Assembly (NCBI RefSeq): GCF_036507355.1
Contig: NZ_AP027882.1
Reading direction: 5' to 3' (one strand)
Length of the DNA stretch: 5,284 bases
Source of the DNA: Escherichia coli
Lineage (GTDB): Bacteria > Pseudomonadota > Gammaproteobacteria > Enterobacterales > Enterobacteriaceae
Below are positions 1 to 5,284 of this stretch, one piece after another. A program made the translations under genes and the position numbers. The notes beneath the pieces were generated by a model. That model was not told the origin of the DNA and did not search any database. It was given only the letters and a program-made list of their open reading frames with translations. How positions within the stretch are numbered: the stretch's first letter is position 1; each line of letters opens with the position of its first letter.

Positions 1-10
1 AGCGGAGCCT

Positions 11-337
11 ATGGAAAAGCGAACGAAAGAGATCAAAATCCGGCTCACCGAAACCGAGCATCAGCTACTGCTTGAGCGCTGCGACCGGACTCATCTTGCT
101 GAGTGGCTGCGTCACCTTGGTCTGGGCGAGCACACCTCACGCAAGCGCCGTGTGCCCAGTGTGGCGCCCGAACTGCTGCGACAGGTCAGCGGGATTGGTA
201 ACAACCTGAACCAGATCGCCCGCCGTCTGAACCAGAGTGATTCCCTTACGCCCTCTGAACGTGTCTCGCTGCTTGCCGTGCTGAACAGTCTCGACCGGCA
301 GCTTGGCGATTTACTGGAGCAGAACCGTGATCGTTAA
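11..337 (+). CDS. mbeC: Relaxosome accessory protein of the MobC/MbeC family
   Basis: 108-aa ORF with GGAG at 4-7 ahead of the ATG. Translation (..LTETEHQLLLERCDR.., ..VSGIGNNLNQIARRLN..) reads like MobC/MbeC proteins of ColE1-type plasmids. Stop at 335-337 overlaps the start of the relaxase gene, the usual mbeC-mbeA arrangement. Assignment is from recalled family resemblance. Confidence 0.8.
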   Translation: MEKRTKEIKIRLTETEHQLLLERCDRTHLAEWLRHLGLGEHTSRKRRVPSVAPELLRQVSGIGNNLNQIARRLNQSDSLTPSERVSLLAVLNSLDRQLGDLLEQNRDR

Positions 338-1862
338 AATTCACTCGCGCGGTGCGGGCTCAGGCAGTGGTCCGGTGGATTATCTGCTGGGAAAAGACCG
401 GCAACGCGAACAGGCCAGTGTGCTGCGCGGCAACCCTGAATATGTGCGCGAGCTTATCGACGGCTGCGACTTTTCCCGCGCCTACACTTCCGGTGTGCTG
501 TCATTCCAGGAGCCGGACATTGCGGATGCCGAGAAATCGCGCCTGATGGATGAATGGGAGCACACGCTGCTGACCGGCCTCGACCGTGACCAGTACGCCT
601 GTCTGTGGGTGGAGCACCGCGACAAGGGACGGCTTGAGCTGAATTTTGTCATCCCGAACATCGAATTGCAGAGCGGCAAACGCCTTCAGCCCTACTTTGA
701 CCGCGCCGACCGCCCCCGCGTCAACGCCTGGCAGACCCTGACTAATGACCGGCTGGGGCTGCGTGACCCGAACGACCCGACCTGTCGCCGACCGCTGACA
801 CAGGCCAGCGATCTGCCCCGCGACAAACAGCTGGCGGCAGAGAAAATCACCACCGGCCTGATGAACCTGATGCAGCAGGGTGTGATCCGCAGCCGGCAGG
901 ACGTGGTGGCGCAGCTGGAAAGCTACGGCCTGACCGTGGCGCGGGAAACGAAAAGCAGCATCAGCATTGCCGATCCGGACGGTGGCAGAAATATCCGGCT
1001 GAAAGGAATGATTTATGAGCGAGATTTTAAATTTGGCGAAGGGCTTCGAGGAGAAATCGAAGCAGCAGGCGCAGGATATCGAGCAGAGCGTGAAGCGCGA
1101 GTTCGGGAGGCTGGAGATGTCTATCGGCGCGGAACTGCAATCAAGCTCGCAGAGCATCAGCAACGCTATCCGCGAGCAGAACGGCAGGCTGACGGGCATG
1201 ATCAGAGCCTCCGTCTCAACGGCGATGGCGTGGATATTCACCAGCTTCGCCCTGCTGATCGGCATCCTGGGCGGGATAATCTGGTTTCAGGGCACGATCA
1301 TCACCTCACGCCTGAGCGAAATGGACAGCTACAGCCAGCAGCTGGCGAGCCTGAAAGCGAAAAGTGGCGCGGGTGTGACGATTTACAGCGACGACTCCCG
1401 CCGGAACACCTACCTGGTGGTGCTGCCGAAGCAGGCACACGGTGTGGAAACCTACACGTCACAGGCCGGAAACACTGTAGTGAAATACACGGCGAAATAA
1501 CCCCATCAGAACGCCCTGAAACGCCTCAGCGCGTTTTTAACACCGAGGACGACCAAAACCATGACCGAGATGGAAAAACAGCTTCTGAGCGCCTTAGAGA
1601 GCTTACAGACAAGCTACGAGCAACAGCAGCAGGCATGGCAGGCCAGCTACAGCAGTTTGCAGCACATGTTCGAGACTACCTCGCAGGCGCTGGAACGCAG
1701 CGACAGGGTCTGTCAGCACTTGAGCAGTCAGGTGAACAGCTTGCGCGATCAGGTCGAGAACTTGAGCTGCAACGTCAGCCGGTTAATGCGCTCGTGAAGC
1801 AGCACGAACACCAGATTCAGATGGAAAAAAAGCGGACACGTTATCACGGCCTTTCAATTTAA
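327..1862 (+). CDS. mbeA: Mobilization relaxase, ColE1 MbeA-like (MOB HEN family)
   Basis: Long GC-rich ORF (open from TTG 303). N-terminus from GTG 327 reads MIVKIHSRGAGSGSGPVDYLLG, closely resembling ColE1 MbeA including the catalytic-Tyr context. Conserved stretch WVEHRDKGRLELNFVIPN (nt about 606-659) carries the His/Glu/Asn motif. GGAG at 316-319 sits 7 nt before GTG 327, so I prefer 327 over 303; the start is uncertain. Confidence 0.88.
   Translation: MIVKIHSRGAGSGSGPVDYLLGKDRQREQASVLRGNPEYVRELIDGCDFSRAYTSGVLSFQEPDIADAEKSRLMDEWEHTLLTGLDRDQYACLWVEHRDKGRLELNFVIPNIELQSGKRLQPYFDRADRPRVNAWQTLTNDRLGLRDPNDPTCRRPLTQASDLPRDKQLAAEKITTGLMNLMQQGVIRSRQDVVAQLESYGLTVARETKSSISIADPDGGRNIRLKGMIYERDFKFGEGLRGEIEAAGAGYRAEREARVREAGDVYRRGTAIKLAEHQQRYPRAERQADGHDQSLRLNGDGVDIHQLRPADRHPGRDNLVSGHDHHLTPERNGQLQPAAGEPESEKWRGCDDLQRRLPPEHLPGGAAEAGTRCGNLHVTGRKHCSEIHGEITPSERPETPQRVFNTEDDQNHDRDGKTASERLRELTDKLRATAAGMAGQLQQFAAHVRDYLAGAGTQRQGLSALEQSGEQLARSGRELELQRQPVNALVKQHEHQIQMEKKRTRYHGLSI
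1015..1500 (+). CDS. mbeB: Mobilization protein MbeB-like, nested within mbeA in an alternate frame
   Basis: 161-aa ORF in a different frame from mbeA, AAGGA 7 nt upstream of the ATG, central hydrophobic segment (AMAWIFTSFALLIGILGGIIWF). Position and size match the mbeB gene nested in ColE1 mbeA. Confidence 0.75.
   Translation: MSEILNLAKGFEEKSKQQAQDIEQSVKREFGRLEMSIGAELQSSSQSISNAIREQNGRLTGMIRASVSTAMAWIFTSFALLIGILGGIIWFQGTIITSRLSEMDSYSQQLASLKAKSGAGVTIYSDDSRRNTYLVVLPKQAHGVETYTSQAGNTVVKYTAK
1561..1797 (+). CDS. mbeD: MbeD-like mobilization/entry-exclusion protein, nested in the 3' part of mbeA
   Basis: 78-aa ORF in the same alternate frame as mbeB, GAGGA upstream, Gln/Ser-rich probable coiled coil (MTEMEKQLLSALESLQ..). 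Matches the position and character of ColE1 mbeD. Confidence 0.7.
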   Translation: MTEMEKQLLSALESLQTSYEQQQQAWQASYSSLQHMFETTSQALERSDRVCQHLSSQVNSLRDQVENLSCNVSRLMRS

Positions 1863-1897
1863 GAGTCATGTAAGTTGTTTTTAAGGTTTTTTTTAAC

Positions 1898-1925
1898 TTG
1901 ATATAAGGTCTATGTAATGTATATT
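1898..1925 (+). promoter_or_regulatory. Candidate sigma70 promoter (TTGATA, 16-bp spacer, TATATT) in the AT-rich islet, upstream of the 78-aa ORF
   Basis: TTGATA at 1898-1903 and TATATT at 1920-1925 with a 16-bp spacer, in a strongly AT-rich intergenic stretch. Sequence-pattern call only. Confidence 0.3.
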
Positions 1926-1958
1926 TATCTCGATTTTTAATTGAGGTAAAAAGTAAAA

Positions 1959-2195
1959 ATGGCTAAGGGTGCTCAAGCAATTTCTAAAGAAATAAACGAG
2001 TTAATGAGAAAAAACGGGAATGAGTGCATTACCTTGAAGTGGGAGCAGTTCTACGAGATATGTGAAAGAGAAAGGCTTGCAGAAGTAGTCATGGAAAGAG
2101 TGTCAGAAAGCCTTAAAAAAAATGACCTTCATATTATCTACGGTAACAACGTGATTATCGTAAGAGATTTCTGTTGGAAACCCGTTTCTCTTTAG
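1959..2195 (+). CDS. Hypothetical small protein (78 aa), unknown function
   Basis: ATG at 1959 preceded by GAGGT (1944-1948). AT-rich codon usage distinct from the flanking GC-rich genes. No family recognised from the translation. Only ORF in the islet. Confidence 0.5.
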   Translation: MAKGAQAISKEINELMRKNGNECITLKWEQFYEICERERLAEVVMERVSESLKKNDLHIIYGNNVIIVRDFCWKPVSL

Positions 2196-2201
2196 TGATT
2201 A

Positions 2202-2229
2202 GTGACAACGTGTTGTTTTAAGGTATAAG
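2202..2229 (+). promoter_or_regulatory. Candidate rep promoter (GTGACA, 16-bp spacer, TATAAG)
   Basis: GTGACA at 2202-2207 and TATAAG at 2224-2229. Would give a leader of roughly 140 nt before the rep start, consistent with leader-based control of ColE2-type rep genes. Pattern-based only. Confidence 0.3.
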
Positions 2230-2373
2230 TTTAACGGCAGAAAAAACAAAGCCCCGGCAATCATGAGCTATCTTGGCGGATGAGCATGACTACCAGGGCC
2301 AGGTACAAAACCTTGAAAGGATATTAGCACATGAACTGTGCCAGACAACAGCCCGCCATAAGCGCAGGGCGCT

Positions 2374-3270
2374 TTGAGTAACGCCGCACTCGAACTATTC
2401 AACGAACGCTTGCCGCACAAGCCGTACTTTTCGGACGATTTGCACTTTGGTGTACGCATTGCCGGCAAGGAACGCGCCATTCTGGCGAAATACATCCAGT
2501 TCAATCAGCCTCATGCCATGTTCTGGCTGGGATTCGATGTTGATCGCGCCGGTGCCGCTATTGACTGGAGTGACCGCAATGCTCCCGCGCCCACACTGAC
2601 CATCACCAACCCCGAAAACGGACACGCGCATCTGCTGTACGCGCTAAAAACCTCGATACGCACAGCGCCGGACGGAAAAATGAAGCCGCTGCGCTACGCT
2701 GCCGCCGTGGAGAACGCGCTACGTAAAAAATTAGAGGCTGACGCGGGGTATTCAGGGTTAATCTGCAAAAATCCGAACCACAGGCACTGGAAAATTGCCG
2801 TGTGGCAGCCGGAACTCTACACACTGGACTGGCTGGCCGATTTCCTTGACCTGAACGCTGCGAACGATAAAGAAATCGTTGCCGACTACGGATTAGGCCG
2901 TAACTGCACCTTGTTCGACAAAACCCGAAAATGGGCTTATCGTGCTATTCGTCAGGGCTGGCCTGAGTATGGACAATGGATGCTAGCTTGTGTTGAAAGA
3001 GCTACAGCTTACAACATGCAGTTTTCAGCACCATTAGATGAAAAGGAGGTCATAAGTATAGCGAAGAGTATATCTAAATGGACATATTCTAAATTCACAC
3101 AGCAATCTTTCGATGAATATGTTAAGAAAACACACTCAGCTGAATGTCAGAGTATAAGAGGGCGCAAGAGCTCTGGCGGAGGGCGGCCAAAAATAAGATC
3201 TGAGGAGTGGGTCTCTCTAGGTATTAGTCGCGCTACGTGGTATAGGAAGCACTATAAAAATGAAAATTAA
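2374..3270 (+). CDS. rep: ColE2-type plasmid replication initiator (Rep, primase-like replicase with PriCT-like and C-terminal HTH regions)
   Basis: 298-aa ORF starting at TTG 2374, with an in-frame stop at 2359-2361 just upstream. Translation (..ERLPHKPYFSDD..FDVDRAGAAIDWSDRNAPAP..NGHAHLLYAL..YSGLICKNPNHRHW..GLGRNCTLFDKTRKWAYRAIRQGWP..) follows the conserved blocks of ColE2-family Rep as I recall them. C-terminus has a basic tract and an HTH-like WVSLGISRATWYRK. Base composition switches from GC-rich to AT-rich near 2950. Confidence 0.85.
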   Translation: MSNAALELFNERLPHKPYFSDDLHFGVRIAGKERAILAKYIQFNQPHAMFWLGFDVDRAGAAIDWSDRNAPAPTLTITNPENGHAHLLYALKTSIRTAPDGKMKPLRYAAAVENALRKKLEADAGYSGLICKNPNHRHWKIAVWQPELYTLDWLADFLDLNAANDKEIVADYGLGRNCTLFDKTRKWAYRAIRQGWPEYGQWMLACVERATAYNMQFSAPLDEKEVISIAKSISKWTYSKFTQQSFDEYVKKTHSAECQSIRGRKSSGGGRPKIRSEEWVSLGISRATWYRKHYKNEN

Positions 3271-3916
3271 GATGTATGTCTTGTCTTTGTTTTTTTTGTT
3301 TATACCAATAATTTTTTATTTTTCTGGTATTGATGATGTCTGGAACGTTTTTACCAAAGCTAATGGTTTTTGTGATGGCGTCAGTAATCGTATTGTCTGT
3401 ATAACAGGTAATATGGGCAACCAGCTATCTCTATCCGTGTCAAGGTTATGCGTTTGTATTTTTTTGGTCTTTTTGTGTGGCTATACTTACTGGTGGTATA
3501 AGAGACAGCTTTCATTTTTGGATAGGGGGATTACCTCTGCCGAAGTGGTTGTTGTTGGATGCGAAAAAGAGTCAACTGAGTATCTGTCATTTTTGTCAAC
3601 TTACATAATGCCCCTGGTTTTTACAGACTTAACAAAACCTTCAAATGTTTTCAATTTCATTTTTATTCTAGTTATTGTCGGATTTCTTCATATAAAAACA
3701 AGAAGGATTCATAGCAACCCAACGCTTTCATTGTTTGGTGTTTCTGCTTACAAAATTGACTATATAATCAGGGTTGATGGTCAGGATTCTGATATCACAA
3801 AAGGATTGATTGTCCTGTCGAAGGATGAGATATCTGTGAAAAGTGTAATTCGAATCATAAAAAAAGAAGACTACATTACATTCGCAAAATACATAAGGAA
3901 CGATTCAAATGGCTGA
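3260..3916 (+). CDS. Multi-pass inner-membrane protein, unknown function (about 4 predicted TM helices plus a roughly 70-aa soluble C-terminal domain)
   Basis: 218-aa AT-rich ORF. Hydrophobic segments at about aa 5-23, 57-80, 108-121 and 129-145, followed by a charged tail. ATG 3260 overlaps the rep stop (3268-3270); AGGAAG at 3244-3249. An alternative in-frame ATG is at 3272. Confidence 0.7.
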   Translation: MKIKMYVLSLFFLFIPIIFYFSGIDDVWNVFTKANGFCDGVSNRIVCITGNMGNQLSLSVSRLCVCIFLVFLCGYTYWWYKRQLSFLDRGITSAEVVVVGCEKESTEYLSFLSTYIMPLVFTDLTKPSNVFNFIFILVIVGFLHIKTRRIHSNPTLSLFGVSAYKIDYIIRVDGQDSDITKGLIVLSKDEISVKSVIRIIKKEDYITFAKYIRNDSNG

Positions 3917-5054
3917 AGAAAAACTGGATTTAAGCGAGCTCCATCATGACGCGCAGAAGGCCTCTGAGCTCTCATCCTATTACTCCCACTTCGATACAAA
4001 GGTAGAAGATTTTGACCTTCATGTATATTTTAACTTTAGGCATAAGATAAAGGGCGGTGATGGAAAGTACCGTTACGAATATCGGGTTGCAAAAATAGAT
4101 GATACTACTGTTCTGAAAGAATCAATCAAAGATAACGTGATAACAAAAACCCTTAATGATCTAAGTAGCGGTAGAGTTGCAGTATCTGATATAAAGCAGC
4201 TTAGTGATAGGGCTAGCACTATATCATTTTTAGAAGATGCAAAGTCATACAAAGATGAACAGATGTCTTTTTTGACAGGTATTATTTTTGATAAGGGATT
4301 TGGAGGTGATGGGGATATTCCTGTCGTCAATTTTGAGAAGTTTGATAAAATATCAAAGGTTGACTCAATTGTTTTTGTCTTAAGGAAAGGTGATAAATGT
4401 ATAACAATATACAAAAAACAGTATCCTATACAGAACCTGACCAAACAGAAAAATCATTACTTCTCATATAGCAAAGATACGTTATCAAAAATAGATGCTG
4501 ACATGATATCAATTGATGGAAAAGCCTCTATTGTTTTTGTTAAAGGTACTGCATATATCTATGATCAGGATGTTTTTGAGAAATTTTTCGGATACAAGAA
4601 GTGGATAAAAAAAGTTGCGGGCGAATTTGTTTCTGAAATGAAGCAAAAATTTTCATCGATAGTAGACTTTGGAAAAGTTACCGACAGGCTTGAAAAAGAA
4701 AGTGCTGATGCAGATGCCTTTTCAAGGAAACTGGCAAGAATATATAACAATAAAGATCTAAGAGCTTCCTTTAATACTGTTACACCAGAAAAAATCAGTG
4801 ATTTTTTAGTTGAAAATGAGTATTTCGCTAGATTGCTAAAGTACAAATCAGCGGAAGAACCTTTAGAAGTATCAACCCATGATCAGCAGGAAGCATTTAT
4901 ATTAATAGTTTCTGAGGGCGTTCTTCGCTCGCTTATTACTGGTTTTGATTATTTAAGCCCTGCCGCGAAAAGAAAAATTGCGACAGGCCAAACCGCGCAA
5001 AAACCTTCTTCTGTAGTAACTAGGATACCCTCCAGCGCATCTGACGCCGCCTAA
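3909..5054 (+). CDS. Hypothetical 381-aa soluble protein, unknown function; candidate effector or sensor partner of the upstream membrane protein
   Basis: Long AT-rich ORF with AAGGAA 8 nt upstream. ATG 3909 overlaps the upstream stop (3914-3916) in an ATGGCTGA junction. No Walker, HxH, nuclease or other motif recognisable by eye. Ends just upstream of a strong hairpin plus T-run. Confidence 0.8.
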   Translation: MAEEKLDLSELHHDAQKASELSSYYSHFDTKVEDFDLHVYFNFRHKIKGGDGKYRYEYRVAKIDDTTVLKESIKDNVITKTLNDLSSGRVAVSDIKQLSDRASTISFLEDAKSYKDEQMSFLTGIIFDKGFGGDGDIPVVNFEKFDKISKVDSIVFVLRKGDKCITIYKKQYPIQNLTKQKNHYFSYSKDTLSKIDADMISIDGKASIVFVKGTAYIYDQDVFEKFFGYKKWIKKVAGEFVSEMKQKFSSIVDFGKVTDRLEKESADADAFSRKLARIYNNKDLRASFNTVTPEKISDFLVENEYFARLLKYKSAEEPLEVSTHDQQEAFILIVSEGVLRSLITGFDYLSPAAKRKIATGQTAQKPSSVVTRIPSSASDAA

Positions 5055-5077
5055 CGAACGAGCTTGAGACAAAACAA

Positions 5078-5125
5078 CCTATATCAGATAACAGCCCTCT
5101 CTAAGAGAGGGCTGTTTTTTTTGCA
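5078..5125 (+). other. Candidate ColE2-type replication origin element
   Basis: TATCAGATAACAGC at about 5081-5094 matches the core of the ColE2 ori as I remember it (recall, not search), and is followed immediately by the hairpin and T-run. It lies about 1.8 kb downstream of rep, not directly after it. Confidence 0.4.
5091..5122 (+). terminator. Rho-independent terminator-like hairpin with T-run closing the rep-cargo operon
   Basis: Perfect inverted repeat ACAGCCCTCTC (5091-5101) / GAGAGGGCTGT (5105-5115) around a TAA loop, followed by eight T (5115-5122). Read directly from the sequence. Confidence 0.65.
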
Positions 5126-5139
5126 GCCAGCACAGAATC

Positions 5140-5245
5140 TGACATACTACACCATACCATAAGCCAGTACACACAGCGTCCCCTCTGCGAGGTGCCGTCT
5201 GTGACTGGTTCAGGGGGCTCGCCGCCCCCCGAAACCCCCGGCATC
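5140..5245 (-). other. ColE1 bom-like oriT with putative nic site (minus strand)
   Basis: Minus strand reads ..GAACCAGTCAC..(31 nt)..GTGTGTACTGGCTTATGGTATG.., resembling the pBR322/ColE1 bom region ..GACCCAGTCAC..GTGTATACTGGCTTAACTATG.. recalled from memory. Putative nic within CTGG/CTTA, between plus-strand 5163 and 5164. GC-rich inverted repeat GGGGGC / GCCCCC at 5213-5229 nearby. Confidence 0.5.
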
Positions 5246-5284
5246 CACTGCGAAAAATTCTCACGGTGGTGCGAATTTTTTCTT

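Follow-up and report, generated by a model that had tools for sequence, protein, structure and literature searches.

The 5,284-nucleotide stretch of Escherichia coli DNA analysed here (GCF_036507355.1, NZ_AP027882.1; 'the window') pairs ColE1-type mobilization genes and oriT with a ColE2-type Rep, on a GC-rich backbone interrupted by two AT-rich blocks. This raises the questions of whether the backbone is a new hybrid and what the AT-rich blocks carry.

A complete plasmid of a known family

The window is very probably a whole circular plasmid of 5,284 bp, mobilizable and belonging to the pUB6060/pHW66/pMUT2/Col(Ye4449) family, a gene-delivery vehicle whose four modules are replication, transfer, the main cargo and a small second slot. 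Eight PLSDB plasmids from Salmonella, E. coli and Dickeya match it at 99.0–100% identity, and six of the eight are exactly 5,284 bp long and circularly permuted relative to the window. Closure at this length with different start points in six independent assemblies from three genera places the join of position 5284 to position 1, which the preliminary description had proposed to check, inside assembled sequence. All near-identical PLSDB records are typed Col(Ye4449)/MOBP/mobilizable ('mobilizable' by MOB-suite), and one has been published as pSE18-SA00377-4 (PMC10686068).

The closest characterized plasmid is pMUT2 of E. coli Nissle 1917 (NZ_CP023342, 5,514 bp), which is colinear with the window throughout, in the order mobC-mbeA-mbeB, slot 1, rep, kwaA (with the same 11-nt overlap with rep), kwaB, origin and oriT. 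DNA identity is ~70–76% across the whole backbone, and amino-acid identities are 79% for Rep, 76% for MobC, 59% for MbeA, 57% for KwaA and 54% for KwaB; slot 1 encodes RelB/RelE in pMUT2, whereas it holds orf78 in the window. pMUT2 has been described as combining ColE2-like replication with ColE1-like mobilization (PMC11056357), and its Kiwa system is recognized by DefenseFinder and PADLOC (PMC13226779). The same layout was described in 2010 as a 'hybrid structure' for pHW66 of Rahnella, with a ColE2-like repA; >2 kb of inserted low-GC (36%) DNA, its genes apparently cistronic with repA, between repA and a putative oriV; mobA-D of the ColE1 superfamily plus an oriT; and no XerCD site (PMC2831885). 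In the same paper, pUB6060 has close mob homologues of pHW66, a distinct low-GC insert adjoining repA and no XerCD site, and pYe4449-1 appears in a RepA alignment only (PMC2831885). Compared with these published descriptions, the window shows all the listed pHW66 and pUB6060 features; the inserts differ in content, that of pHW66 encoding a putative ATPase and a hypothetical protein and that of the window a Kiwa system.

A ColE1-family mobilization module

The mobilization features are as follows.

11–337, plus strand: mobC/mbeC, relaxosome accessory protein (Pfam NikA-like and MobC; 45% identity to ColE1 MbeC)
327–1862, plus strand: mbeA, MOBP5/HEN relaxase of 511 aa, with a GTG start overlapping the mobC stop
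1015–1500, plus strand: mbeB, nested in mbeA in another frame (Pfam MbeB_N, E = 3.6e-17)
1561–1797, plus strand: mbeD, nested in mbeA in another frame (Pfam MbeD_MobD, E = 3e-22)
5157–5250, minus strand: oriT, with blocks common to ColE1 oriT (NC_001371 from 1462 onward)

The mbeC-mbeA order and the nesting of mbeB and mbeD within mbeA are those of ColE1 (NC_001371), although the mob proteins are only 39–45% identical. MbeA aligns with ColE1 MbeA at 43% identity over residues 1–503 (E = 1.8e-106) and scores 474 bits against NCBIfam relax_MbeA_E1, just under the cut-off of 500. Its Tyr19 and His97/Glu104/Asn106 align with residues of ColE1 MbeA, and we take them to be the catalytic tyrosine and the HEN (metal) motif, respectively. 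MbeD is 39% identical to its ColE1 counterpart and scores 109 bits against NCBIfam plas_excl_MbeD (cut-off 60). RefSeq copies of the plasmid annotate MobC for the 11–337 ORF and MbeB for the 1015–1500 ORF; PGAP calls mbeA a truncated pseudogene in these copies, yet the ORF is intact.

The oriT nick-region core, TAAGCCAGTACACAC at 5160–5174 (GTGTGTACTGGCTTA on the minus strand), is followed by GTGACTGGTTCAGGG and a GC-rich repeat. Blocks in common with ColE1 are TAAGCCAGTAyACAC, GTGACTGGnTCAGGG and CCCGGCATCC; in both plasmids the core lies upstream of mobC/mbeC in the same relative orientation, and the oriT region is nearly invariant in six relatives. A ColE1-family (MOBP5/HEN) relaxosome (MbeA-D plus MbeC) would nick the minus strand at oriT, at ~5160–5174. 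The plasmid is predicted to be mobilizable and, judging from the family, its transfer would need a co-resident conjugative helper; IncF and IncI1 helpers have been reported for MOBP5 plasmids (PMC6856555).

A ColE2-type replicon with a displaced origin

Replication would depend on the following features.

2238–2345, minus strand: candidate antisense RNA against the rep leader, with a terminal hairpin (loop CCGCCAAGAU) and then a U-run; 5' end approximate
2331–2381, plus strand: 16-codon leader ORF, with AAAGGA 8 nt upstream of its ATG and a stop overlapping the rep TTG start (TTTGAGTAA)
2374–3270, plus strand: rep, encoding a 298-aa initiator/primase of the ColE2 family from a TTG start (Pfam Replicase and PriCT_1)
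5065–5095, plus strand: ColE2-type replication origin of 31 bp, TGAGAC-N11-TATCAGATAACAGC
5090–5124, plus strand: intrinsic terminator, 12-bp stem and T8, overlapping the origin end (inverted repeat I14)

Rep matches Pfam Replicase (PF03090, E = 2.2e-45) and PriCT_1 (E = 6.4e-11), is 54% identical to ColE2-P9 Rep over 298 aa and matches PDB 3VW4 (E = 2.8e-24). ColE2-type origins span ~32 bp and include a conserved Rep-binding sequence. This ColE2-family primase would act on the 31-bp origin, whose motif and spacing are those of the sequence directly 3' of rep in pColE2-P9 (NZ_KY348421) and whose core, CCTATATCAGATAACAGCC, does not vary among six plasmids that differ in cargo. The origin of pColE2-P9 directly abuts the rep stop, the ColE2-type position being immediately downstream of rep, whereas the origin of the window lies 1,795 bp 3' of the rep stop, with kwaA and kwaB between; the same departure was reported for pHW66 (PMC2831885). 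The terminator has 13-nt arms that are 100% complementary; on the plus strand, no other strong one lies downstream of rep, kwaA and kwaB. ColE2-type replicons use a Rep-made ppApGpA primer and depend on DNA polymerase I; pUB6060 is reportedly called 'DNA polymerase-I-independent' in the title of Avison et al. 2001.

ColE1 replicates via RNAII/RNAI/rop, and no counterpart was detected in the window. A permissive Rfam scan of both strands (E ≤ 1) gave three sub-threshold hits, none of them RNAI; blastn and tblastn against NC_001371 matched the mob region only and not the origin or rop; and none of the eight main ORFs matches Pfam Rop. The preliminary description, which had reported no RNAI/RNAII region or rom and had proposed ColE1-type mobilization and oriT with ColE2-type Rep replication, was therefore descriptively correct on every point tested (Pfam, Rfam, BLAST, PDB and oriT blocks).

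In ColE2-type replicons an antisense RNAI acts on the 5' leader to repress translation of Rep. Control of rep in the window may follow a different scheme from that of ColE2-P9. The candidate antisense RNA (fold energy −41.1 kcal/mol, z = −4.4) has a CopA-like Rfam match below the gathering score (E = 0.056), and its hairpin shows compensatory changes in 11 replicons. The same 51-nt leader ORF and its start/stop overlap are found in 11/11 replicons examined, and the leader region matches Rfam PK-repBA with E = 2.8e-5 and 35.8 bits, below the gathering score of 45. A target loop, UUGGCG, which could pair with CCGCCA as a pseudoknot, and a leader ORF coupled to the rep start are the features behind a CopA or IncB-IncI-type reading, and on sequence grounds the region, with its leader ORF, is closer to the CopA/IncB type than to ColE2-P9. 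Upstream of its rep, pColE2-P9 also has a hairpin on the counter-transcript with a U-run after it, but its leader loop is of the opposite polarity, with CCGCCAAGA on the mRNA strand, and no overlapping leader ORF was seen on reading that region. The counter-transcribed RNA of the window probably throttles Rep synthesis, its targets being the leader hairpin and the leader ORF translationally coupled to rep. Were copy-number control not of the ColE2-P9 type, the backbone would be a three-way mosaic.

Two exchangeable slots in the backbone

GC content is 0.584 at 1–1862, 0.334 at 1863–2230, 0.534 at 2231–2949, 0.357 at 2950–4950 and 0.518 at 5061–5284. The preliminary description thus placed the two AT-rich blocks correctly (GC 0.33 and 0.36 versus 0.52–0.58 for the backbone). 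Its statement that neither block has a boundary at a gene boundary held in part: block 2 starts inside rep, whereas block 1 runs from directly after the mbeA stop (1862) to the start of the conserved rep control region (2230), and block 2 ends at the origin. The AT-rich blocks are two exchangeable slots with the following contents.

1808–2229, unstranded: variable slot 1 (GC 0.34), corresponding to the first AT-rich block; ~90%-identical backbones are homologous up to 1807 and again from 2230
1959–2195, plus strand: orf78, conserved small protein (48 homologue clusters down to ~60% identity)
2974–5060, unstranded: slot 2, an exchangeable cassette and the second AT-rich block (3' third of rep, kwaA and kwaB; GC 0.36)
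3260–3916, plus strand: kwaA, Kiwa membrane component (PADLOC KwaA, E = 1.9e-121), overlapping the rep stop by 11 nt
3909–5054, plus strand: kwaB, Kiwa DUF4868 effector of 381 aa (PADLOC KwaB, E = 1.2e-220, full length), overlapping kwaA by 8 nt

The smaller slot, slot 1, holds orf78 at a position occupied in relatives by toxin-antitoxin pairs (RelE/ParE plus NadS, RelB/RelE or CcdAB). orf78 has no match in Pfam, NCBIfam, PADLOC or PHROGs, and none of its 48 homologue clusters has a Pfam domain. Its AF2 model (pLDDT 78) has the order alpha-beta-alpha-alpha-beta-beta, and many winged-helix domains are among the top Foldseek matches (best E = 0.086); the modelled protein is possibly winged-helix-like. 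The best promoter-like site of the window lies at 1898–1925; promoter-like matches in the window are no commoner than in shuffled sequence.

At the left edge of slot 2, at rep nt ~600, DNA identity to five ~90% backbones drops from 81–96% to 46–71%, whereas identity to pMUT2 stays flat across this point. BLAST homology to relatives ends at 3083–3141 and resumes at 5061–5076, and the Rep C-terminus is intact and homologous at the protein level in every cassette variant. The left recombination boundary probably lies inside rep (~codon 200), and thus each cassette would bring its own AT-rich Rep C-terminal tail, which may also be a source of cargo expression signals. Other defence genes occupy slot 2 in relatives, namely RexA plus RexB, AbiU/AIPR, a ThsB-like TIR protein, PD-T4-5, an Old/AriA/GajA-like ATPase and a PbeA-like helicase. 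In the closest relatives the cargo may be cistronic with rep, with transcription ending at the terminator fused to the origin; in more distant relatives such as pYR5 the slot-2 genes point the other way, so a cistronic layout with rep is not universal. Because conserved backbone flanks it on both sides, homologous recombination is the likeliest means by which the larger cassette is exchanged between related plasmids.

A divergent Kiwa system between rep and the origin

The AT-rich cargo is, by its profile and structure matches, a two-gene Kiwa anti-phage system, and RefSeq copies of the plasmid annotate it as KwaA and KwaB-like. KwaA scores 174 bits against the NCBIfam equivalog (cut-off 100) and matches PDB 9MRG KwaA (E = 1.8e-13). 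Kiwa KwaA has four transmembrane helices; Kyte-Doolittle hydropathy alone gives three strong segments here, at 6–24, 56–74 and 127–145, and a weaker one at ~108–122, which can be aligned to the KwaA structure. KwaB scores 63 bits against Pfam KwaB (PF16162, cut-off 26) and matches PDB 9MRX KwaB (E = 1.3e-7); it scores 92 bits against NCBIfam KwaB, below the equivalog cut-off of 200, hence the RefSeq name 'KwaB-like', and its sequence points to a divergent subtype.

The adjacent genes share a strand and form one predicted operon. Given that kwaA begins before the rep stop and that the sole strong terminator comes after kwaB, they are probably transcribed either together with rep or from signals within its AT-rich tail. 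The pair resembles characterized Kiwa (PDB 9MRG and 9MRX) in its two-gene operon, small KwaA predicted to be a multi-pass membrane protein and DUF4868 KwaB; it differs in being a distant subtype, with a KwaB of 381 aa versus 315 aa in the solved system. By homology to that system, KwaA would be a membrane sensor and KwaB a DNA-binding effector. The mechanism of Kiwa and its frequent carriage on plasmids have been described, with 105 to 110 of ~1,260 dereplicated loci being plasmid-borne (PMC11785009). In pColE2-P9, the cargo is instead colicin E2 with its immunity and lysis genes. We note that the preliminary description left the Kiwa cargo and the origin unnamed; it also missed the position of the origin after kwaB, the start of the cassette in rep near 2974, the other defence genes of the slot and the CopA/IncB-like control.

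Alternative explanations

A chromosomal element, integrated or excised, or an assembly artefact is scarcely credible in place of an autonomous plasmid. Two shorter copies exist in the database, one of 5,087 bp and one of 4,800 bp that is marked linear, but both lose sequence at their own record ends, as is typical of assembly trimming; the six independent closures at exactly 5,284 bp, the absence of chromosomal matches among 5,426 complete E. coli genomes, and the completeness of both the replicon and the mobilization module in the window all argue for the plasmid. A recent chimera of a ColE1 and a ColE2 plasmid, which would make the backbone truly new, is very improbable. The prototypes do carry the modules separately, ColE1 having MbeA-D with RNAII/RNAI/rop and pColE2-P9 having its Rep with a MOBQ relaxase, where the window has MOBP5 (PMC6856555; ColE9-J is MOBQ4 in the same source). 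However, both modules are far from these prototypes (43% identity for MbeA and 54% for Rep), and their combination is kept in a deep lineage that includes pMUT2, Yersinia and Enterobacter plasmids, pHW66 and pUB6060, the last with close mob homologues. The rep control region is common to 360 PLSDB records, 223 of which are typed mobilizable.

For the AT-rich blocks, delivery by a transposon, IS element, integron cassette or site-specific recombinase would fit the sharp compositional boundaries and the variation of cargo between otherwise ~90%-identical backbones. We consider it quite unlikely: the window has no transposase or integrase ORF, neither block is flanked by terminal inverted or direct repeats, and a cer/Xer-like site was looked for in the window and not found. 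Replacement by recombination, but not simple insertion, explains why the large block begins within the rep frame while every variant keeps an intact Rep C-terminus. That kwaA-kwaB serve mainly in plasmid-plasmid competition or retention (exclusion or addiction) rather than host phage defence is unlikely, although conjugation of plasmids fell more than twofold with 4/5 Kiwa systems tested (PMC11785009) and the plasmid carrying the pair is high-copy and mobilizable and lacks the toxin-antitoxin module that relatives have in slot 1. Set against this, 5/5 tested Kiwa systems, of other subtypes than that of the window, were anti-phage (PMC11785009), and relatives carry classical abortive-infection and defence genes, such as RexAB, AbiU and PD-T4-5, in this slot.

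Implications for the plasmid family

The hybrid-backbone observation is correct but ordinary, because the plasmid has already been sequenced, its family is well known in enterobacteria and its AT-rich cargo is Kiwa. The preliminary description had named, as what would count against it, database hits showing that this organisation is common and that the function of its cargo is already annotated, and this is what PLSDB and RefSeq copies and pMUT2 show. The plasmid is not a recent or unusual hybrid and belongs to an old, widespread family. The low-GC insert and the cistronic layout were already described in 2010; the defence identity of the slot, its intragenic boundary and control by a leader ORF were not found in searchable papers. 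Taken together, these features suggest a tentative reading, to which we give rather less than even weight, in which the interval from rep to the origin would be a dedicated exchangeable site for anti-phage cassettes, each bearing its own Rep tail, on a three-way mosaic backbone under CopA or IncB-IncI-type control.

A complete mobilizable plasmid in three genera

The window is a complete plasmid and neither a fragment nor an integrated element. A megablast of the whole window against PLSDB gives eight records at 99.0-100% identity, and six of these are circular, exactly 5,284 bp long and circularly permuted, so the join of positions 5284 and 1 lies contiguously inside independent assemblies, as the preliminary description had proposed to check. 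No chromosomal match to the cargo cassette, which encodes the Kiwa system, was found in 5,426 complete E. coli genomes. The near-identical records come from Salmonella enterica (turkey, food supplement, serovar Agona), E. coli (human stool) and Dickeya fangzhongdai (pear), and MOB-suite types them as mobilizable, with replicon Col(Ye4449) and relaxase MOBP. One copy, pSE18-SA00377-4, has been published as a 5,284-bp Col(Ye4449) plasmid that carries mobC, mbeD, mbeB and mbeA but lacks resistance genes (PMC10686068). E. coli pLAO2 differs from the window at 7 positions and pJS5 (L002), from the pear pathogen D. fangzhongdai (Pectobacteriaceae), at 45 of 5,284; the near-identity of pJS5 suggests that the plasmid spread recently between bacterial families and between habitats that differ greatly. 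Two copies are shorter, namely L012 (NZ_OX442406; 5,087 bp) and L011 (NZ_CP139809; 4,800 bp, linear). By feature offsets, the former lacks window positions 545-741 and the latter the region of orf78, a small ORF, and both missing parts lie at record ends; the shortening looks like assembly trimming, and biological deletion is disfavoured.

Features of the plasmid (strand where assigned)
327-1862, mbeA, relaxase gene
1808-2229, slot 1, the first AT-rich slot
1959-2195 (+), orf78
2238-2381, rep control region
2331-2381, leader ORF of 16 codons
3260-3916, kwaA
3909-5054, kwaB
5065-5095, ColE2 origin motif
5090-5116 (+), terminator hairpin, followed by T8 (to 5124)
5160-5174, oriT nick-region core

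ColE1-type mobilization with a ColE2-type replicon

The preliminary description proposed a hybrid backbone, in which ColE1-type mobilization genes and oriT accompany a ColE2-type Rep without RNAI, RNAII or rom, interrupted by two AT-rich blocks. That observation is confirmed and its descriptive interpretation supported. GC content is 0.584 in 1-1862, 0.334 in 1863-2230, 0.534 in 2231-2949, 0.357 in 2950-4950 and 0.518 in 5061-5284, which places both AT-rich blocks where they had been reported. The mobilization proteins are 45% (MobC/MbeC), 43% (MbeA; residues 1-503, E = 1.8e-106) and 39% (MbeD) identical to those of ColE1, and the oriT shares with ColE1 its nick-region core, TAAGCCAGTACACAC, together with two further blocks, all oriented towards mobC as they are in ColE1; core and blocks are almost invariant among relatives. 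The true start of mbeA is the GTG at 327, which overlaps the mobC stop, and its 511-aa product retains Tyr19 and His97/Glu104/Asn106, respectively the catalytic tyrosine and the HEN motif of ColE1 MbeA. In RefSeq copies, PGAP calls this relaxase gene a C-terminally truncated pseudogene (327-1862 in the window, 1086-1403 in record L010 and 1005-1322 in L011), and PLSDB tables leave it out. The 511-codon ORF is intact, its alignment with ColE1 MbeA spans residues 1-503, and it encloses mbeB and mbeD, each in another frame; the pseudogene call is probably an annotation artefact due to these nested genes.

Replication is of another type. Rep carries the Pfam domains Replicase and PriCT_1, is 54% identical to pColE2-P9 Rep and matches the solved DNA-binding domain of the latter (3VW4) at E = 2.8e-24. 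A permissive Rfam scan detected no RNAI in the window, Pfam found no Rop domain among its main ORFs, and the match to ColE1 (NC_001371) is limited to the mob region at both the DNA and the protein level. A search allowing three mismatches gave no match to the ColE1 cer/XerCD site in the window, in line with the absence of such a site reported for pHW66 and pUB6060. A 52-aa ‘replication initiation protein’ in the ColE1 record was considered as a link between ColE1 and the ColE2-type Rep and dropped, as it has no similarity to the Rep of the window.

This organization has precedents. Rozhon et al. (2010) described pHW66 as a ‘hybrid structure’ with ColE1-superfamily mobA-D and oriT but without an XerCD site, and pUB6060, also without an XerCD site, has close homologues of the pHW66 mob genes and a distinct low-GC insert adjoining repA (PMC2831885). 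ColE2-like replication and ColE1-like mobilization have likewise been described for pMUT2 of E. coli Nissle 1917 (PMC11056357). The mobilization type of pColE2-P9 is MOBQ, and that of ColE9-J MOBQ4 (PMC6856555). As the prototypes differ in mobilization type, ‘hybrid’ is a fair description, although of an old and common family.

The origin lies beyond the cargo

The preliminary description overlooked both the origin and the identity of the cargo. With the ColE2-P9 origin sequence taken from the pColE2-P9 record, the motif TGAGAC-N11-TATCAGATAACAGC was located ten bases past the kwaB stop, whereas in pColE2-P9 it comes immediately after the rep stop. The core of the motif does not vary among six plasmids carrying different cargo. 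The origin runs into the sole strong plus-strand terminator downstream of rep; the left arm of this terminator, a perfect 13-bp hairpin with T8 behind it (5090-5124), is the 3' end of the origin (…AACAGCC). One sequence is thus part of the origin and the likely terminator of the rep-kwaAB transcript. A hairpin and T-run occupy the matching position in pMUT2 and pColE2-P9 too.

A rep control region apparently unlike that of ColE2-P9

Upstream of rep, the minus strand encodes a long hairpin with loop CCGCCAAGAU, followed by a U-run (fold z = -4.4), in which eight pairs show compensatory changes across 11 replicons. An overlapping set of 11 replicons, including pMUT2 and Yersinia and Edwardsiella plasmids, was examined for the leader ORF: all 11 have a 51-nt leader ORF that overlaps the rep start. 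In the window, AAAGGA lies 8 nt before its ATG and its end, TTTGAGTAA, overlaps the TTG start of rep. The mRNA loop UUGGCGG is complementary to a downstream invariant CCGCCA within the leader ORF. Two Rfam matches fall short of their thresholds, one to a CopA-like RNA (E = 0.056) and one to the IncB repBA pseudoknot region (E = 2.8e-5), which reaches 35.8 bits where the gathering score is 45. In pColE2-P9, by contrast, the loop is inverted and no such leader ORF was seen on reading upstream of rep. From sequence and predicted folding, the control region, which is common to 360 PLSDB records, looks like the CopA or IncB/IncI type and not like that of ColE2-P9. IncB/IncI plasmids couple translation by means of a pseudoknot, and the analogy suggests that rep may be controlled by similar translational coupling. 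Promoter-like matches in the window number 7 against 6.9 expected from shuffled sequence, so no promoter is claimed for rep, the candidate antisense RNA or kwaAB.

Two exchangeable slots, one with its boundary inside rep

Both AT-rich blocks are exchangeable slots. Five relatives share an approximately 90%-identical backbone but carry other cargo; homology to them extends over 5061-5284 plus 1-1807 and then from 2230 to about 3083-3141, with none between those segments. Slot 1 holds orf78 in the window and in a Serratia plasmid, and RelE/ParE plus NadS, RelB/RelE or CcdAB in relatives. The orf78 family consists of conserved, unannotated 78-80-aa proteins with no assigned domain, found mostly on plasmid-sized contigs (5001-5240 in loci L013-L016); orf78 itself matched nothing in Pfam, NCBIfam, PADLOC or PHROGs. 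A moderately confident AF2 model (pLDDT 78) has alpha-beta-alpha-alpha-beta-beta order; Foldseek returned no significant match to the PDB (best E = 0.086), with winged-helix DNA-binding domains frequent among the top hits. A 63%-identical chromosomal homologue adjoins a transposase fragment and a BrxR-like WYL regulator, a context that is only suggestive of function.

The second slot begins within rep. In 60-nt windows, identity to the five backbones falls from 81-96% to 46-71% at about rep nt 600 (window position ~2974), and GC drops at the same place: the rep tail has a GC content of 0.33-0.47 in every cargo-bearing relative, compared with 0.52 in insert-free pColE2-P9. Identity to pMUT2 is flat across this position (66-81%), without a break. 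The Rep C-terminus is still homologous at the protein level and the origin is conserved, which together with the break in identity defines a cassette made up of the cargo and the final third of rep, with the origin as its right edge. The intragenic drop in identity and GC thus implies that the Rep C-terminal tail travels with the cargo. In the six closest plasmids, the first gene of the cargo begins before the rep stop, with an overlap of 4-20 nt; in more distant relatives, cargo lies on the opposite strand.

Mobile-element signatures and flanking repeats were sought at the AT-rich blocks; the repeat scan returned only the terminator hairpin and short two-copy families, of a kind that, by the tool's own caution, often arise by chance. 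ORFs, repeat scan and site search revealed neither a transposase or integrase nor flanking repeats or an Xer site in the window. Most economically, slot exchange would proceed by homologous recombination between related plasmids.

The cargo is a divergent Kiwa system

Both kwa genes lie between rep and the origin, kwaA with an 11-nt overlap at the rep stop. PADLOC profiles match KwaA at E = 1.9e-121 and KwaB at E = 1.2e-220. In NCBIfam, KwaA scores 174 bits (above the cut-off of 100) and KwaB 92 bits (below the cut-off of 200); in Pfam, KwaA has no hit and KwaB matches DUF4868/KwaB above the cut-off. Solved chains are matched at E = 1.8e-13 (KwaA, 9MRG) and E = 1.3e-7 (KwaB, 9MRX). By these profile and structure-chain matches, the cargo is a Kiwa anti-phage system of a divergent subtype. 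In characterized Kiwa, which is often carried on plasmids, KwaA tetramers in the membrane sense the disturbance caused by infection, and KwaB, on binding the DNA that enters, blocks both replication and late transcription; most variants tested also lowered conjugation about twofold (PMC11785009). pMUT2 and the window are colinear and share the order rep-kwaA-kwaB as well as the overlap of 11 nt, at 79% (Rep), 57% (KwaA) and 54% (KwaB) identity; the Kiwa system of pMUT2 was noted in 2026 (PMC13226779). Elsewhere, the rep-to-origin cargo is defence-related according to PADLOC (related plasmids L003, L004, L005, L006, L007 and L019), and slot cargo in relatives comprises PD-T4-5, an Old/AriA/GajA-like ATPase, a PbeA-like helicase, a ThsB-like TIR protein with DUF4231, AbiU/AIPR, and RexA plus RexB (Yersinia ruckeri pYR5).

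Implications

The organization set out in the preliminary description is common and RefSeq copies already annotate the cargo as Kiwa, which is one of the two outcomes that the description itself had named as refuting it; with plasmid, family architecture and cargo annotation all public, the finding counts for little as a discovery. The parts that might repay work are the cassette boundary inside rep, the defence content of the slot across the family and the control region that departs from ColE2-P9. A ‘cryptic’ Col(Ye4449) plasmid, credited with mobilization genes only in Salmonella surveillance, in fact carries a phage-defence system, which bears on phage therapy and phage-based biocontrol, and virtually the same plasmid is shared by Salmonella, E. 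coli and Dickeya, the last a pathogen of pear. The rep-to-origin slot gathers diverse defence genes and could become a small-plasmid model of defence-gene exchange.

Follow-up and report, generated by a model that had tools for sequence, protein, structure and literature searches.

Mobilization module of pLAO2

The window analysed here comprises the whole of the E. coli plasmid pLAO2 (NZ_OP242216.1; 5,284 bp). Its replicon is typed as Col(Ye4449), MOB-suite predicts it to be mobilizable and its cargo is a Kiwa defence system. The mobilization genes all lie on the plus strand. Upstream of them is a conserved non-coding region at 5130–5284 with inverted repeats at 5209–5233 and 5253–5280. Six relatives of the Col(Ye4449) type have it almost unchanged, and it is a putative oriT and mob promoter region. 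The promoter scan gave sites no more numerous than chance, and Rfam found no match over 1–1900. The first gene, at 11–337, is a mobC/mbeC-like gene for a ribbon-helix-helix relaxosome accessory protein (Pfam MobC 41.9 bits, NikA-like 44.8 bits); the pLAO2 record names it mobC. The gene shares its final 11 nt with the start of the relaxase gene (GTG at 327), which places a ribbon-helix-helix gene directly upstream of the relaxase, as in the ColE1-type module.

The relaxase gene mbeA (327–1862) encodes a 511-aa protein of the MOB-HEN/MOBP5 type. GTG 327 (MIVKIH...) is most likely the start, rather than the first listed TTG 303, because it is conserved in 12 relatives, in which the relaxase frame is open as well, and is used by PGAP. 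Y19, H97, E104 and N106 (WVEHRDKGRLELNF) are invariant in a 13-sequence alignment of relaxase homologues. More specifically, the protein has the catalytic Tyr of motif I and an H-E-N set in place of the three-histidine motif III, which is how the HEN class of relaxases is defined (PMC12857230). Pfam Relaxase matches it with 28.1 bits (cut-off 24.6). The NCBIfam model of the ColE1 MbeA equivalog (NF047848, relax_MbeA_E1) matches over the full length with 474.3 bits, the cut-off being 500. Judged by its sequence the relaxase is an MbeA homologue and not the ColE1 equivalog. In PLSDB more than 3,400 plasmids have this relaxase.

Two further genes are situated wholly inside the relaxase gene and share its +1 frame. 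By start coordinate both are 1 mod 3, and the relaxase ORF (303/327–1862) is 0 mod 3. mbeB occupies 1015–1500 (ATG, 161 aa) and mbeD 1561–1797 (ATG, 78 aa), exactly where the original prediction had placed two genes in a single alternate frame. It had also stated that they overlap the C-terminal half of the relaxase, and the overlap indeed starts at MbeA codon 230 of 511. The doubly coded DNA amounts to 486 + 237 = 723 nt, 47% of mbeA. Each nested gene was claimed to have its own ribosome-binding site, and this is borne out. Reading of the sequence gives a Shine-Dalgarno-like AAGGA at 1003–1007, within the codons for the conserved MbeA motif R-L-K-G, that ends 7 nt before the mbeB ATG. For mbeD there is GAGGA at 1545–1549, 11 nt before its ATG; this motif lies in the 60-nt spacer between the two genes (1501–1560), which codes for MbeA alone (pN/pS 0.6–1.1). 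Equivalent purine-rich motifs are present in all relatives examined. AAAGGA, AAGGG or AGAGGG precedes the mbeB ATG by 7–9 nt in 14 loci and by about 12 nt in one H. pylori locus (L021), and the mbeD motif is kept in close lineages.

MbeB consists of a conserved N-terminal domain (Pfam MbeB_N, E 3.6e-17, 62.8 bits, cut-off 22), one transmembrane helix (about aa 68–90, with a Kyte-Doolittle maximum of 2.18 at aa 71–89) and a C-terminal domain; no NCBIfam model matched it at E 0.001. MbeD, a predicted coiled coil, matches Pfam MbeD_MobD (E 3e-22, 78.9 bits, cut-off 21.6) and NCBIfam plas_excl_MbeD (109.2 bits, cut-off 60), and its PDB profile search returned generic coiled coils only. PDB sequence searches found no solved structure for MbeA or MbeB. 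Downstream of mbeD, positions 1798–1862 encode an MbeA-only C-terminal tail ending in the short motif R-Y-H-G-L-S-I. The motif recurs at the C-termini of the 13 homologues, in all lineages.

Relation to other nested mobilization genes

The ColE1-type nested arrangement has been known since the 1980s. Boyd et al. are said to have described in 1989 a ColE1 mobilization region of mbeC and mbeA with mbeB and mbeD nested. For pLAO2 itself the GenBank record already names MbeB and MbeD. A layout of the nested ColE1 type is given in like terms in PMC5935869, PMC9282650 and PMC6118388, and in the literature on mobilization genes mobB and mobD are internally encoded in mobA. As the original prediction expected, the layout of pLAO2 is the classic ColE1 one. 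In the ColE1-like plasmid pSF-468-3 (NZ_CP012628.1), which encodes a HEN relaxase, mbeA lies at 1920–3473, mbeB at 2608–3126 and mbeD at 3133–3366; both nested genes are in the +1 frame, the gene order is the same and mbeB begins 688 nt after the mbeA start. All four Mob proteins are homologous between ColE1 and pLAO2. MbeA is 43% identical to the ColE1-like protein, and alignment by BLASTP (MbeB 27%, E 2e-11; MbeD 41%, E 1e-12) together with the Pfam matches supports the predicted identity of the nested genes. There are also differences: the spacer between mbeB and mbeD is 60 nt in pLAO2 and 6 nt in ColE1, and MbeB has 161 aa as compared to 172 aa. Unlike ColE1, pLAO2 has a ColE2-type Rep (Pfam Replicase and PriCT_1 at 2374–3270). 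It is not a ColE1 replicon, which has the RNAII/RNAI primer-antisense pair and Rom; Rfam did not detect RNAI and gave, upstream of rep, only PK-repBA and CopA-like matches below threshold. pLAO2 also carries Kiwa as cargo and no colicin or exclusion gene cluster.

Three plasmids of the Col(Ye4449) type were compared: pYe4449-1 (NC_012208.1), typed Col(Ye4449) like pLAO2 itself, p58 of ETEC H10407 (NC_017723.1) and a pMUT2-like record of E. coli Nissle 1917 (NZ_CP022687.1). Their mob modules are 65–92% identical to that of pLAO2 at the nucleotide level, have the 60-nt spacer and contain no indels in the overlap, and the Nissle record also shares a KwaB gene with it. The three plasmids differ from pLAO2 in cargo, which is toxin-antitoxin pairs, a dCTP deaminase or Kiwa. 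MbeB identity goes down to 39% in this pMUT2-like record, the relaxase N-terminus being still 78% identical. R1162/RSF1010 (MOBQ) follows the same logic, with mobB in another frame inside mobA and a likely role similar to that of MbeB. Its relaxase is of another family, with a primase C-terminal domain, and there is one nested gene instead of two; the likeness of MobB to MbeB drawn here is one of layout and likely role.

The nested layout was found in 12 divergent lineages (Enterobacterales, Vibrio, Aeromonas, Acinetobacter and Helicobacter, including H. pylori), and in ten of them the distance from the mbeA start to the mbeB ATG is exactly 688 nt. A Pfam scan assigned the nested ORFs of Acinetobacter and H. 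pylori to neither the MbeB nor the MbeD family. For those of Acinetobacter hhalign gave a probability of 86% against both the MbeB and MbeD profiles. For the nested ORFs of H. pylori hhalign detected no sequence similarity, and what they have in common with the others is architecture only. A Neisseria gonorrhoeae plasmid was considered as a non-nested counter-example and rejected: a frameshift interrupts the relaxase gene, and further downstream an ORF in the MbeA frame (1435–2355) still encloses MbeB.

Uneven constraint on the two reading frames

Neither the MbeA frame nor the nested frame contains a stop codon in any of the 12 lineages, down to 37% G+C. Synonymous-codon shuffles, which are conservative, expect 3–14 stops, and the third frame has 17–51. 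In the window alone both frames have 0 stops as compared to 4–5 expected by shuffles (P 0.0008 and 0.0024), and the third frame has 19. When each nested ORF was shuffled singly with its own codon usage, P was 0.02–0.14. This null errs too far on the conservative side, since the overlap has itself shaped the codon usage, and it was replaced by pooled shuffles and a null using N-terminal codon usage, across 12 lineages. As a control for chance ORFs we used an antisense ORF in the same relaxase gene (501–1265, minus strand, 254 aa). It is open within the closest clade (lineages L003, L006 and L007) and has 1–7 stops in relatives outside it. Indels follow the same line. The first 1,485 columns of the 12-sequence alignment, which span the doubly coded DNA, have none; those that occur are confined to the MbeA-only tail and measure 3, 33 and 54 nt, all multiples of 3.

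The original prediction had proposed an analysis of codon-position conservation in both frames across related plasmids, and substitutions agree with conservation of the alternate frame. In the single-coded N-terminus variability is highest at MbeA position 3 (0.39 vs 0.14 and 0.08), and inside the overlaps it peaks at position 3 of MbeB and MbeD (chi-square P 0.003 and 0.03). Estimates of omega in overlapping frames are confounded and the compared pairs are not phylogenetically independent; read in this way, pNN/pNS of MbeB and MbeD was 0.35–0.55 in the five closer lineages (kappa 1–2) and up to 0.84 over all settings, and pNN/pSN, taken as omega of MbeA, reached values of 1 or more. The latter does not prove neutrality, since MbeA-synonymous changes are second-position changes in MbeB. 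Amino-acid identity in the third frame was added as a control because of this confounding. T is depressed at the third position of nested codons (0.07 vs 0.15); avoidance of stop codons in the MbeA frame would have this effect. In G+C-rich lineages the RSCU correlation within the overlap is 0.56–0.80 for the nested frame, and for the MbeA frame it is about 0. Codons in the nested frame are used as in other coding DNA of the plasmid, and the overlapping part of MbeA is unlike the rest of its gene. Codon usage is suggestive as to the relative age of the two frames but confounded by stop avoidance, and we draw on it only for the overprinting reading given below. Our comparisons show that selection has kept both frames in plasmids that diverge strongly from one another.

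Double-coding constraint had been predicted for about 720 bp. The extent holds, with 723 nt doubly coded and both frames open, but the constraint is bilateral only at 1015–1173. This segment encodes the N-terminal domain of MbeB and an MbeA helix (aa 237–280) and is constrained in both frames (pNN/pSN 0.60, pNN/pNS 0.63). Its nucleotide identity of 0.85 is the highest of all relaxase-gene segments examined, and the AF2 model of MbeA has a helix here, with a block-mean pLDDT of 74–93 over aa 241–280 and 65 for the block aa 231–240. At 1174–1497 amino acids are conserved in the MbeB frame only (identity 0.65 for MbeB, 0.49 for MbeA, 0.50 for the third frame). The MbeA frame is open there and as variable as the non-coding frame, no amino-acid-level selection on it was seen in this segment (pNN/pSN 1 or more), and MbeA aa 286–417 are predicted to be disordered, with pLDDT below 50. 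Consequently, the case that this part of MbeA is translated rests on stop avoidance, frame-preserving indels and the conserved tail. At 1561–1797 the MbeD frame dominates the constraint and MbeA is predicted to form low-confidence helices. Constraint is uneven, bilateral over about 160 nt and dominated by the nested frame elsewhere. It appears that the MbeA frame is kept open at 1174–1497 and 1561–1797 to reach the helices and the conserved C-terminal tail motif.

Interpretation and origin of the overlap

We read the locus, with a probability of about 0.93, as a ColE1-type (MOB-HEN/MOBP5) mobC-mbeA operon whose relaxase gene carries two reading frames over about 47% of its length. The anatomy suggests that a single mRNA starting near the putative oriT would be translated into MobC and then, from the GTG overlapping the mobC stop, into MbeA. 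Internal initiation at the two Shine-Dalgarno and ATG sites in the +1 frame would yield MbeB and MbeD. MbeB would span the membrane once and have its conserved N-terminal domain in the cytoplasm, and MbeD would be a small protein forming a coiled coil. By analogy with their families, MbeA would nick oriT and be transferred with the DNA, MobC/MbeC would aid nicking, and MbeB and MbeD would act as accessory or exclusion factors raising transfer efficiency. In PMC4655240, citing Meyer 2011, R1162 MobB is described as a membrane-anchored accessory protein that stimulates transfer via interaction with the relaxase MobA. MbeB probably tethers the relaxosome to the membrane or the coupling protein in a similar way.

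Long alternative-frame ORFs are frequent in G+C-rich genes, and it could be argued that the nested ORFs are chance shadows of such a gene and the MbeB and MbeD families propagated annotation artefacts. The 254-aa antisense ORF and the P values of 0.02–0.14 from single-sequence shuffles agree with this. However, the antisense ORF is broken in most relatives, whereas in 12 lineages, A+T-rich Acinetobacter and H. pylori among them, the nested ORFs are kept with their ATG and Shine-Dalgarno. Variability mostly at the nested-frame third position, pNN/pNS of 0.35–0.55 in closer lineages, codon usage like that of the plasmid's other coding DNA and the clear transmembrane helix of MbeB also speak against chance, which we regard as very improbable. 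The same can be said of a programmed +1 frameshift near codon 229 that would make MbeB and MbeD as fusions to the N-terminal relaxase domain. Such a mechanism would fit the observation that in ten lineages the nested frame opens precisely at the boundary of the relaxase domain, but Shine-Dalgarno and ATG are conserved at both nested starts. Moreover, the stop-to-stop nested frame opens at 1012, so close to the mbeB ATG (3 nt) that a shift site would not fit in between, and no slippery motif was noticed on reading 990–1015 by eye.

A somewhat better, still improbable, alternative denies the full-length relaxase. It proposes a short relaxase, made up of at most about 230 aa of the N-terminal part, with mbeB and mbeD as separate genes behind it, the MbeA frame being open over 1015–1862 by accident or inertia. 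MbeA-frame conservation at 1174–1497 no better than that of the non-coding frame, pNN/pSN of about 1, the predicted disorder of aa 286–417 and atypical MbeA-frame codon usage in the overlap can all be explained in this way. Against it stand 0 stops in the MbeA frame of 12 lineages where 3–14 are expected, tail indels that are all multiples of three, the constraint on MbeA at 1015–1173, the tail motif conserved beyond mbeD and the full-length NCBIfam match. In addition, ColE1 MbeA is reportedly a protein of about 57–60 kDa (attributed to Boyd 1989 and Varsaki 2003). PGAP calls a truncated pseudogene, equivalent to 327–644, in plasmids 92% and 99.8% identical to pLAO2, which would suit a short relaxase, but such calls have already been seen as errors (PMC11229322).

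Returning to the operon with a full-length MbeA, the pseudogene annotation follows from a score of 474 bits that falls just under the 500-bit NCBIfam cut-off. The NCBI pipeline cannot hold fully nested genes. Either the relaxase is cut to a pseudogene, as in the pLAO2 family, or mbeB and mbeD are omitted, as in ColE1 proper. This artefact, noted in PMC11229322, can lead to wrong counts of relaxases and pseudogenes and of plasmid mobility.

As to how the overlap arose, it is possible, though we would not favour it, that the C-terminal half of MbeA is the younger frame: a read-through extension overprinted on pre-existing mbeB and mbeD, largely free to drift and selected for nothing but openness. 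The native-like codon usage of the nested genes, MbeA conservation at 1174–1497 equal to that of a non-coding frame, and the tail motif support this. The open frame may then serve to join the nuclease domain to the conserved tail motif (R-x-G-[PLM]-S-[LMI]), which the transfer machinery could recognise as a signal. The polarity may also be the opposite, mbeB and mbeD having been born inside a disordered relaxase linker. The insight added here to a known arrangement is modest: double coding is asymmetric, and the relaxase frame seems to be open mainly for the sake of its conserved C-terminal tail. If overprinting is true, the C-terminal half of MbeA would be an ancient gene extension conserved from Enterobacterales to Helicobacter.

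Position, identity and distribution of the nested genes

Two ORFs had been predicted inside the relaxase gene mbeA (327-1862), and both are present there: mbeB at 1015-1500 (161 aa) and mbeD at 1561-1797 (78 aa). Their starts lie at 1 mod 3 and that of the relaxase at 0 mod 3; therefore both use the same +1 frame and are fully enclosed. GTG 327 (MIVKIH...) is the most likely start of the relaxase; it is kept in 12 relatives and is also the choice of PGAP. From GTG 327 the relaxase has 511 aa, the overlap begins at codon 230 and the doubly coded DNA totals 723 nt. Each nested gene also appears to have its own ribosome-binding site, as proposed. Specifically, AAGGA (1003-1007) lies 7 nt 5' of the mbeB ATG and GAGGA (1545-1549) 11 nt 5' of the mbeD ATG, and equivalent motifs are kept in all relatives examined. 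The Shine-Dalgarno-like motif of mbeB coincides with the codons for R-L-K-G, a conserved relaxase motif, and its Met-Ser overlies relaxase Tyr-Glu.

The product of 1015-1500 matches Pfam MbeB_N (E 3.6e-17, 62.8 bits, cut-off 22), and that of 1561-1797 is hit by two models, Pfam MbeD_MobD (E 3e-22) and NCBIfam plas_excl_MbeD (109 bits, cut-off 60). When aligned with the ColE1-type proteins of pSF-468-3 (NZ_CP012628.1), MbeB is 27% identical (E 2e-11), MbeD 41% (E 1e-12) and MbeA 43%. MbeB has a single, strongly hydrophobic helix at aa 71-89 (Kyte-Doolittle 2.18). In the PDB, MbeD resembles only generic coiled coils, and the search returned no solved structure for MbeA or MbeB. The nested arrangement is thus confirmed, and its interpretation as the classic ColE1 layout is supported: pSF-468-3 has the same organization (mbeC 1583-1930, mbeA 1920-3473, mbeB 2608-3126, mbeD 3133-3366), which has been described for ColE1 and many Col-like plasmids (PMC5935869, PMC9282650, PMC6118388). 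In contrast to ColE1, the window has a ColE2-type replicon, a spacer of 60 nt that separates mbeB from mbeD, and different cargo.

Among mob regions from 20 related plasmids, the +1 frame of the relaxase ORF holds two consecutive ORFs in 12 lineages. They include relatives as close as 92% nucleotide identity and extend to ColE1, Vibrio, Aeromonas, Klebsiella pOXA-232-type, Acinetobacter and Helicobacter pylori. The mbeB ATG lies exactly 688 nt past the relaxase start in 10 of these 12. The unannotated Acinetobacter ORFs match the MbeB and MbeD profiles in hhalign (86% probability, E about 5e-6); the H. pylori ORFs, compared by Pfam and hhalign, share with these families the architecture alone. 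We considered the cryptic plasmid of Neisseria gonorrhoeae as a non-nested exception and rejected it, as its relaxase is frameshifted and the downstream frame still encloses MbeB. In this locus (NZ_CP048249.1, 963-2355) a frameshift near 1435-1580 splits the relaxase. Its MbeB has 213 aa with an MbeD-like coiled-coil C-terminus and therefore looks like an MbeB-MbeD fusion.

Selection on the two reading frames

Neither frame contains a stop codon in any lineage, while synonymous shuffles predict 3-14 (P 0.0002 to 0.02 per lineage) and the third frame has 17-51 per lineage. The shuffles permuted synonymous codons, once in the nested genes and once in the C-terminal part of the relaxase, and left each protein and its codon usage unchanged; an alternative null with N-terminal codon usage agrees. 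The 12-sequence nucleotide alignment has no indels in its first 1,485 columns, and its only indels (3, 33 and 54 nt) preserve the frame and fall in the MbeA-only tail. As a negative control, a 254-aa antisense ORF (501-1265, minus strand) stays open in the closest clade only, with 1-7 stops in every relative outside it; it is therefore a chance ORF. Moreover, nested codons carry T less often at their third position (0.07 vs 0.15), which is the expectation under avoidance of stops in the relaxase frame.

The single-coded relaxase N-terminus shows the usual variability at codon positions 1/2/3 (0.14/0.08/0.39). The codon-position analysis called for in the original prediction shows that in the overlaps variability peaks at relaxase position 1, which is nested position 3: 0.30/0.22/0.22 over mbeB (chi-square P 0.003) and 0.25/0.14/0.19 over mbeD (P 0.03). 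When differences were classed by whether each of the two proteins changes, the nested-frame ratio pNN/pNS was 0.35-0.55 (closer lineages, kappa 1-2), which shows purifying selection on these frames. The relaxase-frame ratio pNN/pSN, about 0.8-1.75, is biased upward because MbeA-synonymous changes fall on the second position of MbeB, and therefore third-frame amino-acid identity served as the control.

The double-coding constraint predicted for about 720 bp holds in that both frames stay open, but by this control its strength is uneven among segments. Amino-acid identity in the MbeA, nested and third frames is 0.78, 0.75 and 0.73 at 1015-1173 (pNN/pSN 0.60, pNN/pNS 0.63, nucleotide identity 0.85), 0.49, 0.65 and 0.50 at 1174-1497, and 0.65, 0.73 and 0.61 at 1561-1794. 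The pattern agrees with an AlphaFold2 model of MbeA for which 13 homologues were used: residues 1-283 are predicted to be ordered, including a confident helix (237-280) encoded by the same DNA as the MbeB N-terminal domain; pLDDT stays below 50 over residues 286-417, and low-confidence helices at 412-505 share their DNA with MbeD.

A likely reason to keep the relaxase frame open lies beyond mbeD. The last seven MbeA codons (1839-1859) encode a motif, roughly R-x-G-[PLMV]-[SDE]-[LMIF], that recurs in 13 of 13 homologues, those of E. coli, Acinetobacter and H. pylori among them (RYHGLSI in the window; GPSL, GMSL, GMDF and RGYGW in other lineages). The transfer machinery may recognise this tail as a signal. 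It is possible, though rather unlikely, that mbeB and mbeD are the older genes and that the C-terminal half of the relaxase arose later, by read-through, as an overprinted and for the most part unconstrained frame.

Plasmid context and proposed expression

The window is the entire plasmid pLAO2 of human-stool E. coli (NZ_OP242216.1, 99.9-100% identity, equal length). Upstream of the relaxase is a mobC/mbeC-like gene (11-337); MobC/MbeC is an accessory protein for nicking. A small conserved hypothetical ORF (1959-2195, 78 aa) has no family match; it is kept 3' of the mob genes in relatives and is called "hypothetical" in the annotations of pLAO2 and the Yersinia plasmid pYe4449-1 (NC_012208.1). 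The best promoter-like site of the window (1898-1925, 10/12 matches) lies upstream of it. A ColE2-type replication initiator follows (2374-3270; Pfam Replicase and PriCT_1). Just 5' of it (2244-2363), Rfam gives sub-threshold matches to the PK-repBA pseudoknot on the plus strand (35.8 bits, gathering score 45) and to a CopA-like antisense RNA on the minus strand (28.2 bits, gathering score 60), which hint that an antisense RNA may control the translation of Rep, as it does in replicons of the ColE2 and IncB types. As cargo (3260-5054) the plasmid carries a full Kiwa anti-phage system, made up of kwaA (3260-3916, PADLOC KwaA, 1.9e-121) and kwaB (3909-5054, PADLOC KwaB, 1.2e-220), followed by a strong terminator-like hairpin at 5090-5116. 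KwaB also adjoins the same mob module in a pMUT2-like record from E. coli Nissle 1917 (NZ_CP022687.1). The G+C content is 58% in the mob block vs 35% in the cargo.

For mbeB and mbeD the analysis shows homology, preservation of the frame and conservation of the initiation signals. A single mob transcript would start in the conserved region 5' of mobC, with translational coupling from mobC to mbeA, and mbeB and mbeD would be made by internal initiation. That region is probably oriT plus the mob promoter: the putative oriT (5130-5284) is non-coding, near-identical in relatives and has inverted repeats, located at 5209-5233 and 5253-5280. On the circle it extends into 1-10, and its conservation among relatives exceeds that of the genes. 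MbeA belongs to the HEN-type relaxases (PMC12857230); MbeB has been described as a component of the relaxosome and MbeD as a putative exclusion protein (PMC5935869). An analogue of MbeB, likewise nested in another frame of a relaxase gene, is R1162 MobB, which according to a passage in PMC4655240 citing Meyer 2011 is membrane-anchored and binds MobA.

Annotation of the overlapping genes

Public records already contain this sequence with MbeB and MbeD annotated, and the feature is already known. In this plasmid family, PGAP reduces the relaxase to a 318-nt pseudogene ("missing C-terminus") where MbeB and MbeD are called (1327-1644 in both related loci L003 and L005), because the window relaxase scores 474 bits against the 500-bit cut-off of the NCBIfam MbeA model. 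In the pLAO2 gene table the locus tag expected between mobC and mbeB is absent, which probably has the same cause. Spurious antisense "hypothetical proteins" fill the vacated relaxase space, e.g. at 1835-2107 (minus strand) in the related locus L002. In ColE1 proper, the full mbeA is called and mbeB and mbeD are omitted. An artefact of the pseudogene type has already been reported (PMC11229322). The practical point is therefore one of annotation: PGAP loses either the full relaxase or mbeB and mbeD.

Follow-up and report, generated by a model that had tools for sequence, protein, structure and literature searches.

A small gene in a variable slot between mbeD and rep

The DNA analysed here, called the window throughout and considered over its full 5,284 nucleotides, is a complete circular 5284-bp plasmid from Escherichia coli (NZ_AP027882.1) that is typed Col(Ye4449)/MOBP. 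Its nearest named match is the Salmonella Agona plasmid pSE18-SA00377-0-P4, 6 SNPs from the window, and copies of the same or nearly the same plasmid are present in E. coli, other Salmonella and Dickeya. The full gene set comprises mobC, the relaxase gene, mbeB, mbeD, orf78, rep, kwaA and kwaB. The published description of the near-identical Salmonella plasmid covers the replicon type and the mob genes only, and we found no mention of orf78 in the literature. The features to which the text refers lie at the following positions:

11-337: mobC (Pfam NikA-like/MobC)
Up to 1862: gene for an MbeA-like relaxase (Pfam Relaxase)
1015-1500: mbeB (Pfam MbeB_N)
1561-1797: mbeD (Pfam MbeD_MobD)
1858-1925, plus strand: array of 11-bp TnTAAG units, starting on the relaxase stop codon and enclosing the orf78 promoter
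1898-1925, plus strand: sigma-70-like promoter of orf78 (-35 TTGATA at 1898-1903, 16-nt spacer, -10 TATATT at 1920-1925; 10/12 matches)
1959-2195, plus strand: orf78, 78 codons, a predicted winged-helix protein of an uncharacterised family, without a match in family libraries
2193-2206, plus strand: two-copy repeat TAGTGAT/TAGTGAC, beginning on the orf78 stop codon
2202-2231, plus strand: presumed rep promoter (-35 GTGACA at 2202-2207, N16 spacer, -10 TATAAG at 2224-2229 or TAAGTT at 2226-2231)
2236-2330, minus strand: rep-leader antisense RNA of ColE2 RNAI type (long hairpin, then a U-run ending near 2238)
2374-3270: gene for the ColE2-type primase Rep (Pfam Replicase and PriCT_1)
3260-5054: Kiwa pair kwaA/kwaB (NCBIfam, PADLOC)

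The first-pass annotation of this DNA had reported an abrupt change in composition right after the relaxase stop codon, and this is borne out: GC content falls from 0.575 (1601-1800) to 0.32 (1801-2000), stays at 0.345-0.40 up to ~2300 and then rises to 0.48-0.56. Its description of a distinct AT-rich islet with its own promoter-like site and a small gene of no known family is likewise supported by the results below. No second ORF of at least 40 aa is present on either strand between 1863 and 2267, so that orf78 is without a partner ORF.

Comparison with related plasmids indicates that the islet occupies a variable position. The rep leader from ~2223 onward is common to 188 plasmids, and the Orf78 protein is encoded in 17 plasmid records. 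Most Col(Ye4449)-type plasmids, more than 100 of them, were read as carriers of relE/parE-nadS between mbeD and rep; we opened this cassette in three sister plasmids of the Col(Ye4449) type, and in these the space between mbeD and rep is taken up by a relE/parE-nadS toxin-antitoxin pair in the same orientation as orf78. The homology of the sister plasmids to the window stops at 1807 and restarts at 2230. Two alternative cassettes can fill this swappable slot, and the islet is one of them. Within the ColE2-type group, the position of orf78 is always between mbeD and rep, and the cargo that follows rep varies (Kiwa here, an Abi gene in a Serratia relative, other genes elsewhere). On two minimal plasmids of 3.9 kb, orf78 is the sole accessory gene; the 3,944-bp plasmid NZ_AP026891.1 consists of mob, orf78 and rep only.

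orf78 is a real, conserved gene. When compared with five relatives of 83-91% protein identity, it has dN/dS values of 0.03-0.06 at dS of 0.7-2.3, the nucleotide changes lying at third codon positions. A word-indexed search returned 48 close homologues of 60-99% identity, nearly all of them 78-80 aa long, and a profile search of 1.84 billion representative proteins returned 110 clusters at 50% identity, whose members are mostly stand-alone proteins of 75-90 aa together with a few tandem two-domain fusions of 166-198 aa. A family of this size is at odds with the earlier label of an orphan. The accompanying remark that the protein belongs to no recognised family was correct, as Pfam, NCBIfam, PHROGs and PADLOC all returned no match for orf78, and its homologues carry almost exclusively the source name 'hypothetical protein'. 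When 80 family members were scanned singly against Pfam, only scattered weak winged-helix matches were obtained (E > 0.01), and searches of PDB sequences with two profiles gave nothing meaningful. The profile and structure searches that had been proposed for the 78-aa protein therefore end with a gene that is conserved in related plasmids and matches no known small plasmid protein. orf78 has no similarity to the antitoxin families of Pfam, NCBIfam, PHROGs and PADLOC, and its operon contains no cognate toxin gene, its neighbours varying between contexts. The islet had also been compared with the place that mbeE takes in ColE1. There is no link: tblastn against the whole of ColE1 gave a best E of 1.0 over 8 residues, some homologues of orf78 occur without any Mbe-type mob genes and one lies beside an unrelated relaxase, and a mobilisation gene of the MbeE kind was rejected.

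Homologues with 61-78% identity are found in a wide range of settings: on a RepL-type mobilisable plasmid; on an Aeromonas replicon beside transposases; in a chromosomal island on an 806-kb contig, near a transposase and BrxR-like and dynamin-like genes; on an Acinetobacter contig between two toxin-antitoxin pairs; on a Pseudomonadaceae contig; directly upstream of the gene for a HEC-09 NYN protein (PADLOC, 3e-27); directly upstream of the gene for a HEPN protein of the PD-T4-5/AbiD-like kind (5e-15); and beside cI- and cII-like genes on a prophage-like contig. Members of ~30% identity overlap the gene for a 347-360-aa protein that has no family match. The locus scans returned only four loci from genome contigs and three from viral contigs. 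Strict linkage of orf78 to ColE2 rep or to Mbe mob genes was rejected because homologues exist without ColE2 rep and without Mbe mob genes.

The structure of Orf78 was predicted with high confidence (AlphaFold2 with the family alignment; pLDDT 90, pTM 0.74). In the model the elements follow the order helix 1, strand 1, helix 2, helix 3, strand 2, strand 3, with a beta-hairpin wing after the third helix, which corresponds to winged-helix topology. Foldseek against the PDB gave weak matches only (E >= 0.08), all of them to winged-helix domains, many of which do not bind DNA (e.g. Stn1, ESCRT-II and ScpA); in a comparison with viral models, uncharacterised jumbo-phage proteins scored best (query TM-score 0.8, E ~3e-4). 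The model places an uncharacterised family on what would be a common fold. Residues T25, W28, F31, Y32, R37, R39, G62 and D70 and the hydrophobic face of helix 3 are conserved throughout the family, as is the C-terminal motif D-x-N/C-F/W-x-P, and in Orf78 itself conservation is highest in strand 1, helix 2, the R37-x-R39 loop and the C-terminal RDFCW-P tail. The helix at the recognition position (helix 3, residues 42-53, EVVMERVSESLK) has an exposed face that is acidic and variable, and the net charge of the protein is approximately zero (12 K/R vs 12 D/E). This is a real caveat for DNA binding, and the pattern of residues on the model would also fit a winged helix that binds protein, not DNA.

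An 11-bp-phased TnTAAG array around the orf78 promoter

The promoter-like element that had been reported for the islet is confirmed as a sequence site. It is the sole promoter-like site between 1700 and 2500, a count that is not above that in shuffled sequences (mean 1.4), and its hexamers, in the form TTGnnn and TAnnnT, hold their position in six related plasmids in which the bases around them vary. The Shine-Dalgarno sequence fared less well: GAGG is indeed present at 1943-1946, but the 12 nt between it and the orf78 ATG make for a long spacing, and it is replaced by GGAA or GGTA in relatives. We regard it as a weak ribosome-binding site in an A-rich leader because of this spacing and because GAGG is not kept in relatives.

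The promoter is embedded in direct repeats. TAAG cores are found at 1860, 1871, 1882 and 1904, i.e., at -99, -88, -77 and -55 from the ATG, with spacings of 11, 11 and 22 bp, and degenerate units occur in phase at 1893 (TTAAC) and 1915 (TAAT), so that the array encloses the -35 hexamer of orf78. Across the whole window and both strands, six of the 19 matches to TnTAAG lie within 1858-1907 and 2217-2229. A 24-nt direct repeat of the two promoters (1874-1897 vs 2212-2235, 71% identity) was considered as a duplication and rejected, shared TnTAAG units being the better explanation.

The array follows the gene. In eight 120-nt regions upstream of homologues, TAAG occurs 22 times as against 9.1+-2.75 in dinucleotide shuffles (0/2000), and its reverse complement CTTA only three times. 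Phasing was re-tested after dropping the last 20 nt, where some TAAG at -10 to -13 are part of the Shine-Dalgarno-like TAAGGA, and after adding two contexts. In the resulting ten contexts, exact multiples of 11 bp separate 22 of 23 TAAG pairs and account for 12 of 13 consecutive spacings, a result that was not reached in any of 200,000 random placements; periods from 7 to 15 other than 11 are fitted by no TAAG pair. When one locus whose array positions are identical to those of the window is left out, eight of nine consecutive spacings still fit (0/200,000 random placements). The stacked units give the consensus yTnTAAGrwt, in which the T at -2 is invariant (27/27 units). Upstream regions of homologues in unrelated contexts are unalignable to each other, and each contains the TnTAAG motif. 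Even for homologues of 28-37% identity, the inverted core CTTA(C) recurs at distances of 11, 22 or 44 bp in five of the seven loci examined. On sequence grounds, gene and array look like a portable module composed of a DNA-binding protein and its binding sites.

Two side observations concern the motif. The TnTAAG repeats adjoin T-tracts, and DNA curvature could be part of their effect. The first-pass annotation had missed the array, with TnTAAG at 1858-1907 and two more at 2217-2229.

The repeat to which that annotation did draw attention is a short tandem TAGTGA directly after the orf78 stop. It exists, and it overlaps the presumed -35 of rep as stated, but it is not conserved: relatives have TAGAGATGAGTGAC or TAGAGACTAATGAC at this site. 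Tandem Repeats Finder was silent here at a score of 30. As a functional element the TAGTGA repeat was rejected and judged to be due to chance; the informative repeat of the islet is the 11-bp-phased TAAG array.

The rep promoter itself was inferred from position, and a consensus scan does not call a promoter there. Two TnTAAG motifs, at 2217-2222 and 2224-2229 and thus 7 bp apart, fall in its spacer and -10. Both are kept in seven ColE2-type plasmids with orf78; in plasmids with the toxin-antitoxin cassette, the homologous -10 of rep is TGTAAT, not a TAAG motif, and the RepL plasmid has no TAAG motifs before rep. A dyad in the spacer of the rep promoter (ACAACnnGTTGT) was discarded, as it is not kept in relatives of ~85% nucleotide identity. 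Downstream, the antisense RNA has a predicted fold of -32.8 kcal/mol (z -3.6), and sub-threshold Rfam matches were obtained on both strands, at 2244-2328 of the minus strand to CopA-like RNA (E 0.056) and at 2249-2363 of the plus strand to PK-repBA (E 2.8e-5). The conserved ColE2 replicon begins with this antisense RNA, which adjoins the islet. No terminator-like site was detected on the plus strand between 2195 and 2374.

Possible roles of the cassette

Our best explanation, to which we assign a probability of roughly 0.55, is that the islet from ~1808/1860 to 2229 is a self-contained accessory cassette lodged between the mobilisation genes and the ColE2-type replicon, in which a phased array, a promoter and a winged-helix gene form one unit whose protein would bind the array cooperatively, repress its own gene and probably contribute to maintenance or regulation. 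Orf78 would bind the TnTAAG repeats cooperatively along one face of the DNA and, once bound, would cover its own -35 and spacer and thereby repress its own transcription. Transcripts that escape repression would run into the rep leader, since no terminator follows the gene. Beyond autorepression, the repeat array might serve in StbA/ParR-like clustering or positioning, or transcription of rep might be modulated through the two TnTAAG motifs in its promoter. DNA binding, autorepression and a role in plasmid stability or copy number are what we infer for Orf78 from its sequence and surroundings. The cassette probably serves plasmid maintenance or regulation and not a host trait, because orf78 is the only accessory gene that the two 3.9-kb plasmids carry and because the slot otherwise holds a toxin-antitoxin stability module.

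Several observations argue against parts of this explanation. Orf78 lacks a net positive charge, and its helix 3 varies and is acidic; curvature may account for part of the effect of the repeats, which adjoin T-tracts; and the motifs in the rep promoter are spaced by 7 bp and kept only in one close group of plasmids. The homologues in chromosomes and on the prophage-like contig argue against a partition or copy function that is specific to plasmids. Often beside defence or toxin genes, these homologues leave room for a controller or conflict role.

An unlikely alternative is that Orf78 is a CopB-like copy-number controller that represses the rep promoter, with read-through from its own promoter giving basal rep mRNA and the antisense RNA setting translation. 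In R1 (IncFII), the order is copB, the repA promoter, the copA antisense RNA and repA, and CopB represses the rep promoter. Order and orientation here agree with R1, running from a promoter through the small protein, the rep promoter and the antisense-RNA target to rep; the interval between orf78 and rep lacks a terminator, and the two TnTAAG motifs that fall within the spacer and -10 of the rep promoter are kept in seven of seven ColE2-type plasmids with orf78 and replaced by TGTAAT, without TAAG, at the homologous -10 of the toxin-antitoxin plasmids. Together these features weakly suggest that Orf78 might act on rep in a CopB-like manner. Conservation of the motifs is, however, weak evidence because the seven plasmids are close relatives, and a 7-bp separation is unlike the 11-bp arrays. 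Furthermore, most ColE2/Col(Ye4449) plasmids replicate without orf78 (188 share the rep leader and 17 have the gene), one homologue accompanies a RepL replicon without TAAG near rep and others reside in chromosomes and the prophage-like contig. No CopB-type family was detected, since Orf78 has no Pfam match of any kind.

A more far-reaching possibility, which we hold only tentatively, is that Orf78 represents a previously unrecognised portable single-protein module, in which the protein would polymerise on 11-bp-phased TAAG repeats and serve a selfish end, either maintenance or conflict. It could, for instance, cluster or anchor small plasmids independently of an NTPase, or silence or exclude competing elements. 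Such a module would travel as a cassette among prophages, genomic islands and plasmids of the ColE2 and RepL kinds, and would be able to take the place of a toxin-antitoxin stability cassette.

The neighbourhoods of the homologues bring in a further alternative, namely that Orf78 is a regulator that travels with abortive-infection or other defence effectors and that in this plasmid it acts on the downstream rep-kwaA-kwaB unit. Homologues directly upstream of the HEC-09 NYN and HEPN PD-T4-5/AbiD-like genes are consistent with this, as are the two TAAG 11 bp apart before the effector start at the HEPN locus, the distant homologues that overlap the gene for the 347-360-aa protein, the homologues among toxin-antitoxin genes and near BrxR and dynamin-like genes, and the presence of Kiwa on this plasmid and of an Abi gene on the Serratia relative. 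We nevertheless find it improbable: the neighbours differ from one context to the next, and an effector is missing from two 3.9-kb plasmids; at the HEPN and NYN loci the gene is followed by terminator-like hairpins; orf78 is separated from Kiwa by rep with its antisense control; and defence genes are abundant anyway on small plasmids and islands.

We are similarly doubtful of the proposal that Orf78 is a protein-binding winged helix that acts in conflicts among mobile elements or against the host (anti-defence, exclusion or a solitary antitoxin-like function), with the array being a curved promoter or the site of a host factor. The acidic, variable helix 3 and the near-zero net charge would be in line with such a protein, conservation is centred on helix 2 and the C-terminal RDFCW-P tail, and many of the top Foldseek matches are winged helices that do not bind DNA, the best viral-model matches being the uncharacterised jumbo-phage proteins with a query TM-score of 0.8. 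The gene also behaves as an autonomous cassette of the moron type in plasmids, the prophage-like contig and islands. What speaks against protein binding is the array: TAAG core, invariant T at -2 and 11-bp phase follow the gene down to ~30% identity, and their co-occurrence with it across unalignable contexts is hard to explain by curvature alone. In addition, no partner protein is conserved.

Finally, the notion that orf78 is a chance frame, a decayed remnant in an AT-rich spacer or an MbeE-like mobilisation accessory gene, which its shortness, AT-richness, missing database family and weak ribosome-binding site and its place right behind the mob genes, a position of small non-essential ORFs in ColE1, might have suggested, is already refuted by the conservation data, i.e., by dN/dS of 0.03-0.06 and a length kept over 48 homologues and 110 clusters, with a confident structure prediction, the lack of a similar frame in ColE1 and homologues without Mbe-type mob genes pointing the same way.

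Small plasmids of the Col type abound in Enterobacterales, where they tend to be written off as 'cryptic', and little is understood of their upkeep beyond copy number and resolution sites of the Xer type. What is new here is a protein family, conserved and so far unannotated, with a concrete candidate DNA site, TnTAAG at an 11-bp period, and a cassette that alternates with a toxin-antitoxin stability module in one slot. ColE2-type copy control is known to run through antisense RNA; an action of Orf78 on the rep promoter would give this control its first input at the protein level. In practical terms the gain is modest: a recurrent 'hypothetical protein' receives an annotation, and an experiment is defined.

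Comparison with known systems

The other occupant of the slot resembles orf78 in layout. RelE/ParE-NadS fills exactly the interval between the relaxase stop and the rep -10, has the orientation of orf78 and a promoter of its own, and ends in a gene for a small DNA-binding protein just before the rep promoter. It differs in having two genes and a recognisable toxin, whereas orf78 is single. RepE (F) and Pi (R6K), iteron-binding initiators with winged-helix domains, also count among the nearest known systems.

CopB of R1 resembles Orf78 in being encoded by a small-protein gene directly upstream of a co-oriented rep with antisense RNA, with read-through possible. The comparison was made by arrangement and family libraries, and Orf78 has no family match; moreover, orf78 is absent from most ColE2-type plasmids, is present outside replicons and has a phased array at its own promoter.

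ParR/parC and TubR/tubC share with the orf78 cassette phased direct repeats around an autoregulated promoter, to which a small protein binds cooperatively. The repeats of R1 parC are 11 bp long. ParR is a ribbon-helix-helix protein, whereas Orf78 is a predicted winged helix, and type II and type III partition need an adjacent filament-forming NTPase (ParM or TubZ), of which this plasmid encodes none. In one preprint, tubC is described as seven 12-bp repeats bound by the winged-helix protein TubR (bioRxiv 10.1101/2022.04.29.490116). TubR gave no sequence match to Orf78 and was not a top structural match.

By architecture, the closest system is StbA/stbS of the IncW plasmid R388, which serves segregation and regulation: it stabilises and positions the plasmid and modulates conjugation. 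StbA is a small HTH protein, and its stbDR sites are 9-bp repeats with 2-bp spacers, which gives an 11-bp period; arrays of 2 to 10 stbDR are located at StbA's own promoter and a few others, and the system requires no NTPase partner (bioRxiv 10.1101/2022.04.29.490116). Orf78 is likewise a small protein, with DNA binding predicted, that is encoded next to transfer genes. The likeness was tested on the repeats, and the orf78 promoter indeed lies inside direct repeats of 11-bp period (cores at 1860, 1871, 1882 and 1904; -35 at 1898-1903). Neither system depends on a plasmid-encoded NTPase partner, and the smaller arrays at other R388 promoters may be compared to the two motifs in the rep promoter here. 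The differences lie in the protein, as StbA is a three-helix HTH without a wing, has a C-terminal domain and is ~110 aa long whereas Orf78 is a 78-aa winged helix, and in the repeats, which are TTGCATCAT vs TnTAAG. In contrast to R388, the orf78 plasmid is a small multicopy plasmid, and chromosomes and a prophage-like contig also contain homologues. No homology to StbA, whose N-terminal HTH domain is PadR-like, or to PadR was detected in profile searches that covered all PDB sequences with E up to 10.

At most, Orf78 may work like the StbA, ParR and TubR systems; it appears not to be a member of their families, because no homology was found and neither StbA nor ParR has the topology predicted for Orf78. 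If Orf78 binds its array, it would provide a second, unrelated case of the StbA style, in which a small DNA-binding protein and phased repeats operate with no NTPase, and the cassette would also make a handy minimal autoregulated part.

Homologues of the orf78 protein and their neighbours

Profile searches with the 78-aa protein encoded by orf78 recovered family members whose architecture bears on oligomeric state. Four of them (P0052, P0053, P0056 and P0091) are tandem fusions of 166-198 aa that carry two copies of the domain, which suggests that members with one domain function as dimers or higher-order oligomers.

Close homologues lie directly 5' of a gene for an HEC-09 NYN-domain protein (locus L025, 3195-3884; PADLOC 2.9e-27) and of a gene for a HEPN PD-T4-5/AbiD-like protein (locus L034, 1278-1928; 5.2e-15). 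At L034 a pair of TAAG motifs, 11 bp apart, is found 18-29 nt before the start of the HEPN gene. More distant family members (~30% identity) at L007 (8001-9303) and L014 (292-1631) each have an overlapping or abutting gene whose product, of 347-360 aa, had no match in Pfam or PADLOC; the two genes could form a two-gene system.

Cargo slots and host range

In three sister plasmids of the Col(Ye4449) type (NZ_CP095136.1, NZ_CP080355.1 and NZ_CP056353.1), the exact equivalent of the slot at window 1808-2229 is occupied by a relE/parE-nadS toxin-antitoxin pair, and the hosts of sister plasmids with this pair are mostly Klebsiella, Citrobacter and Enterobacter. Sister plasmids have a second variable cargo slot 3' of rep, containing an AAA ATPase, a DUF4231 protein or others. 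Plasmid records H1-H3 and H7-H11 place the 5284-bp plasmid itself, at 98-100% identity over the compared parts, in Salmonella enterica, E. coli and Dickeya fangzhongdai, the last a plant pathogen; this indicates that it has spread recently across families of Enterobacterales.

Replication control, Kiwa cargo and the putative origin

Features of this part of the plasmid are as follows.

Window 2236-2373, both strands: rep leader and its antisense RNA (fold and sub-threshold Rfam matches)
Window 3260-5054: complete Kiwa anti-phage pair kwaA/kwaB (NCBIfam and PADLOC matches)
Window ~5064-5096: ColE2-type origin-like sequence, TGAGAC...TATCAGATAACAGCCC, 3' of the Kiwa genes and not directly after rep
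Window 5091-5122: candidate intrinsic terminator, a GC-rich hairpin then a T-run, CAGCCCTCTCTAAGAGAGGGCTG TTTTTTTT (seen in sequence only)

The minus strand of the rep leader folds into a hairpin with a U-run behind it (z -3.6). In Rfam the leader matched PK-repBA (35.8 bits, E 2.8e-5) and CopA-like RNA (E 0.056), both below threshold. Together these suggest that rep is controlled by an antisense RNA, as in ColE2, and that the structure is IncB/CopA-like. Since kwaA begins at 3260, before rep ends at 3270, the two genes overlap and kwaA looks to be co-transcribed with rep. The Kiwa assignment is backed by both proteins (KwaA, NCBIfam 2.8e-51 and PADLOC 1.9e-121; KwaB, PADLOC 1.2e-220), and the region is AT-rich (GC ~0.33).

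Within rep, GC falls from ~0.53 to 0.41 in the 3' third (window ~2950-3270), and the C-terminal part of Rep is far more divergent among relatives than the N-terminal part; in relative L002, identity is 93% over residues 1-165 and 60% over 167-293. The end of Rep that recognises ori may have been swapped along with the cargo.

The segment at window ~5064-5096 is a putative origin, from its resemblance to the ColE2 ori. Its core, TATCAGATAACAGC, is kept in each of the seven related plasmids compared (7/7), at the equivalent position ~200 nt 5' of mobC. The hairpin at 5091-5122 adjoins its 3' side and is the first clear putative intrinsic terminator to follow orf78, rep, kwaA and kwaB, which all share one orientation. 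Because the origin-like sequence follows the Kiwa genes at a position kept in relatives, the defence cargo sits between rep and the putative ori, separating the two; the same layout, with cargo between rep and ori, has been described for pHW66 and pUB6060 (PMC2831885).

Follow-up and report, generated by a model that had tools for sequence, protein, structure and literature searches.

Known Replication Control Cassettes and the Window

The repA/repZ genes of I-complex plasmids probably belong to the Pfam IncFII_repA family. Their expression, like that of the initiator gene of IncL/M plasmids, requires translational coupling to a short leader frame as well as a pseudoknot, whereby the antisense RNA gene lies opposite stem-loop I of the leader and uses the hairpin as terminator. 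The mechanism of the I-complex (IncI1/IncB) is summarized in PMC10286972 and PMC8053102 with reference to Asano & Mizobuchi 1998 and Praszkier & Pittard 2002, and the loop motif of the antisense target is named in the title of Asano et al. 1998. The CopA-CopT-tap system of R1/IncFII comprises an antisense RNA that is directed against a rep-leader stem-loop and presents a CGCCAA loop, and translation of rep depends there on coupling to tap, which encodes a short leader peptide. We know of no activator pseudoknot described for R1. Control of R1 is ascribed to a block of tap translation by CopA (Blomberg et al. 1992). For ColE2-like plasmids, it has been described that RNAI binds to the 5′ untranslated region and controls rep post-transcriptionally (PMC6856555).

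The window analyzed here, i.e., the whole stretch of 5,284 nucleotides, carries a ColE2-type rep gene, and the region 2202–2381 in front of it probably constitutes a replication control cassette that works like repBA/repYZ of the I-complex and IncL/M plasmids. The device itself (antisense RNA, leader frame, and pseudoknot) is of a known kind and involves no new mechanism; the less usual part is its setting in front of a ColE2-type Rep.

The Plasmid and the Start Codon of rep

The window is a complete plasmid, which shows 100% identity to NZ_OP242216 across the 841 nt queried, matches several records of likewise 5284 bp, and is of the Col(Ye4449) type with a ColE2-type replicon. Its rep gene (2374–3270, plus strand) encodes a ColE2-type initiator/primase, as given by the open reading frame, the Pfam matches, and the RefSeq/PGAP annotation. 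The ColE2-type Rep that had been proposed from the N-terminus is borne out by matches to Replicase (PF03090, E = 2.2e-45) and PriCT_1 (PF08708), and the C-terminal domain matches PDB entry 3VW4 “Rep” (E = 2.8e-24). The identity of the window Rep amounts to 66–93% with six plasmid-derived relatives (N-terminal alignment A1) and to 54–95% with homologues from genome contigs. An ori-like motif (CCTATATCAGATAACAGC) is located at 5078–5095, 1.8 kb past the rep stop, with kwaA-kwaB between them; in Col156 plasmids, the same ori motif is found 6 nt past the rep stop. For the 78-aa ORF upstream, the searches yielded no family match and no similarity to RepC, and its structure model was of low confidence.

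The initial annotation had named TTG 2374 as the only start codon after the upstream stop and had called its Shine-Dalgarno sequence weak. The first statement is correct: the in-frame stop codon TAA (2359–2361) is separated from the TTG by the codons GCG CAG GGC GCT, and no other ATG, GTG, or TTG occurs before the conserved N-terminus. The same start is given in the RefSeq/PGAP annotation of NZ_CP071392 (locus 3015, corresponding to window position 2374). Among the 34 distinct relatives together with pOXA-48 (GTG), which brings the tally to 35, rep starts with TTG in 24 cases, with GTG in 7, and with ATG in 4 (Xenorhabdus). The second statement applies to the start, which is poor, but not to the pairing with the anti-Shine-Dalgarno sequence, as judged by sequence and duplex energy. 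The Shine-Dalgarno-like AGGG (2366–2369, plus strand), 4 nt upstream of the rep start, pairs with −5.1 kcal/mol, about equal to the −5.4 kcal/mol of the leader-frame site described below. The rep start is handicapped by its TTG codon and the short Shine-Dalgarno spacing rather than by pairing energy. Translation of rep from another codon with a strong ribosome binding site, which would have spoken against the initial proposal, is not indicated; yet a strong site with an ATG does exist 43 nt upstream, where it opens another, very short frame.

A Conserved Reading Frame in the rep Leader

The predicted rep promoter is located on the plus strand at 2202–2231, with GTGACA (2202–2207) as −35 element and either TATAAG (2224–2229, 16-nt spacer) or TAAGTT (2226–2231, 18-nt spacer) as −10 element. 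Upon re-scoring with a simple script, it was the top plus-strand candidate within 2150–2300, and the pattern nnGACA-15/16-T(G/A)TAAn is conserved in 29 of the 34 relatives, with a divergent spacer sequence. The rep mRNA is predicted to begin at ∼2236–2239, and the conserved promoter thus predicts a leader of ∼135–138 nt, in agreement with the promoter at 2202–2229 and the leader of ∼140 nt suggested before. An operator-like inverted repeat (ACAAC-GT-GTTGT) in the promoter spacer was inconsistent among the relatives and was dropped.

The region 2196–2373 had been described as a long rep leader; it is not untranslated throughout, since it contains the beginning of a conserved open reading frame of 16 codons (2331–2381, plus strand; MNCARQQPAISAGRFE). 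This frame is preceded by the Shine-Dalgarno sequence AAAGGA (2316–2321, plus strand), 9 nt upstream of ATG 2331, which aligns with AAGGAU of the Rfam PK-repBA consensus. Its stop codon TAA (2379–2381) starts 5 nt past position 2374, at which the rep TTG begins, i.e., leader frame and rep overlap. The leader frame is kept in 33 of the 34 relatives with a length of 15–17 codons, whereby compensating frameshifts preserve the frame, and the sole relative without it is a truncated rep remnant. Relative to the rep start, the leader stop lies at +5 in 32 cases and at +1 in two, one of which is pOXA-48. As a control, we considered a 34-codon TTG ORF (2273–2377) whose end likewise falls on the rep start; it is retained in only 3 of the 34 relatives and was rejected. 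Since the predicted antisense promoter (see below) extends across the conserved 5′ half of this frame, some of the conservation there is not attributable to the frame itself.

Stem-Loops of the Leader and a Predicted Antisense RNA

Stem-loop I of the rep mRNA (2251–2299, plus strand), the putative antisense target, exposes the loop UUGGCG (2273–2278) and is suggested by folding, covariation, and an arm-swap analysis. It folds as a hairpin in all 30 distinct versions, the TTGGCG of its loop is invariant (34/34 relatives), and compensatory changes occur at the column pairs 24:66, 31:59, and 32:58 of alignment A2. Overall, 93.1% of cells are paired, which was reached by none of 500 shuffles. In the arm swap, cognate arms gave −24.1 kcal/mol vs −19.7 kcal/mol for non-cognate arms, and none of 20000 permutations reached such a low value. 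When RNAalifold was applied to A2, which had been built with MAFFT, only 6 spurious pairs resulted, because the upper stem is hypervariable and its indels put the two arms out of register; hand-specified pairs and the alignment-free arm-swap test were used instead. Stem-loop II (AGGU/ACCU; 2301–2313, plus strand) is predicted by folding, with 95% of cells paired, and is backed by conservation only, with no compensatory change. Stem-loop III (GCAC(A)/(U)GUGC; 2327–2341, plus strand), which contains the AUG of the leader frame, appears moderately supported by its fold, with 82% of cells paired and one compensatory change (in the relative L012). A candidate hairpin sequestering the rep start (“SL-IV”, 2351–2372), for which “structure III” would be the analogue, was rejected, since its two registers, with 77 and 61% of cells paired, had no compensatory change and did not exceed shuffled sequences. 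The entire leader is no more stable than shuffled sequences (z = −0.56).

On the minus strand, a promoter search of the kind proposed in the initial annotation identified 2348→2321 as top candidate within 2440→2230. The predicted antisense promoter consists of the −35 element TTGTCT (2348→2343), a 16-nt spacer, and TGc in front of the −10 element TAATAT (2329→2321). Among the 34 relatives, the TTG of the −35 element is kept in 33, the 16-nt spacer in all, and the TGn in 31. The −10 element reads TAATAT in 26 of them, TAAACT in 4, TATAAT in 2, and TAGTAT and TAAGAT in 1 each, so that T1, A2, and T6 are constant in 34/34. Transcription from this site would start at ∼A2314 and yield an antisense RNA of ∼74 nt (2314→2241, minus strand), which is predicted from the promoter-like site, the fold, and a terminator-like hairpin. 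Two hairpins would form in it, a small one at the 5′ end (2313→2301) and a much longer one (2300→2250) with the loop CGCCAA, whereby the latter, followed by UUGUUUUUU (2249→2241), is the predicted intrinsic terminator. Folding of the minus strand, likewise proposed before, gave −32.2 kcal/mol for 2316→2236 (z = −4.25; 0/200 shuffles as stable). In all 30 versions, the antisense hairpin exceeds its sense counterpart in stability by ∼6 kcal/mol because C·A on the sense strand becomes G·U on the antisense strand. The built-in consensus scan (threshold 9/12) calls neither the sense nor the antisense promoter, which both score 8/12, and it misses the antisense terminator because the stem is imperfect. 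In silico, the predicted minus-strand promoter and terminator, the co-varying arms, and the ColE2-type Rep support the copy number control by antisense RNA that had been suggested for this leader; the architecture is not that of classical ColE2 (Col156-type) leaders.

A Predicted Loop-Distal Pseudoknot and Collinearity With IncL/M Plasmids

The loop of stem-loop I can pair with a distal element, whereby CCGCCA (2353–2358, plus strand), 15 nt before the rep TTG, complements UGGCGG (2274–2279) with a predicted duplex energy of −12.2 kcal/mol. Such a loop-distal helix of 5–9 bp is present in 35/35 leaders, and between its 3′ end and the rep start there are 14–17 nt, in most cases 15. Both sides vary concordantly in L005 (GGCGAG:CUCGCC), L003 (UGGCGAGCG:UGUUCGCCA), and IncL/M (UUGGCCGG:CCGGCCAA); the column pair 49:133 is GC in 28 leaders and AU in 2. 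Within the ColE2-type set, most pseudoknot positions are invariant, and the covariation comes from a few lineages (L003, L005, and IncL/M). Leaders with the loop GGCGAG in L002, L015, L020, and L029 retain only 5 bp.

The Rfam family PK-repBA (RF01089) matches 2249–2363 on the plus strand over the full model with 35.8 bits (E = 2.8e-5), which is under the 45-bit gathering cut-off, and relatives of the window score 50.4 (pMUT2), 47.9 (Edwardsiella), 45.4 (Xenorhabdus), and 60.4 bits (L003), all of them at or above this cut-off. A minus-strand match of Rfam CopA (RF00042) at 2328→2244 remains below the 60-bit cut-off (28.2 bits, E = 0.056); the predicted antisense RNA with its CGCCAA loop opposite a rep-leader stem-loop and the presumed coupling of rep to a short leader frame are features that the window has in common with R1.

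The leader of the IncL/M plasmid pOXA-48 (L048) contains, in the same order as the window, a stem-loop I with UUGGC(C)GG, a stem-loop II, AAGGAU-N9-AUG, and a 16-codon frame, and then the distal complement, from which 15 nt lead to a rep start that is not an ATG and is overlapped by the leader stop (GTGA in pOXA-48). The same order and spacing of elements are found in IncL/M (repC-repB-repA control region of pMU604), in repBA/RNAI of the IncB plasmid pMU720, and in repYZ/Inc RNA of the IncI-alpha plasmid ColIb-P9, and the antisense gene opposite stem-loop I with the hairpin as terminator is likewise common to all of them, as far as predicted for the window. At the sequence level, the elements themselves, their conservation and covariation in the 34 relatives, and the collinearity with IncL/M are shown by these comparisons. 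The differences concern details: the loop of stem-loop I is UUGGCG in the window and UUGGCC in IncL/M, the pseudoknot has 6 bp (UGGCGG:CCGCCA) vs 8 bp in IncL/M, i.e., 1 nt fewer per side in a concordant manner, and the leader stop lies at +5 vs +1 from the rep start. Unlike in I-complex and IncL/M plasmids, the putative ori of the window is of ColE2 type and located downstream, and the replicon is a 5-kb mobilizable plasmid. The window initiator is of the Replicase/PriCT_1 primase type and is unrelated to the IncFII_repA protein encoded behind the same cassette in L003.

Proposed Control of rep and Alternative Explanations

That the rep leader and the antisense RNA are transcribed, that rep needs leader frame and pseudoknot, and how the antisense RNA acts, we infer from the homology to the I-complex and IncL/M systems. 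In the resulting model, the rep mRNA would begin at ∼2236–2239, and ribosomes would enter at the good site formed by AAGGA and ATG 2331 and read the 16-codon frame up to TAA 2379–2381, across the rep TTG. A ribosome passing or terminating there may unfold 2351–2372, and CCGCCA (2353–2358) could then pair with UGGCGG (2274–2279) in the loop of stem-loop I to form the pseudoknot 15 nt before the TTG. The nearby termination together with the pseudoknot would permit initiation or reinitiation at the otherwise poor rep start. The TTG start and the poor ribosome site are probably explained in this way, i.e., by translational coupling to the leader frame plus the loop-distal pseudoknot, as in IncB, IncI-alpha, and IncL/M plasmids. 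The antisense RNA (2314→2241) would be constitutive, with a level that tracks the copy number, and would kiss the loop of stem-loop I via CGCCAA. After kissing, full pairing of antisense RNA and leader would take the loop away from the pseudoknot, and as the resulting duplex would end 2 nt from the leader Shine-Dalgarno sequence, translation of the leader frame might be hindered as well. A higher copy number would in this manner lead to less Rep synthesis and less replication. Among the papers covered, a literature search on ColE2 in combination with pseudoknot or leader region returned nothing relevant.

Since Rep and the putative ori are of ColE2 type, it could also be that the antisense RNA alone blocks translation of Rep, as in the RNAI control of ColE2-like plasmids, that neither the short ORF nor the complementarity between loop and distal element has a role, and that rep is translated independently from its own weak site. 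The leaders of the classical plasmids ColE2-P9, ColE3-CA38, and ColE9-J (PlasmidFinder Col156), which share the Rep family and the ori motif with the window, are indeed homologous to the window leader in promoter, stem-loop I base (AAACAAAcGCCCC...GGGGCG), stem-loop II, Shine-Dalgarno sequence, and ATG column, although they lack a leader frame. In Col156, however, the rep ATG follows directly after the Shine-Dalgarno sequence, at the position that aligns with the leader-frame ATG 2331, and neither the distal CGCC nor the TTG is present. The 43 nt past this position in the window, which comprise the frame, CCGCCA, and the overlapping stop, are thus extra, and they are conserved in frame via compensating indels. 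In addition, the stretch covered by the predicted antisense RNA stops 60 nt short of the rep TTG, too distant for direct occlusion, and the homology is to a family that needs coupling and a pseudoknot. We therefore regard independent translation of rep under such a control as unlikely. A point against the need for the leader frame is that, in ColE2-related replicons of Pseudomonas, most of a leader-peptide gene was dispensable for replication (PMC5304414).

A further explanation starts from the antisense promoter, whose elements cover the first six codons of the leader frame. It would mean that 2321–2348 is kept for its promoter function only, that the ORF is incidental, and that the antisense RNA acts mainly by having the duplexed rep mRNA cleaved or degraded, e.g., by RNase III, for which a long perfect sense-antisense duplex is an expected substrate, and not by a block of translation. 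The overlap with the promoter leaves unexplained why the frame continues past 2348, why the stop has a fixed position on the rep start, and why CCGCCA has a fixed spacing of 15 nt, which makes this explanation very improbable. Transcriptional attenuation of the pT181/pIP501 type, in which binding of the antisense RNA would lead to a terminator in the nascent rep mRNA before rep, would suit the length of the leader and its multiple hairpins but is hardly credible, as no plus-strand hairpin with a U-run occurs in 2236–2373 and the plus-strand terminator-like sites found by the built-in scan lie solely within rep (2408–2422).

Relationship to Col156 and Distribution of the Cassette

The RNAI of ColE2-P9 is reported to have a length of ∼115 nt. 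The top antisense promoter candidate of Col156, TTGAAG-16-TACGAT, is located at the same aligned position as that of the window, and the loop of stem-loop I reads UCCGCCAAGA in the Col156 mRNA, for which the window has the exact reverse complement UCUUGGCGGA. The cassette type of the window precedes not only ColE2-type Rep but also, in L003, a RepA of the IncFII_repA type and, in L005, an unclassified one. For us, it is an evenly balanced question whether the cassette is a portable Enterobacterales module that recombination has placed before three or more unrelated initiators (ColE2-type primase Rep, the IncFII_repA-type RepA of pKPC-e4b7, and an unclassified 228-aa RepA of a Klebsiella variicola megaplasmid), with ColE2 RNAI as its shortened derivative. 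If this is true, ColE2 RNAI arose by fusion of rep to the initiation site of the leader frame, loss of the pseudoknot, and inversion of the target loop, and ColE2 RNAI, the RNAI/Inc RNA of the I-complex, and CopA constitute one homologous family, whereby the ColE2 control region would be linked to the I-complex/IncFII antisense RNAs. A portable module consisting of stem-loop, putative antisense RNA, and rep-coupled leader-peptide gene in front of unrelated initiators is also known as REx-C from Pseudomonas (ColE2-related RepA of the pPT23A family, RepJ). For the REx-C and ColE2 control regions, no sequence similarity has been reported, and the authors argue against a REx-C pseudoknot (PMC5304414).

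The window leader matches 365 PLSDB records. The proposed control would account for the TTG/GTG starts of rep in hundreds of small “ColE2-like” plasmids, such as Col(Ye4449), pMUT2, and pEI1-like plasmids, and would give annotators an antisense RNA, a leader frame, and a pseudoknot to add, all three of them unannotated. Under such a control, the upper part of stem-loop I should determine both incompatibility and copy number in this group, in the same way as in I-complex plasmids, which would be relevant to plasmid typing and to the engineering of pMUT2-based vectors in E. coli Nissle; in the literature examined, pMUT2 is treated merely as “ColE2-like”.

Start Site, Promoter and Probable Control Cassette of rep

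The initial annotation had taken TTG 2374 as the only possible start of rep (2374-3270, plus strand) after an upstream stop, and this held: the in-frame TAA at 2359-2361 is followed by four codons without ATG, GTG or TTG, the PGAP start in NZ_CP071392 agrees, and starting at the next in-frame TTG (2410) would lose Rep residues 2-18, which are kept in the relatives (Rep N-terminal alignment A1). The product is a ColE2-type Rep, as had been proposed, with the Pfam domains Replicase and PriCT_1, and its C-terminal domain matches PDB 3VW4 "Rep" (E = 2.8e-24). The suggested promoter (-35 GTGACA at 2202-2207; -10 TATAAG at 2224-2229 or TAAGTT at 2226-2231) scored under the threshold of the consensus promoter scan. 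On re-scoring it was the best plus-strand candidate, and its pattern nnGACA-15/16-T(G/A)TAAn is kept in 29 of the 34 related leaders with diverging spacer sequence, which gives a leader of about 136 nt where about 140 nt had been expected. The description of the rep Shine-Dalgarno (SD) as weak applies to its 4-nt spacing and the TTG codon but not to its pairing, since AGGG at 2366-2369 reaches -5.1 kcal/mol vs. -5.4 kcal/mol for the SD of the leader frame. A terminator-like plus-strand hairpin at 2408-2431 (GCTTGCCGCACAAGC, then CGTACTTTTC) lies within rep codons 12-20, over the conserved residues RLPHKPYF, and may be due to chance.

The Rfam scan of the window, run at a relaxed threshold, matched PK-repBA (RF01089), the pseudoknot control cassette of I-complex and IncL/M plasmids, over the full model at 2249-2363 on the plus strand with 35.8 bits (E = 2.8e-5), which is below the cut-off of 45 bits. 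At the same place, the minus strand matched a CopA-like RNA (28.2 bits, E = 0.056). The plus strand carries stem-loop I (2251-2299, loop UUGGCG at 2273-2278), a small stem-loop II (2301-2313) and the SD AAAGGA (2316-2321), with ATG 2331 9 nt on. This ATG opens a leader frame of 16 codons (MNCARQQPAISAGRFE) that ends with TAA 2379-2381, 5 nt into rep. The distal element CCGCCA (2353-2358) is complementary to UGGCGG (2274-2279) of the loop, and its 3' end lies 15 nt before the rep TTG. Because three ColE2-type relatives (pMUT2, 50.4 bits; Edwardsiella, 47.9 bits; Xenorhabdus, 45.4 bits) and the KPC plasmid locus L003 (60.4 bits) reach the Rfam cut-off, the leader is, judged from its homologues, a member of the PK-repBA family by Rfam's criterion, with the window copy itself below the cut-off.

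Conservation of the Leader Frame and RNA Structure

Blastn with the leader matched 365 PLSDB records. The set of relatives comprised 34 distinct leader versions from 11 plasmid loci (including pMUT2 of E. coli Nissle, Yersinia, Edwardsiella and Moellerella), from genome contigs reached through Rep, and from two loci with other initiators. The same cassette stands ahead of other initiators in L003 (pKPC-e4b7; RepA of Pfam IncFII_repA) and L005 (an unclassified 228-aa RepA). In 33 of the 34 leaders the aligned column holds an ATG that begins a frame of 15-17 codons, mostly 16, the sole exception being L044, a truncated rep remnant on a 173-kb contig. With pOXA-48 (IncL/M) counted as a 35th row, the leader stop begins at +5 in 32 rows and at +1 in two (one of them pOXA-48), counted from the first rep base, and rep starts with TTG in 24, GTG in seven (again including pOXA-48) and ATG in four. 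The frame outlasts compensated indels (+1 then -1 in L002, L009 and L011; +1 and +2 in L040; +3 in L003), and an uncompensated +1 in L046 only shifts the leader stop to an ATGA overlap. The peptide sequence drifts; frame and end point alone are conserved. A 34-codon TTG ORF at 2273-2377, taken as a control, is kept in just 3 of 34.

RNAalifold gave no usable consensus structure on the MAFFT leader alignment (A2), since stem-loop I has an upper stem of hypervariable length. Pairs were therefore specified by hand on A2, with column shuffles and slid pairings as controls: 93.1% of cells were paired, which was equaled in 0 of 500 shuffles, vs. 27-48% for slid pairings. Compensatory changes occur at column pairs 24:66 (GC 27, CG 6, AU 1), 31:59 (CG 26, UA 4) and 32:58 (AU 28, GC 6), as well as at 103:113 of stem-loop III and at the pseudoknot pair 49:133 (GC 28, AU 2). 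In an alignment-free arm-swap test, whereby every 5' arm of stem-loop I was joined to every 3' arm, cognate hairpins reached -24.1 kcal/mol vs. -19.7 +/- 0.6 kcal/mol for permuted ones (0 of 20,000 permutations as low), a difference inflated by relatedness but clear in direction. A hairpin hiding the rep start region had no covariation support in the leader alignment.

A helix of 5-9 bp between loop and distal element can be formed in 35 of 35 leaders, with 14-17 nt, mostly 15, between the distal 3' end and the rep start. Its bases are nearly invariant within the ColE2-type set and vary concordantly across lineages: UGGCGG:CCGCCA in the window, GGCGAG:CUCGCC in L005, UGGCGAGCG:UGUUCGCCA in L003 and UUGGCCGG:CCGGCCAA in pOXA-48. 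The counter-case is presented by four ColE2-type leaders with a GGCGAG loop (L002, L015, L020 and L029), which are uncompensated and left with 5 bp.

Prediction of an Antisense RNA

Antisense control of the leader had been suspected, and minus-strand promoter prediction and folding identified a candidate promoter and hairpin terminator for such an RNA. The best promoter-like site in 2440-2230 is TTGTCT (2348-2343), followed after 16 nt by TGcTAATAT (2329-2321). The predicted RNA would start at about A2314 and consist of a small hairpin, a long hairpin (2300-2250) with the loop CGCCAA, and UUGUUUUUU, which amounts to about 74 nt including an intrinsic terminator of its own, both ends being predicted. 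Its fold has -32.2 kcal/mol (z = -4.25; as stable in 0 of 200 shuffles). A longer RNA may arise from a weaker upstream promoter. In all 30 variants the antisense hairpin exceeds its sense counterpart in stability by about 6 kcal/mol, because C.A mismatches of the mRNA become G.U pairs in the antisense RNA.

Comparison to I-Complex and ColE2 Replicons

The pOXA-48 leader is collinear with that of the window in each element (AAGGAU-N9-AUG, 16-codon frame, distal complement, 15 nt), and its GTG rep start is overlapped by the leader stop as is the TTG here. The I-complex replicon is described as having three parts: repA, a leader peptide (repB) that must be translated for repA to be expressed, and an antisense RNAI that represses translation of repB (PMC10286972). 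For IncI1/IncB, PMC8053102 states, citing Asano and Mizobuchi (1998) and Praszkier and Pittard (2002), that the antisense RNA additionally blocks a pseudoknot without which repZ is not translated. Given this collinearity and the mechanism described for these plasmids, the window cassette probably uses the I-complex mechanism by homology, that is, leader-frame coupling, an activator pseudoknot and an antisense RNA blocking both.

The initial annotation had instead drawn on ColE2. Classical ColE2 leaders, represented by the Col156-type loci L036/L047, L034 and L039 (1119 matching PLSDB records; ColE9-J is typed as Col156, PMC6856555), have the promoter, stem-loop I base, stem-loop II, SD and ATG column in common with the window (alignment A3). 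However, the aligned ATG is the annotated rep start in Col156, whereas it opens the leader frame in the window, and Col156 leaders lack the leader frame, CGCC and TTG. When L036 1101-1200 is compared with 2241-2333 of the window, the top 10 nt of stem-loop I in Col156 prove to be the exact reverse complement of those in the window, so that the Col156 mRNA has UCCGCCAAGA and UUGGCG would be in the antisense RNA. The best minus-strand promoter candidate of Col156 lies at the same aligned place. ColE2-P9 RNAI is reported to have about 115 nt, which disagrees with the roughly 80-85 nt predicted for Col156 leaders. Thus, the ColE2 analogy extends to an antisense RNA with in silico promoter and terminator, but not to how the TTG start is served.

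All cassette elements are of known kinds; less usual is that the cassette is attached to a ColE2-type primase Rep and has apparently spread over unrelated initiators, a pattern reminiscent of the exchangeable REx-C modules in Pseudomonas (PMC5304414). In the papers searched, pMUT2 is called only "ColE2-like," and none connected ColE2 with a pseudoknot. In L003 (51-kb KPC plasmid) and L005 (289-kb Klebsiella variicola plasmid), the cassette (1500-1640 each) has about 75% identity over 80 nt and is collinear through leader frame and pseudoknot. Both carry an identical upper stem-loop, CTCTACTTTGGCGAGCGGA, that recurs unchanged in several ColE2-type leaders (L002, L015, L020, L029), which suggests an exchange of the incompatibility determinant. 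In L004 (1501-1640), from an IncX1 plasmid of 44 kb, a ColE2-type rep truncated at its 5' end (ATGGATGATTTGCAC...) directly follows stem-loops I and II and the SD, and neither leader frame nor pseudoknot element is present.

Gene Content of the Plasmid

The window is a complete mobilisable plasmid of 5284 bp, typed in PLSDB as Col(Ye4449), MOBP. Over the 841 nt queried, E. coli NZ_OP242216 shows 100% identity, and Salmonella and Dickeya have near-identical records of 5284 bp. Between rep and the ColE2-type ori motif (5078-5095) lies a Kiwa anti-phage pair (3260-5054), which appears AT-rich by eye: KwaA (3260-3916; PADLOC PDLC00211, E = 1.9e-121) and KwaB (3909-5054; PDLC00226, E = 1.2e-220; also Pfam KwaB), whereby RefSeq annotation covers only the KwaB-like protein. 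Owing to this insertion the ori motif CCTATATCAGATAACAGC (within 5078-5112), followed by a hairpin plus T-run, is 1.8 kb past the rep stop vs. about 6 nt in Col156 relatives. Other inserts, of 0.5-1 kb, occur in several relatives.

A 78-aa ORF (1959-2195) stops 7 nt short of the rep -35, in the position of copB (R1) or repC (IncL/M), and the scan's only 9/12 promoter match (1898-1925) lies upstream of it. It had no match in Pfam, NCBIfam, PADLOC or PDB sequences and no similarity to pOXA-48 RepC. Its weak AlphaFold model (pLDDT 65) has a winged-helix-like H-E-H-H-E-E topology; Foldseek found nothing at E <= 0.001, with many winged-helix domains among the weak matches. A role as rep-promoter regulator is only a guess.

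The mobilization genes mobC/mobA/mbeB/mbeD occupy 11-1862. MbeB-like (1015-1500) and MbeD-like (1561-1797) genes are nested in other frames within the 519-aa relaxase ORF (303-1862; listed start TTG), an arrangement also seen in ColE1-type mob regions. RefSeq annotation here includes MobC, MbeB and MbeD, but the PLSDB feature table contains no relaxase CDS.

Follow-up and report, generated by a model that had tools for sequence, protein, structure and literature searches.

The question raised by this locus is what is encoded by the two genes that separate rep from its origin on a small plasmid, and whether they form a system that is already known. The window (the whole stretch of DNA analysed, 5284 bp) is an entire mobilisable plasmid, which is ColE2-type, MOBP, and classified as Col(Ye4449), the type given in PLSDB to plasmids identical to it. 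It shows 99–100% identity to plasmid records from Salmonella, E. coli and Dickeya. A reading made from the sequence alone had pointed to two tightly packed AT-rich genes, and proposed them as a candidate undescribed defence or accessory system that resembles Kiwa in its architecture. Our analysis indicates that positions 3260–5054 very probably carry the two genes of a Kiwa anti-phage system, kwaA and then kwaB, which form the single cargo of a ColE2-type, MOBP-mobilisable plasmid and occupy the slot that separates rep from the origin.

Gene layout and expression

The region consists of two overlapping open reading frames on the + strand, kwaA and then kwaB, located between rep and the origin core. 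The features are as follows.

2374–3270, + strand: rep, ColE2-type replication initiator (primase-like Rep), from matches to Pfam Replicase PF03090 and PriCT_1
3244–3249, + strand: Shine-Dalgarno-like AGGAAG inside rep, read from the sequence, 10 nt 5' of the kwaA ATG
3260–3916, + strand: kwaA, predicted Kiwa membrane sensor subunit, 218 aa, from PADLOC, NCBIfam, PDB and AlphaFold/Foldseek matches
3895–3900, + strand: Shine-Dalgarno-like AAGGAA inside kwaA, read from the sequence, 8 nt 5' of the kwaB ATG
3909–5054, + strand: kwaB, predicted Kiwa DNA-binding effector subunit, long-form clade, 381 aa, from PADLOC, Pfam, PDB and AlphaFold2/Foldseek matches, with function assigned by homology
5065–5097, + strand: putative ColE2-type replication origin core, TGAGACAAAACAACCTATATCAGATAACAGCCC, from conservation among related plasmids
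5090–5122, + strand: intrinsic-terminator-like hairpin (perfect, 13-bp) followed by a T-run, from the terminator scan (inverted repeat I6)

The rep stop codon (TAA, 3268–3270) lies beyond the kwaA start (ATG, 3260), giving an overlap of 11 nt, and the kwaA stop codon (TGA, 3914–3916) and kwaB start (ATG, 3909) overlap by 8 nt. The kwaA start codon is backed by homologues that start MK(I/V)(K/R)MY. The longest stop-free run within 3260–5054 is 385 codons, compared to a mean of 82 (sd 17, maximum 192) in 2000 shuffles with the same bases. The GC content is 34.1% for the kwaA ORF and 36.0% for the kwaB ORF; the mob genes have 58% and the entire window 47%. The coordinates and GC figures confirm the sequence-only description of two closely packed AT-rich genes with both overlaps. 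Two other regions are also AT-rich: the last ~300 nt of rep (GC3 0.35, compared to 0.63 in the first 600 nt), and the region 1808–2229 around a 78-aa ORF (1959–2195), for which no family was found in NCBIfam, PHROGs, PADLOC or Pfam.

Rep matches Pfam Replicase (PF03090, E 3.2e-45) and PriCT_1 (E 1.7e-10), and is 79% identical to Rep of pMUT2, a plasmid of E. coli Nissle 1917 (NZ_CP023342.1). The origin core begins 11 nt past the kwaB stop. It is kept in Col(Ye4449) plasmids carrying Abi, TIR, Kiwa or other cargo, and also in pMUT2, in a Proteus plasmid and in a metagenome locus (L013), and is predicted from the sequence to be the origin of replication. The core presumably resembles the origin of ColE2-P9. 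The proposed placement of the two genes between a ColE2-type rep and its origin is supported by the Pfam matches and by this conserved core. Upstream of rep (2244–2363), where a ColE2-type replicon would have its antisense-RNA control region, only sub-threshold Rfam matches were obtained (PK-repBA 35.8 bits, gathering 45; CopA-like 28.2 bits, gathering 60), and the Rfam scan gave no match inside 3260–5054.

Co-transcription of kwaAB with rep is plausible, given the conserved overlap of rep with kwaA and the lack of a predicted terminator between the two. Nothing terminator-like was found in a + strand scan from rep to kwaB. The hairpin at 5090–5122, which overlaps the origin core, has 12 pairs (7 G-C) in the terminator scan, a loop of 3 and a T-run, and inverted repeat I6 is 100% complementary; it is a predicted terminator that would end the rep-kwaA-kwaB unit. 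A search for a separate kwaAB promoter inside rep gave 7 promoter-like sites against 8.6 expected from shuffles, which is no excess, and two 9/12 promoter matches are located inside rep at 2915–2943 and 3094–3123. We infer that kwaAB is expressed from the rep transcript, using its own ribosome-binding sites. The AGGAAG stretch upstream of kwaA persists even in chromosomal copies that have no rep. A search for repeats marking cargo insertion sites found only short chance-level repeats plus the terminator hairpin.

Both proteins are full-length homologues of KwaA and KwaB

Sequence profiles and predicted folds alike show full-length homology of the two proteins to KwaA and KwaB. For the 218-aa protein, the PADLOC model for KwaA (PDLC00211) matches end to end (E 1.9e-121, residues 1–215 against 215 model positions), and 12 additional PADLOC KwaA models match it too. 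The NCBIfam KwaA model NF041622 gives 173.9 bits and passes its cut-off of 100, and a sequence search of the PDB returned Kiwa chains only (KwaA 9mrg, E 1.8e-13). There was no match in our local copy of Pfam-A. Homologues of the protein have the precomputed Pfam family PF28043 (KwaA), and the null result is therefore a limit of the library copy.

Hydropathy analysis of KwaA shows three strong segments. The AlphaFold2 model, of moderate confidence (pLDDT 73.6), has helices at 2–22, 60–89, 109–120 and 127–147 and strands at 93–103 and 162–214, in agreement with the published four membrane helices and β-barrel. KwaA is accordingly modelled as a multi-pass membrane protein with four membrane helices and a cytoplasmic C-terminal β domain, and the earlier proposal that the first protein crosses the membrane several times holds. 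When the model was compared to the PDB using Foldseek, the top seven matches were all KwaA (probability 1.00, E 8e-10 to 8e-7, TM 0.51–0.59), while the next, non-KwaA, match had E 0.18.

The 381-aa protein likewise matches the PADLOC model for KwaB (PDLC00226) end to end (E 1.2e-220, residues 1–381 against 380 positions). Pfam PF16162 (KwaB/DUF4868) is matched by residues 149–344 over model positions 2–186 of 186 (E 7.4e-17), and a PDB sequence search again returned Kiwa chains only (KwaB 9mrx, E 1.3e-7). With the NCBIfam KwaB equivalog NF041623 the score is 92.4 bits, short of the 200-bit cut-off. This reflects a divergent clade rather than absent homology, and explains why the RefSeq name on identical plasmids is 'KwaB-like domain-containing protein', next to kwaA. 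The AlphaFold2 model (pLDDT 89.1, pTM 0.85) is predicted to have the KwaB fold, namely a Rossmann-like N-terminal domain and a DUF4868 C-terminal domain. Foldseek matched it to 9nyu, 9mtn and 9mrx (E about 1e-15, target-normalised TM 0.73–0.76, ~346 columns); the top six PDB matches were all KwaB, and the following match had E 0.46. In a separate comparison, a 3132-aa protein (P0026) appeared as a KwaB relative, with 14 stretches matching residues 48–113 (E 1e-16). It is a T/A/D/V/G-rich repeat protein whose single repeats match KwaB by BLASTP with E 0.06–0.6, and the match was rejected as an artefact of summing over repeats.

The reference Kiwa system is that of E. coli O55:H7 RM12579/ECOR49, with a KwaA of 195 aa and a KwaB of 315 aa (Zhang, Todeschini et al., PMC11785009), and the solved structures are 9mrg, 9mrr, 9mrx, 9mtn and 9nyu (PMC11785009). 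The window shares with it the kwaA-kwaB gene order, the four-helix plus β-domain KwaA, the two-domain KwaB, the full-length fold match and the F-x-R-K-L-A motif. It differs in that identity is just 17–24% (17–18% for KwaB), and in being plasmid-borne and overlapping rep. Both proteins are longer. KwaB has 66 additional residues, which include an N-terminal extension with a helix at 15–26 and a disordered C-terminal tail (~355–381). KwaA has 23 additional residues, and its cysteine-containing residues 24–59, between membrane helices 1 and 2, lie outside the alignment with solved KwaA.

Several published interface and DNA-contact residues also differ, as judged by pairwise alignment at low identity. 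The F-x-R-K-L-A motif, which includes the published DNA-contact residue R233, is conserved in the window KwaB as R273-K274. In the HMMER pairwise alignment, which is uncertain at 17–18% identity, two of six DNA-contact residues are identical (R233 to R273 and D169 to D203), and the others differ (N134 to K170, R142 to T178, R167 to S201 and K187 to D221). In KwaA, H156 at the published KwaA-KwaB interface aligns with I170, in an alignment that is uncertain at 17–24% identity.

A much closer relative is found on pMUT2. Its Kiwa belongs to the same clade (KwaA 57% and KwaB 54% identity, with a KwaB of 380 aa), and the genes have been reported earlier as Kiwa (PMC13226779) and as KwaA-like (PMC10859263). 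The two plasmids share the ColE2-type Rep, the 11-nt rep/kwaA overlap, the origin core after kwaB and a MOBP mobilisation module. They differ by ~30% nucleotide divergence over the whole plasmid; in addition pMUT2 has a 2-nt gap between kwaA and kwaB in place of the 8-nt overlap and, at the position of the window's 78-aa ORF, a RelE/RelB toxin-antitoxin pair.

The slot between rep and the origin

A survey of related plasmids for the same pair showed that the rep-kwaA-kwaB-ori layout recurs, in pMUT2, in a 5016-bp Proteus plasmid (KwaA 36% identity) and in a metagenome contig (KwaB 31%). The pair is also present, unaccompanied by rep, in chromosomes and on an F-like plasmid. The chromosomal copies retain relics of the end of rep and of the origin, and for this reason the long-KwaB clade appears to have spread from the plasmid slot. 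Both genes are under purifying selection, with pN/pS of 0.19–0.39; synonymous sites are near saturation in most comparisons, and hence pN/pS is given rather than dN/dS. The long-KwaB clade is a rare and divergent form of Kiwa. A DNA search of 5426 complete E. coli genomes found the window-type kwaAB in one (strain FLI21), and the pMUT2-type only in Nissle and in Nissle-related or laboratory-derived strains. The five Kiwa systems that have been studied by experiment (ECOR8, ECOR12, ECOR49, D9 and Ralstonia) probably all lie outside this clade.

Sister plasmids with ~90% identical backbones have unrelated, defence-type genes in the slot, namely Abi, AIPR, an AAA ATPase, a DEAD/DEAH helicase, or DUF4231 plus TIR, while in the sister plasmid pKAM576_5 (3944 bp) the slot contains only ~0.6 kb. 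Backbone homology to the sister plasmids with other cargo stops within rep, at about 3083–3141, and restarts at 5061–5065. Inserts of low GC between repA and oriV have been described before in ColE2-like plasmids (Rozhon et al. 2010, PMC2831885). By their description, those of pHW66 (Rahnella) and pUB6060 are similar to the present one, being ~2 kb and AT-rich (36% GC in pHW66), with two genes seemingly cistronic with repA, an origin displaced downstream and a ColE1-superfamily mob module. The cargo of pHW66 differs, consisting of a putative ATPase and a hypothetical protein, and the inserts were not read as defence genes (PMC2831885). A literature search that combined Col(Ye4449) with phage defence found nothing.

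It is possible, though we hold it only tentatively, that the long-KwaB clade is adapted to plasmids, with the rep-origin slot as its home, expression tied to rep, export that left relics, and a slot that acts as a hotspot for defence cargo. Expression may be hard-wired to the rep transcript via the conserved overlap of rep stop and kwaA start, ATGAAAATTAA. Export to chromosomes and to the F-like plasmid may have carried along the 3' end of rep and the origin core as relics, and small Col plasmids may exchange single defence cargoes that are linked to the stop codon of rep.

Proposed function and alternative roles

By homology with the E. coli Kiwa system (PMC11785009), KwaA tetramers in the inner membrane would hold KwaB dimers in a membrane supercomplex. 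Activation would result from membrane disturbance, either by phage attachment and DNA ejection or by conjugation (PMC11785009). KwaB would then bind the incoming DNA via DUF4868, so that replication and late transcription stall and the cell is not killed (PMC11785009). We infer that the long-KwaB clade shares this characterised mechanism, and by the same analogy the system would protect the plasmid host against phage. In Nissle cured of both pMUT1 and pMUT2, T4 plating rose ~1000-fold (PMC13226779), and Kiwa is the sole defence system predicted on these two plasmids (PMC13226779). This supports protection indirectly, since both plasmids were removed as a whole.

The genes could be Kiwa by descent and yet be selected mainly for plasmid competition or maintenance, which we regard as improbable. 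The pair would either restrict the entry of rival conjugative plasmids, or act in the manner of an addiction module, as KwaA is harmful to the cell when KwaB is missing. Of five Kiwa systems tested, four lower conjugation more than twofold (PMC11785009), but the reported effect is small. Kiwa is linked to rep on several small plasmid lineages, but the same clade sits in chromosomes without rep. In pMUT2, deletion of the kwaB homologue ('DUF') reduced plasmid stability and growth, and deletion of the kwaA homologue ('Hyp3') was tolerated (PMC10859263). However, the kwaB deletion adjoins the origin core, and may for this reason have upset replication. Moreover, the kwaA deletion raised the stability of pMUT2 from 8.5 to 13 days (PMC10859263), which implies that the system is a cost and not a stabiliser. 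The rise in T4 plating after curing also argues against this role.

A role of kwaAB in plasmid replication or copy-number control is very unlikely indeed. It is suggested by the position of the genes between rep and the origin and their overlap with rep; it was left open by Rozhon et al. for the low-GC inserts of pHW66 and pUB6060 (PMC2831885), and a link to replication was proposed for 'DUF' by the authors of PMC10859263. Against this, sister plasmids with closely similar backbones hold unrelated genes in the slot or, in pKAM576_5, hardly any sequence; kwaAB is found without rep in chromosomes and on the F-like plasmid; and both proteins are homologous over their full length to those of a defence system.

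The proposal of an undescribed system that resembles Kiwa in architecture alone could draw on the missing local Pfam-A match for KwaA, the sub-cut-off NCBIfam score for KwaB and the 17–24% identity to solved Kiwa proteins, but it is refuted by the end-to-end PADLOC sub-family models, the NCBIfam KwaA score, the Pfam KwaB match over the full model and both fold searches, PF28043 in KwaA homologues also speaks against it, and we give it almost no weight. Of the sequence-only reading, the defence assignment was right, and the suggested analogy to Kiwa is a true homology. Its claim of novelty fails, as both proteins confidently match a characterised two-gene system, which the profile searches identify and for which Foldseek, run on the model of each protein, returned solved structures from the PDB and no others; the genes have moreover been named by RefSeq and in two papers (PMC13226779 and PMC10859263). 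Prior records exist of the system and its family models, of how identical plasmids are annotated, and of the plasmid architecture.

The Kiwa cargo explains what a widespread 'cryptic' 5.3-kb plasmid of Salmonella, E. coli and Dickeya is for. The divergent long-KwaB clade could reveal which features of Kiwa are essential. The results also point to the Col(Ye4449)/ColE2-like rep-origin slot as a site for the exchange of single defence genes that merits a systematic census. If the tentative view of a plasmid-adapted clade is true, 'cryptic' Col plasmids would be dedicated, mobilisable carriers of defence.

Identity of the two proteins

The genes at 3260-5054 had been described in the sequence-only reading as an undescribed defence or accessory operon, for which the anti-phage system Kiwa was offered as an analogy. 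It suggested profile searches, and structure prediction with a fold search; these lead the two proteins to KwaA and KwaB, and it is concluded that both are Kiwa components. The 218-aa protein matches PADLOC KwaA PDLC00211 over residues 1-215 on 215 positions (E 1.9e-121) together with twelve more PADLOC KwaA models, and passes the curated NCBIfam KwaA equivalog (173.9 bits, cut-off 100). The 381-aa protein matches PADLOC KwaB PDLC00226 over 1-381 on 380 positions (E 1.2e-220), and contains a whole-model match of Pfam PF16162 (KwaB, formerly DUF4868). The only Kiwa membership feature it lacks is the NCBIfam KwaB equivalog, where its 92.4 bits fall short of the 200-bit cut-off. RefSeq names the first gene of the identical plasmids "kwaA: anti-phage protein KwaA" and the second "Kiwa anti-phage protein KwaB-like domain-containing protein", the "-like" being a consequence of this low score. 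A sequence search of the PDB gave significant matches to Kiwa chains only (KwaA 9mrg, E 1.8e-13; KwaB 9mrx, E 1.3e-7).

As an independent test of the fold, the 381-aa protein was modelled with AlphaFold2 from a 91-sequence alignment (pLDDT 89.1, pTM 0.85). KwaB structures fill the first six places among the PDB matches of this model (E about 1e-15, target-normalised TM 0.73-0.76), with about 346 aligned columns covering both domains, while the seventh match has E 0.46. The KwaA model is of lower confidence (pLDDT 73.6), and consists of four long helices, with a strand after helix 2 and a C-terminal set of strands; its top seven PDB matches are all KwaA, and the eighth has E 0.18. What was offered as an analogy is homology, with profiles matching end to end and model folds that significantly match only KwaA and KwaB. 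The defence interpretation is borne out by the PADLOC, Pfam PF16162, PDB sequence and fold matches. The claim of novelty is lost, by the measure that the reading itself had set, because both proteins confidently match a characterised two-gene system: kwaAB is already known.

Plasmid, reading frames and expression

The window is an entire small plasmid, because along its full length it is 99.9% identical to complete circular plasmids that are likewise 5284 bp long (Salmonella enterica CP082432 and NZ_CP071392; E. coli pLAO2 NZ_OP242216). Three Dickeya fangzhongdai plasmids are 99.0-99.2% identical to it. PLSDB types the matching plasmids as replicon Col(Ye4449), relaxase MOBP and mobilisable.

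Genes of the window, from the ORF map and family searches
11-337, mobC
303-1862, MbeA-type relaxase
1015-1500, mbeB, nested inside the MbeA-type relaxase gene
1561-1797, mbeD, nested inside the MbeA-type relaxase gene
1959-2195, ORF of 78 aa, no assigned family
2374-3270, ColE2-type rep (Pfam Replicase and PriCT_1)
3260-3916, + strand, kwaA, 218 aa
3909-5054, + strand, kwaB, 381 aa

The near-identical plasmids (99-100%) come from turkey and a food additive (S. enterica), human stool in Laos (E. coli) and, in China, the pear pathogen D. fangzhongdai. The plasmid has thus spread recently over two Enterobacterales families. Among 5426 complete E. coli genomes, just one carries the window's kwaAB.

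Both ORFs had been described accurately: the rep stop overlaps the kwaA start by 11 nt and the kwaA stop overlaps the kwaB start by 8 nt, and GC content is 34% (kwaA) and 36% (kwaB) against 58% in the mob genes. The AT-rich kwaAB stretch holds a stop-free run of 385 codons, far beyond chance (shuffles: mean 82, maximum 192). Against the Yersinia and pMUT2 (E. coli Nissle 1917 plasmid) homologues, pN/pS is 0.19-0.39 for both genes, with synonymous sites near saturation; purifying selection acts on both.

Predicted signals around kwaAB
3244-3249, Shine-Dalgarno-like AGGAAG, for kwaA
3895-3900, Shine-Dalgarno-like AAGGAA, for kwaB
5065-5097, origin core TGAGACAAAACAACCTATATCAGATAACAGCCC, 11 nt past the kwaB stop
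5090-5122, perfect hairpin then a T-run, overlapping the origin core

No terminator-like site was found on the + strand from rep to the end of kwaB, and the terminator scan places a strong one after kwaB. Candidate promoters internal to this stretch do not outnumber those in shuffled sequence. Together with the separate Shine-Dalgarno-like sites, this makes it the simplest reading that kwaAB would be transcribed with rep, and translated independently or by coupling.

Just upstream of rep, at 2244-2363, Rfam gives two sub-threshold matches: PK-repBA (+ strand) scores 35.8 bits where the gathering threshold is 45, and a CopA-like antisense RNA (- strand) scores 28.2 bits where it is 60. Translation of rep in ColE2-type replicons is under antisense-RNA control, with which these matches are consistent without demonstrating it. 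Between mbeD and rep, 1808-2229 is a second AT-rich variable region. For its 78-aa ORF, searches of NCBIfam, PHROGs, PADLOC and Pfam gave nothing; two loci (L002 and L018) have an annotated hypothetical ORF of 237 nt in the equivalent place. The equivalent region encodes a RelE/ParE toxin and NadS in many sister plasmids, and RelE/RelB in pMUT2. From the origin hairpin to mobC (5120-5284 and 1-10) the sequence is almost invariant among sister plasmids, and presumably contains a ColE1-superfamily oriT.

The rep-origin slot and the Kiwa clade

Sister Col(Ye4449) plasmids have backbones of about 90% identity. Their homology to the window ends inside rep at about 3083-3141, within its AT-rich last ~150-190 nt, and restarts at 5061-5065. 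In the five loci compared across window interval 3083-5065 (L002, L003, L015, L016 and L017), the cargo is an AAA ATPase, a DEAD/DEAH helicase with a small ORF, an AIPR protein, DUF4231 with TIR, or an Abi protein. Four of these loci have a first cargo gene that shares 4-20 nt with the end of rep, stop codon included, and the origin core is kept in relatives regardless of upstream gene content. Defence-type genes appear to be swapped in and out at this slot. According to Rozhon et al., a ColE2 origin is normally found directly 3' of repA; in the ColE2-like plasmids pUB6060 and pHW66 they reported inserts of low GC content, about 2 kb long, that separate repA from oriV, and the one in pHW66 has two genes, seemingly cistronic with repA (PMC2831885).

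By sequence comparison, kwaAB belongs to a small, divergent clade: only 4 of 1.84 billion cluster representatives match at E < 1e-30, and the usual KwaB (about 315 aa) aligns with it at about 20-30% identity. Unlike the solved KwaB, clade KwaB has an N-terminal extension (residues 1-35, helix 15-26) and a C-terminal tail (355-381) of low confidence (pLDDT about 50). In clade KwaA the stretch joining membrane helices 1 and 2 (24-59) is longer than in solved KwaA, contains three cysteines and is not covered by the sequence alignment of the two.

The survey of homologous plasmids proposed earlier did find the same pair. Three more lineages share the order rep, kwaA, kwaB, origin core, mobC: pMUT2 (Rep 79%, KwaA 57%, KwaB 54% identical, same 11-nt overlap), a 5016-bp Proteus mirabilis plasmid (KwaA 36%), and metagenome contigs (KwaB 31%, C-terminal half of Rep 78%). 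Further members lie in a Yersinia enterocolitica chromosome, a Photobacterium chromosome and, adjoining tra genes, an F-like Salmonella plasmid. Upstream of these three kwaA copies is a relic of rep, its last 25-50 nt; downstream of kwaB comes the origin core, whole in the Yersinia and Photobacterium chromosomes and cut short in the Salmonella plasmid (L008, 5302-7197; L010, 5326-7167; L011, 5136-5252 and about 6960-6980). Because of these flanking relics, the copies appear derived from ColE2-type plasmids, which argues that the clade was exported from small plasmids to other replicons.

Mechanism and significance

In E. coli Kiwa, KwaA tetramers and KwaB dimers form a fence-like membrane supercomplex, which is found at phage attachment sites and senses membrane disturbance. 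The DUF4868 of KwaB binds DNA nonspecifically with respect to sequence, with the result that phage DNA is replicated less and late transcription is blocked. The cells stay alive, which sets Kiwa apart from abortive infection. KwaB is inhibited by Lambda Gam, and four of five Kiwa systems tested cut conjugation more than twofold (PMC11785009).

Homology and architecture are observed in the window, and we infer the mechanism from the E. coli system. KwaA tetramers and KwaB dimers would assemble into a membrane supercomplex, triggered by membrane disturbance at phage attachment; KwaB would then bind DNA via DUF4868, lowering phage replication and preventing late transcription, and the cell would survive. 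Partial support comes from a conserved F-x-R-K-L-A motif (R273-K274 here), nearly invariant in the 91-sequence alignment, in which R233 of the characterised KwaB contacts DNA (PMC11785009). Several other published contact and interface residues differ in the pairwise alignment, which is unreliable at 17-24% identity.

With DefenseFinder and PADLOC a Kiwa system was recognised on pMUT2, and T4 plating rose ~1000-fold after curing of pMUT1 and pMUT2 (PMC13226779); since both plasmids were removed whole, the evidence is indirect. An earlier engineering paper noted that pMUT2 "Hyp3" is KwaA; its deletion was tolerated and lengthened plasmid stability, and deletion of the DUF4868 gene made the plasmid less stable and growth poorer (PMC10859263). 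The latter fits KwaA being harmful without KwaB, and damage to the adjacent origin is equally possible.

The remaining interest is in a divergent Kiwa clade, whose function here would be that of its characterised homologues, in the evidence for its spread from a plasmid slot into chromosomes, and in the apparent role of that slot in swapping defence cargo.

Follow-up and report, generated by a model that had tools for sequence, protein, structure and literature searches.

There is hardly any doubt that the open reading frame at 3260–3916 of the window (the whole stretch of DNA analysed, a complete 5,284-bp mobilizable ColE2-type plasmid) encodes KwaA, the membrane protein of the two-gene Kiwa anti-phage system, that its 381-aa neighbour is KwaB, and that the pair is carried as plasmid cargo. 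All coordinates given here refer to the plus strand of the window.

Identification of kwaA and kwaB

The kwaA coding sequence (3260–3916, 218 aa, ATG start) is delimited by the ORF call, by matches to curated models and by the RefSeq entry (kwaA, WP_024140105.1). KwaA matches the PADLOC model PDLC00211 with an E value of 1.9e-121, aligned over positions 1–215 of 215, and scores 173.9 bits against the NCBIfam equivalog NF041622, whose cut-off is 100. A sequence search of the PDB matches it to the solved KwaA 9mrg (E 1.8e-13), and proteins of this ORF in a public protein collection are assigned to PF28043, a family named KwaA. A Pfam-A profile search gave zero matches for KwaA, but the Pfam-A set used is without the newer PF28043, so this blank is not evidence against membership.

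Because a word-indexed homologue search returned only 11 close relatives, an exhaustive search was used in its place, and it found 249 relatives when run against the representatives of 50%-identity clusters. The dN/dS of kwaA is 0.20 in comparison with an 88%-identical copy, and that of kwaB is 0.13, so that purifying selection acts on both genes. The number of relatives and the dN/dS of kwaA mark the ORF as a true gene and not a chance one.

The kwaB coding sequence (3909–5054, 381 aa, DUF4868) starts before kwaA ends, with 8 nt shared at the junction (ATGGCTGA), and is preceded by a Shine-Dalgarno-like AAGGAA 8 nt upstream of its ATG (3895–3900). KwaB matches PADLOC PDLC00226 end to end (E 1.2e-220), Pfam KwaB PF16162 (E 7.4e-17) and, in a PDB sequence search, 9mrx_K (E 1.3e-7). 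RefSeq labels it 'KwaB-like' because it scores 92 bits against the NCBIfam KwaB equivalog and does not reach the cut-off of 200. A DUF4868 kwaB gene directly behind a co-directional kwaA is the arrangement of a Kiwa operon.

The gene at 3260–3916 is already known, as RefSeq labels it 'anti-phage protein KwaA' with the identical start. A preliminary description had correctly observed the ORF, with its length and its ATG; that the two genes make up the known Kiwa defence system had escaped it. It had also named 3272 as a second start candidate. No start codon of the ORF precedes ATG 3260, which RefSeq also uses, and Lys2 aligns with a Lys kept in 86 of 102 homologues. The start at 3272 was rejected because this conserved Lys2 would be lost.

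Topology, fold and conserved residues of KwaA

The proposal of about four TM helices agrees with both hydropathy and the model. On the Kyte-Doolittle (KD) scale, KwaA has strong hydrophobic segments at aa 6–24, 56–76 and 127–145 and a weak one at about aa 106–123. The AlphaFold2 model (pLDDT 87.5, pTM 0.79, built from 105 homologues) has four long helices (aa 2–21, 56–89, 107–120 and 127–146), one β-strand in the TM2–TM3 loop (94–103) and four C-terminal strands within 162–211. When the model was searched with Foldseek, the best match was 9mrx_A (E 7.3e-12, TM 0.72/0.79); the top seven matches were all KwaA chains, with E values from 7e-12 to 2e-7, and the next match had an E value of 0.35. 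The curated-model scores, the four TM helices, the ICL1 and C-terminal strands and the fold of solved KwaA all place the protein in the KwaA family.

TM1 (aa 2–21, 3263–3322) is modeled as helices 2–9 and 11–21 and contains S9 and L13, which are almost invariant across the family. By analogy with the solved homologue, the N-terminus with K2 and K4 would be cytoplasmic. ECL1 (aa 22–55, 3323–3424; pLDDT 67–74), a periplasmic loop by the published topology (PMC11785009), is the most variable part of KwaA, yet each of the four distinct clade sequences compared has its Cys38 and Cys47; these sequences are those of the window, of plasmid pMUT2, of an island copy (L005) and of a Photobacterium chromosome (L008). 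TM2 (aa 56–80) runs on in the model as a helix into the cytoplasm to aa 89 (3425–3526), where the ICL1 strand follows (aa 94–103, 3539–3568), as in the published architecture of KwaA. TM3 (aa 107–120, 3578–3619) is weakly hydrophobic, with a KD value of about 0.9, and is one of the two best-conserved stretches, containing E107, F111, T114, Y115 and P118. TM4 (aa 127–146, 3638–3697) is followed by a nearly invariant N153-P154-x-L156, in which N153 and P154 are found in 104 of 105 sequences and L156 in 98.

The tail at aa 146–218 had been described as charged, and it contains 13 K/R and 9 D/E. Most of it forms a predicted cytoplasmic β domain (aa 154–211, 3719–3892; model strands 162–172, 180–187, 196–199 and 206–211), which is predicted to join the ICL1 strand in a cytoplasmic β-barrel. 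In solved KwaA, ICL1 and the C-terminus form a β-barrel that docks KwaB and makes the larger KwaA–KwaB interface (PMC11785009). The earlier suggestion that the soluble tail contacts the 381-aa partner is borne out in that homologue, and by analogy the β domain at 154–211 is probably the KwaB docking surface here.

Solved KwaA, with its TM1–4, assembles into a tetramer whose central pore is lined by TM3 and has been likened to an ion channel (PMC11785009). Of the idea that KwaA is a pore-forming component, this pore is the part that holds. The same pore could be read as that of a toxic pore-former, a holin-like abortive-infection effector or an addiction-module toxin regulated by the 381-aa protein, all the more as small plasmids often carry addiction modules and sister plasmids carry RelE/ParE pairs. 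However, tested Kiwa systems cut phage yield while most cells survive (PMC11785009), so that abortive infection is not their mode of action. Moreover, pMUT2 and its companion plasmid pMUT1 could be cured from E. coli Nissle 1917 with growth unaffected (PMC13226779), and KwaA matched no holin or toxin family; besides the KwaA models, it matched one marginal PADLOC candidate family and PHROGs families of unknown function. We consider a toxic role highly improbable, and the holin or toxin reading was rejected on these grounds in favour of KwaA as a Kiwa subunit.

The plasmid and its cargo slot

The same plasmid occurs over its whole length of 5,284 bp at 99.0–99.9% identity in Salmonella, E. coli and Dickeya (S. 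enterica CP082432 and NZ_CP071392; E. coli pLAO2, NZ_OP242216; Dickeya fangzhongdai pJS5, NZ_CP025004). These records have kwaA and a KwaB-like gene annotated, with equal kwaA coordinates, and differ from the window by a few point changes only, a single one being in kwaA in the comparison with pLAO2.

pMUT2 (NZ_CP023342; WP_024199421 and WP_001704287) belongs to the same Kiwa clade. It is also a mobilizable plasmid of similar size, with a ColE2-type rep upstream of kwaA and the conserved element described below right after kwaB. Its proteins are 55.5% (KwaA), 51% (KwaB) and 79% (Rep) identical to those of the window. Its kwaA and kwaB are separated by a 2-nt gap, whereas they overlap by 8 nt in the window plasmid. 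At the place of its RelB/RelE pair, the window plasmid has a 78-aa ORF (1959–2195) of no known function, which matched nothing in PADLOC, NCBIfam or PHROGs.

kwaAB is low-GC cargo. The rep stop codon bounds it precisely on one side, and a conserved element with a terminator does so on the other. This 32-bp element (5066–5097) forms the right border of the slot; it is found 0–25 nt from the cargo stop in five plasmids with differing cargo and in two non-plasmid copies, and similar sequence is present in 460 plasmid records. From its position and conservation, we take it to be a putative ColE2-type origin. A literal sequence search of the literature for it returned nothing relevant. Four differing types of cargo occupy the slot, each overlapping the rep stop. 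In sister plasmid L003, the first cargo ORF had no matches in PADLOC, NCBIfam or PHROGs, and the sole match of the second was a PHROGs family of unknown function.

Junction of rep and kwaA

Directly upstream of kwaA lies rep (2374–3270; RefSeq 'replication initiation protein'), which encodes a ColE2-type primase-like replication initiator with the domains Replicase (PF03090, E 3.2e-45) and PriCT_1 (PF08708, E 1.7e-10). Two Rfam similarities in the rep leader are below threshold: PK-repBA at 35.8 bits against a GA of 45, and a CopA-like match of 28 bits on the opposite strand. The kwaA ATG (3260–3262) sits in the final rep codons, exactly as the preliminary description had it, and the rep stop TAA is at 3268–3270, giving an overlap of 11 nt (3260–3270, ATGAAAATTAA). 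The 11-nt overlap is identical in pMUT2 (ATGAAAATTAG), and in sister plasmid L015 a DUF262 cargo gene has an equivalent 11-nt overlap on the rep stop.

A Shine-Dalgarno-like AGGAAG lies 10 nt upstream of the kwaA ATG, within rep codons (3244–3249). Its AGGAA is kept in pMUT2, in three islands (L005–7) and in the Photobacterium chromosome, rep being decayed or absent in the islands and in Photobacterium. A sequence scan found no terminator between rep and kwaA. After kwaB, a strong intrinsic-terminator-like hairpin with a T-run (5090–5124; 12-bp stem, 7 GC pairs) putatively ends a rep-kwaA-kwaB unit.

A kwaA start inside the final rep codons would allow termination–reinitiation coupling. Because the overlap is kept in pMUT2 and unrelated sister-plasmid cargo also overlaps the rep stop, co-transcription of rep, kwaA and kwaB and translational coupling of kwaA to rep are plausible. 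The coupling proposed in the preliminary description stands to this extent, with the absence of an intervening terminator also on its side, but not as something that kwaA needs. Purifying selection also maintains chromosomal and island kwaAB, where rep has decayed or is missing, so that coupling to rep is not obligatory. RNA folding of the junction at four loci gave no structure beyond shuffled controls, which leaves structure-gated coupling unsupported.

Alternatively, kwaAB could be driven by its own promoter in the 3′ end of rep and by its own ribosome-binding site, the overlap being compact packing with no link to replication control. A weak σ70-like site, TTCACA-18-TATGTT (3094–3123, 9/12), is a candidate 137 nt upstream of the kwaA ATG. 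Island copies without functional rep read TTGACA-17-TATGTT at this site, the AGGAA persists where rep is gone, the kwaA start region is AU-rich and unstructured, and chromosomal kwaAB is selected without rep. However, the region contains 7 promoter-like sites where 8.6 were expected from shuffles, so there is no excess; in pMUT2 a site of at least 9/12 was not found at the corresponding position, yet the overlap is kept; and the islands that provide this evidence all belong to one lineage. In addition, four cargo types that overlap the rep stop look like systematic operon design. We regard the promoter in rep as possible rather than probable and co-transcription with rep as the probable arrangement.

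Outside plasmids, islands with a rep pseudogene have kwaAB under purifying selection, and chromosomal or island copies of the Kiwa clade retain stretches derived from both rep and the origin-like element. In the Photobacterium chromosome, only 25 nt are shared upstream of the kwaA ATG, and they hold the last rep codons. Such remnants beside kwaAB document plasmid-to-chromosome capture.

A wider reading, which we put forward as doubtful, is that the interval from rep to the origin-like element is a dedicated cargo slot in which the first gene starts within rep, so that Kiwa or DUF262 cargo would be slaved to an antisense-controlled Rep, and that the clade is plasmid-born and was captured repeatedly. 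If so, defence output would track copy-number control and burst on plasmid entry before antisense RNA builds up, and chromosomes and satellite-like islands would have captured the Kiwa clade from plasmids along with rep and origin fragments.

Proposed function

KwaA is an inner-membrane protein with four TM helices and, by analogy with solved Kiwa, would have both termini in the cytoplasm and form tetramers. The β-barrel made of the TM2–TM3 loop and the C-terminal ~70 aa would dock KwaB dimers to give a membrane supercomplex. KwaA may sense membrane perturbation where phage attaches or ejects DNA, and KwaB (DUF4868) may bind the incoming DNA, by which phage replication and late transcription would be blocked without the cell being killed. 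The system would be anti-phage and also anti-conjugation. The plasmid's own Kiwa variant is presumably active, and we infer its oligomeric state and sensing mechanism by homology.

In E. coli Nissle cured of pMUT1 and pMUT2, T4 plaquing rises at least 1000-fold, with plaques at 1e5 dilution compared with at most 1e2 before (PMC13226779). This result is confounded, as pMUT1 and the RelBE pair of pMUT2 were lost at once.

It is also conceivable that Kiwa is selected on the plasmid mainly for shutting out rival plasmids, conjugative or mobilizable, rather than for phage defence. Four of five tested Kiwa operons lowered conjugation more than 2-fold (PMC11785009), and the carrier, itself mobilizable, competes for hosts. 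However, the reported anti-conjugation effect is small beside phage protection, chromosomes and islands also maintain the cassette, and the Nissle data point to a T4 phenotype. We consider plasmid exclusion as the main function unlikely and phage defence the preferred reading.

The finding as given matters little, since kwaA is already annotated in public copies of the plasmid and the structure and mechanism of the family were published in 2025; a modest added value lies in the context. A complete phage defence has spread across families on a 5.3-kb mobilizable plasmid that is near-identical in Salmonella, E. coli and the plant pathogen Dickeya, which is relevant to phage therapy and host-range prediction. 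The defence genes fill a precisely bounded slot from rep to the origin-like element, an arrangement common to unrelated sister-plasmid cargo.

Comparison with solved Kiwa

The solved E. coli KwaA (PDB 9mrg, 9mrr and 9mrx; Zhang, Todeschini et al. 2025, PMC11785009) and the KwaA of the window are only 24–26% identical. The window protein is longer (218 aa compared with 195), mostly in ECL1, which has the clade-specific Cys pair, and its TM1–ECL1 part was unaligned to solved KwaA in the sequence search. Likewise, KwaB has 381 aa compared with 315; it is extended at the N-terminus, and its tail is rich in Ser, Thr and Ala. Published interface residues of KwaA are mostly not kept: K75 corresponds to R89, but N77, Q79, D80 and H156 correspond to I91, S93, A94 and I170. 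Therefore, the KwaA–KwaB interface would need co-evolution. On the other hand, both proteins have four TM helices, an ICL1 strand and C-terminal strands assigned to a cytoplasmic β domain, and the motifs ExLxFLxTYIxP in TM3 and KT..NPTL after TM4, and the solved kwaA is likewise directly upstream of a DUF4868 KwaB gene.

Identification of a Kiwa pair

The 218-aa ORF occupies 3260-3916 on the + strand, as called from an ATG within the final codons of the replication initiator gene rep (2374-3270, TAA stop at 3268-3270). The preliminary description of the ORF and of its ATG inside the rep end was correct in every detail, with an 11-nt overlap found, ATGAAAATTAA. Position 3260 is the earliest start codon available to the ORF, and AGGAAG lies 10 nt 5′ of it. 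The alternative start, ATG 3272, was rejected, as it would lose Lys2, whose column is Lys in 86 of 102 homologues. N-termini of most homologues reach 2-13 residues beyond this start.

Kyte-Doolittle hydropathy gives three strong segments (aa 6-24, 56-76, and 127-145) and one weak segment (around aa 106-123). An AlphaFold2 model made with 105 of the 249 relatives, which were found among 50%-identity representatives by exhaustive search, has pLDDT of 87.5 and pTM of 0.79, with helices at aa 2-21, 56-89, 107-120, and 127-146 and strands at aa 94-103, 162-172, 180-187, 196-199, and 206-211. The expected four or so TM helices were thus borne out, as was a charged C-terminal domain, the last 73 residues containing 13 K/R and 9 D/E. 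The best-conserved family positions fall in the weakly hydrophobic TM3 (E107, F111, T114, Y115, and P118) and shortly after TM4 (K146, T147, N153, P154, L156, and G160).

The protein matches the PADLOC model PDLC00211 over 1-215 of 215 positions (E = 1.9e-121), 12 additional PADLOC KwaA models, and the NCBIfam equivalog NF041622 at 173.9 bits (curated cut-off, 100 bits). Its 381-aa neighbor, at 3909-5054 on the + strand with an 8-nt overlap, matches PADLOC KwaB PDLC00226 (E = 1.2e-220) and Pfam KwaB/DUF4868 PF16162 (E = 7.4e-17); with NCBIfam KwaB it scores 92 bits, under the cut-off of 200. Chains of the solved Kiwa were also matched by sequence (KwaA 9mrg, E = 1.8e-13; KwaB 9mrx, E = 1.3e-7). 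When the model was searched against PDB with Foldseek, all seven significant matches were KwaA cryo-EM chains, the top one being 9mrx_A (E = 7.3e-12, TM 0.72/0.79, 26% identity). Because KwaA chains alone were significant and the first match beyond them had E of 0.35, the fold is assigned to KwaA. Those non-significant matches (E = 0.35-0.4) were C-terminal OB-like domains of NfeD/YbbJ, membrane-anchored SPFH partner proteins, to which the C-terminal β domain (3719-3892) may bear a remote structural analogy.

The two proteins are therefore a Kiwa pair. The genes are already known and annotated, RefSeq labeling the first ‘kwaA, anti-phage protein KwaA’ (WP_024140105.1, same start) and the second ‘Kiwa anti-phage protein KwaB-like domain-containing protein’. 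This subtype is also catalogued already, because PADLOC holds a dedicated model pair for it. The earlier interpretation was partly right, but it had not recognized the known system that the KwaA and KwaB models reveal.

Plasmid backbone and cargo slot

The window is a complete circular plasmid of 5,284 bp, mobilizable, with replicon type Col(Ye4449) and MOBP. Copies 99.0-99.9% identical to it are known from Salmonella enterica, E. coli (pLAO2), and Dickeya fangzhongdai (pJS5). Because Enterobacteriaceae and Pectobacteriaceae (Dickeya) share it at ≥99% identity, recent spread between families is indicated. Sources of near-identical plasmids include turkey and a food additive (Salmonella), human stool (E. 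coli), and a pear pathogen (D. fangzhongdai).

Compared with a sister plasmid, the common backbone consists of the mob genes (1-1807), the rep leader with the bulk of rep (2238-3134), and 5070-5283, whereas 1808-2237 and 3135-5069 are variable. GC content is 33-37% in the cargo versus 55-62% in the mob part of the backbone. The low-GC region 1808-2237 contains a 78-aa ORF (1959-2195; RefSeq hypothetical WP_023135788.1) without a match in PADLOC, NCBIfam, or PHROGs. In its place upstream of rep, pMUT2 of E. coli Nissle 1917 has a RelB/RelE toxin-antitoxin pair; RelE/ParE-NadS genes are among those listed for several sister plasmids, irrespective of position.

Rep has Replicase and PriCT_1 domains. 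Its leader (2244-2363) has two sub-threshold Rfam matches, the PK-repBA pseudoknot of antisense-controlled leaders on the + strand (35.8 bits, E = 2.8e-5; GA 45) and a CopA-like antisense RNA on the − strand (28.2 bits, E = 0.056). Both agree with the description of ColE2 replicons (PMC5304414) and would fit a rep gene controlled by antisense RNA, like that of ColE2.

Judging from sister plasmids, the interval following rep looks like a general cargo slot. It holds a DUF262 protein gene in Klebsiella pneumoniae pWSD411_9 (L015, 23-1798), two small hypothetical ORFs in L003 (1600-2326), and a 166-aa ORF in L014 (1290-1790). Other matches also list genes for an AAA ATPase and a DEAD/DEAH helicase, irrespective of position. 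The DUF262 gene shares 11 nt with the end of rep, its ATG lying within the same K-N-E rep codons, and an 89-aa ORF and the 166-aa ORF overlap the rep stop by 4 and 1 nt. That unrelated cargo overlaps the rep stop too makes the overlap a property of the slot and speaks for an operon of rep and cargo.

The slot ends at a conserved 32-bp element, GAGACAAAACAACCTATATCAGATAACAGCCC (5066-5097), which comes 0-25 nt behind the cargo stop codon in every plasmid examined, and in chromosomal copies as well; in pMUT2 the kwaB stop codon forms part of it. It is a putative origin, which probably resembles the minimal origin of ColE2-P9. Sequences like it are present in 460 plasmid records, IncX1 conjugative plasmids included. 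After the element come a GC hairpin and a T-run in the window (5066-5124), L003 (2338-2400), L014 (1801-1874), and L015 (1801-1857), and likewise in non-plasmid copies, such as an island (L005, about 7810-7860) and a Photobacterium damselae chromosome (L008, 7781-7818).

Islands that also encode an integrase and a primase of the D5/Pox_D5 type (L005, 5460-7860; L006, 5351-7751; L007) contain, in order, about 535 nt of decayed rep, kwaAB, and the element. The P. damselae copies (L008-L011, 5976-7839) also have the element, and upstream DNA shared with pMUT2 is limited to 25 nt. These rep and element scars beside non-plasmid kwaAB indicate capture from ColE2-type plasmids.

Rep-kwaA junction

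The junction overlap is kept in pMUT2 (ATGAAAATTAG), although identity to the window is 55.5% for KwaA, 51% for KwaB, and 79% for Rep. A terminator-like site was looked for between rep and kwaA and none was found, and a strong one with a T-run lies 3′ of kwaB (5090-5116). Promoter-like sites were not commoner in the region than in shuffled sequence; within rep the best-scoring candidate is a weak TTCACA-18-TATGTT (3094-3123, score 9/12). Junction RNA folding showed no structure above shuffled controls (z-scores, −0.27 to +0.98).

Termination-reinitiation coupling from rep to kwaA is plausible, with chances about even. Coupling is not necessary, because kwaAB is kept without functional rep. The islands contain window 2725-5119 at 89.6% identity with frameshifts and stop codons in the rep part, and dN/dS is 0.20 for kwaA and 0.13 for kwaB; in P. 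damselae the pMUT2-shared DNA starts 25 nt upstream of the kwaA ATG, including only the last rep codons. In the islands, the promoter-like site 165 nt upstream of kwaA reads TTGACA-17-TATGTT, which hints, in this single lineage, at promoter improvement that may compensate for lost rep read-through. It seems rather unlikely that start codons embedded in rep link the expression of cargo, here a defense system, to the replication-control circuit of the plasmid.

Comparison with known Kiwa systems

Kiwa was identified on pMUT2 of Nissle (PMC13226779). When Nissle was cured of pMUT1 and pMUT2 alone, T4 formed plaques at 1e5 dilution versus ≤1e2 before, comparable to DH10B (PMC13226779). These data, indirect and confounded, are compatible with activity of a Kiwa of this clade when it is expressed in its native setting, linked to rep.

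In the solved Kiwa, KwaA is a tetramer whose central pore is lined by TM3, and one tetramer contacts four KwaB dimers, chiefly via its barrel, in a fence-like membrane supercomplex (PMC11785009). Defense needs both genes and the TM region, Kiwa foci appear at phage attachment sites, and KwaB, which is inhibited by Lambda Gam, binds DNA through DUF4868, phage replication and late transcription being blocked (PMC11785009). Because protected cells survive, Kiwa is not abortive infection (PMC11785009). We infer a similar tetramer, pore, KwaB docking, and defense mechanism for the window pair, with the conservation in TM3 and just after TM4 as support. The proposal that the soluble tail touches the 381-aa partner agrees with the solved complex. 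The pore-forming idea gains loose support from the central pore, but a toxic role is unsupported given cell survival.

On the other hand, window KwaA is only 24-26% identical to solved KwaA, and sequence search aligns aa 65-197 only. Its ECL1 is longer, is modeled with low confidence, and has a Cys38/Cys47 pair kept in each of the four distinct sequences that were compared from this clade. By alignment mapping, published contact residues are mostly not kept; K75 corresponds to R89, and N77, Q79, D80, and H156 to I91, S93, A94, and I170. Window KwaB, at 381 versus 315 aa, is about 65 aa longer, having an N-terminal extension (aa 1 to about 40) and a Ser/Thr/Ala-rich tail (355-381) that is probably disordered. 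The tail of pMUT2 KwaB has the same character.

Follow-up and report, generated by a model that had tools for sequence, protein, structure and literature searches.

The window, by which we mean the whole 5284-bp stretch of DNA analysed here, is a complete mobilizable plasmid, ColE2-like and of the Col(Ye4449) type, for which a GenBank entry already exists. A 99.9% identical record is typed in PLSDB as Col(Ye4449) and MOBP, with MobC, MbeB and MbeD annotated, and the window likewise combines the Col(Ye4449) replicon type with the ColE1-superfamily mobilisation module (mobA-D / mbeA-D). Its backbone is MOBP, with ColE1-type mbe genes, whereas the classical ColE2-P9/ColE3-CA38 plasmids are MOBQ4. 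The rep gene of the window recurs at 97.8-100% identity in eight plasmid records obtained independently from Salmonella, E. coli and Dickeya, and the near-identical records from these three hosts constitute what we call its own lineage. More broadly, PLSDB holds 277 near-DNA matches to rep, and several hundred related rep genes were found overall. Composition was compared in a panel of 31 Col(Ye4449)/pUB6060-type relatives from at least 15 genera plus three classical ColE2/Col156 plasmids; its labels include L008 (pYe4449-1), L009 (a Klebsiella AIPR plasmid), L013 (from Moellerella) and L016 (ColE2-P9-like). One Klebsiella record, 21 kb long and containing rep four times, was considered as a case of co-resident sibling plasmids and rejected as a tetramer of one 5.27-kb plasmid.

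The rep product, for which CP082432.1 gives the annotation replication initiation protein, has a Replicase domain (PF03090, the archaeo-eukaryotic-primase-type catalytic domain) at aa 28-156 (E=3.2e-45) and a PriCT_1 domain (PF08708) at aa 175-238 (E=2e-10), and its residues 176-292 align with PDB 3VW4, the DNA-binding domain of ColE2-P9 Rep (E=2.8e-24). The same domain set, including the helix-turn-helix tail, is found in ColE2-P9/ColE3-CA38. In such class C theta replicons, an antisense RNA (RNAI/incA) is directed against the rep 5' untranslated region, Rep makes the primer at ori, and DNA polymerase I is required. A terminator scan of the sequence predicted two minus-strand terminator-like hairpins directly upstream of rep, at 2368-2352 and 2343-2325.

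Downstream lie kwaA, encoding a membrane protein, and kwaB, encoding a DUF4868 protein, whose adjacency predicts a Kiwa anti-phage system (Table 1). The start codon of kwaA (ATG) and the stop codon of rep overlap, by which the genes appear cistronic with rep, and the kwaB stop codon is 11 nt upstream of the origin; the rep-ori insert as a whole spans 1.8 kb at a GC of 0.36. The predicted origin is short and, as in ColE2-type replicons, its conserved core, CAGATAACAGC, lies on the same strand as rep. A ColE2-like ori is "usually located immediately downstream" of rep, according to the excerpted text of PMC2831885. The core begins 1812 nt past the rep stop codon in the window, beyond the AT-rich operon, as opposed to 5-15 nt in ColE2, Col156 and ColE9-type plasmids (L015, L016 and L018 in the panel). 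The right half of the origin (ATCAGATAACAGC, 5083-5095) is conserved family-wide and identical in ColE2-P9/ColE3-CA38, in L016 and in Col156 plasmids, whereas the left half is class-specific (ACAAAACAACC in the window, ACCAGATAAGCC in ColE2). Because the left half differs, a search with the literal ColE2-P9 ori pattern (up to 3 mismatches) gave no match, and the origin was located through the conserved right half. The full 30-nt element, which probably works as the origin, is identical in L014 and in pMUT2 of E. coli Nissle 1917. A 12-pair stem (5090-5116) followed by a T-run overlaps its right end; the element at 5078-5125, for which the initial annotation suggested a test of initiation by this Rep, thus consists of the right half of the origin and this terminator hairpin.

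Table 1. Features of the rep-kwa-ori region (window coordinates).
Feature	Position	Strand	Basis
rep, initiator primase of ColE2 type (298 aa; start codon TTG)	2374..3270	+	Pfam, annotation, 3VW4 match
rep backbone-type part, codons 1-184, GC-rich	2374..2925	+	common to plasmids with other cargo
Recent conversion patch, codons 131-184, right end adjoining seam	2764..2925	+	identity to pJS5, L009
Junction zone, with both the change-point in GC3 and the break in similarity	2911..2972	+	change-point, synonymous changes, max-chi2
rep module-type part, codons 185-298, AT-rich, lineage-specific	2926..3270	+	GC3, mismatch, bootstraps
kwaA, Kiwa anti-phage system (predicted)	3260..3916	+	PADLOC KwaA E=1.9e-121
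kwaB, Kiwa (predicted), DUF4868	3909..5054	+	PADLOC KwaB E=1.2e-220
Return to common backbone, origin right half to oriT/mob	5061..5284	+	identity to other-cargo plasmids
ColE2-type replication origin (predicted), GAGACAAAACAACCTATATCAGATAACAGC	5066..5095	+	matches in relatives; sequence only
Hairpin and T-run, terminator-like	5090..5122	+	terminator scan

A composition switch inside rep

The initial annotation had proposed that rep passes from a GC-rich core to an AT-rich C-terminal part. GC and codon composition along rep, kwaA and kwaB bear this out far above chance, with the drop strongest at third codon positions and slightly upstream of where it had been placed. Codons 1-184 have a GC of 0.545 and a GC3 of 0.65, and codons 185-298 (nt 2926-3267) have a GC of 0.424 and a GC3 of 0.35, compared with GC3 values of 0.35 in kwaA and 0.31 in kwaB. 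Applied to GC3, a likelihood test for one change-point (2000 permutations) placed the change after codon 182 with an LLR of 13.0, a value reached by none of the permutations (p<=0.0005). Because the support interval covers codons 179-189 (nt 2911-2941), the switch begins just before the motif RKWAYRAIRQGWP (2926-2964), up to which the gene had been described as GC-rich. Nor does the AT-rich composition extend unbroken to the end of rep. It holds for codons 185-260 (GC 0.40, GC3 0.30), and GC1 and GC2 are likewise lower in codons 211-260, whereas the last ~38 codons rebound to a GC of 0.47 (GC2 0.55, GC3 0.45) because of their Gly/Arg-rich second positions. Within codons 185-215, there are synonymous third positions at which every relative carries G or C and the window carries A or T, and amino-acid composition was thus rejected as the cause of the switch. 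An internal promoter was also rejected, with 7 promoter-like sites found against the 8.6 expected from shuffles.

The similarity breakpoint and its flanks

Alignment to related rep genes revealed a recombination-type breakpoint at 2926-2972, as the initial annotation had anticipated. Lineage-specific synonymous changes first run together from codon 185 (nt 2926), and a max-chi2 test of the window against five backbone relatives (2000 permutations) placed the breakpoint at nt 2972 (chi2 94-157, p<=0.0005; highest permuted value 18.6), where mismatch rises from 7-10% to 37-41%. Codons 1-184 are 87-94% identical at the nucleotide level to Col(Ye4449) plasmids of Klebsiella, Serratia and Hafnia and 75% identical to pMUT2; compared with plasmids that carry other cargo, rep as a whole falls from 90-94% identity before the break to 59-63% past it. 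Where the amino acid is identical, third positions agree with those of the Col(Ye4449) backbone relatives in 68-84% of cases in codons 1-190 and in 33-57% in codons 198-240. Since synonymous sites also change across the break, faster protein evolution alone is insufficient to explain it. Between the window and pMUT2 the breakpoint is absent (mismatch 25% before and 34% after, chi2 6), and a rate ratio that is ~6-fold for one relative but 1.3-fold for another calls for recombination.

The two sides of the break have discordant affiliations. Left of 2926, informative triplet sites group the window with L009 at 115 positions and with pMUT2 at 9, and to the right 32 sites favour L009 and 60 favour pMUT2 (Fisher p=5e-20). 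L009 was the nearest relative for the left part of rep in 834 of 1000 bootstraps and pMUT2 was the nearest for codons 241-298 in 838 of 1000; for codons 185-240 the bootstraps were divided among seven sequences with no clear nearest relative. Codons 131-184 are, furthermore, the sole stretch in which the window rep departs (84-96%) from the otherwise near-identical rep of Dickeya pJS5. This patch is 97.5% identical to L009, and the conversion tract that it defines between the window and pJS5 stops exactly at the seam. The seam had been taken for the point where the replicase core gives way to the C-terminal domain; it falls instead inside the DNA-binding domain, with PriCT_1 spanning it and the 3VW4 alignment starting at aa 176, so codons 185-298 are the end of that domain, including the linker and the helix-turn-helix tail. 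On the right-hand flank, identity of 88-94% to plasmids with unrelated cargo restarts at 5061-5072. With the right half of ori and the sequence after it being backbone-like, only ~15 nt of the origin would move with the AT-rich module.

A donor for Rep aa 185-298 was not found among 5.8 billion proteins and PLSDB. The protein search returned only short or partial sequences, and the closest tail outside the lineage of the window is only 68-70% identical, which suggests that the exchange is old or that its partner is unsampled. Parental candidates are thus available for the backbone side, with relatives at up to 93-94% identity, and none was found for the tail side. Because identity between the window and pMUT2 is much the same along the whole length (65-76%), the window rep could even be the "vertical" form and the others the recombinants. 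The proposal that the specificity tail was swapped together with the cargo stands insofar as the Rep tail, the Kiwa operon and the left half of ori share a pMUT2 affiliation that the 5' part of rep does not; the swap need not have been into this particular plasmid. Whichever plasmids are the recombinants, the alignments indicate a real seam.

Rep tails, origins and cargo across the plasmid group

All 31 relatives show a GC3 drop at the 3' end of rep, usually at codons 200-231, and an AT-rich rep-ori insert of 530-2550 nt. The drop persists in Moellerella L013, which is AT-rich overall (GC3 0.44 to 0.13), and is absent from the three classical ColE2/Col156 plasmids (LLR<=5.6), which also have no AT-rich insert. 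The initial annotation had held that an identical profile along related rep genes, with no break near 2950, would speak against a junction. Half of this was observed, since the profile is family-wide, yet the break is present. Seams in the plasmid group lie at codons 200-242, and that of the window forms the upstream edge of this zone.

Three ori classes (GACAAAACAACCTAT, ACTAAACAACCTAT and AAGCCTAT) pair with three Rep-tail classes in 29 of 29 plasmids, a count uncorrected for phylogeny that could reflect a few ancient clades instead of many independent co-changes. This co-variation is as expected if the Rep C-terminus carries origin specificity, as the initial annotation stated, and from it we infer that the Rep tail sets origin specificity in the window plasmid. 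Work by Hiraga and co-workers in 1994 reportedly tied ori indels to indels in the Rep C-terminus. The 5' part of rep varies independently of ori class (identity 0.823 within and 0.824 between classes), and two plasmids, L006 and L022, have 98% identity as far as codon 215 but carry different cargo and belong to different ori classes. L022 is assigned to the T class of origins and L009 to the G class. Nucleotide identity of codons 216 to the end was tried as a class marker and proved uninformative (0.618 within, 0.611 between) because it is saturated; the class signal is located in the linker length and a tail motif. Between lineages, mean nucleotide identity is 0.61 in the rep tails, near saturation, and 0.83 in the 5' parts. 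The rep genes of pYe4449-1, which has the same ori class as the window, and of a Serratia grimesii plasmid share 70-90% identity over codons 1-145 and 98-100% over the remainder of the gene, and the two plasmids carry identical cargo. This pair is a direct precedent for a recent exchange of the same type.

The closest known arrangement is that of pMUT2, a ColE2-like MOBP plasmid with the order rep-kwaA-kwaB-ori, the same overlaps and the same Rep tail class (…GGGRPK…EW.SLGISR.TWYRK.YKNEN), and whose Kiwa system is mentioned in PMC13226779. Its rep 3' end is 69.7% and its Kiwa operon ~70% identical to those of the window at the nucleotide level. It differs from the window in its GC3 switch, which lies at codon 227 rather than 182, in codons 185-225, which resemble the general family consensus, and in its toxin-antitoxin slot, occupied by RelB/RelE.

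A low-GC insert between repA and oriV is also found in pHW66, pUB6060 and pYe4449-1 (Yersinia). The excerpted text of Rozhon et al. (2010; PMC2831885) describes in pHW66 (Rahnella) an insert of >2 kb and 36% GC between repA and the putative oriV, with genes that appear cistronic with repA, a distinct low-GC insert in pUB6060 (Plesiomonas), and the ColE1-superfamily mobA-D module in both. There the pHW66 insert is placed after repA, whereas the AT-rich tract of the window begins ~114 codons before the end of rep, and, unlike these inserts, the cargo of the window is an identified system. In that excerpted text, neither the Rep tail nor the cargo is linked with ori class. Mosaic ColE2-family replicons formed by segment exchange are credited to Hiraga et al. 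(1994) in the excerpted text of PMC5304414, in which Bardaji et al. (2017) describe the Pseudomonas pPT23A-family replicons as natural chimeras of modules (REx-C / REx-R) exchanged by recombination, affecting incompatibility. Those replicons encode related ColE2-type Rep proteins; their units of exchange, however, are the control region upstream and the rep gene in its entirety, and in the window the unit would be the DNA-binding tail with cargo and half of ori. Mosaic ColE2 replicons and low-GC repA-oriV inserts (pHW66, pUB6060) are thus already published, and our additions, the co-variation of Rep-tail and ori classes and the defence genes in the rep-ori slot (10 of 10 cases tested), are modest.

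A probable mosaic seam and its alternatives

We consider it probable that the switch in composition marks, on the left, the seam between two parts of a mosaic, a GC-rich exchangeable backbone and an AT-rich, lineage-specific module. The backbone, often exchanged, would comprise the mob genes, the rep control region, rep codons 1-184 and everything from the right half of the origin onward; the module, from ~2926 to ~5075, would hold the last ~114 rep codons, the Kiwa operon and, from the origin, the left half, which Rep would recognise. Homologous recombination between related plasmids would place crossovers only in the conserved flanks, one of them inside rep, so that cargo, Rep tail and cognate origin half move together and the recombinant thereby remains replication-competent. 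Recombination alone does not account for an AT-rich module in every lineage. A second reading does without a discrete swap. In it, the AT-rich rep 3' end is ancestral and intrinsic to the plasmid group, and the switch shows where recombination stops rather than where a block was imported: the tail, the cargo slot and the ori half would each diverge where they stand, since piecemeal exchange is impossible, as gene conversion between co-resident sibling plasmids homogenises the backbone and keeps it GC-rich. The drop in every relative, even in AT-rich Moellerella, the near-saturated divergence of the tails relative to the 5' parts, the lack of a breakpoint against pMUT2 and the backbone conversion patches that end at the seam all fit this reading. 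It still needs a recombination boundary inside rep, which makes it a variant of the mosaic explanation, and we regard it as unlikely because the pYe4449-1 and S. grimesii plasmids carry a whole block of rep 3' end plus cargo on diverged backbones, and the seam of the window lies 15-40 codons upstream of the usual position, unexpected from a single ancestral boundary.

Constraints on the protein or its expression, such as a Lys/Asn/Ser/Ile-rich tail, an internal promoter or a signal for translational coupling of kwaA, could be read from the parallel fall of GC1 and GC2, from weak promoter-like matches at 2915-2943 and 3094-3123 and from the overlap of kwaA with the rep stop codon, because of which some coupling signal must sit in the rep 3' end. 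The drop is nonetheless greatest at synonymous third positions, including codons whose amino acid is unchanged; the homologous tails of classical ColE2 Rep proteins show no such drop; and constraints could not create the similarity breakpoint with which the switch coincides. The GC3 results and the breakpoint thus go most of the way to refuting constraint, which is, in our estimate, highly improbable. Only the small size of the region speaks for an assembly chimera or for chance, and the probability of either is negligible given the permutation result and the recurrence of the same rep in eight independent records.

A mosaic seam would explain the odd composition profile of the plasmid, the last third of Rep belonging with the Kiwa operon and with an origin 1.8 kb downstream. 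Small enterobacterial plasmids of this group, which is very common, keep their cargo between the putative specificity tail of the initiator and the origin, and cargo turnover and replication specificity would therefore be genetically linked. A rep 5' probe would then be uninformative about ori class or cargo in replicon typing, and the tail and origin classes could serve in predicting the coexistence of sibling plasmids in one cell and in engineering pMUT2-type vectors. More tentatively, the rep-ori interval of Col(Ye4449)/pUB6060-type plasmids may be a dedicated anti-phage slot bracketed by the Rep tail and half of ori, where exchange of cargo switches origin specificity (an IncB-type incompatibility) and allows siblings to coexist. 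If so, the GC3 contrast would reflect a recombining, GC-maintained backbone beside a non-recombining module decaying toward AT, and siblings with different defence genes could share one cell, giving it a combinatorial defence repertoire on a common backbone.

Plasmid organization and the composition switch in rep

The window is a complete circular plasmid of 5284 bases. Its rep gene shares 99.9-100% identity with records from Salmonella, E. coli and elsewhere, and 97.9% with an equally long Dickeya plasmid. A near-identical record (CP082432.1) is typed in PLSDB as replicon Col(Ye4449) with a MOBP relaxase. PLSDB gene tables of identical records list only MobC, MbeB and MbeD; the absence of the 519-aa relaxase-type ORF may reflect a gap in the tables or a pseudogene call. 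The second AT-rich variable slot holds RelE/ParE-NadS or HigBA-like toxin-antitoxin pairs in relatives and RelB/RelE in pMUT2, the plasmid of E. coli Nissle 1917; a PADLOC search returned no match for the 78-aa ORF that it contains in the window. By analogy with ColE2, an antisense RNAI-type copy-number control RNA would be expected at the two hairpins upstream of rep. The cargo is tightly packed, with an 11-nt overlap between the kwaA ATG and the rep stop, an 8-nt overlap between kwaA and kwaB, and a kwaB stop 11 nt 5' of the origin; the first cargo ORF likewise starts ≤20 nt from the rep stop in many relatives.

Features of the plasmid and regions compared
Feature	Position (nt)	Remarks
mobC	11-337	
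mobA	303-1862	519-aa relaxase-type ORF, TTG start, spanning the nested mbeB and mbeD
second AT-rich variable slot	1863-2229	GC 0.335
78-aa ORF	1959-2195	in the second AT-rich slot
two terminator-like hairpins	2325-2368	minus strand, directly upstream of the rep start
rep	2374-3270	
tract differing from Dickeya pJS5	2764-2925	rep codons 131-184, ~160 nt
Rep tail region compared	3148-3249	rep codons 259-292
kwaA	3260-3916	
rep-to-origin slot	3271-5054	Kiwa cargo
kwaB	3909-5054	
ColE2-type origin GAGACAAAACAACCTATATCAGATAACAGC	5066-5095	hairpin and T-run follow
origin region compared	5066-5082	

The switch from GC-rich to AT-rich sequence that the initial annotation had described inside rep is real. 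In sliding windows, GC is ~0.51-0.62 over the first two-thirds of the gene and 0.31-0.48 beyond; GC3 falls from 0.65 in codons 1-184 to 0.35 in codons 185-298, and is 0.35 in kwaA and 0.31 in kwaB. A single change-point test placed the GC3 switch after codon 182 (support interval, nt 2911-2941), with 0 of 2000 permutations reaching the observed likelihood ratio. It begins just 5' of the RKWAYRAIRQGWP motif, whereas the initial annotation had placed it 3' of that motif. From codon 185, the codon alignment shows CGA, AAA, GCT, TAT, CGT and ATT in the window and G- or C-ending synonyms in all relatives; because these changes are synonymous, an amino-acid effect is ruled out. GC is back up to 0.47 in the last 38 codons, via Gly/Arg-rich second positions.

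The seam had also been drawn at the border of a replicase core. The Pfam domain PriCT_1 covers Rep residues 175-238, and residues 176-292 align with the crystallised DNA-binding domain of ColE2-P9 Rep (3VW4); the seam, at residues 185-200, therefore lies inside the DNA-binding domain, directly past its most conserved helix.

Similarity breakpoint and discordant relatives

We compared rep with that of five plasmids that have the backbone in common but different cargo: AIPR/AbiU-like, an OLD-like ATPase, an AAA ATPase, small ORFs or an AT-rich stretch lacking annotation. Mismatch to these plasmids rises from 7-10% to 37-41%, with a maximum chi2 point at nt 2972 (chi2 94-157; top value among 2000 permutations, 18.6). 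At codons for the same amino acid, third-position identity to the backbone relatives drops from 68-84% to 33-57%; the 3' part of rep therefore has a different history and does not merely encode a faster-evolving protein. The rate ratio differs between relatives, ~6 for one and 1.3 for another, so rate variation alone is insufficient. The comparison of the window with pMUT2 showed no breakpoint (mismatch 25% and 34%, chi2 6). Affiliations are discordant as well: left of nt 2926, informative sites in the triplet unite the window with a Klebsiella AIPR plasmid at 115 positions and with pMUT2 at 9, whereas to the right 32 positions support the former grouping and 60 the latter (Fisher p=5e-20 versus left). 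In bootstraps, the nearest neighbour was the Klebsiella plasmid in 83% of replicates for the left part and pMUT2 in 84% for codons 241-298.

The pMUT2 plasmid arranges rep, kwaA, kwaB and ori as in the window, with 69.7% identity at the rep 3' end, ~70% in the Kiwa genes and an identical 30-nt origin. Similarity to plasmids with unrelated cargo returns at 5061-5072, within the origin. The variable block therefore comprises rep codons ~185-298, the cargo and the left half of the origin.

Family-wide pattern and pairing of Rep tails with origins

The panel, drawn from PLSDB and one scan of species-representative genomes, comprised 31 plasmids of this type. In every one, GC3 was 0.44-0.71 in rep codons 1-180 and 0.13-0.42 in the last 60, with change-points at codons 200-231 (most commonly 215); the window (codon 182) and its Dickeya sibling (codon 164) stand apart. 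The composition profile that had been read as a recombination junction near 2950 is shared across the panel, yet a breakpoint near 2950 exists. Mean pairwise nucleotide identity is 0.83 in codons 1-184, 0.82 in codons 185-215 and 0.61 from codon 216 to the end, and backbone-similar pairs break at codons 200-242. An insert of 530-2550 nt separates the rep stop from a ColE2-type origin in 27 of the 31 plasmids, which are all those with an origin locatable on the contig; its GC is 0.28-0.40 in all but one (0.50). No significant GC3 switch was seen in three classical ColE2/Col156 plasmids, in which the origin lies 5-15 nt past rep; the Rep tail of one of them matches the sequence of the ColE2-P9 structure.

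A 21,085-bp record (NZ_CP138436.1) consists of a ~5.27-kb Col(Ye4449)-type plasmid repeated four times head to tail, the copies differing slightly; it represents a multimer or else an artefact of long-read assembly. Truncated rep copies in a 55-kb Mixta and a 173-kb Rosenbergiella contig may be integrated remnants, comparable to the Erwinia tasmaniensis case in PMC2831885. Enterobacterial-type plasmids in MAG bins labelled Clostridia, Paenochrobactrum and Rhodobacteraceae are probably mis-binned.

Three classes of origin left half correspond to three classes of Rep tail with zero exceptions (29 plasmids, uncorrected for kinship). Origins of class …GACAAAACAACCTAT accompany a 15-residue Rep linker and the tail motif …ISR.TWYR; those of class …ACTAAACAACCTAT, a 14-residue linker and …SR.TYFR; and those of class …AAGCCTAT, a linker of 18-31 residues with a GG-containing insertion and a variable tail motif. 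An extra G in the origin accompanies the GG-containing 4-aa insertion, and AAAGCC accompanies ~8 extra residues (panel plasmids L020 and L034). Identity of the rep 5' part is independent of origin class (0.823 within, 0.824 between). Single-nucleotide indels in the ColE2 and ColE3 origins reportedly match indels in the Rep C-terminal region, and the co-variation in the window's group agrees with this pairing. At the level of sequence, these patterns support the Rep tail and origin half as a specificity pair, although the classes may represent a few old clades.

Proposed exchange of the variable block and its defence cargo

Three pairs are direct examples of the proposed exchange. The Yersinia plasmid pYe4449-1 and a Serratia grimesii contig are 70-90% identical in rep codons 1-145 and 98-100% from there to the rep end, carry identical cargo and look like a recent recombinant pair. 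Panel plasmids L006 and L022 are 98% identical to codon 215 and differ in tail, origin class and cargo. Finally, the window differs in rep from Dickeya pJS5 only in a tract that is 97.5% identical to the Klebsiella AIPR plasmid and whose right end is the seam, exactly where backbone homology stops.

Rep is a plasmid-specific primase (PMC4538821), and its C-terminal domain would bind the origin. In the window's group, cargo read through from rep would have displaced the origin away from rep; the kwaA ATG overlaps the rep stop. Homologous recombination between related plasmids would place one crossover in rep codons 1 to ~200 and another at or past the conserved half of the origin, and transfer of the intervening segment as a single piece would keep Rep tail and origin matched. 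The initial annotation had proposed that the specificity domain was swapped together with the cargo; the breakpoints, discordant affiliations and tail/origin co-variation are shown by the data and lend this partial support, while we infer the specificity itself, the function of the origin, co-transcription of the cargo with rep and the direction of exchange.

The composition feature is real and well explained. Eight independent records exclude an artefact. Protein or expression constraints as the cause of AT-richness conflict both with the synonymous-site data and with the lack of promoter enrichment. An ancestral AT-rich tail next to a backbone that alone was homogenised and kept GC-rich by conversion would fit most of the data; we consider this differential homogenisation unlikely as a separate reading, and it likewise puts a recombination boundary in rep.

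Segment exchange among ColE2 replicons was proposed earlier (Hiraga et al., 1994, as cited in PMC5304414). Rozhon et al. (2010; PMC2831885) described how repA and oriV of pHW66 are separated by an insert of >2 kb with 36% GC that is cistronic with repA; they also noted that pUB6060 has a different low-GC insert, and aligned the pYe4449-1 RepA. Kiwa has been noted in pMUT2 (PMC13226779). In the literature searched, we did not find stated that an AT-rich lineage-specific tract starts ~80-115 codons inside rep, that tail and origin classes co-vary with each other while the rep 5' part is freely shuffled, or that the rep-to-origin slot holds defence genes.

The 10 largest cargo proteins tested from other plasmids (loci L004-L038) all matched PADLOC defence families: a retron-type RT (retron RT type V), an OLD/Gabija-like (GajA-like) ATPase, AbiU, HEC-07, two NsnA, an ATPase-Toprim protein, a type II methyltransferase and two LeoA-like GTPases. 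The rep-to-origin slot, which carries Kiwa in the window, looks like a hotspot for defence genes.

What the first reader, a model, noticed from the sequence alone, without database searches (positions are those of the whole stretch)
5078..5125. ColE2-like origin motif about 1.8 kb from rep and fused to the operon terminator
In ColE2-type replicons, as I recall them, the origin sits immediately 3' of rep. Here a motif of that type (TATCAGATAACAGC) appears only after the two cargo genes, and it overlaps a perfect 11-bp hairpin with a T-run. The cargo may therefore have been inserted between rep and ori, and the hairpin may serve as both terminator and origin structure.
Basis: partly seen in the sequence, partly recalled or inferred. 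Interest (0 to 1): 0.6.

Follow-up and report, generated by a model that had tools for sequence, protein, structure and literature searches.

The report
Displaced ColE2-type plasmid origin after Kiwa cargo
The motif is the real replication origin of a small, already sequenced plasmid, separated from its replication gene by a two-gene anti-phage (Kiwa) cassette; close relatives such as pMUT2 of E. coli Nissle 1917 are already known to be built this way, so the finding is correct but ordinary.

Summary
TATCAGATAACAGC lies at 5082-5095, 1811 nt after the rep stop codon. It overlaps a 12-bp hairpin (5090-5116) that runs into a run of eight T (5115-5122).

The window is a complete 5284-bp plasmid that is 99.9% identical to database records. 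Its Rep is ColE2-type: Pfam PF03090 plus PF08708, with a C-terminus that matches the ColE2-P9 Rep DNA-binding domain (PDB 3vw4). Window 5066-5097 matches the ColE2 32-bp origin at 25 of 32 positions. Window 5069-5094 is identical to the 26-bp oriV mapped by truncation in pMUT2.

The cargo is kwaA/kwaB (Kiwa), with 36% G+C and start codons that overlap the preceding genes. In this Rep clade, all 17 measurable genome loci and all 35 metagenome contigs have a 0.4-5.5 kb low-GC slot between rep and ori. In more distant ColE2-type clades the origin mostly abuts rep.

The hairpin belongs to the backbone and keeps its pairing through compensatory changes, so it is most likely the rep-cargo terminator. 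It is absent beside the oriV in pMUT2-mini, so it is not needed for origin function.

The same layout was described for pUB6060 (2001), pHW66 (2010) and pMUT2. What may be new is that the slot is a hotspot for anti-phage defence genes.

The parts
5069..5094 (+). Core oriV: a 26-bp element identical to the experimentally delimited oriV of pMUT2
   Evidence: Single exact match in the window; 0 of 200 shuffles matched even with 3 mismatches. The pMUT2-mini plasmid pFB344 begins with this 26-mer, followed by unrelated DNA. It is also exact in L001, L006, L021 and L023.
5066..5097 (+). Equivalent of the 32-bp ColE2-P9 minimal origin
   Evidence: 25 of 32 positions match the ColE2 sequence without gaps; the best score in 200 shuffles was 22. 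The ColE2 sequence was read from the colicin-E2 plasmid pSSE. The limits of the ColE2 32-mer are taken from my memory of Yagura et al. 2006.
5082..5095 (+). Invariant 14-mer TATCAGATAACAGC, containing the right-hand CAGATAA repeat
   Evidence: Exact here and in the 21 fetched plasmids or contigs that carry an origin. It occurs once per plasmid unit and always on the rep strand.
5086..5088 (+). Inferred priming site AGA (the primer is ppApGpA in ColE2)
   Evidence: This is the only AGA on either strand of the 26-bp oriV, read directly from the sequence. The primer identity is taken by analogy with ColE2 (PMC5304414) and was not tested.
5090..5122 (+). Intrinsic-terminator-like hairpin (5090-5116) running into a run of eight T (5115-5122); the probable 3' end of the rep-kwaA-kwaB transcript
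   Evidence: A hairpin is kept at this position in 17 of 20 relatives, with 12 different stems and compensatory changes.
2374..3270 (+). rep, encoding a ColE2-type initiator-primase
   Evidence: Pfam PF03090 (E = 3e-45) plus PF08708. Residues 176-292 match the ColE2-P9 Rep DNA-binding domain, PDB 3vw4, at E = 2.8e-24.
3260..3916 (+). kwaA (Kiwa membrane protein); its start codon overlaps the end of rep by 11 nt
   Evidence: PADLOC KwaA E = 1.9e-121. NCBIfam KwaA 173.9 bits against a cut-off of 100.
3909..5054 (+). kwaB (DUF4868); its start overlaps kwaA by 8 nt and its stop lies 14 nt before the oriV
   Evidence: PADLOC KwaB E = 1.2e-220. RefSeq records annotate it as a KwaB-like protein.
2249..2381 (+). 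rep translational-control leader: a stem-loop with a TTGGCG loop (2273-2278), a 16-codon leader ORF (2331-2381) that overlaps the rep start codon, and a distal CCCGCC (2352-2357)
   Evidence: Rfam PK-repBA scores 35.8 bits here, below the gathering score of 45. The homologous sites in L012 and pMUT2 score 51.0 and 50.4 bits and pass it.

Best explanation
The window is a complete mobilizable plasmid of the pUB6060/pMUT2/pHW66 group; PLSDB types it as Col(Ye4449). Its vegetative origin is the 26-32 bp element at 5066-5097.

Proposed mechanism. Rep (2374-3270) acts in trans. It binds this element, unwinds it and makes a short primer at AGA (5086-5088). Leading-strand synthesis then runs rightwards, away from rep and the cargo, and goes once around the circle.

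In the ancestral ColE2 layout the origin starts at the rep stop codon. In this clade a slot opened between the conserved end of Rep (...GISRATWYRK) and the origin. That slot now holds exchangeable low-GC cassettes, here the Kiwa anti-phage genes kwaA and kwaB. These genes are translationally nested behind rep, so they are probably co-transcribed with it.

The hairpin plus T-run just right of the origin is an old backbone feature. It most likely ends the rep(-cargo) transcript after the transcript has crossed the origin, and so shields the downstream oriT/mob region from read-through. It overlaps the origin by 5-8 nt but is not needed for origin function.

Shown here: the sequence identities, the gene content, the conservation and the junctions. 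Taken from experiments on relatives: origin activity, Rep acting in trans and the primer. Inferred only: co-transcription, termination at the hairpin and the direction of replication.
For: - The plasmid is complete and already in databases, with replicon type Col(Ye4449).
- Rep is ColE2-type.
- Window 5066-5097 matches the ColE2 origin at 25 of 32 positions with the same spacing.
- Window 5069-5094 is identical to the pMUT2 oriV, which was mapped by stepwise truncation in vivo (10.1101/2023.06.05.543671).
- pMUT2 has the same rep-kwaA-kwaB-ori order. Its Rep is 79% identical, KwaA 57% and KwaB 54%, and the core lies 1796 nt after rep.
- ColE2 Rep works in trans on a 32-bp origin (PMC3163176).
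- The slot has 36% G+C against 47% for the whole plasmid.
- Homology to relatives breaks off inside the 3' end of rep and resumes at 5061-5071, exactly at the left edge of the origin.
- Rep proteins stay conserved up to ...YRK and then have variable tails.
- All 17 measurable genome loci have gaps of 531-2548 nt.
- All 35 metagenome contigs with Rep at least 64% identical have gaps of 435 nt or more. Of 64 contigs with more distant Reps, 46 have gaps of 16 nt or less.
- The hairpin is conserved with compensatory changes, including in relatives whose cargo is on the other strand (L005, L013, L015, L019) and in ColE2 itself.
- There is no other strong + strand terminator after rep.
- The rep/kwaA and kwaA/kwaB codons overlap.
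Against: - No experiment was done on this plasmid.
- The left-hand direct repeat of the ColE2 origin is degenerate here: AAAACAA against CAGATAA.
- The pMUT2 oriV mapping comes from a preprint, and only the first part of the pFB344 sequence is held. I therefore could not see what lies on the other side of its oriV.
- The DIAL study found that the bare 32-bp ColE2 origin gave small colonies while a 470-bp fragment behaved normally. Flanking sequence, possibly including the hairpin, may therefore add robustness.
- A cargo-internal promoter cannot be excluded. Promoter-like sites were no more frequent than in shuffled sequence.
- The pUB6060 paper title calls that plasmid DNA polymerase I-independent (cited). 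Details of the ColE2 mechanism may not carry over.
Confidence: 0.85

Rival explanations
1. The hairpin is a working part of the origin. For example, it might form a DNA structure that helps unwinding, primer hand-off or loading of the lagging-strand machinery, so that terminator and origin are truly one element.
For: The hairpin always starts within the last bases of the invariant core, and its pairing is kept by compensatory changes in 17 of 20 plasmids, ColE2 included. The minimal 32-bp ColE2 origin performed worse than a 470-bp fragment.
Against: The pMUT2 oriV was trimmed to 26 bp ending at ...CAG. In the stable vector pFB344 (about 22 copies per cell) it is followed by kanamycin-cassette DNA rather than a hairpin. 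The 32-bp ColE2 origin takes in only the first few bases of the stem. L009, L010 and L018 have a weak hairpin, or a different one, at this spot. A GC-rich stem followed by a T-run is the standard signature of an intrinsic terminator.
Confidence: 0.1
2. The separated layout is ancestral, or the origin moved, rather than cargo being inserted between an adjacent rep and ori.
For: Every member of this Rep clade examined has the gap. No intermediate with an adjacent origin was seen within the clade.
Against: More distant ColE2-type clades with the same core mostly have the origin 0-16 nt from rep, as does ColE2. TGAGAC supplies the rep stop codon in ColE2, and it is retained to the right of the cargo here; in pMUT2 it supplies the kwaB stop codon. 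The slot content has a foreign composition and differs between close relatives.
Confidence: 0.07
3. The motif is a relic, and the plasmid replicates from some other site.
For: No direct evidence. The left repeat of the ColE2 origin is degenerate here.
Against: The window has only one copy, and no second site within 3 mismatches of the 26-mer. The 14-mer is invariant in every relative while the flanks vary. The identical 26-mer is required for pMUT2 replication.
Confidence: 0.02

Closest known systems
pMUT2 of Escherichia coli Nissle 1917 (5514 bp; NZ_CP069640.1)
   Same: The order of parts is the same: ColE1-type mob genes, rep with a PK-repBA-type leader, kwaA overlapping the end of rep, kwaB, then TGAGAC plus the origin plus a hairpin. 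The 26-bp oriV is identical. Rep is 79% identical. The Kiwa system on pMUT2 has already been noted (PMC13226779).
   Different: KwaA is only 57% identical and KwaB 54%. In pMUT2 the kwaB stop codon is the TGA of TGAGAC, whereas here kwaB stops 11 nt before GAGAC. pMUT2 carries relBE in the second variable slot, where this plasmid has a 78-aa ORF. The hairpin stem sequences differ.
pHW66 (Rahnella) and pUB6060 (Plesiomonas)
   Same: Both are described as ColE2-like replicons with ColE1-type mobA-D genes. In pHW66 a low-GC (36%) insert of more than 2 kb, with two genes apparently cistronic with repA, separates repA from the putative oriV. A low-GC insert next to repA is also reported for pUB6060 (PMC2831885).
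   Different: The cargo genes differ and were of unknown function at the time. I did not fetch these sequences.
ColE2-P9 / ColE3-CA38 replicons
   Same: The Rep family and DNA-binding domain are shared. So is the origin core, including TGAGAC, the 11-nt spacer and TATCAGATAACAGC, followed by a small hairpin and a T-run.
   Different: In ColE2 the origin begins at the rep stop codon (14 nt to the core), against 1811 nt here. The left repeat is intact in ColE2. The control region upstream of rep is unrelated: ColE2 gives no PK-repBA hit, and nucleotide homology covers only the rep coding region. The mobilization system is MOBQ rather than the MbeA type.
IncB/IncI-alpha-type rep control (Rfam RF01089, PK-repBA)
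   Same: The leader upstream of rep has a stem-loop with a TTGGCG loop, a short leader ORF that overlaps the rep start codon, and a distal complementary CCCGCC.
   Different: That control module is attached here to a ColE2-type primase and origin, not to an IncB/I initiator. The window's own score is below Rfam's threshold.

Membership tests
ColE2-type (class C theta) replicon | Initiator with the Replicase (PF03090) and PriCT-1 (PF08708) domains and a C-terminal origin-binding domain | tested here: met
   Pfam E = 3e-45 and 1.7e-10. Residues 176-292 match PDB 3vw4 at E = 2.8e-24. PMC6856555 gives PF03090 + PF08708 as the ColE2-like signature.
ColE2-type (class C theta) replicon | Origin of about 32 bp with sequence similarity to the ColE2/ColE3 origin, on the rep strand | tested here: met
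   25 of 32 ungapped matches at 5066-5097, against a maximum of 22 in 200 shuffles.
ColE2-type (class C theta) replicon | Two direct repeats within the origin (CAGATAA twice in ColE2) | tested here: inconclusive
   The right repeat is intact (5085-5091). The left position reads AAAACAA, 4 of 7 matches. Most of the clade shares this form, and L008 keeps CAGATAA.
ColE2-type (class C theta) replicon | Origin immediately downstream of rep | tested here: not met
   1811 nt here, against 14 nt in the colicin-E2 plasmid pSSE.
ColE2-type (class C theta) replicon | Rep-dependent synthesis of a ppApGpA primer at the origin, and dependence on DNA polymerase I | not testable with these tools
   The oriV holds a single AGA (5086-5088). 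The pUB6060 paper title reports independence from polymerase I (cited).
ColE2-type (class C theta) replicon | Control of rep translation by an antisense RNA against the rep leader | tested here: inconclusive
   Hits below threshold: CopA-like on the - strand at 2244-2328 (28.2 bits, gathering 60) and PK-repBA on the + strand. The leader is not homologous to that of ColE2.
pUB6060/pMUT2/pHW66 subgroup (Col(Ye4449)-like) | ColE2-type Rep closely related to that of pMUT2, combined with ColE1-type mobilization genes | tested here: met
   Rep is 79% identical to pMUT2 Rep. MbeA scores 474 bits, below the NCBIfam cut-off of 500; MbeD scores 109 bits, above its cut-off of 60. mobC and mbeB are annotated in the records. 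PLSDB types the plasmid as Col(Ye4449) and MOBP.
pUB6060/pMUT2/pHW66 subgroup (Col(Ye4449)-like) | Low-GC insert between rep and the origin | tested here: met
   The slot has 36% G+C against 47% for the plasmid. All clade members examined have such a slot.
pUB6060/pMUT2/pHW66 subgroup (Col(Ye4449)-like) | oriV matching the mapped pMUT2 26-mer | tested here: met
   Identical at 5069-5094.
Rho-independent (intrinsic) terminator | GC-rich stem-loop followed directly by a T-run, downstream of an operon on the same strand | tested here: met
   12-bp stem with 7 G-C pairs, a 3-nt loop and a run of eight T. Structure is conserved through compensatory changes.
Rho-independent (intrinsic) terminator | Transcript 3' ends at the T-run | not testable with these tools
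   No transcript data are available.
Kiwa defence system | Adjacent kwaA (membrane protein) and kwaB (DUF4868) genes | tested here: met
   PADLOC E = 1.9e-121 and 1.2e-220. NCBIfam KwaA is above its cut-off, while KwaB is below (92 bits against 200). Anti-phage activity was not tested.

The most novel reading that the evidence does not exclude
The interval between the end of rep and the origin in this plasmid clade may be a dedicated cassette-exchange site that mainly collects anti-phage defence genes. The cargo found there includes Kiwa, PD-T4-5/Abi, DUF262 NsnA-like proteins, TIR proteins, PARIS AriAB, OLD-like ATPases, type II and type IIG restriction-modification systems, DarT-like proteins and ApeA-like proteins.

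Its right boundary is fixed at the origin. In a plasmid that replicates in one direction, that point is also where replication ends. Cassette gain could therefore be driven by recombination or template switching at the replication terminus, and not only by homologous exchange between related plasmids. Cargo expression would be tied to the rep transcript.

I found no description of this hotspot in the searchable literature. The mechanism is pure inference.
Probability: 0.3. Interest if true: 0.55.

Novelty: already known. Interest (0 to 1): 0.25.

Why it matters
For annotation, the result places the unannotated oriV of a circulating Salmonella, E. coli and Dickeya plasmid at 5069-5094. It also shows that the plasmid's cargo, an anti-phage system, sits inside the replicon unit and is probably expressed with rep.

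For vector design, it supports the view that the 26-bp element plus Rep in trans is sufficient and that the adjoining hairpin can be treated as a separate terminator.

The wider pattern is that small, high-copy mobilizable ColE2-type plasmids carry one interchangeable defence cassette at a fixed site. This bears on how phage resistance spreads among Enterobacterales and could serve as a place to look for new defence genes. The specific finding submitted, however, repeats what is already known for pUB6060, pHW66 and pMUT2.

Tried and rejected
- The key ColE2 origin papers (Yagura 2006; Hiraga 1994) are not held. Full-text searches for the origin sequence found nothing relevant. I instead recovered the ColE2 origin from a colicin-E2 plasmid whose Rep DNA-binding domain is 100% identical to PDB 3vw4.
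- RNAalifold on the MAFFT alignment of origin regions gave no consensus structure, because loops of different length put the stems out of register. I replaced it with per-sequence folding and a stem tabulation anchored on the invariant core.
- An origin-like near match at 2339-2352 (3 mismatches) was considered as a possible Rep operator. It is expected by chance (0.38 per window). It lies in the conserved leader-peptide/pseudoknot element, which explains its conservation, and it is more diverged in pMUT2. Rejected.
- I looked for a vestigial origin directly after rep and found none.
- The idea that the hairpin arrived with the Kiwa cassette is rejected. It lies to the right of the homology junction and is present in relatives with other cargo.
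- L014 and L020 could not be used for gap measurement: L014 is an excerpt of a large contig, and the L020 contig ends inside rep.
- The pFB344 sequence held in the supplement is cut short, so the full make-up of pMUT2-mini could not be checked.
- GC skew is positive over nearly the whole + strand. That fits one-directional rightward replication, but all genes are also on that strand, so I did not use it as evidence.

Full report
**What the window is.** The 5284 bases are a complete circular plasmid. Eight PLSDB records cover at least 80% of it at 99.0-100% identity. They come from Salmonella, E. coli and Dickeya, and several are exactly 5284 bp long. PLSDB types the plasmid as replicon Col(Ye4449) with a MOBP relaxase.

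All genes are on the + strand:
- mobC, 11-337
- an MbeA-type relaxase, about 327-1862, with mbeB (1015-1500) nested inside it
- mbeD, 1561-1797
- a 78-aa ORF in a low-GC patch, 1959-2195
- rep, 2374-3270
- kwaA, 3260-3916
- kwaB, 3909-5054

**Checking the observation.** TATCAGATAACAGC occurs once, at 5082-5095, 1811 nt after the rep stop codon. The hairpin AACAGCCCTCTC/TAA/GAGAGGGCTGTT spans 5090-5116 and merges into a run of eight T at 5115-5122. It folds at about -21 to -23 kcal/mol, with z = -3.8 against shuffles. The motif's last six bases form the start of the 5' arm.

**Is it a ColE2-type origin?**
- Rep has Pfam Replicase PF03090 and PriCT-1 PF08708, the signature quoted for ColE2-like initiators (PMC6856555).
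- Rep's C-terminal 117 residues align with the ColE2-P9 Rep DNA-binding domain crystallised with origin DNA (PDB 3vw4, E = 2.8e-24).
- The original origin papers are not held. I therefore found a colicin-E2 plasmid (pSSE) whose Rep domain is identical to 3vw4 and read its sequence. It runs ...AAAA TGA GACCAGATAAGCCTTATCAGATAACAGCGCCCTTTTGGCGTCTTTTT, so the origin begins at the rep stop codon.
- The window reads TGAGACAAAACAACCTATATCAGATAACAGCCCTCTC.... It has the same TGAGAC, the same 11-nt spacer and the same 14-mer. That gives 25 of 32 ungapped matches at 5066-5097, against a maximum of 22 in 200 shuffles.
- ColE2 also has a small hairpin (GCGCC/GGCGT) and a T-run right after the core. The "fusion" of origin and terminator is therefore ancestral and not special to this plasmid.

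**Functional evidence from a sibling plasmid.** pMUT2 of E. coli Nissle 1917 shares the whole layout: rep (79% identical), kwaA overlapping the end of rep (57%), kwaB (54%), then TGAGAC and the core 1796 nt after rep.

A preprint mapped the pMUT2 oriV to 26 bp by stepwise truncation in vivo (10.1101/2023.06.05.543671). Its supplementary sequence of the working mini-plasmid pFB344 begins ACAAAACAACCTATATCAGATAACAG and continues directly into kanamycin-cassette DNA. That 26-mer is identical to window 5069-5094.

So the origin assignment rests on an experiment in a close relative. The same construct shows that the hairpin is dispensable for replication. Separately, the ColE2 32-bp origin replicates with Rep supplied in trans (PMC3163176), so distance from rep poses no mechanistic problem. 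The 26-mer contains a single AGA on either strand (5086-5088). If the primer is ppApGpA as in ColE2 (PMC5304414), that is the start site and synthesis proceeds rightwards. This step is inference.

**Was the cargo inserted between rep and ori?** Several lines of evidence say yes.
- The slot has 36% G+C against 47% for the plasmid. The drop starts inside the 3' third of rep, near position 2950.
- Nucleotide homology to 20 relatives runs through mob and through rep up to 3083-3161. It then stops and resumes at 5061-5071, exactly at the left edge of the origin.
- At protein level, the Reps stay conserved up to ...GISRATWYRK and then have variable tails of 3-12 residues. The left junction is therefore the very end of rep.
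- In 17 measurable genome contigs of this Rep clade (75-95% identity), the core lies 531-2548 nt after rep.
- In a metagenome scan for the origin core, all 35 contigs with Rep at least 64% identical have gaps of 435-5479 nt, and the slots are low in G+C. Of 64 contigs with more distant ColE2-type Reps, 46 have gaps of 16 nt or less and 56 have gaps of 141 nt or less.
- The gap is thus a derived trait of this clade and its content turns over.
- Caveats: the metagenome sample contains duplicates of the same plasmids and is biased by the search pattern used.

**What the hairpin is.** A hairpin starting at the G of the core's final GC is present in 17 of 20 plasmids. There are 12 different stems, with compensatory double changes at stem positions 3-7, and nearly all are followed by a T-run. 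It is present whatever the cargo is, including where the cargo is on the opposite strand (L005, L013, L015, L019). It also lies to the right of the cassette junction.

It is the only strong + strand terminator after rep. kwaA overlaps rep by 11 nt and kwaB overlaps kwaA by 8 nt. The simplest reading is a rep-kwaA-kwaB transcript that crosses the origin and ends at 5117-5122, just before the conserved non-coding stretch that leads to mobC. A supporting role in origin robustness cannot be excluded, because the bare 32-bp ColE2 origin performed poorly in one study. I give that reading about 10%.

**Prior art.**
- Rozhon et al. 2010 wrote that ColE2-like origins are usually immediately downstream of repA. 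In pHW66, however, the putative oriV is separated from repA by an insert of more than 2 kb with 36% G+C, carrying two genes apparently cistronic with repA. They noted a similar insert in pUB6060 (PMC2831885).
- pMUT2 has long been described as ColE2-like and related to pUB6060.
- Kiwa on pMUT2 has been reported (PMC13226779).
- RefSeq already annotates kwaA and kwaB on this very plasmid.

The submitted finding is therefore correct but already known.

**What went beyond the finding.** The slot holds a striking range of defence genes across relatives:
- Kiwa
- PD-T4-5/Abi
- NsnA/PD-T4-2-like DUF262 proteins with a partner gene
- PDC-S58/ApeA-like proteins
- ATPase-Toprim/OLD-like proteins
- PDC-S15
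- ThsB-like TIR proteins
- fused AriAB (PARIS)
- AriA/PtuA-like ATPases
- type II and type IIG restriction-modification systems
- a DarT-like protein

Small membrane proteins and other cargo with no PADLOC match also occur there. Searches of the held literature found no description of this site as a defence hotspot. That absence is weak evidence.

Separately, the rep leader matches Rfam PK-repBA. The match is below threshold here and above threshold in L012 and pMUT2. It comes with a 16-codon leader ORF that overlaps the rep start codon. This suggests that an IncB/I-type control module has been joined to a ColE2-type Rep and origin.

Noticed in passing
window 3246-5065; slots in L002, L004-L022, L023 and 35 metagenome loci (for example L061, L068, L071, L076, L094, L136): The rep-to-ori interval of this plasmid clade is a variable low-GC slot. 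It often holds anti-phage defence genes: Kiwa, PD-T4-5/Abi, NsnA-like DUF262, ApeA-like, OLD-like ATPase-Toprim, PDC-S15, TIR, PARIS AriAB, type II and type IIG restriction-modification, and DarT-like. The cargo can be on either strand, but the junctions are the same. Other slots hold small membrane proteins or a sulfatase-like gene with IS1. I found no description of this hotspot in the searchable literature.
   Followed up: partly
window 2249-2381 (+); L012 2889-3006; L023 4098-4211: The rep leader matches Rfam PK-repBA (RF01089), scoring 35.8 bits here and 51.0 and 50.4 bits in two relatives (gathering score 45). It has a stem-loop with a TTGGCG loop (2273-2278), a 16-codon leader ORF (2331-2381) that overlaps the rep TTG start at 2374, and a distal CCCGCC (2352-2357). 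This looks like IncB/IncI-type translational coupling, pseudoknot and antisense control joined to a ColE2-type Rep. ColE2 itself gives no hit.
   Followed up: partly
window 1808-2222: A second variable low-GC patch (32-40% G+C) lies between mbeD and the rep leader. Here it holds a 78-aa ORF (1959-2195) with no family match and a promoter-like site at 1898-1925. pMUT2 has relBE at this position, and other relatives have RelE/ParE with NadS.
   Followed up: no
window 2950-3270: G+C falls from about 55% to about 41% inside rep, near position 2950. Nucleotide homology to relatives ends at 3083-3161, although the protein stays conserved up to ...YRK. The 3' third of rep, which encodes the PriCT and DNA-binding domains, may travel or diverge together with the cassette.
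   Followed up: partly
window 5123-5284 and 1-10: The non-coding stretch between the terminator and mobC is conserved across relatives at 82-92% identity. It begins GCAGCCAGCACAGAATCTGACATAC and is probably the oriT region of the ColE1-type mobilization system.
   Followed up: no
L034, L081, L088, L102, L104, L112 (metagenome): Six contigs whose Rep is about 60% identical to the window's show 5.9-6.9 kb between rep and the nearest downstream origin core. These may be large insertions in another clade, or artefacts of treating the contigs as circular.
   Followed up: no
one search hits H50-H69: About 60 nt of the origin region (query bases 16-75, 85.5% identity) also occurs in many 37-46 kb and 190-290 kb plasmids of Salmonella, E. 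coli and Klebsiella. This suggests captured or cointegrated ColE2-type origins in large plasmids.
   Followed up: no

Follow-up and report, generated by a model that had tools for sequence, protein, structure and literature searches.

What does the 3′ end of this 5,284-bp stretch of Escherichia coli DNA (hereafter the window) do, and does it belong with the mobilisation genes that begin at its other end? Our analysis supports, with high confidence, the reading that positions 5160-5250 serve as the transfer origin (oriT) of a mobilisable plasmid belonging to the ColE1 superfamily (MOB-HEN, alternatively MOBP5). We demonstrate homology to ColE1-type oriTs, synteny with the mob operon, two adjoining hairpins (A and B), and an intact cognate relaxase gene with its accessory genes. 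An oriT of this sort is an ordinary and already known element, and the plasmid type has likewise been published; the added value of the present survey lies solely in the hairpin-length classes that emerged across the whole oriT family.

The nick region and its relatives

The first-pass annotation had proposed two bom-like blocks on the minus strand, and both were recovered, with CCAGTCAC as the complement of 5201-5208 and GTGTGTACTGGCTTA as the complement of 5160-5174. The minus strand reads in the order GGGTTTCGGGGGGCGGCGAGCCCCCTGAA-CCAGTCAC-AGACGGCACCTCGCAGAGGGGACGCT-GTGTGTACTGGCTTA-TGG. Within 5160-5208 it presents CCAGTCAC, a 26-nt spacer and the nick region GTGTGTACTGG↓CTTA (5160..5174, minus strand; the arrow marks nic), and hairpin A adjoins at 5209-5233. 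The core of the nick region is identical to the ColE1 motif CTGGCTTA, and this motif, or nick octamer, contains the site at which the ColE1 relaxase cleaves (PMC5703827). By correspondence with ColE1, nic is predicted to lie on the minus strand between 5164 and 5163. The sequence ACTGGCTTA (minus strand, 5168-5160) is present as a single copy in the window and is identical in ColE1, and the shorter core TACTGGCTTA occurs once in each. The original mapping of the ColE1 nick reportedly placed it at this core.

Comparison with ColE1/pMB1 (pBR322) revealed an extensive set of shared features. These comprise the nick core GTGT(A/G)TACTGG↓CTTA, the use of CCAGTCAC as the 5′ arm of a hairpin, a GC-rich hairpin directly upstream and the block GGATGCC. 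Relative to the mob genes, the core CTGG↓CTTA is on the opposite strand, as expected of a ColE1-superfamily oriT. In the window as in ColE1 the strand that is nicked is complementary to the mob coding strand, and the two oriTs are oriented alike with respect to these genes. In ColE1 (NC_001371, locus L001) the corresponding stretch, on the strand opposite the mob genes, is CCAGTCAC-GTAGCGATAGCGGA-GTGTATACTGGCTTA, with 14 nt between the blocks (positions 1477-1490) in place of the 26 nt of the window. The spacing of 31 versus 19 nt given in the first-pass annotation was reproduced exactly when the distance was measured to TACTGGCTTA. A strict ColE1/pMB1 bom, defined by a 14-nt CCAGTCAC-GTGTATACTGG spacer and a 33-nt hairpin, thus differs from the window, whose spacer is 12 nt longer and whose hairpin B has 45 nt. 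ColE1 further differs in about 30 additional nucleotides beyond hairpin A and in the presence of rop between oriT and mobC.

Pairwise BLAST of 5130-5284 against ColE1 returned three short colinear blocks of 13-15 nt with E values of 0.12-1.4. Because these blocks were unconvincing on their own, we replaced them with a family profile built from relatives. Scanning the relaxase N-terminal domain against one genome per species yielded 80 loci, whose relaxases share 48-97% identity with that of the window, and 63 of these had sufficient upstream sequence to be evaluated. The motif CTGGCTTA or a one-mismatch variant of it was found opposite the mob genes in 53 of the 63 evaluable loci. In most loci the core lies approximately 415-500 nt upstream of the relaxase start, and in six others it is farther away (578-992 nt). 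The distance from nic to the relaxase start is 447 nt in the window and 714 nt in ColE1, the latter being longer because rop is inserted between oriT and mobC.

A profile HMM (nhmmer) constructed from 21 distinct ColE1-type oriTs, none of them of the window's type, matched the window once, at 5250-5158 on the minus strand (E = 2.4e-7; runner-up E = 1.8). All details of the observation in the first-pass annotation proved accurate. On these sequence comparisons, homology between this region and the nick region of the ColE1/pMB1 bom/oriT can be regarded as established.

Two hairpins and their length classes

The GC-rich inverted repeat that had been noted alongside the two blocks is hairpin A, TTCGGGGGGC-GGCGA-GCCCCCTGAA (5209..5233, minus strand), which was identified by inverted-repeat detection and by folding. 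Its arms at 5209-5218 and 5224-5233 (coordinates converted from pLAO2 by a shift of +3070) are 10 nt each and 90% complementary, and they enclose a 5-nt loop. A GGGG...CCCC hairpin occupies this position in every clade, with differing flanking pairs, and in locus L005 one base is missing from each arm. Hairpin A directly abuts hairpin B on the nicked strand, so that both inverted repeats stand 5′ of nic.

Hairpin B was delineated by DNA folding and spans 45 nt (5164..5208, minus strand), with its 3′ end exactly at nic; the CTGG↓CTTA junction coincides precisely with the 3′ foot of the hairpin. It consists of a closing stem CCAGT/ACTGG, a 3-nt bulge, an inner stem CACAG/CTGTG and the apex CCTC-GCA-GAGG. 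The predicted fold has a free energy of -14.0 kcal/mol (z = -3.5), and one of 200 shuffled sequences folded equally well. Across the family, 35 of 43 distinct sequences have a hairpin closing at nic as their minimum-energy fold.

Alignment of 31 distinct hairpins showed that stem cells are paired in 94.6% of cases, compared with 14-47% when the partner columns are slid, and three pairs have changed on both sides. The outer four pairs are almost invariant and are therefore uninformative with respect to structure. The fifth closing pair appears as T:A, C:G or G:C across the family; it was kept out of the formal pair count and tallied separately because MAFFT placed its base in differing columns according to class. 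Similarly, the ungapped alignment of the window's clade was not used for pair counts since its inner stem is mis-registered, the clade containing subtypes with 3- and 4-nt loops. Within this clade the inner stem is CACAG/CTGTG in some members and CACGG/CCGTG in others. A counterpoint to the conservation of hairpin B is found in pMUT2 of E. coli Nissle 1917, where the outermost closing pair is mismatched (ACAGT/ACTGG).

Alignment with ColE1 and pMUT2 placed the 12 extra nucleotides of the window, as a clean indel, inside hairpin B. They leave nic next to its recognition element, and their effect is a longer hairpin B stem. We considered whether the 12 nt could be an insertion private to this plasmid and rejected this explanation, as they are common to all 15 loci of the clade and deeper clades have still longer hairpins. 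Hairpin B measures 33 nt in the ColE1 clade, the shortest in the family, 45 nt in the 15 loci of the window's clade (including pMUT2); clades from Vibrio, Aeromonas, Halomonadaceae, Pseudomonas, Acinetobacter and others have hairpins of 48-60 nt. When the relaxase domains were arranged in a neighbour-joining tree, every length class was restricted to its own relaxase clade. The longer spacing of the window is thus what its relaxase clade normally shows and is nothing peculiar to this plasmid.

Among the 80 relatives surveyed, the two-hairpin design is at its shortest in the ColE1/pBR322 bom. A single neighbour-joining distance tree places the 33-nt clade within those with long hairpins, and on this lead the short hairpin of ColE1 looks derived. 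The occurrence of discrete hairpin lengths, each restricted to one relaxase clade, suggests that the hairpin may determine specificity. We offer as a tentative idea, more doubtful than probable, that hairpin B is a specificity determinant that keeps co-resident mob systems orthogonal, and that the ColE1/pBR322 bom of the textbooks is a minimised descendant and not the prototype. If so, related mob systems carried on several small plasmids in one cell would stay orthogonal.

The apex of hairpin B also varies between classes. The sequence GCGAAGC or a close variant forms the apex in the 48-60-nt classes (L025, L029, L032, L036, L056, L071 and others), in the place where the window's class has CCTC-GCA-GAGG. 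The GCGAAGC heptamer forms a DNA mini-hairpin of unusual stability.

A complete circular plasmid with its mobilisation operon

The first-pass annotation had described the window as nearly a full circular plasmid. The circle proved correct and the "nearly" did not, for the 5,284 bp constitute the entire plasmid. The window is matched over 100% of its length, at 99.0-99.9% identity, by six PLSDB records that are likewise exactly 5,284 bp long. Each match falls into two pieces, which indicates a rotated circle, and the end-to-start junction (TTTTTTCTT followed by AGCGGAGCC) is unbroken in pLAO2. The plasmids pSE18-SA00377-4 (CP071392), pF18S027-2 and pLAO2, all 5,284 bp and 99.9% identical, are essentially this same plasmid. 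The published account of the first (PMC10686068) gives its length as 5,284 bp, assigns it to Col(Ye4449) and lists mobC, mbeD, mbeB and a relaxase gene. None of the records of these three plasmids that we examined carries an oriT feature. On the circle, the site lies upstream of the mbeC homologue, as had been anticipated, with 130 nt from nic to the mobC start across the junction.

The mobC gene (mbeC homologue; 11..337, plus strand) is preceded by a GGAG Shine-Dalgarno sequence at 4-7 and encodes a relaxosome accessory protein with matches to the Pfam families NikA-like (1.4e-11) and MobC (1.4e-10); its product is 45% identical to the MobC-family protein of ColE1 (E = 1e-28). It is followed by an MbeA-like MOB-HEN relaxase gene (327..1862, plus strand; Pfam Relaxase), whose product aligns with ColE1 MbeA from end to end at 43% identity (E = 3e-114). 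Read from the sequence, the start of this gene is a GTG at 327 (MIVKIHSRG...), which overlaps the end of mobC. Alignment of the relaxases of the window, ColE1 and pMUT2 revealed that the catalytic tyrosine Y19 and the HEN residues H97, E104 and N106 are invariant; these MbeA residue numbers are reportedly those of Varsaki et al. 2003.

Two further genes are nested within the relaxase gene on the plus strand, namely mbeB (1015..1500; another frame, Pfam MbeB_N 3.6e-17) and mbeD (1561..1797; Pfam MbeD_MobD 3e-22). The window shares with ColE1/pMB1 the mobC-relaxase order, the nested mbeB and mbeD and the catalytic residues; its oriT is situated just upstream of the operon. This arrangement, with mobC immediately upstream of mobA and further genes nested in mobA, is known from MOB-HEN plasmids (PMC5703827). 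In the PGAP/RefSeq annotation of sister records the relaxase is listed as a partial pseudogene; as its frame is intact in the window, we take this call to be an annotation artefact arising from the nested genes. For locus L084 (pFLI21_8, 1005-1322) and in the PLSDB tables of L001, L002 and L085, the MbeA-like relaxase is annotated as a partial pseudogene or is absent from the gene tables.

Between the oriT hairpins and mobC lies a leader (5240..5284, plus strand) with the conserved block GGCATCCACTG and a TGCGAA direct repeat. The block GGCATCC within the leader is common to the window and ColE1. The two TGCGAA copies (5249-5254 and 5270-5275; 21 nt from start to start) precede the mobC ribosome-binding site and are kept in the window's clade; a sister subgroup has TGCGAAA / TTTCGCA / TGCGAA in the same place. 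The leader is a candidate MobC operator or mob promoter region, and the repeat itself may be a MobC operator. A scan across the circular junction found no sigma-70 consensus promoter for the mob operon.

The replicon is of the ColE2 type and not of the ColE1 type. The rep gene (2374-3270) encodes a product with Replicase and PriCT_1 domains, in contrast to the RNAI/RNAII replicon of ColE1, and the mob proteins of the two plasmids are just 43-45% identical. No Rfam match to RNAI was obtained in the window, which also lacks the RNAI/RNAII replicon and rop of a strict ColE1 bom plasmid, and no Rfam family reached its gathering score. Upstream of rep, at 2244-2363, two sub-threshold matches were seen: the plus strand resembles PK-repBA (35.8 bits, below the gathering score of 45) and the minus strand a CopA-like antisense RNA. 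Both are consistent with antisense-RNA control of rep copy number.

A ColE2-type replication origin (oriV) was located at 5065-5122; it comprises TGAGAC...CCTATATCAGATAACAGCC, a 13-bp hairpin at 5090-5116 and then T8. Its distance is approximately 40 nt to the oriT nic and 1.8 kb to the rep stop codon. In many genera ColE2-like rep genes have the conserved motif beside them, and in the simplest relatives it directly follows rep. Colicin plasmids such as pIGMS5 have a closely related sequence at their rep stop codon, an exact copy of what we take to be the ColE2-P9 origin. A text search of the literature for the oriV motif returned only unrelated primer sequences.

The interval between rep and oriV is occupied by the Kiwa anti-phage pair kwaA/kwaB (3260-5054; PADLOC kwaA 1.9e-121, kwaB 1.2e-220), with kwaA overlapping the end of rep. 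The GC content of the pair is 31-37%, compared with 55-63% for the backbone. A 61-aa minus-strand ORF at 5079-5264, overlapping oriT and oriV, was disregarded as unsupported as a gene. The gap between the mob operon and rep holds a 78-aa ORF (1959-2195; 35% GC), which is hypothetical in sister records and has no Pfam or PADLOC match.

Among named plasmids, pMUT2 shares the layout of ColE2-type rep, kwaA, kwaB, oriV, oriT, mobC and relaxase, together with an identical nick region and a relaxase N-terminal domain that is 77% identical. It differs in its oriT-region DNA (about 80% identical), in the mismatched outermost pair of hairpin B, and in carrying a RelB/DinJ antitoxin gene that the window lacks. 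In the published plasmids pHW66 (Rahnella) and pUB6060, a low-GC insert that is cistronic with repA stands between the ColE2-like repA and oriV, and the mob system, which is of the ColE1 superfamily, comprises mobA-D and a conserved oriT (PMC2831885). By that description their architecture is the same as that of the window; their cargo differs from the Kiwa kwaA/kwaB pair carried here.

Proposed transfer route and alternative explanations

By analogy with what is established for ColE1 and for relaxases in general, the hairpin region would be the place where the relaxase assembles with the ribbon-helix-helix protein MobC. Cleavage by Tyr19 of the relaxase would fall between 5164 and 5163 of the minus strand (GTGTGTACTGG↓CTTA) and leave the protein bound to the 5′ end. 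The coupling protein and the pore would be supplied by a co-resident conjugative plasmid, which for relatives is of the IncP, IncF or IncI type. The minus strand would then exit in the 5′ to 3′ direction, with the ColE2-type oriV first, followed by kwaB, kwaA and rep; the mob genes would enter last, and hairpins A and B after them. Once hairpin B, with its end at nic, has re-formed on the strand that was transferred, it may present the site for the final joining step, in which the plasmid is recircularised. Two plasmids with a ColE-type oriT and mobC-mobA/BD have been reported to be mobilised by IncP, one of the two also by F (PMC9282650).

Three other explanations for the same region were weighed against a working oriT. 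A decayed or orphan remnant, out of use, in a plasmid that spreads vertically or by other routes is very unlikely. Relatives do include altered forms: p1147-3, which has no relaxase, contains two matches to the changed core CTGA↓CTTA, with a rep fragment fused, and locus L044 carries ACTAG↓CTTA; moreover, PGAP flags the sister-record relaxase as partial. Against such decay, the nic core and both hairpins of the window are intact, all four mob genes are open and conserved, and the element has been kept with compensatory changes at 15 loci in many enterobacterial genera. Near-identical plasmids in Salmonella, E. coli and Dickeya additionally argue for recent horizontal spread.

Less likely still is that the hairpins serve mainly replication, as a lagging- or single-strand initiation signal or as a ColE2-type terminator, with the likeness to bom being secondary. 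The closeness of oriV to nic would suit this explanation, as would the adjoining of oriV and oriT in most ColE2-type relatives. However, ColE1, an RNAII replicon without a ColE2 Rep, has both hairpins and nic beside its mob genes, and hairpin length tracks the relaxase clade and not the replicon; in locus L034, for instance, a ColE2-type rep and oriV are accompanied by a 33-nt hairpin of the ColE1 type. Least credible of all is a chance likeness of short GC-rich motifs where no oriT exists. The weak BLAST blocks would be compatible with it, and a 10-mer with one mismatch is expected by chance about 0.3 times per window. The three blocks are nevertheless colinear with ColE1, position and strand are conserved over 53 loci, and the profile match is single and significant, so that the survey of relatives and the ColE1-type profile have already refuted a chance resemblance.

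A ColE1-superfamily oriT thus gives this small Kiwa plasmid, near-unchanged in three genera, a mobilisation module that is complete with its cis-acting site, which explains how the plasmid could have spread across genera. Public records of the plasmid family, including pMUT2, have no oriT annotation, and the relaxase often appears in them as a partial pseudogene. The mobility of these plasmids may consequently be underestimated by automated calls.

The p1147-3 plasmid (L087, NZ_CP091632) is a ColE1 replicon, and its two CTGA↓CTTA core matches are located at 2275-2345 and at approximately 4694. The copy at 2275 belongs to the 45-nt hairpin-B class of the window and is fused to a ColE2-like rep gene fragment; this element may represent either an orphaned oriT or the scar of a recombination event.
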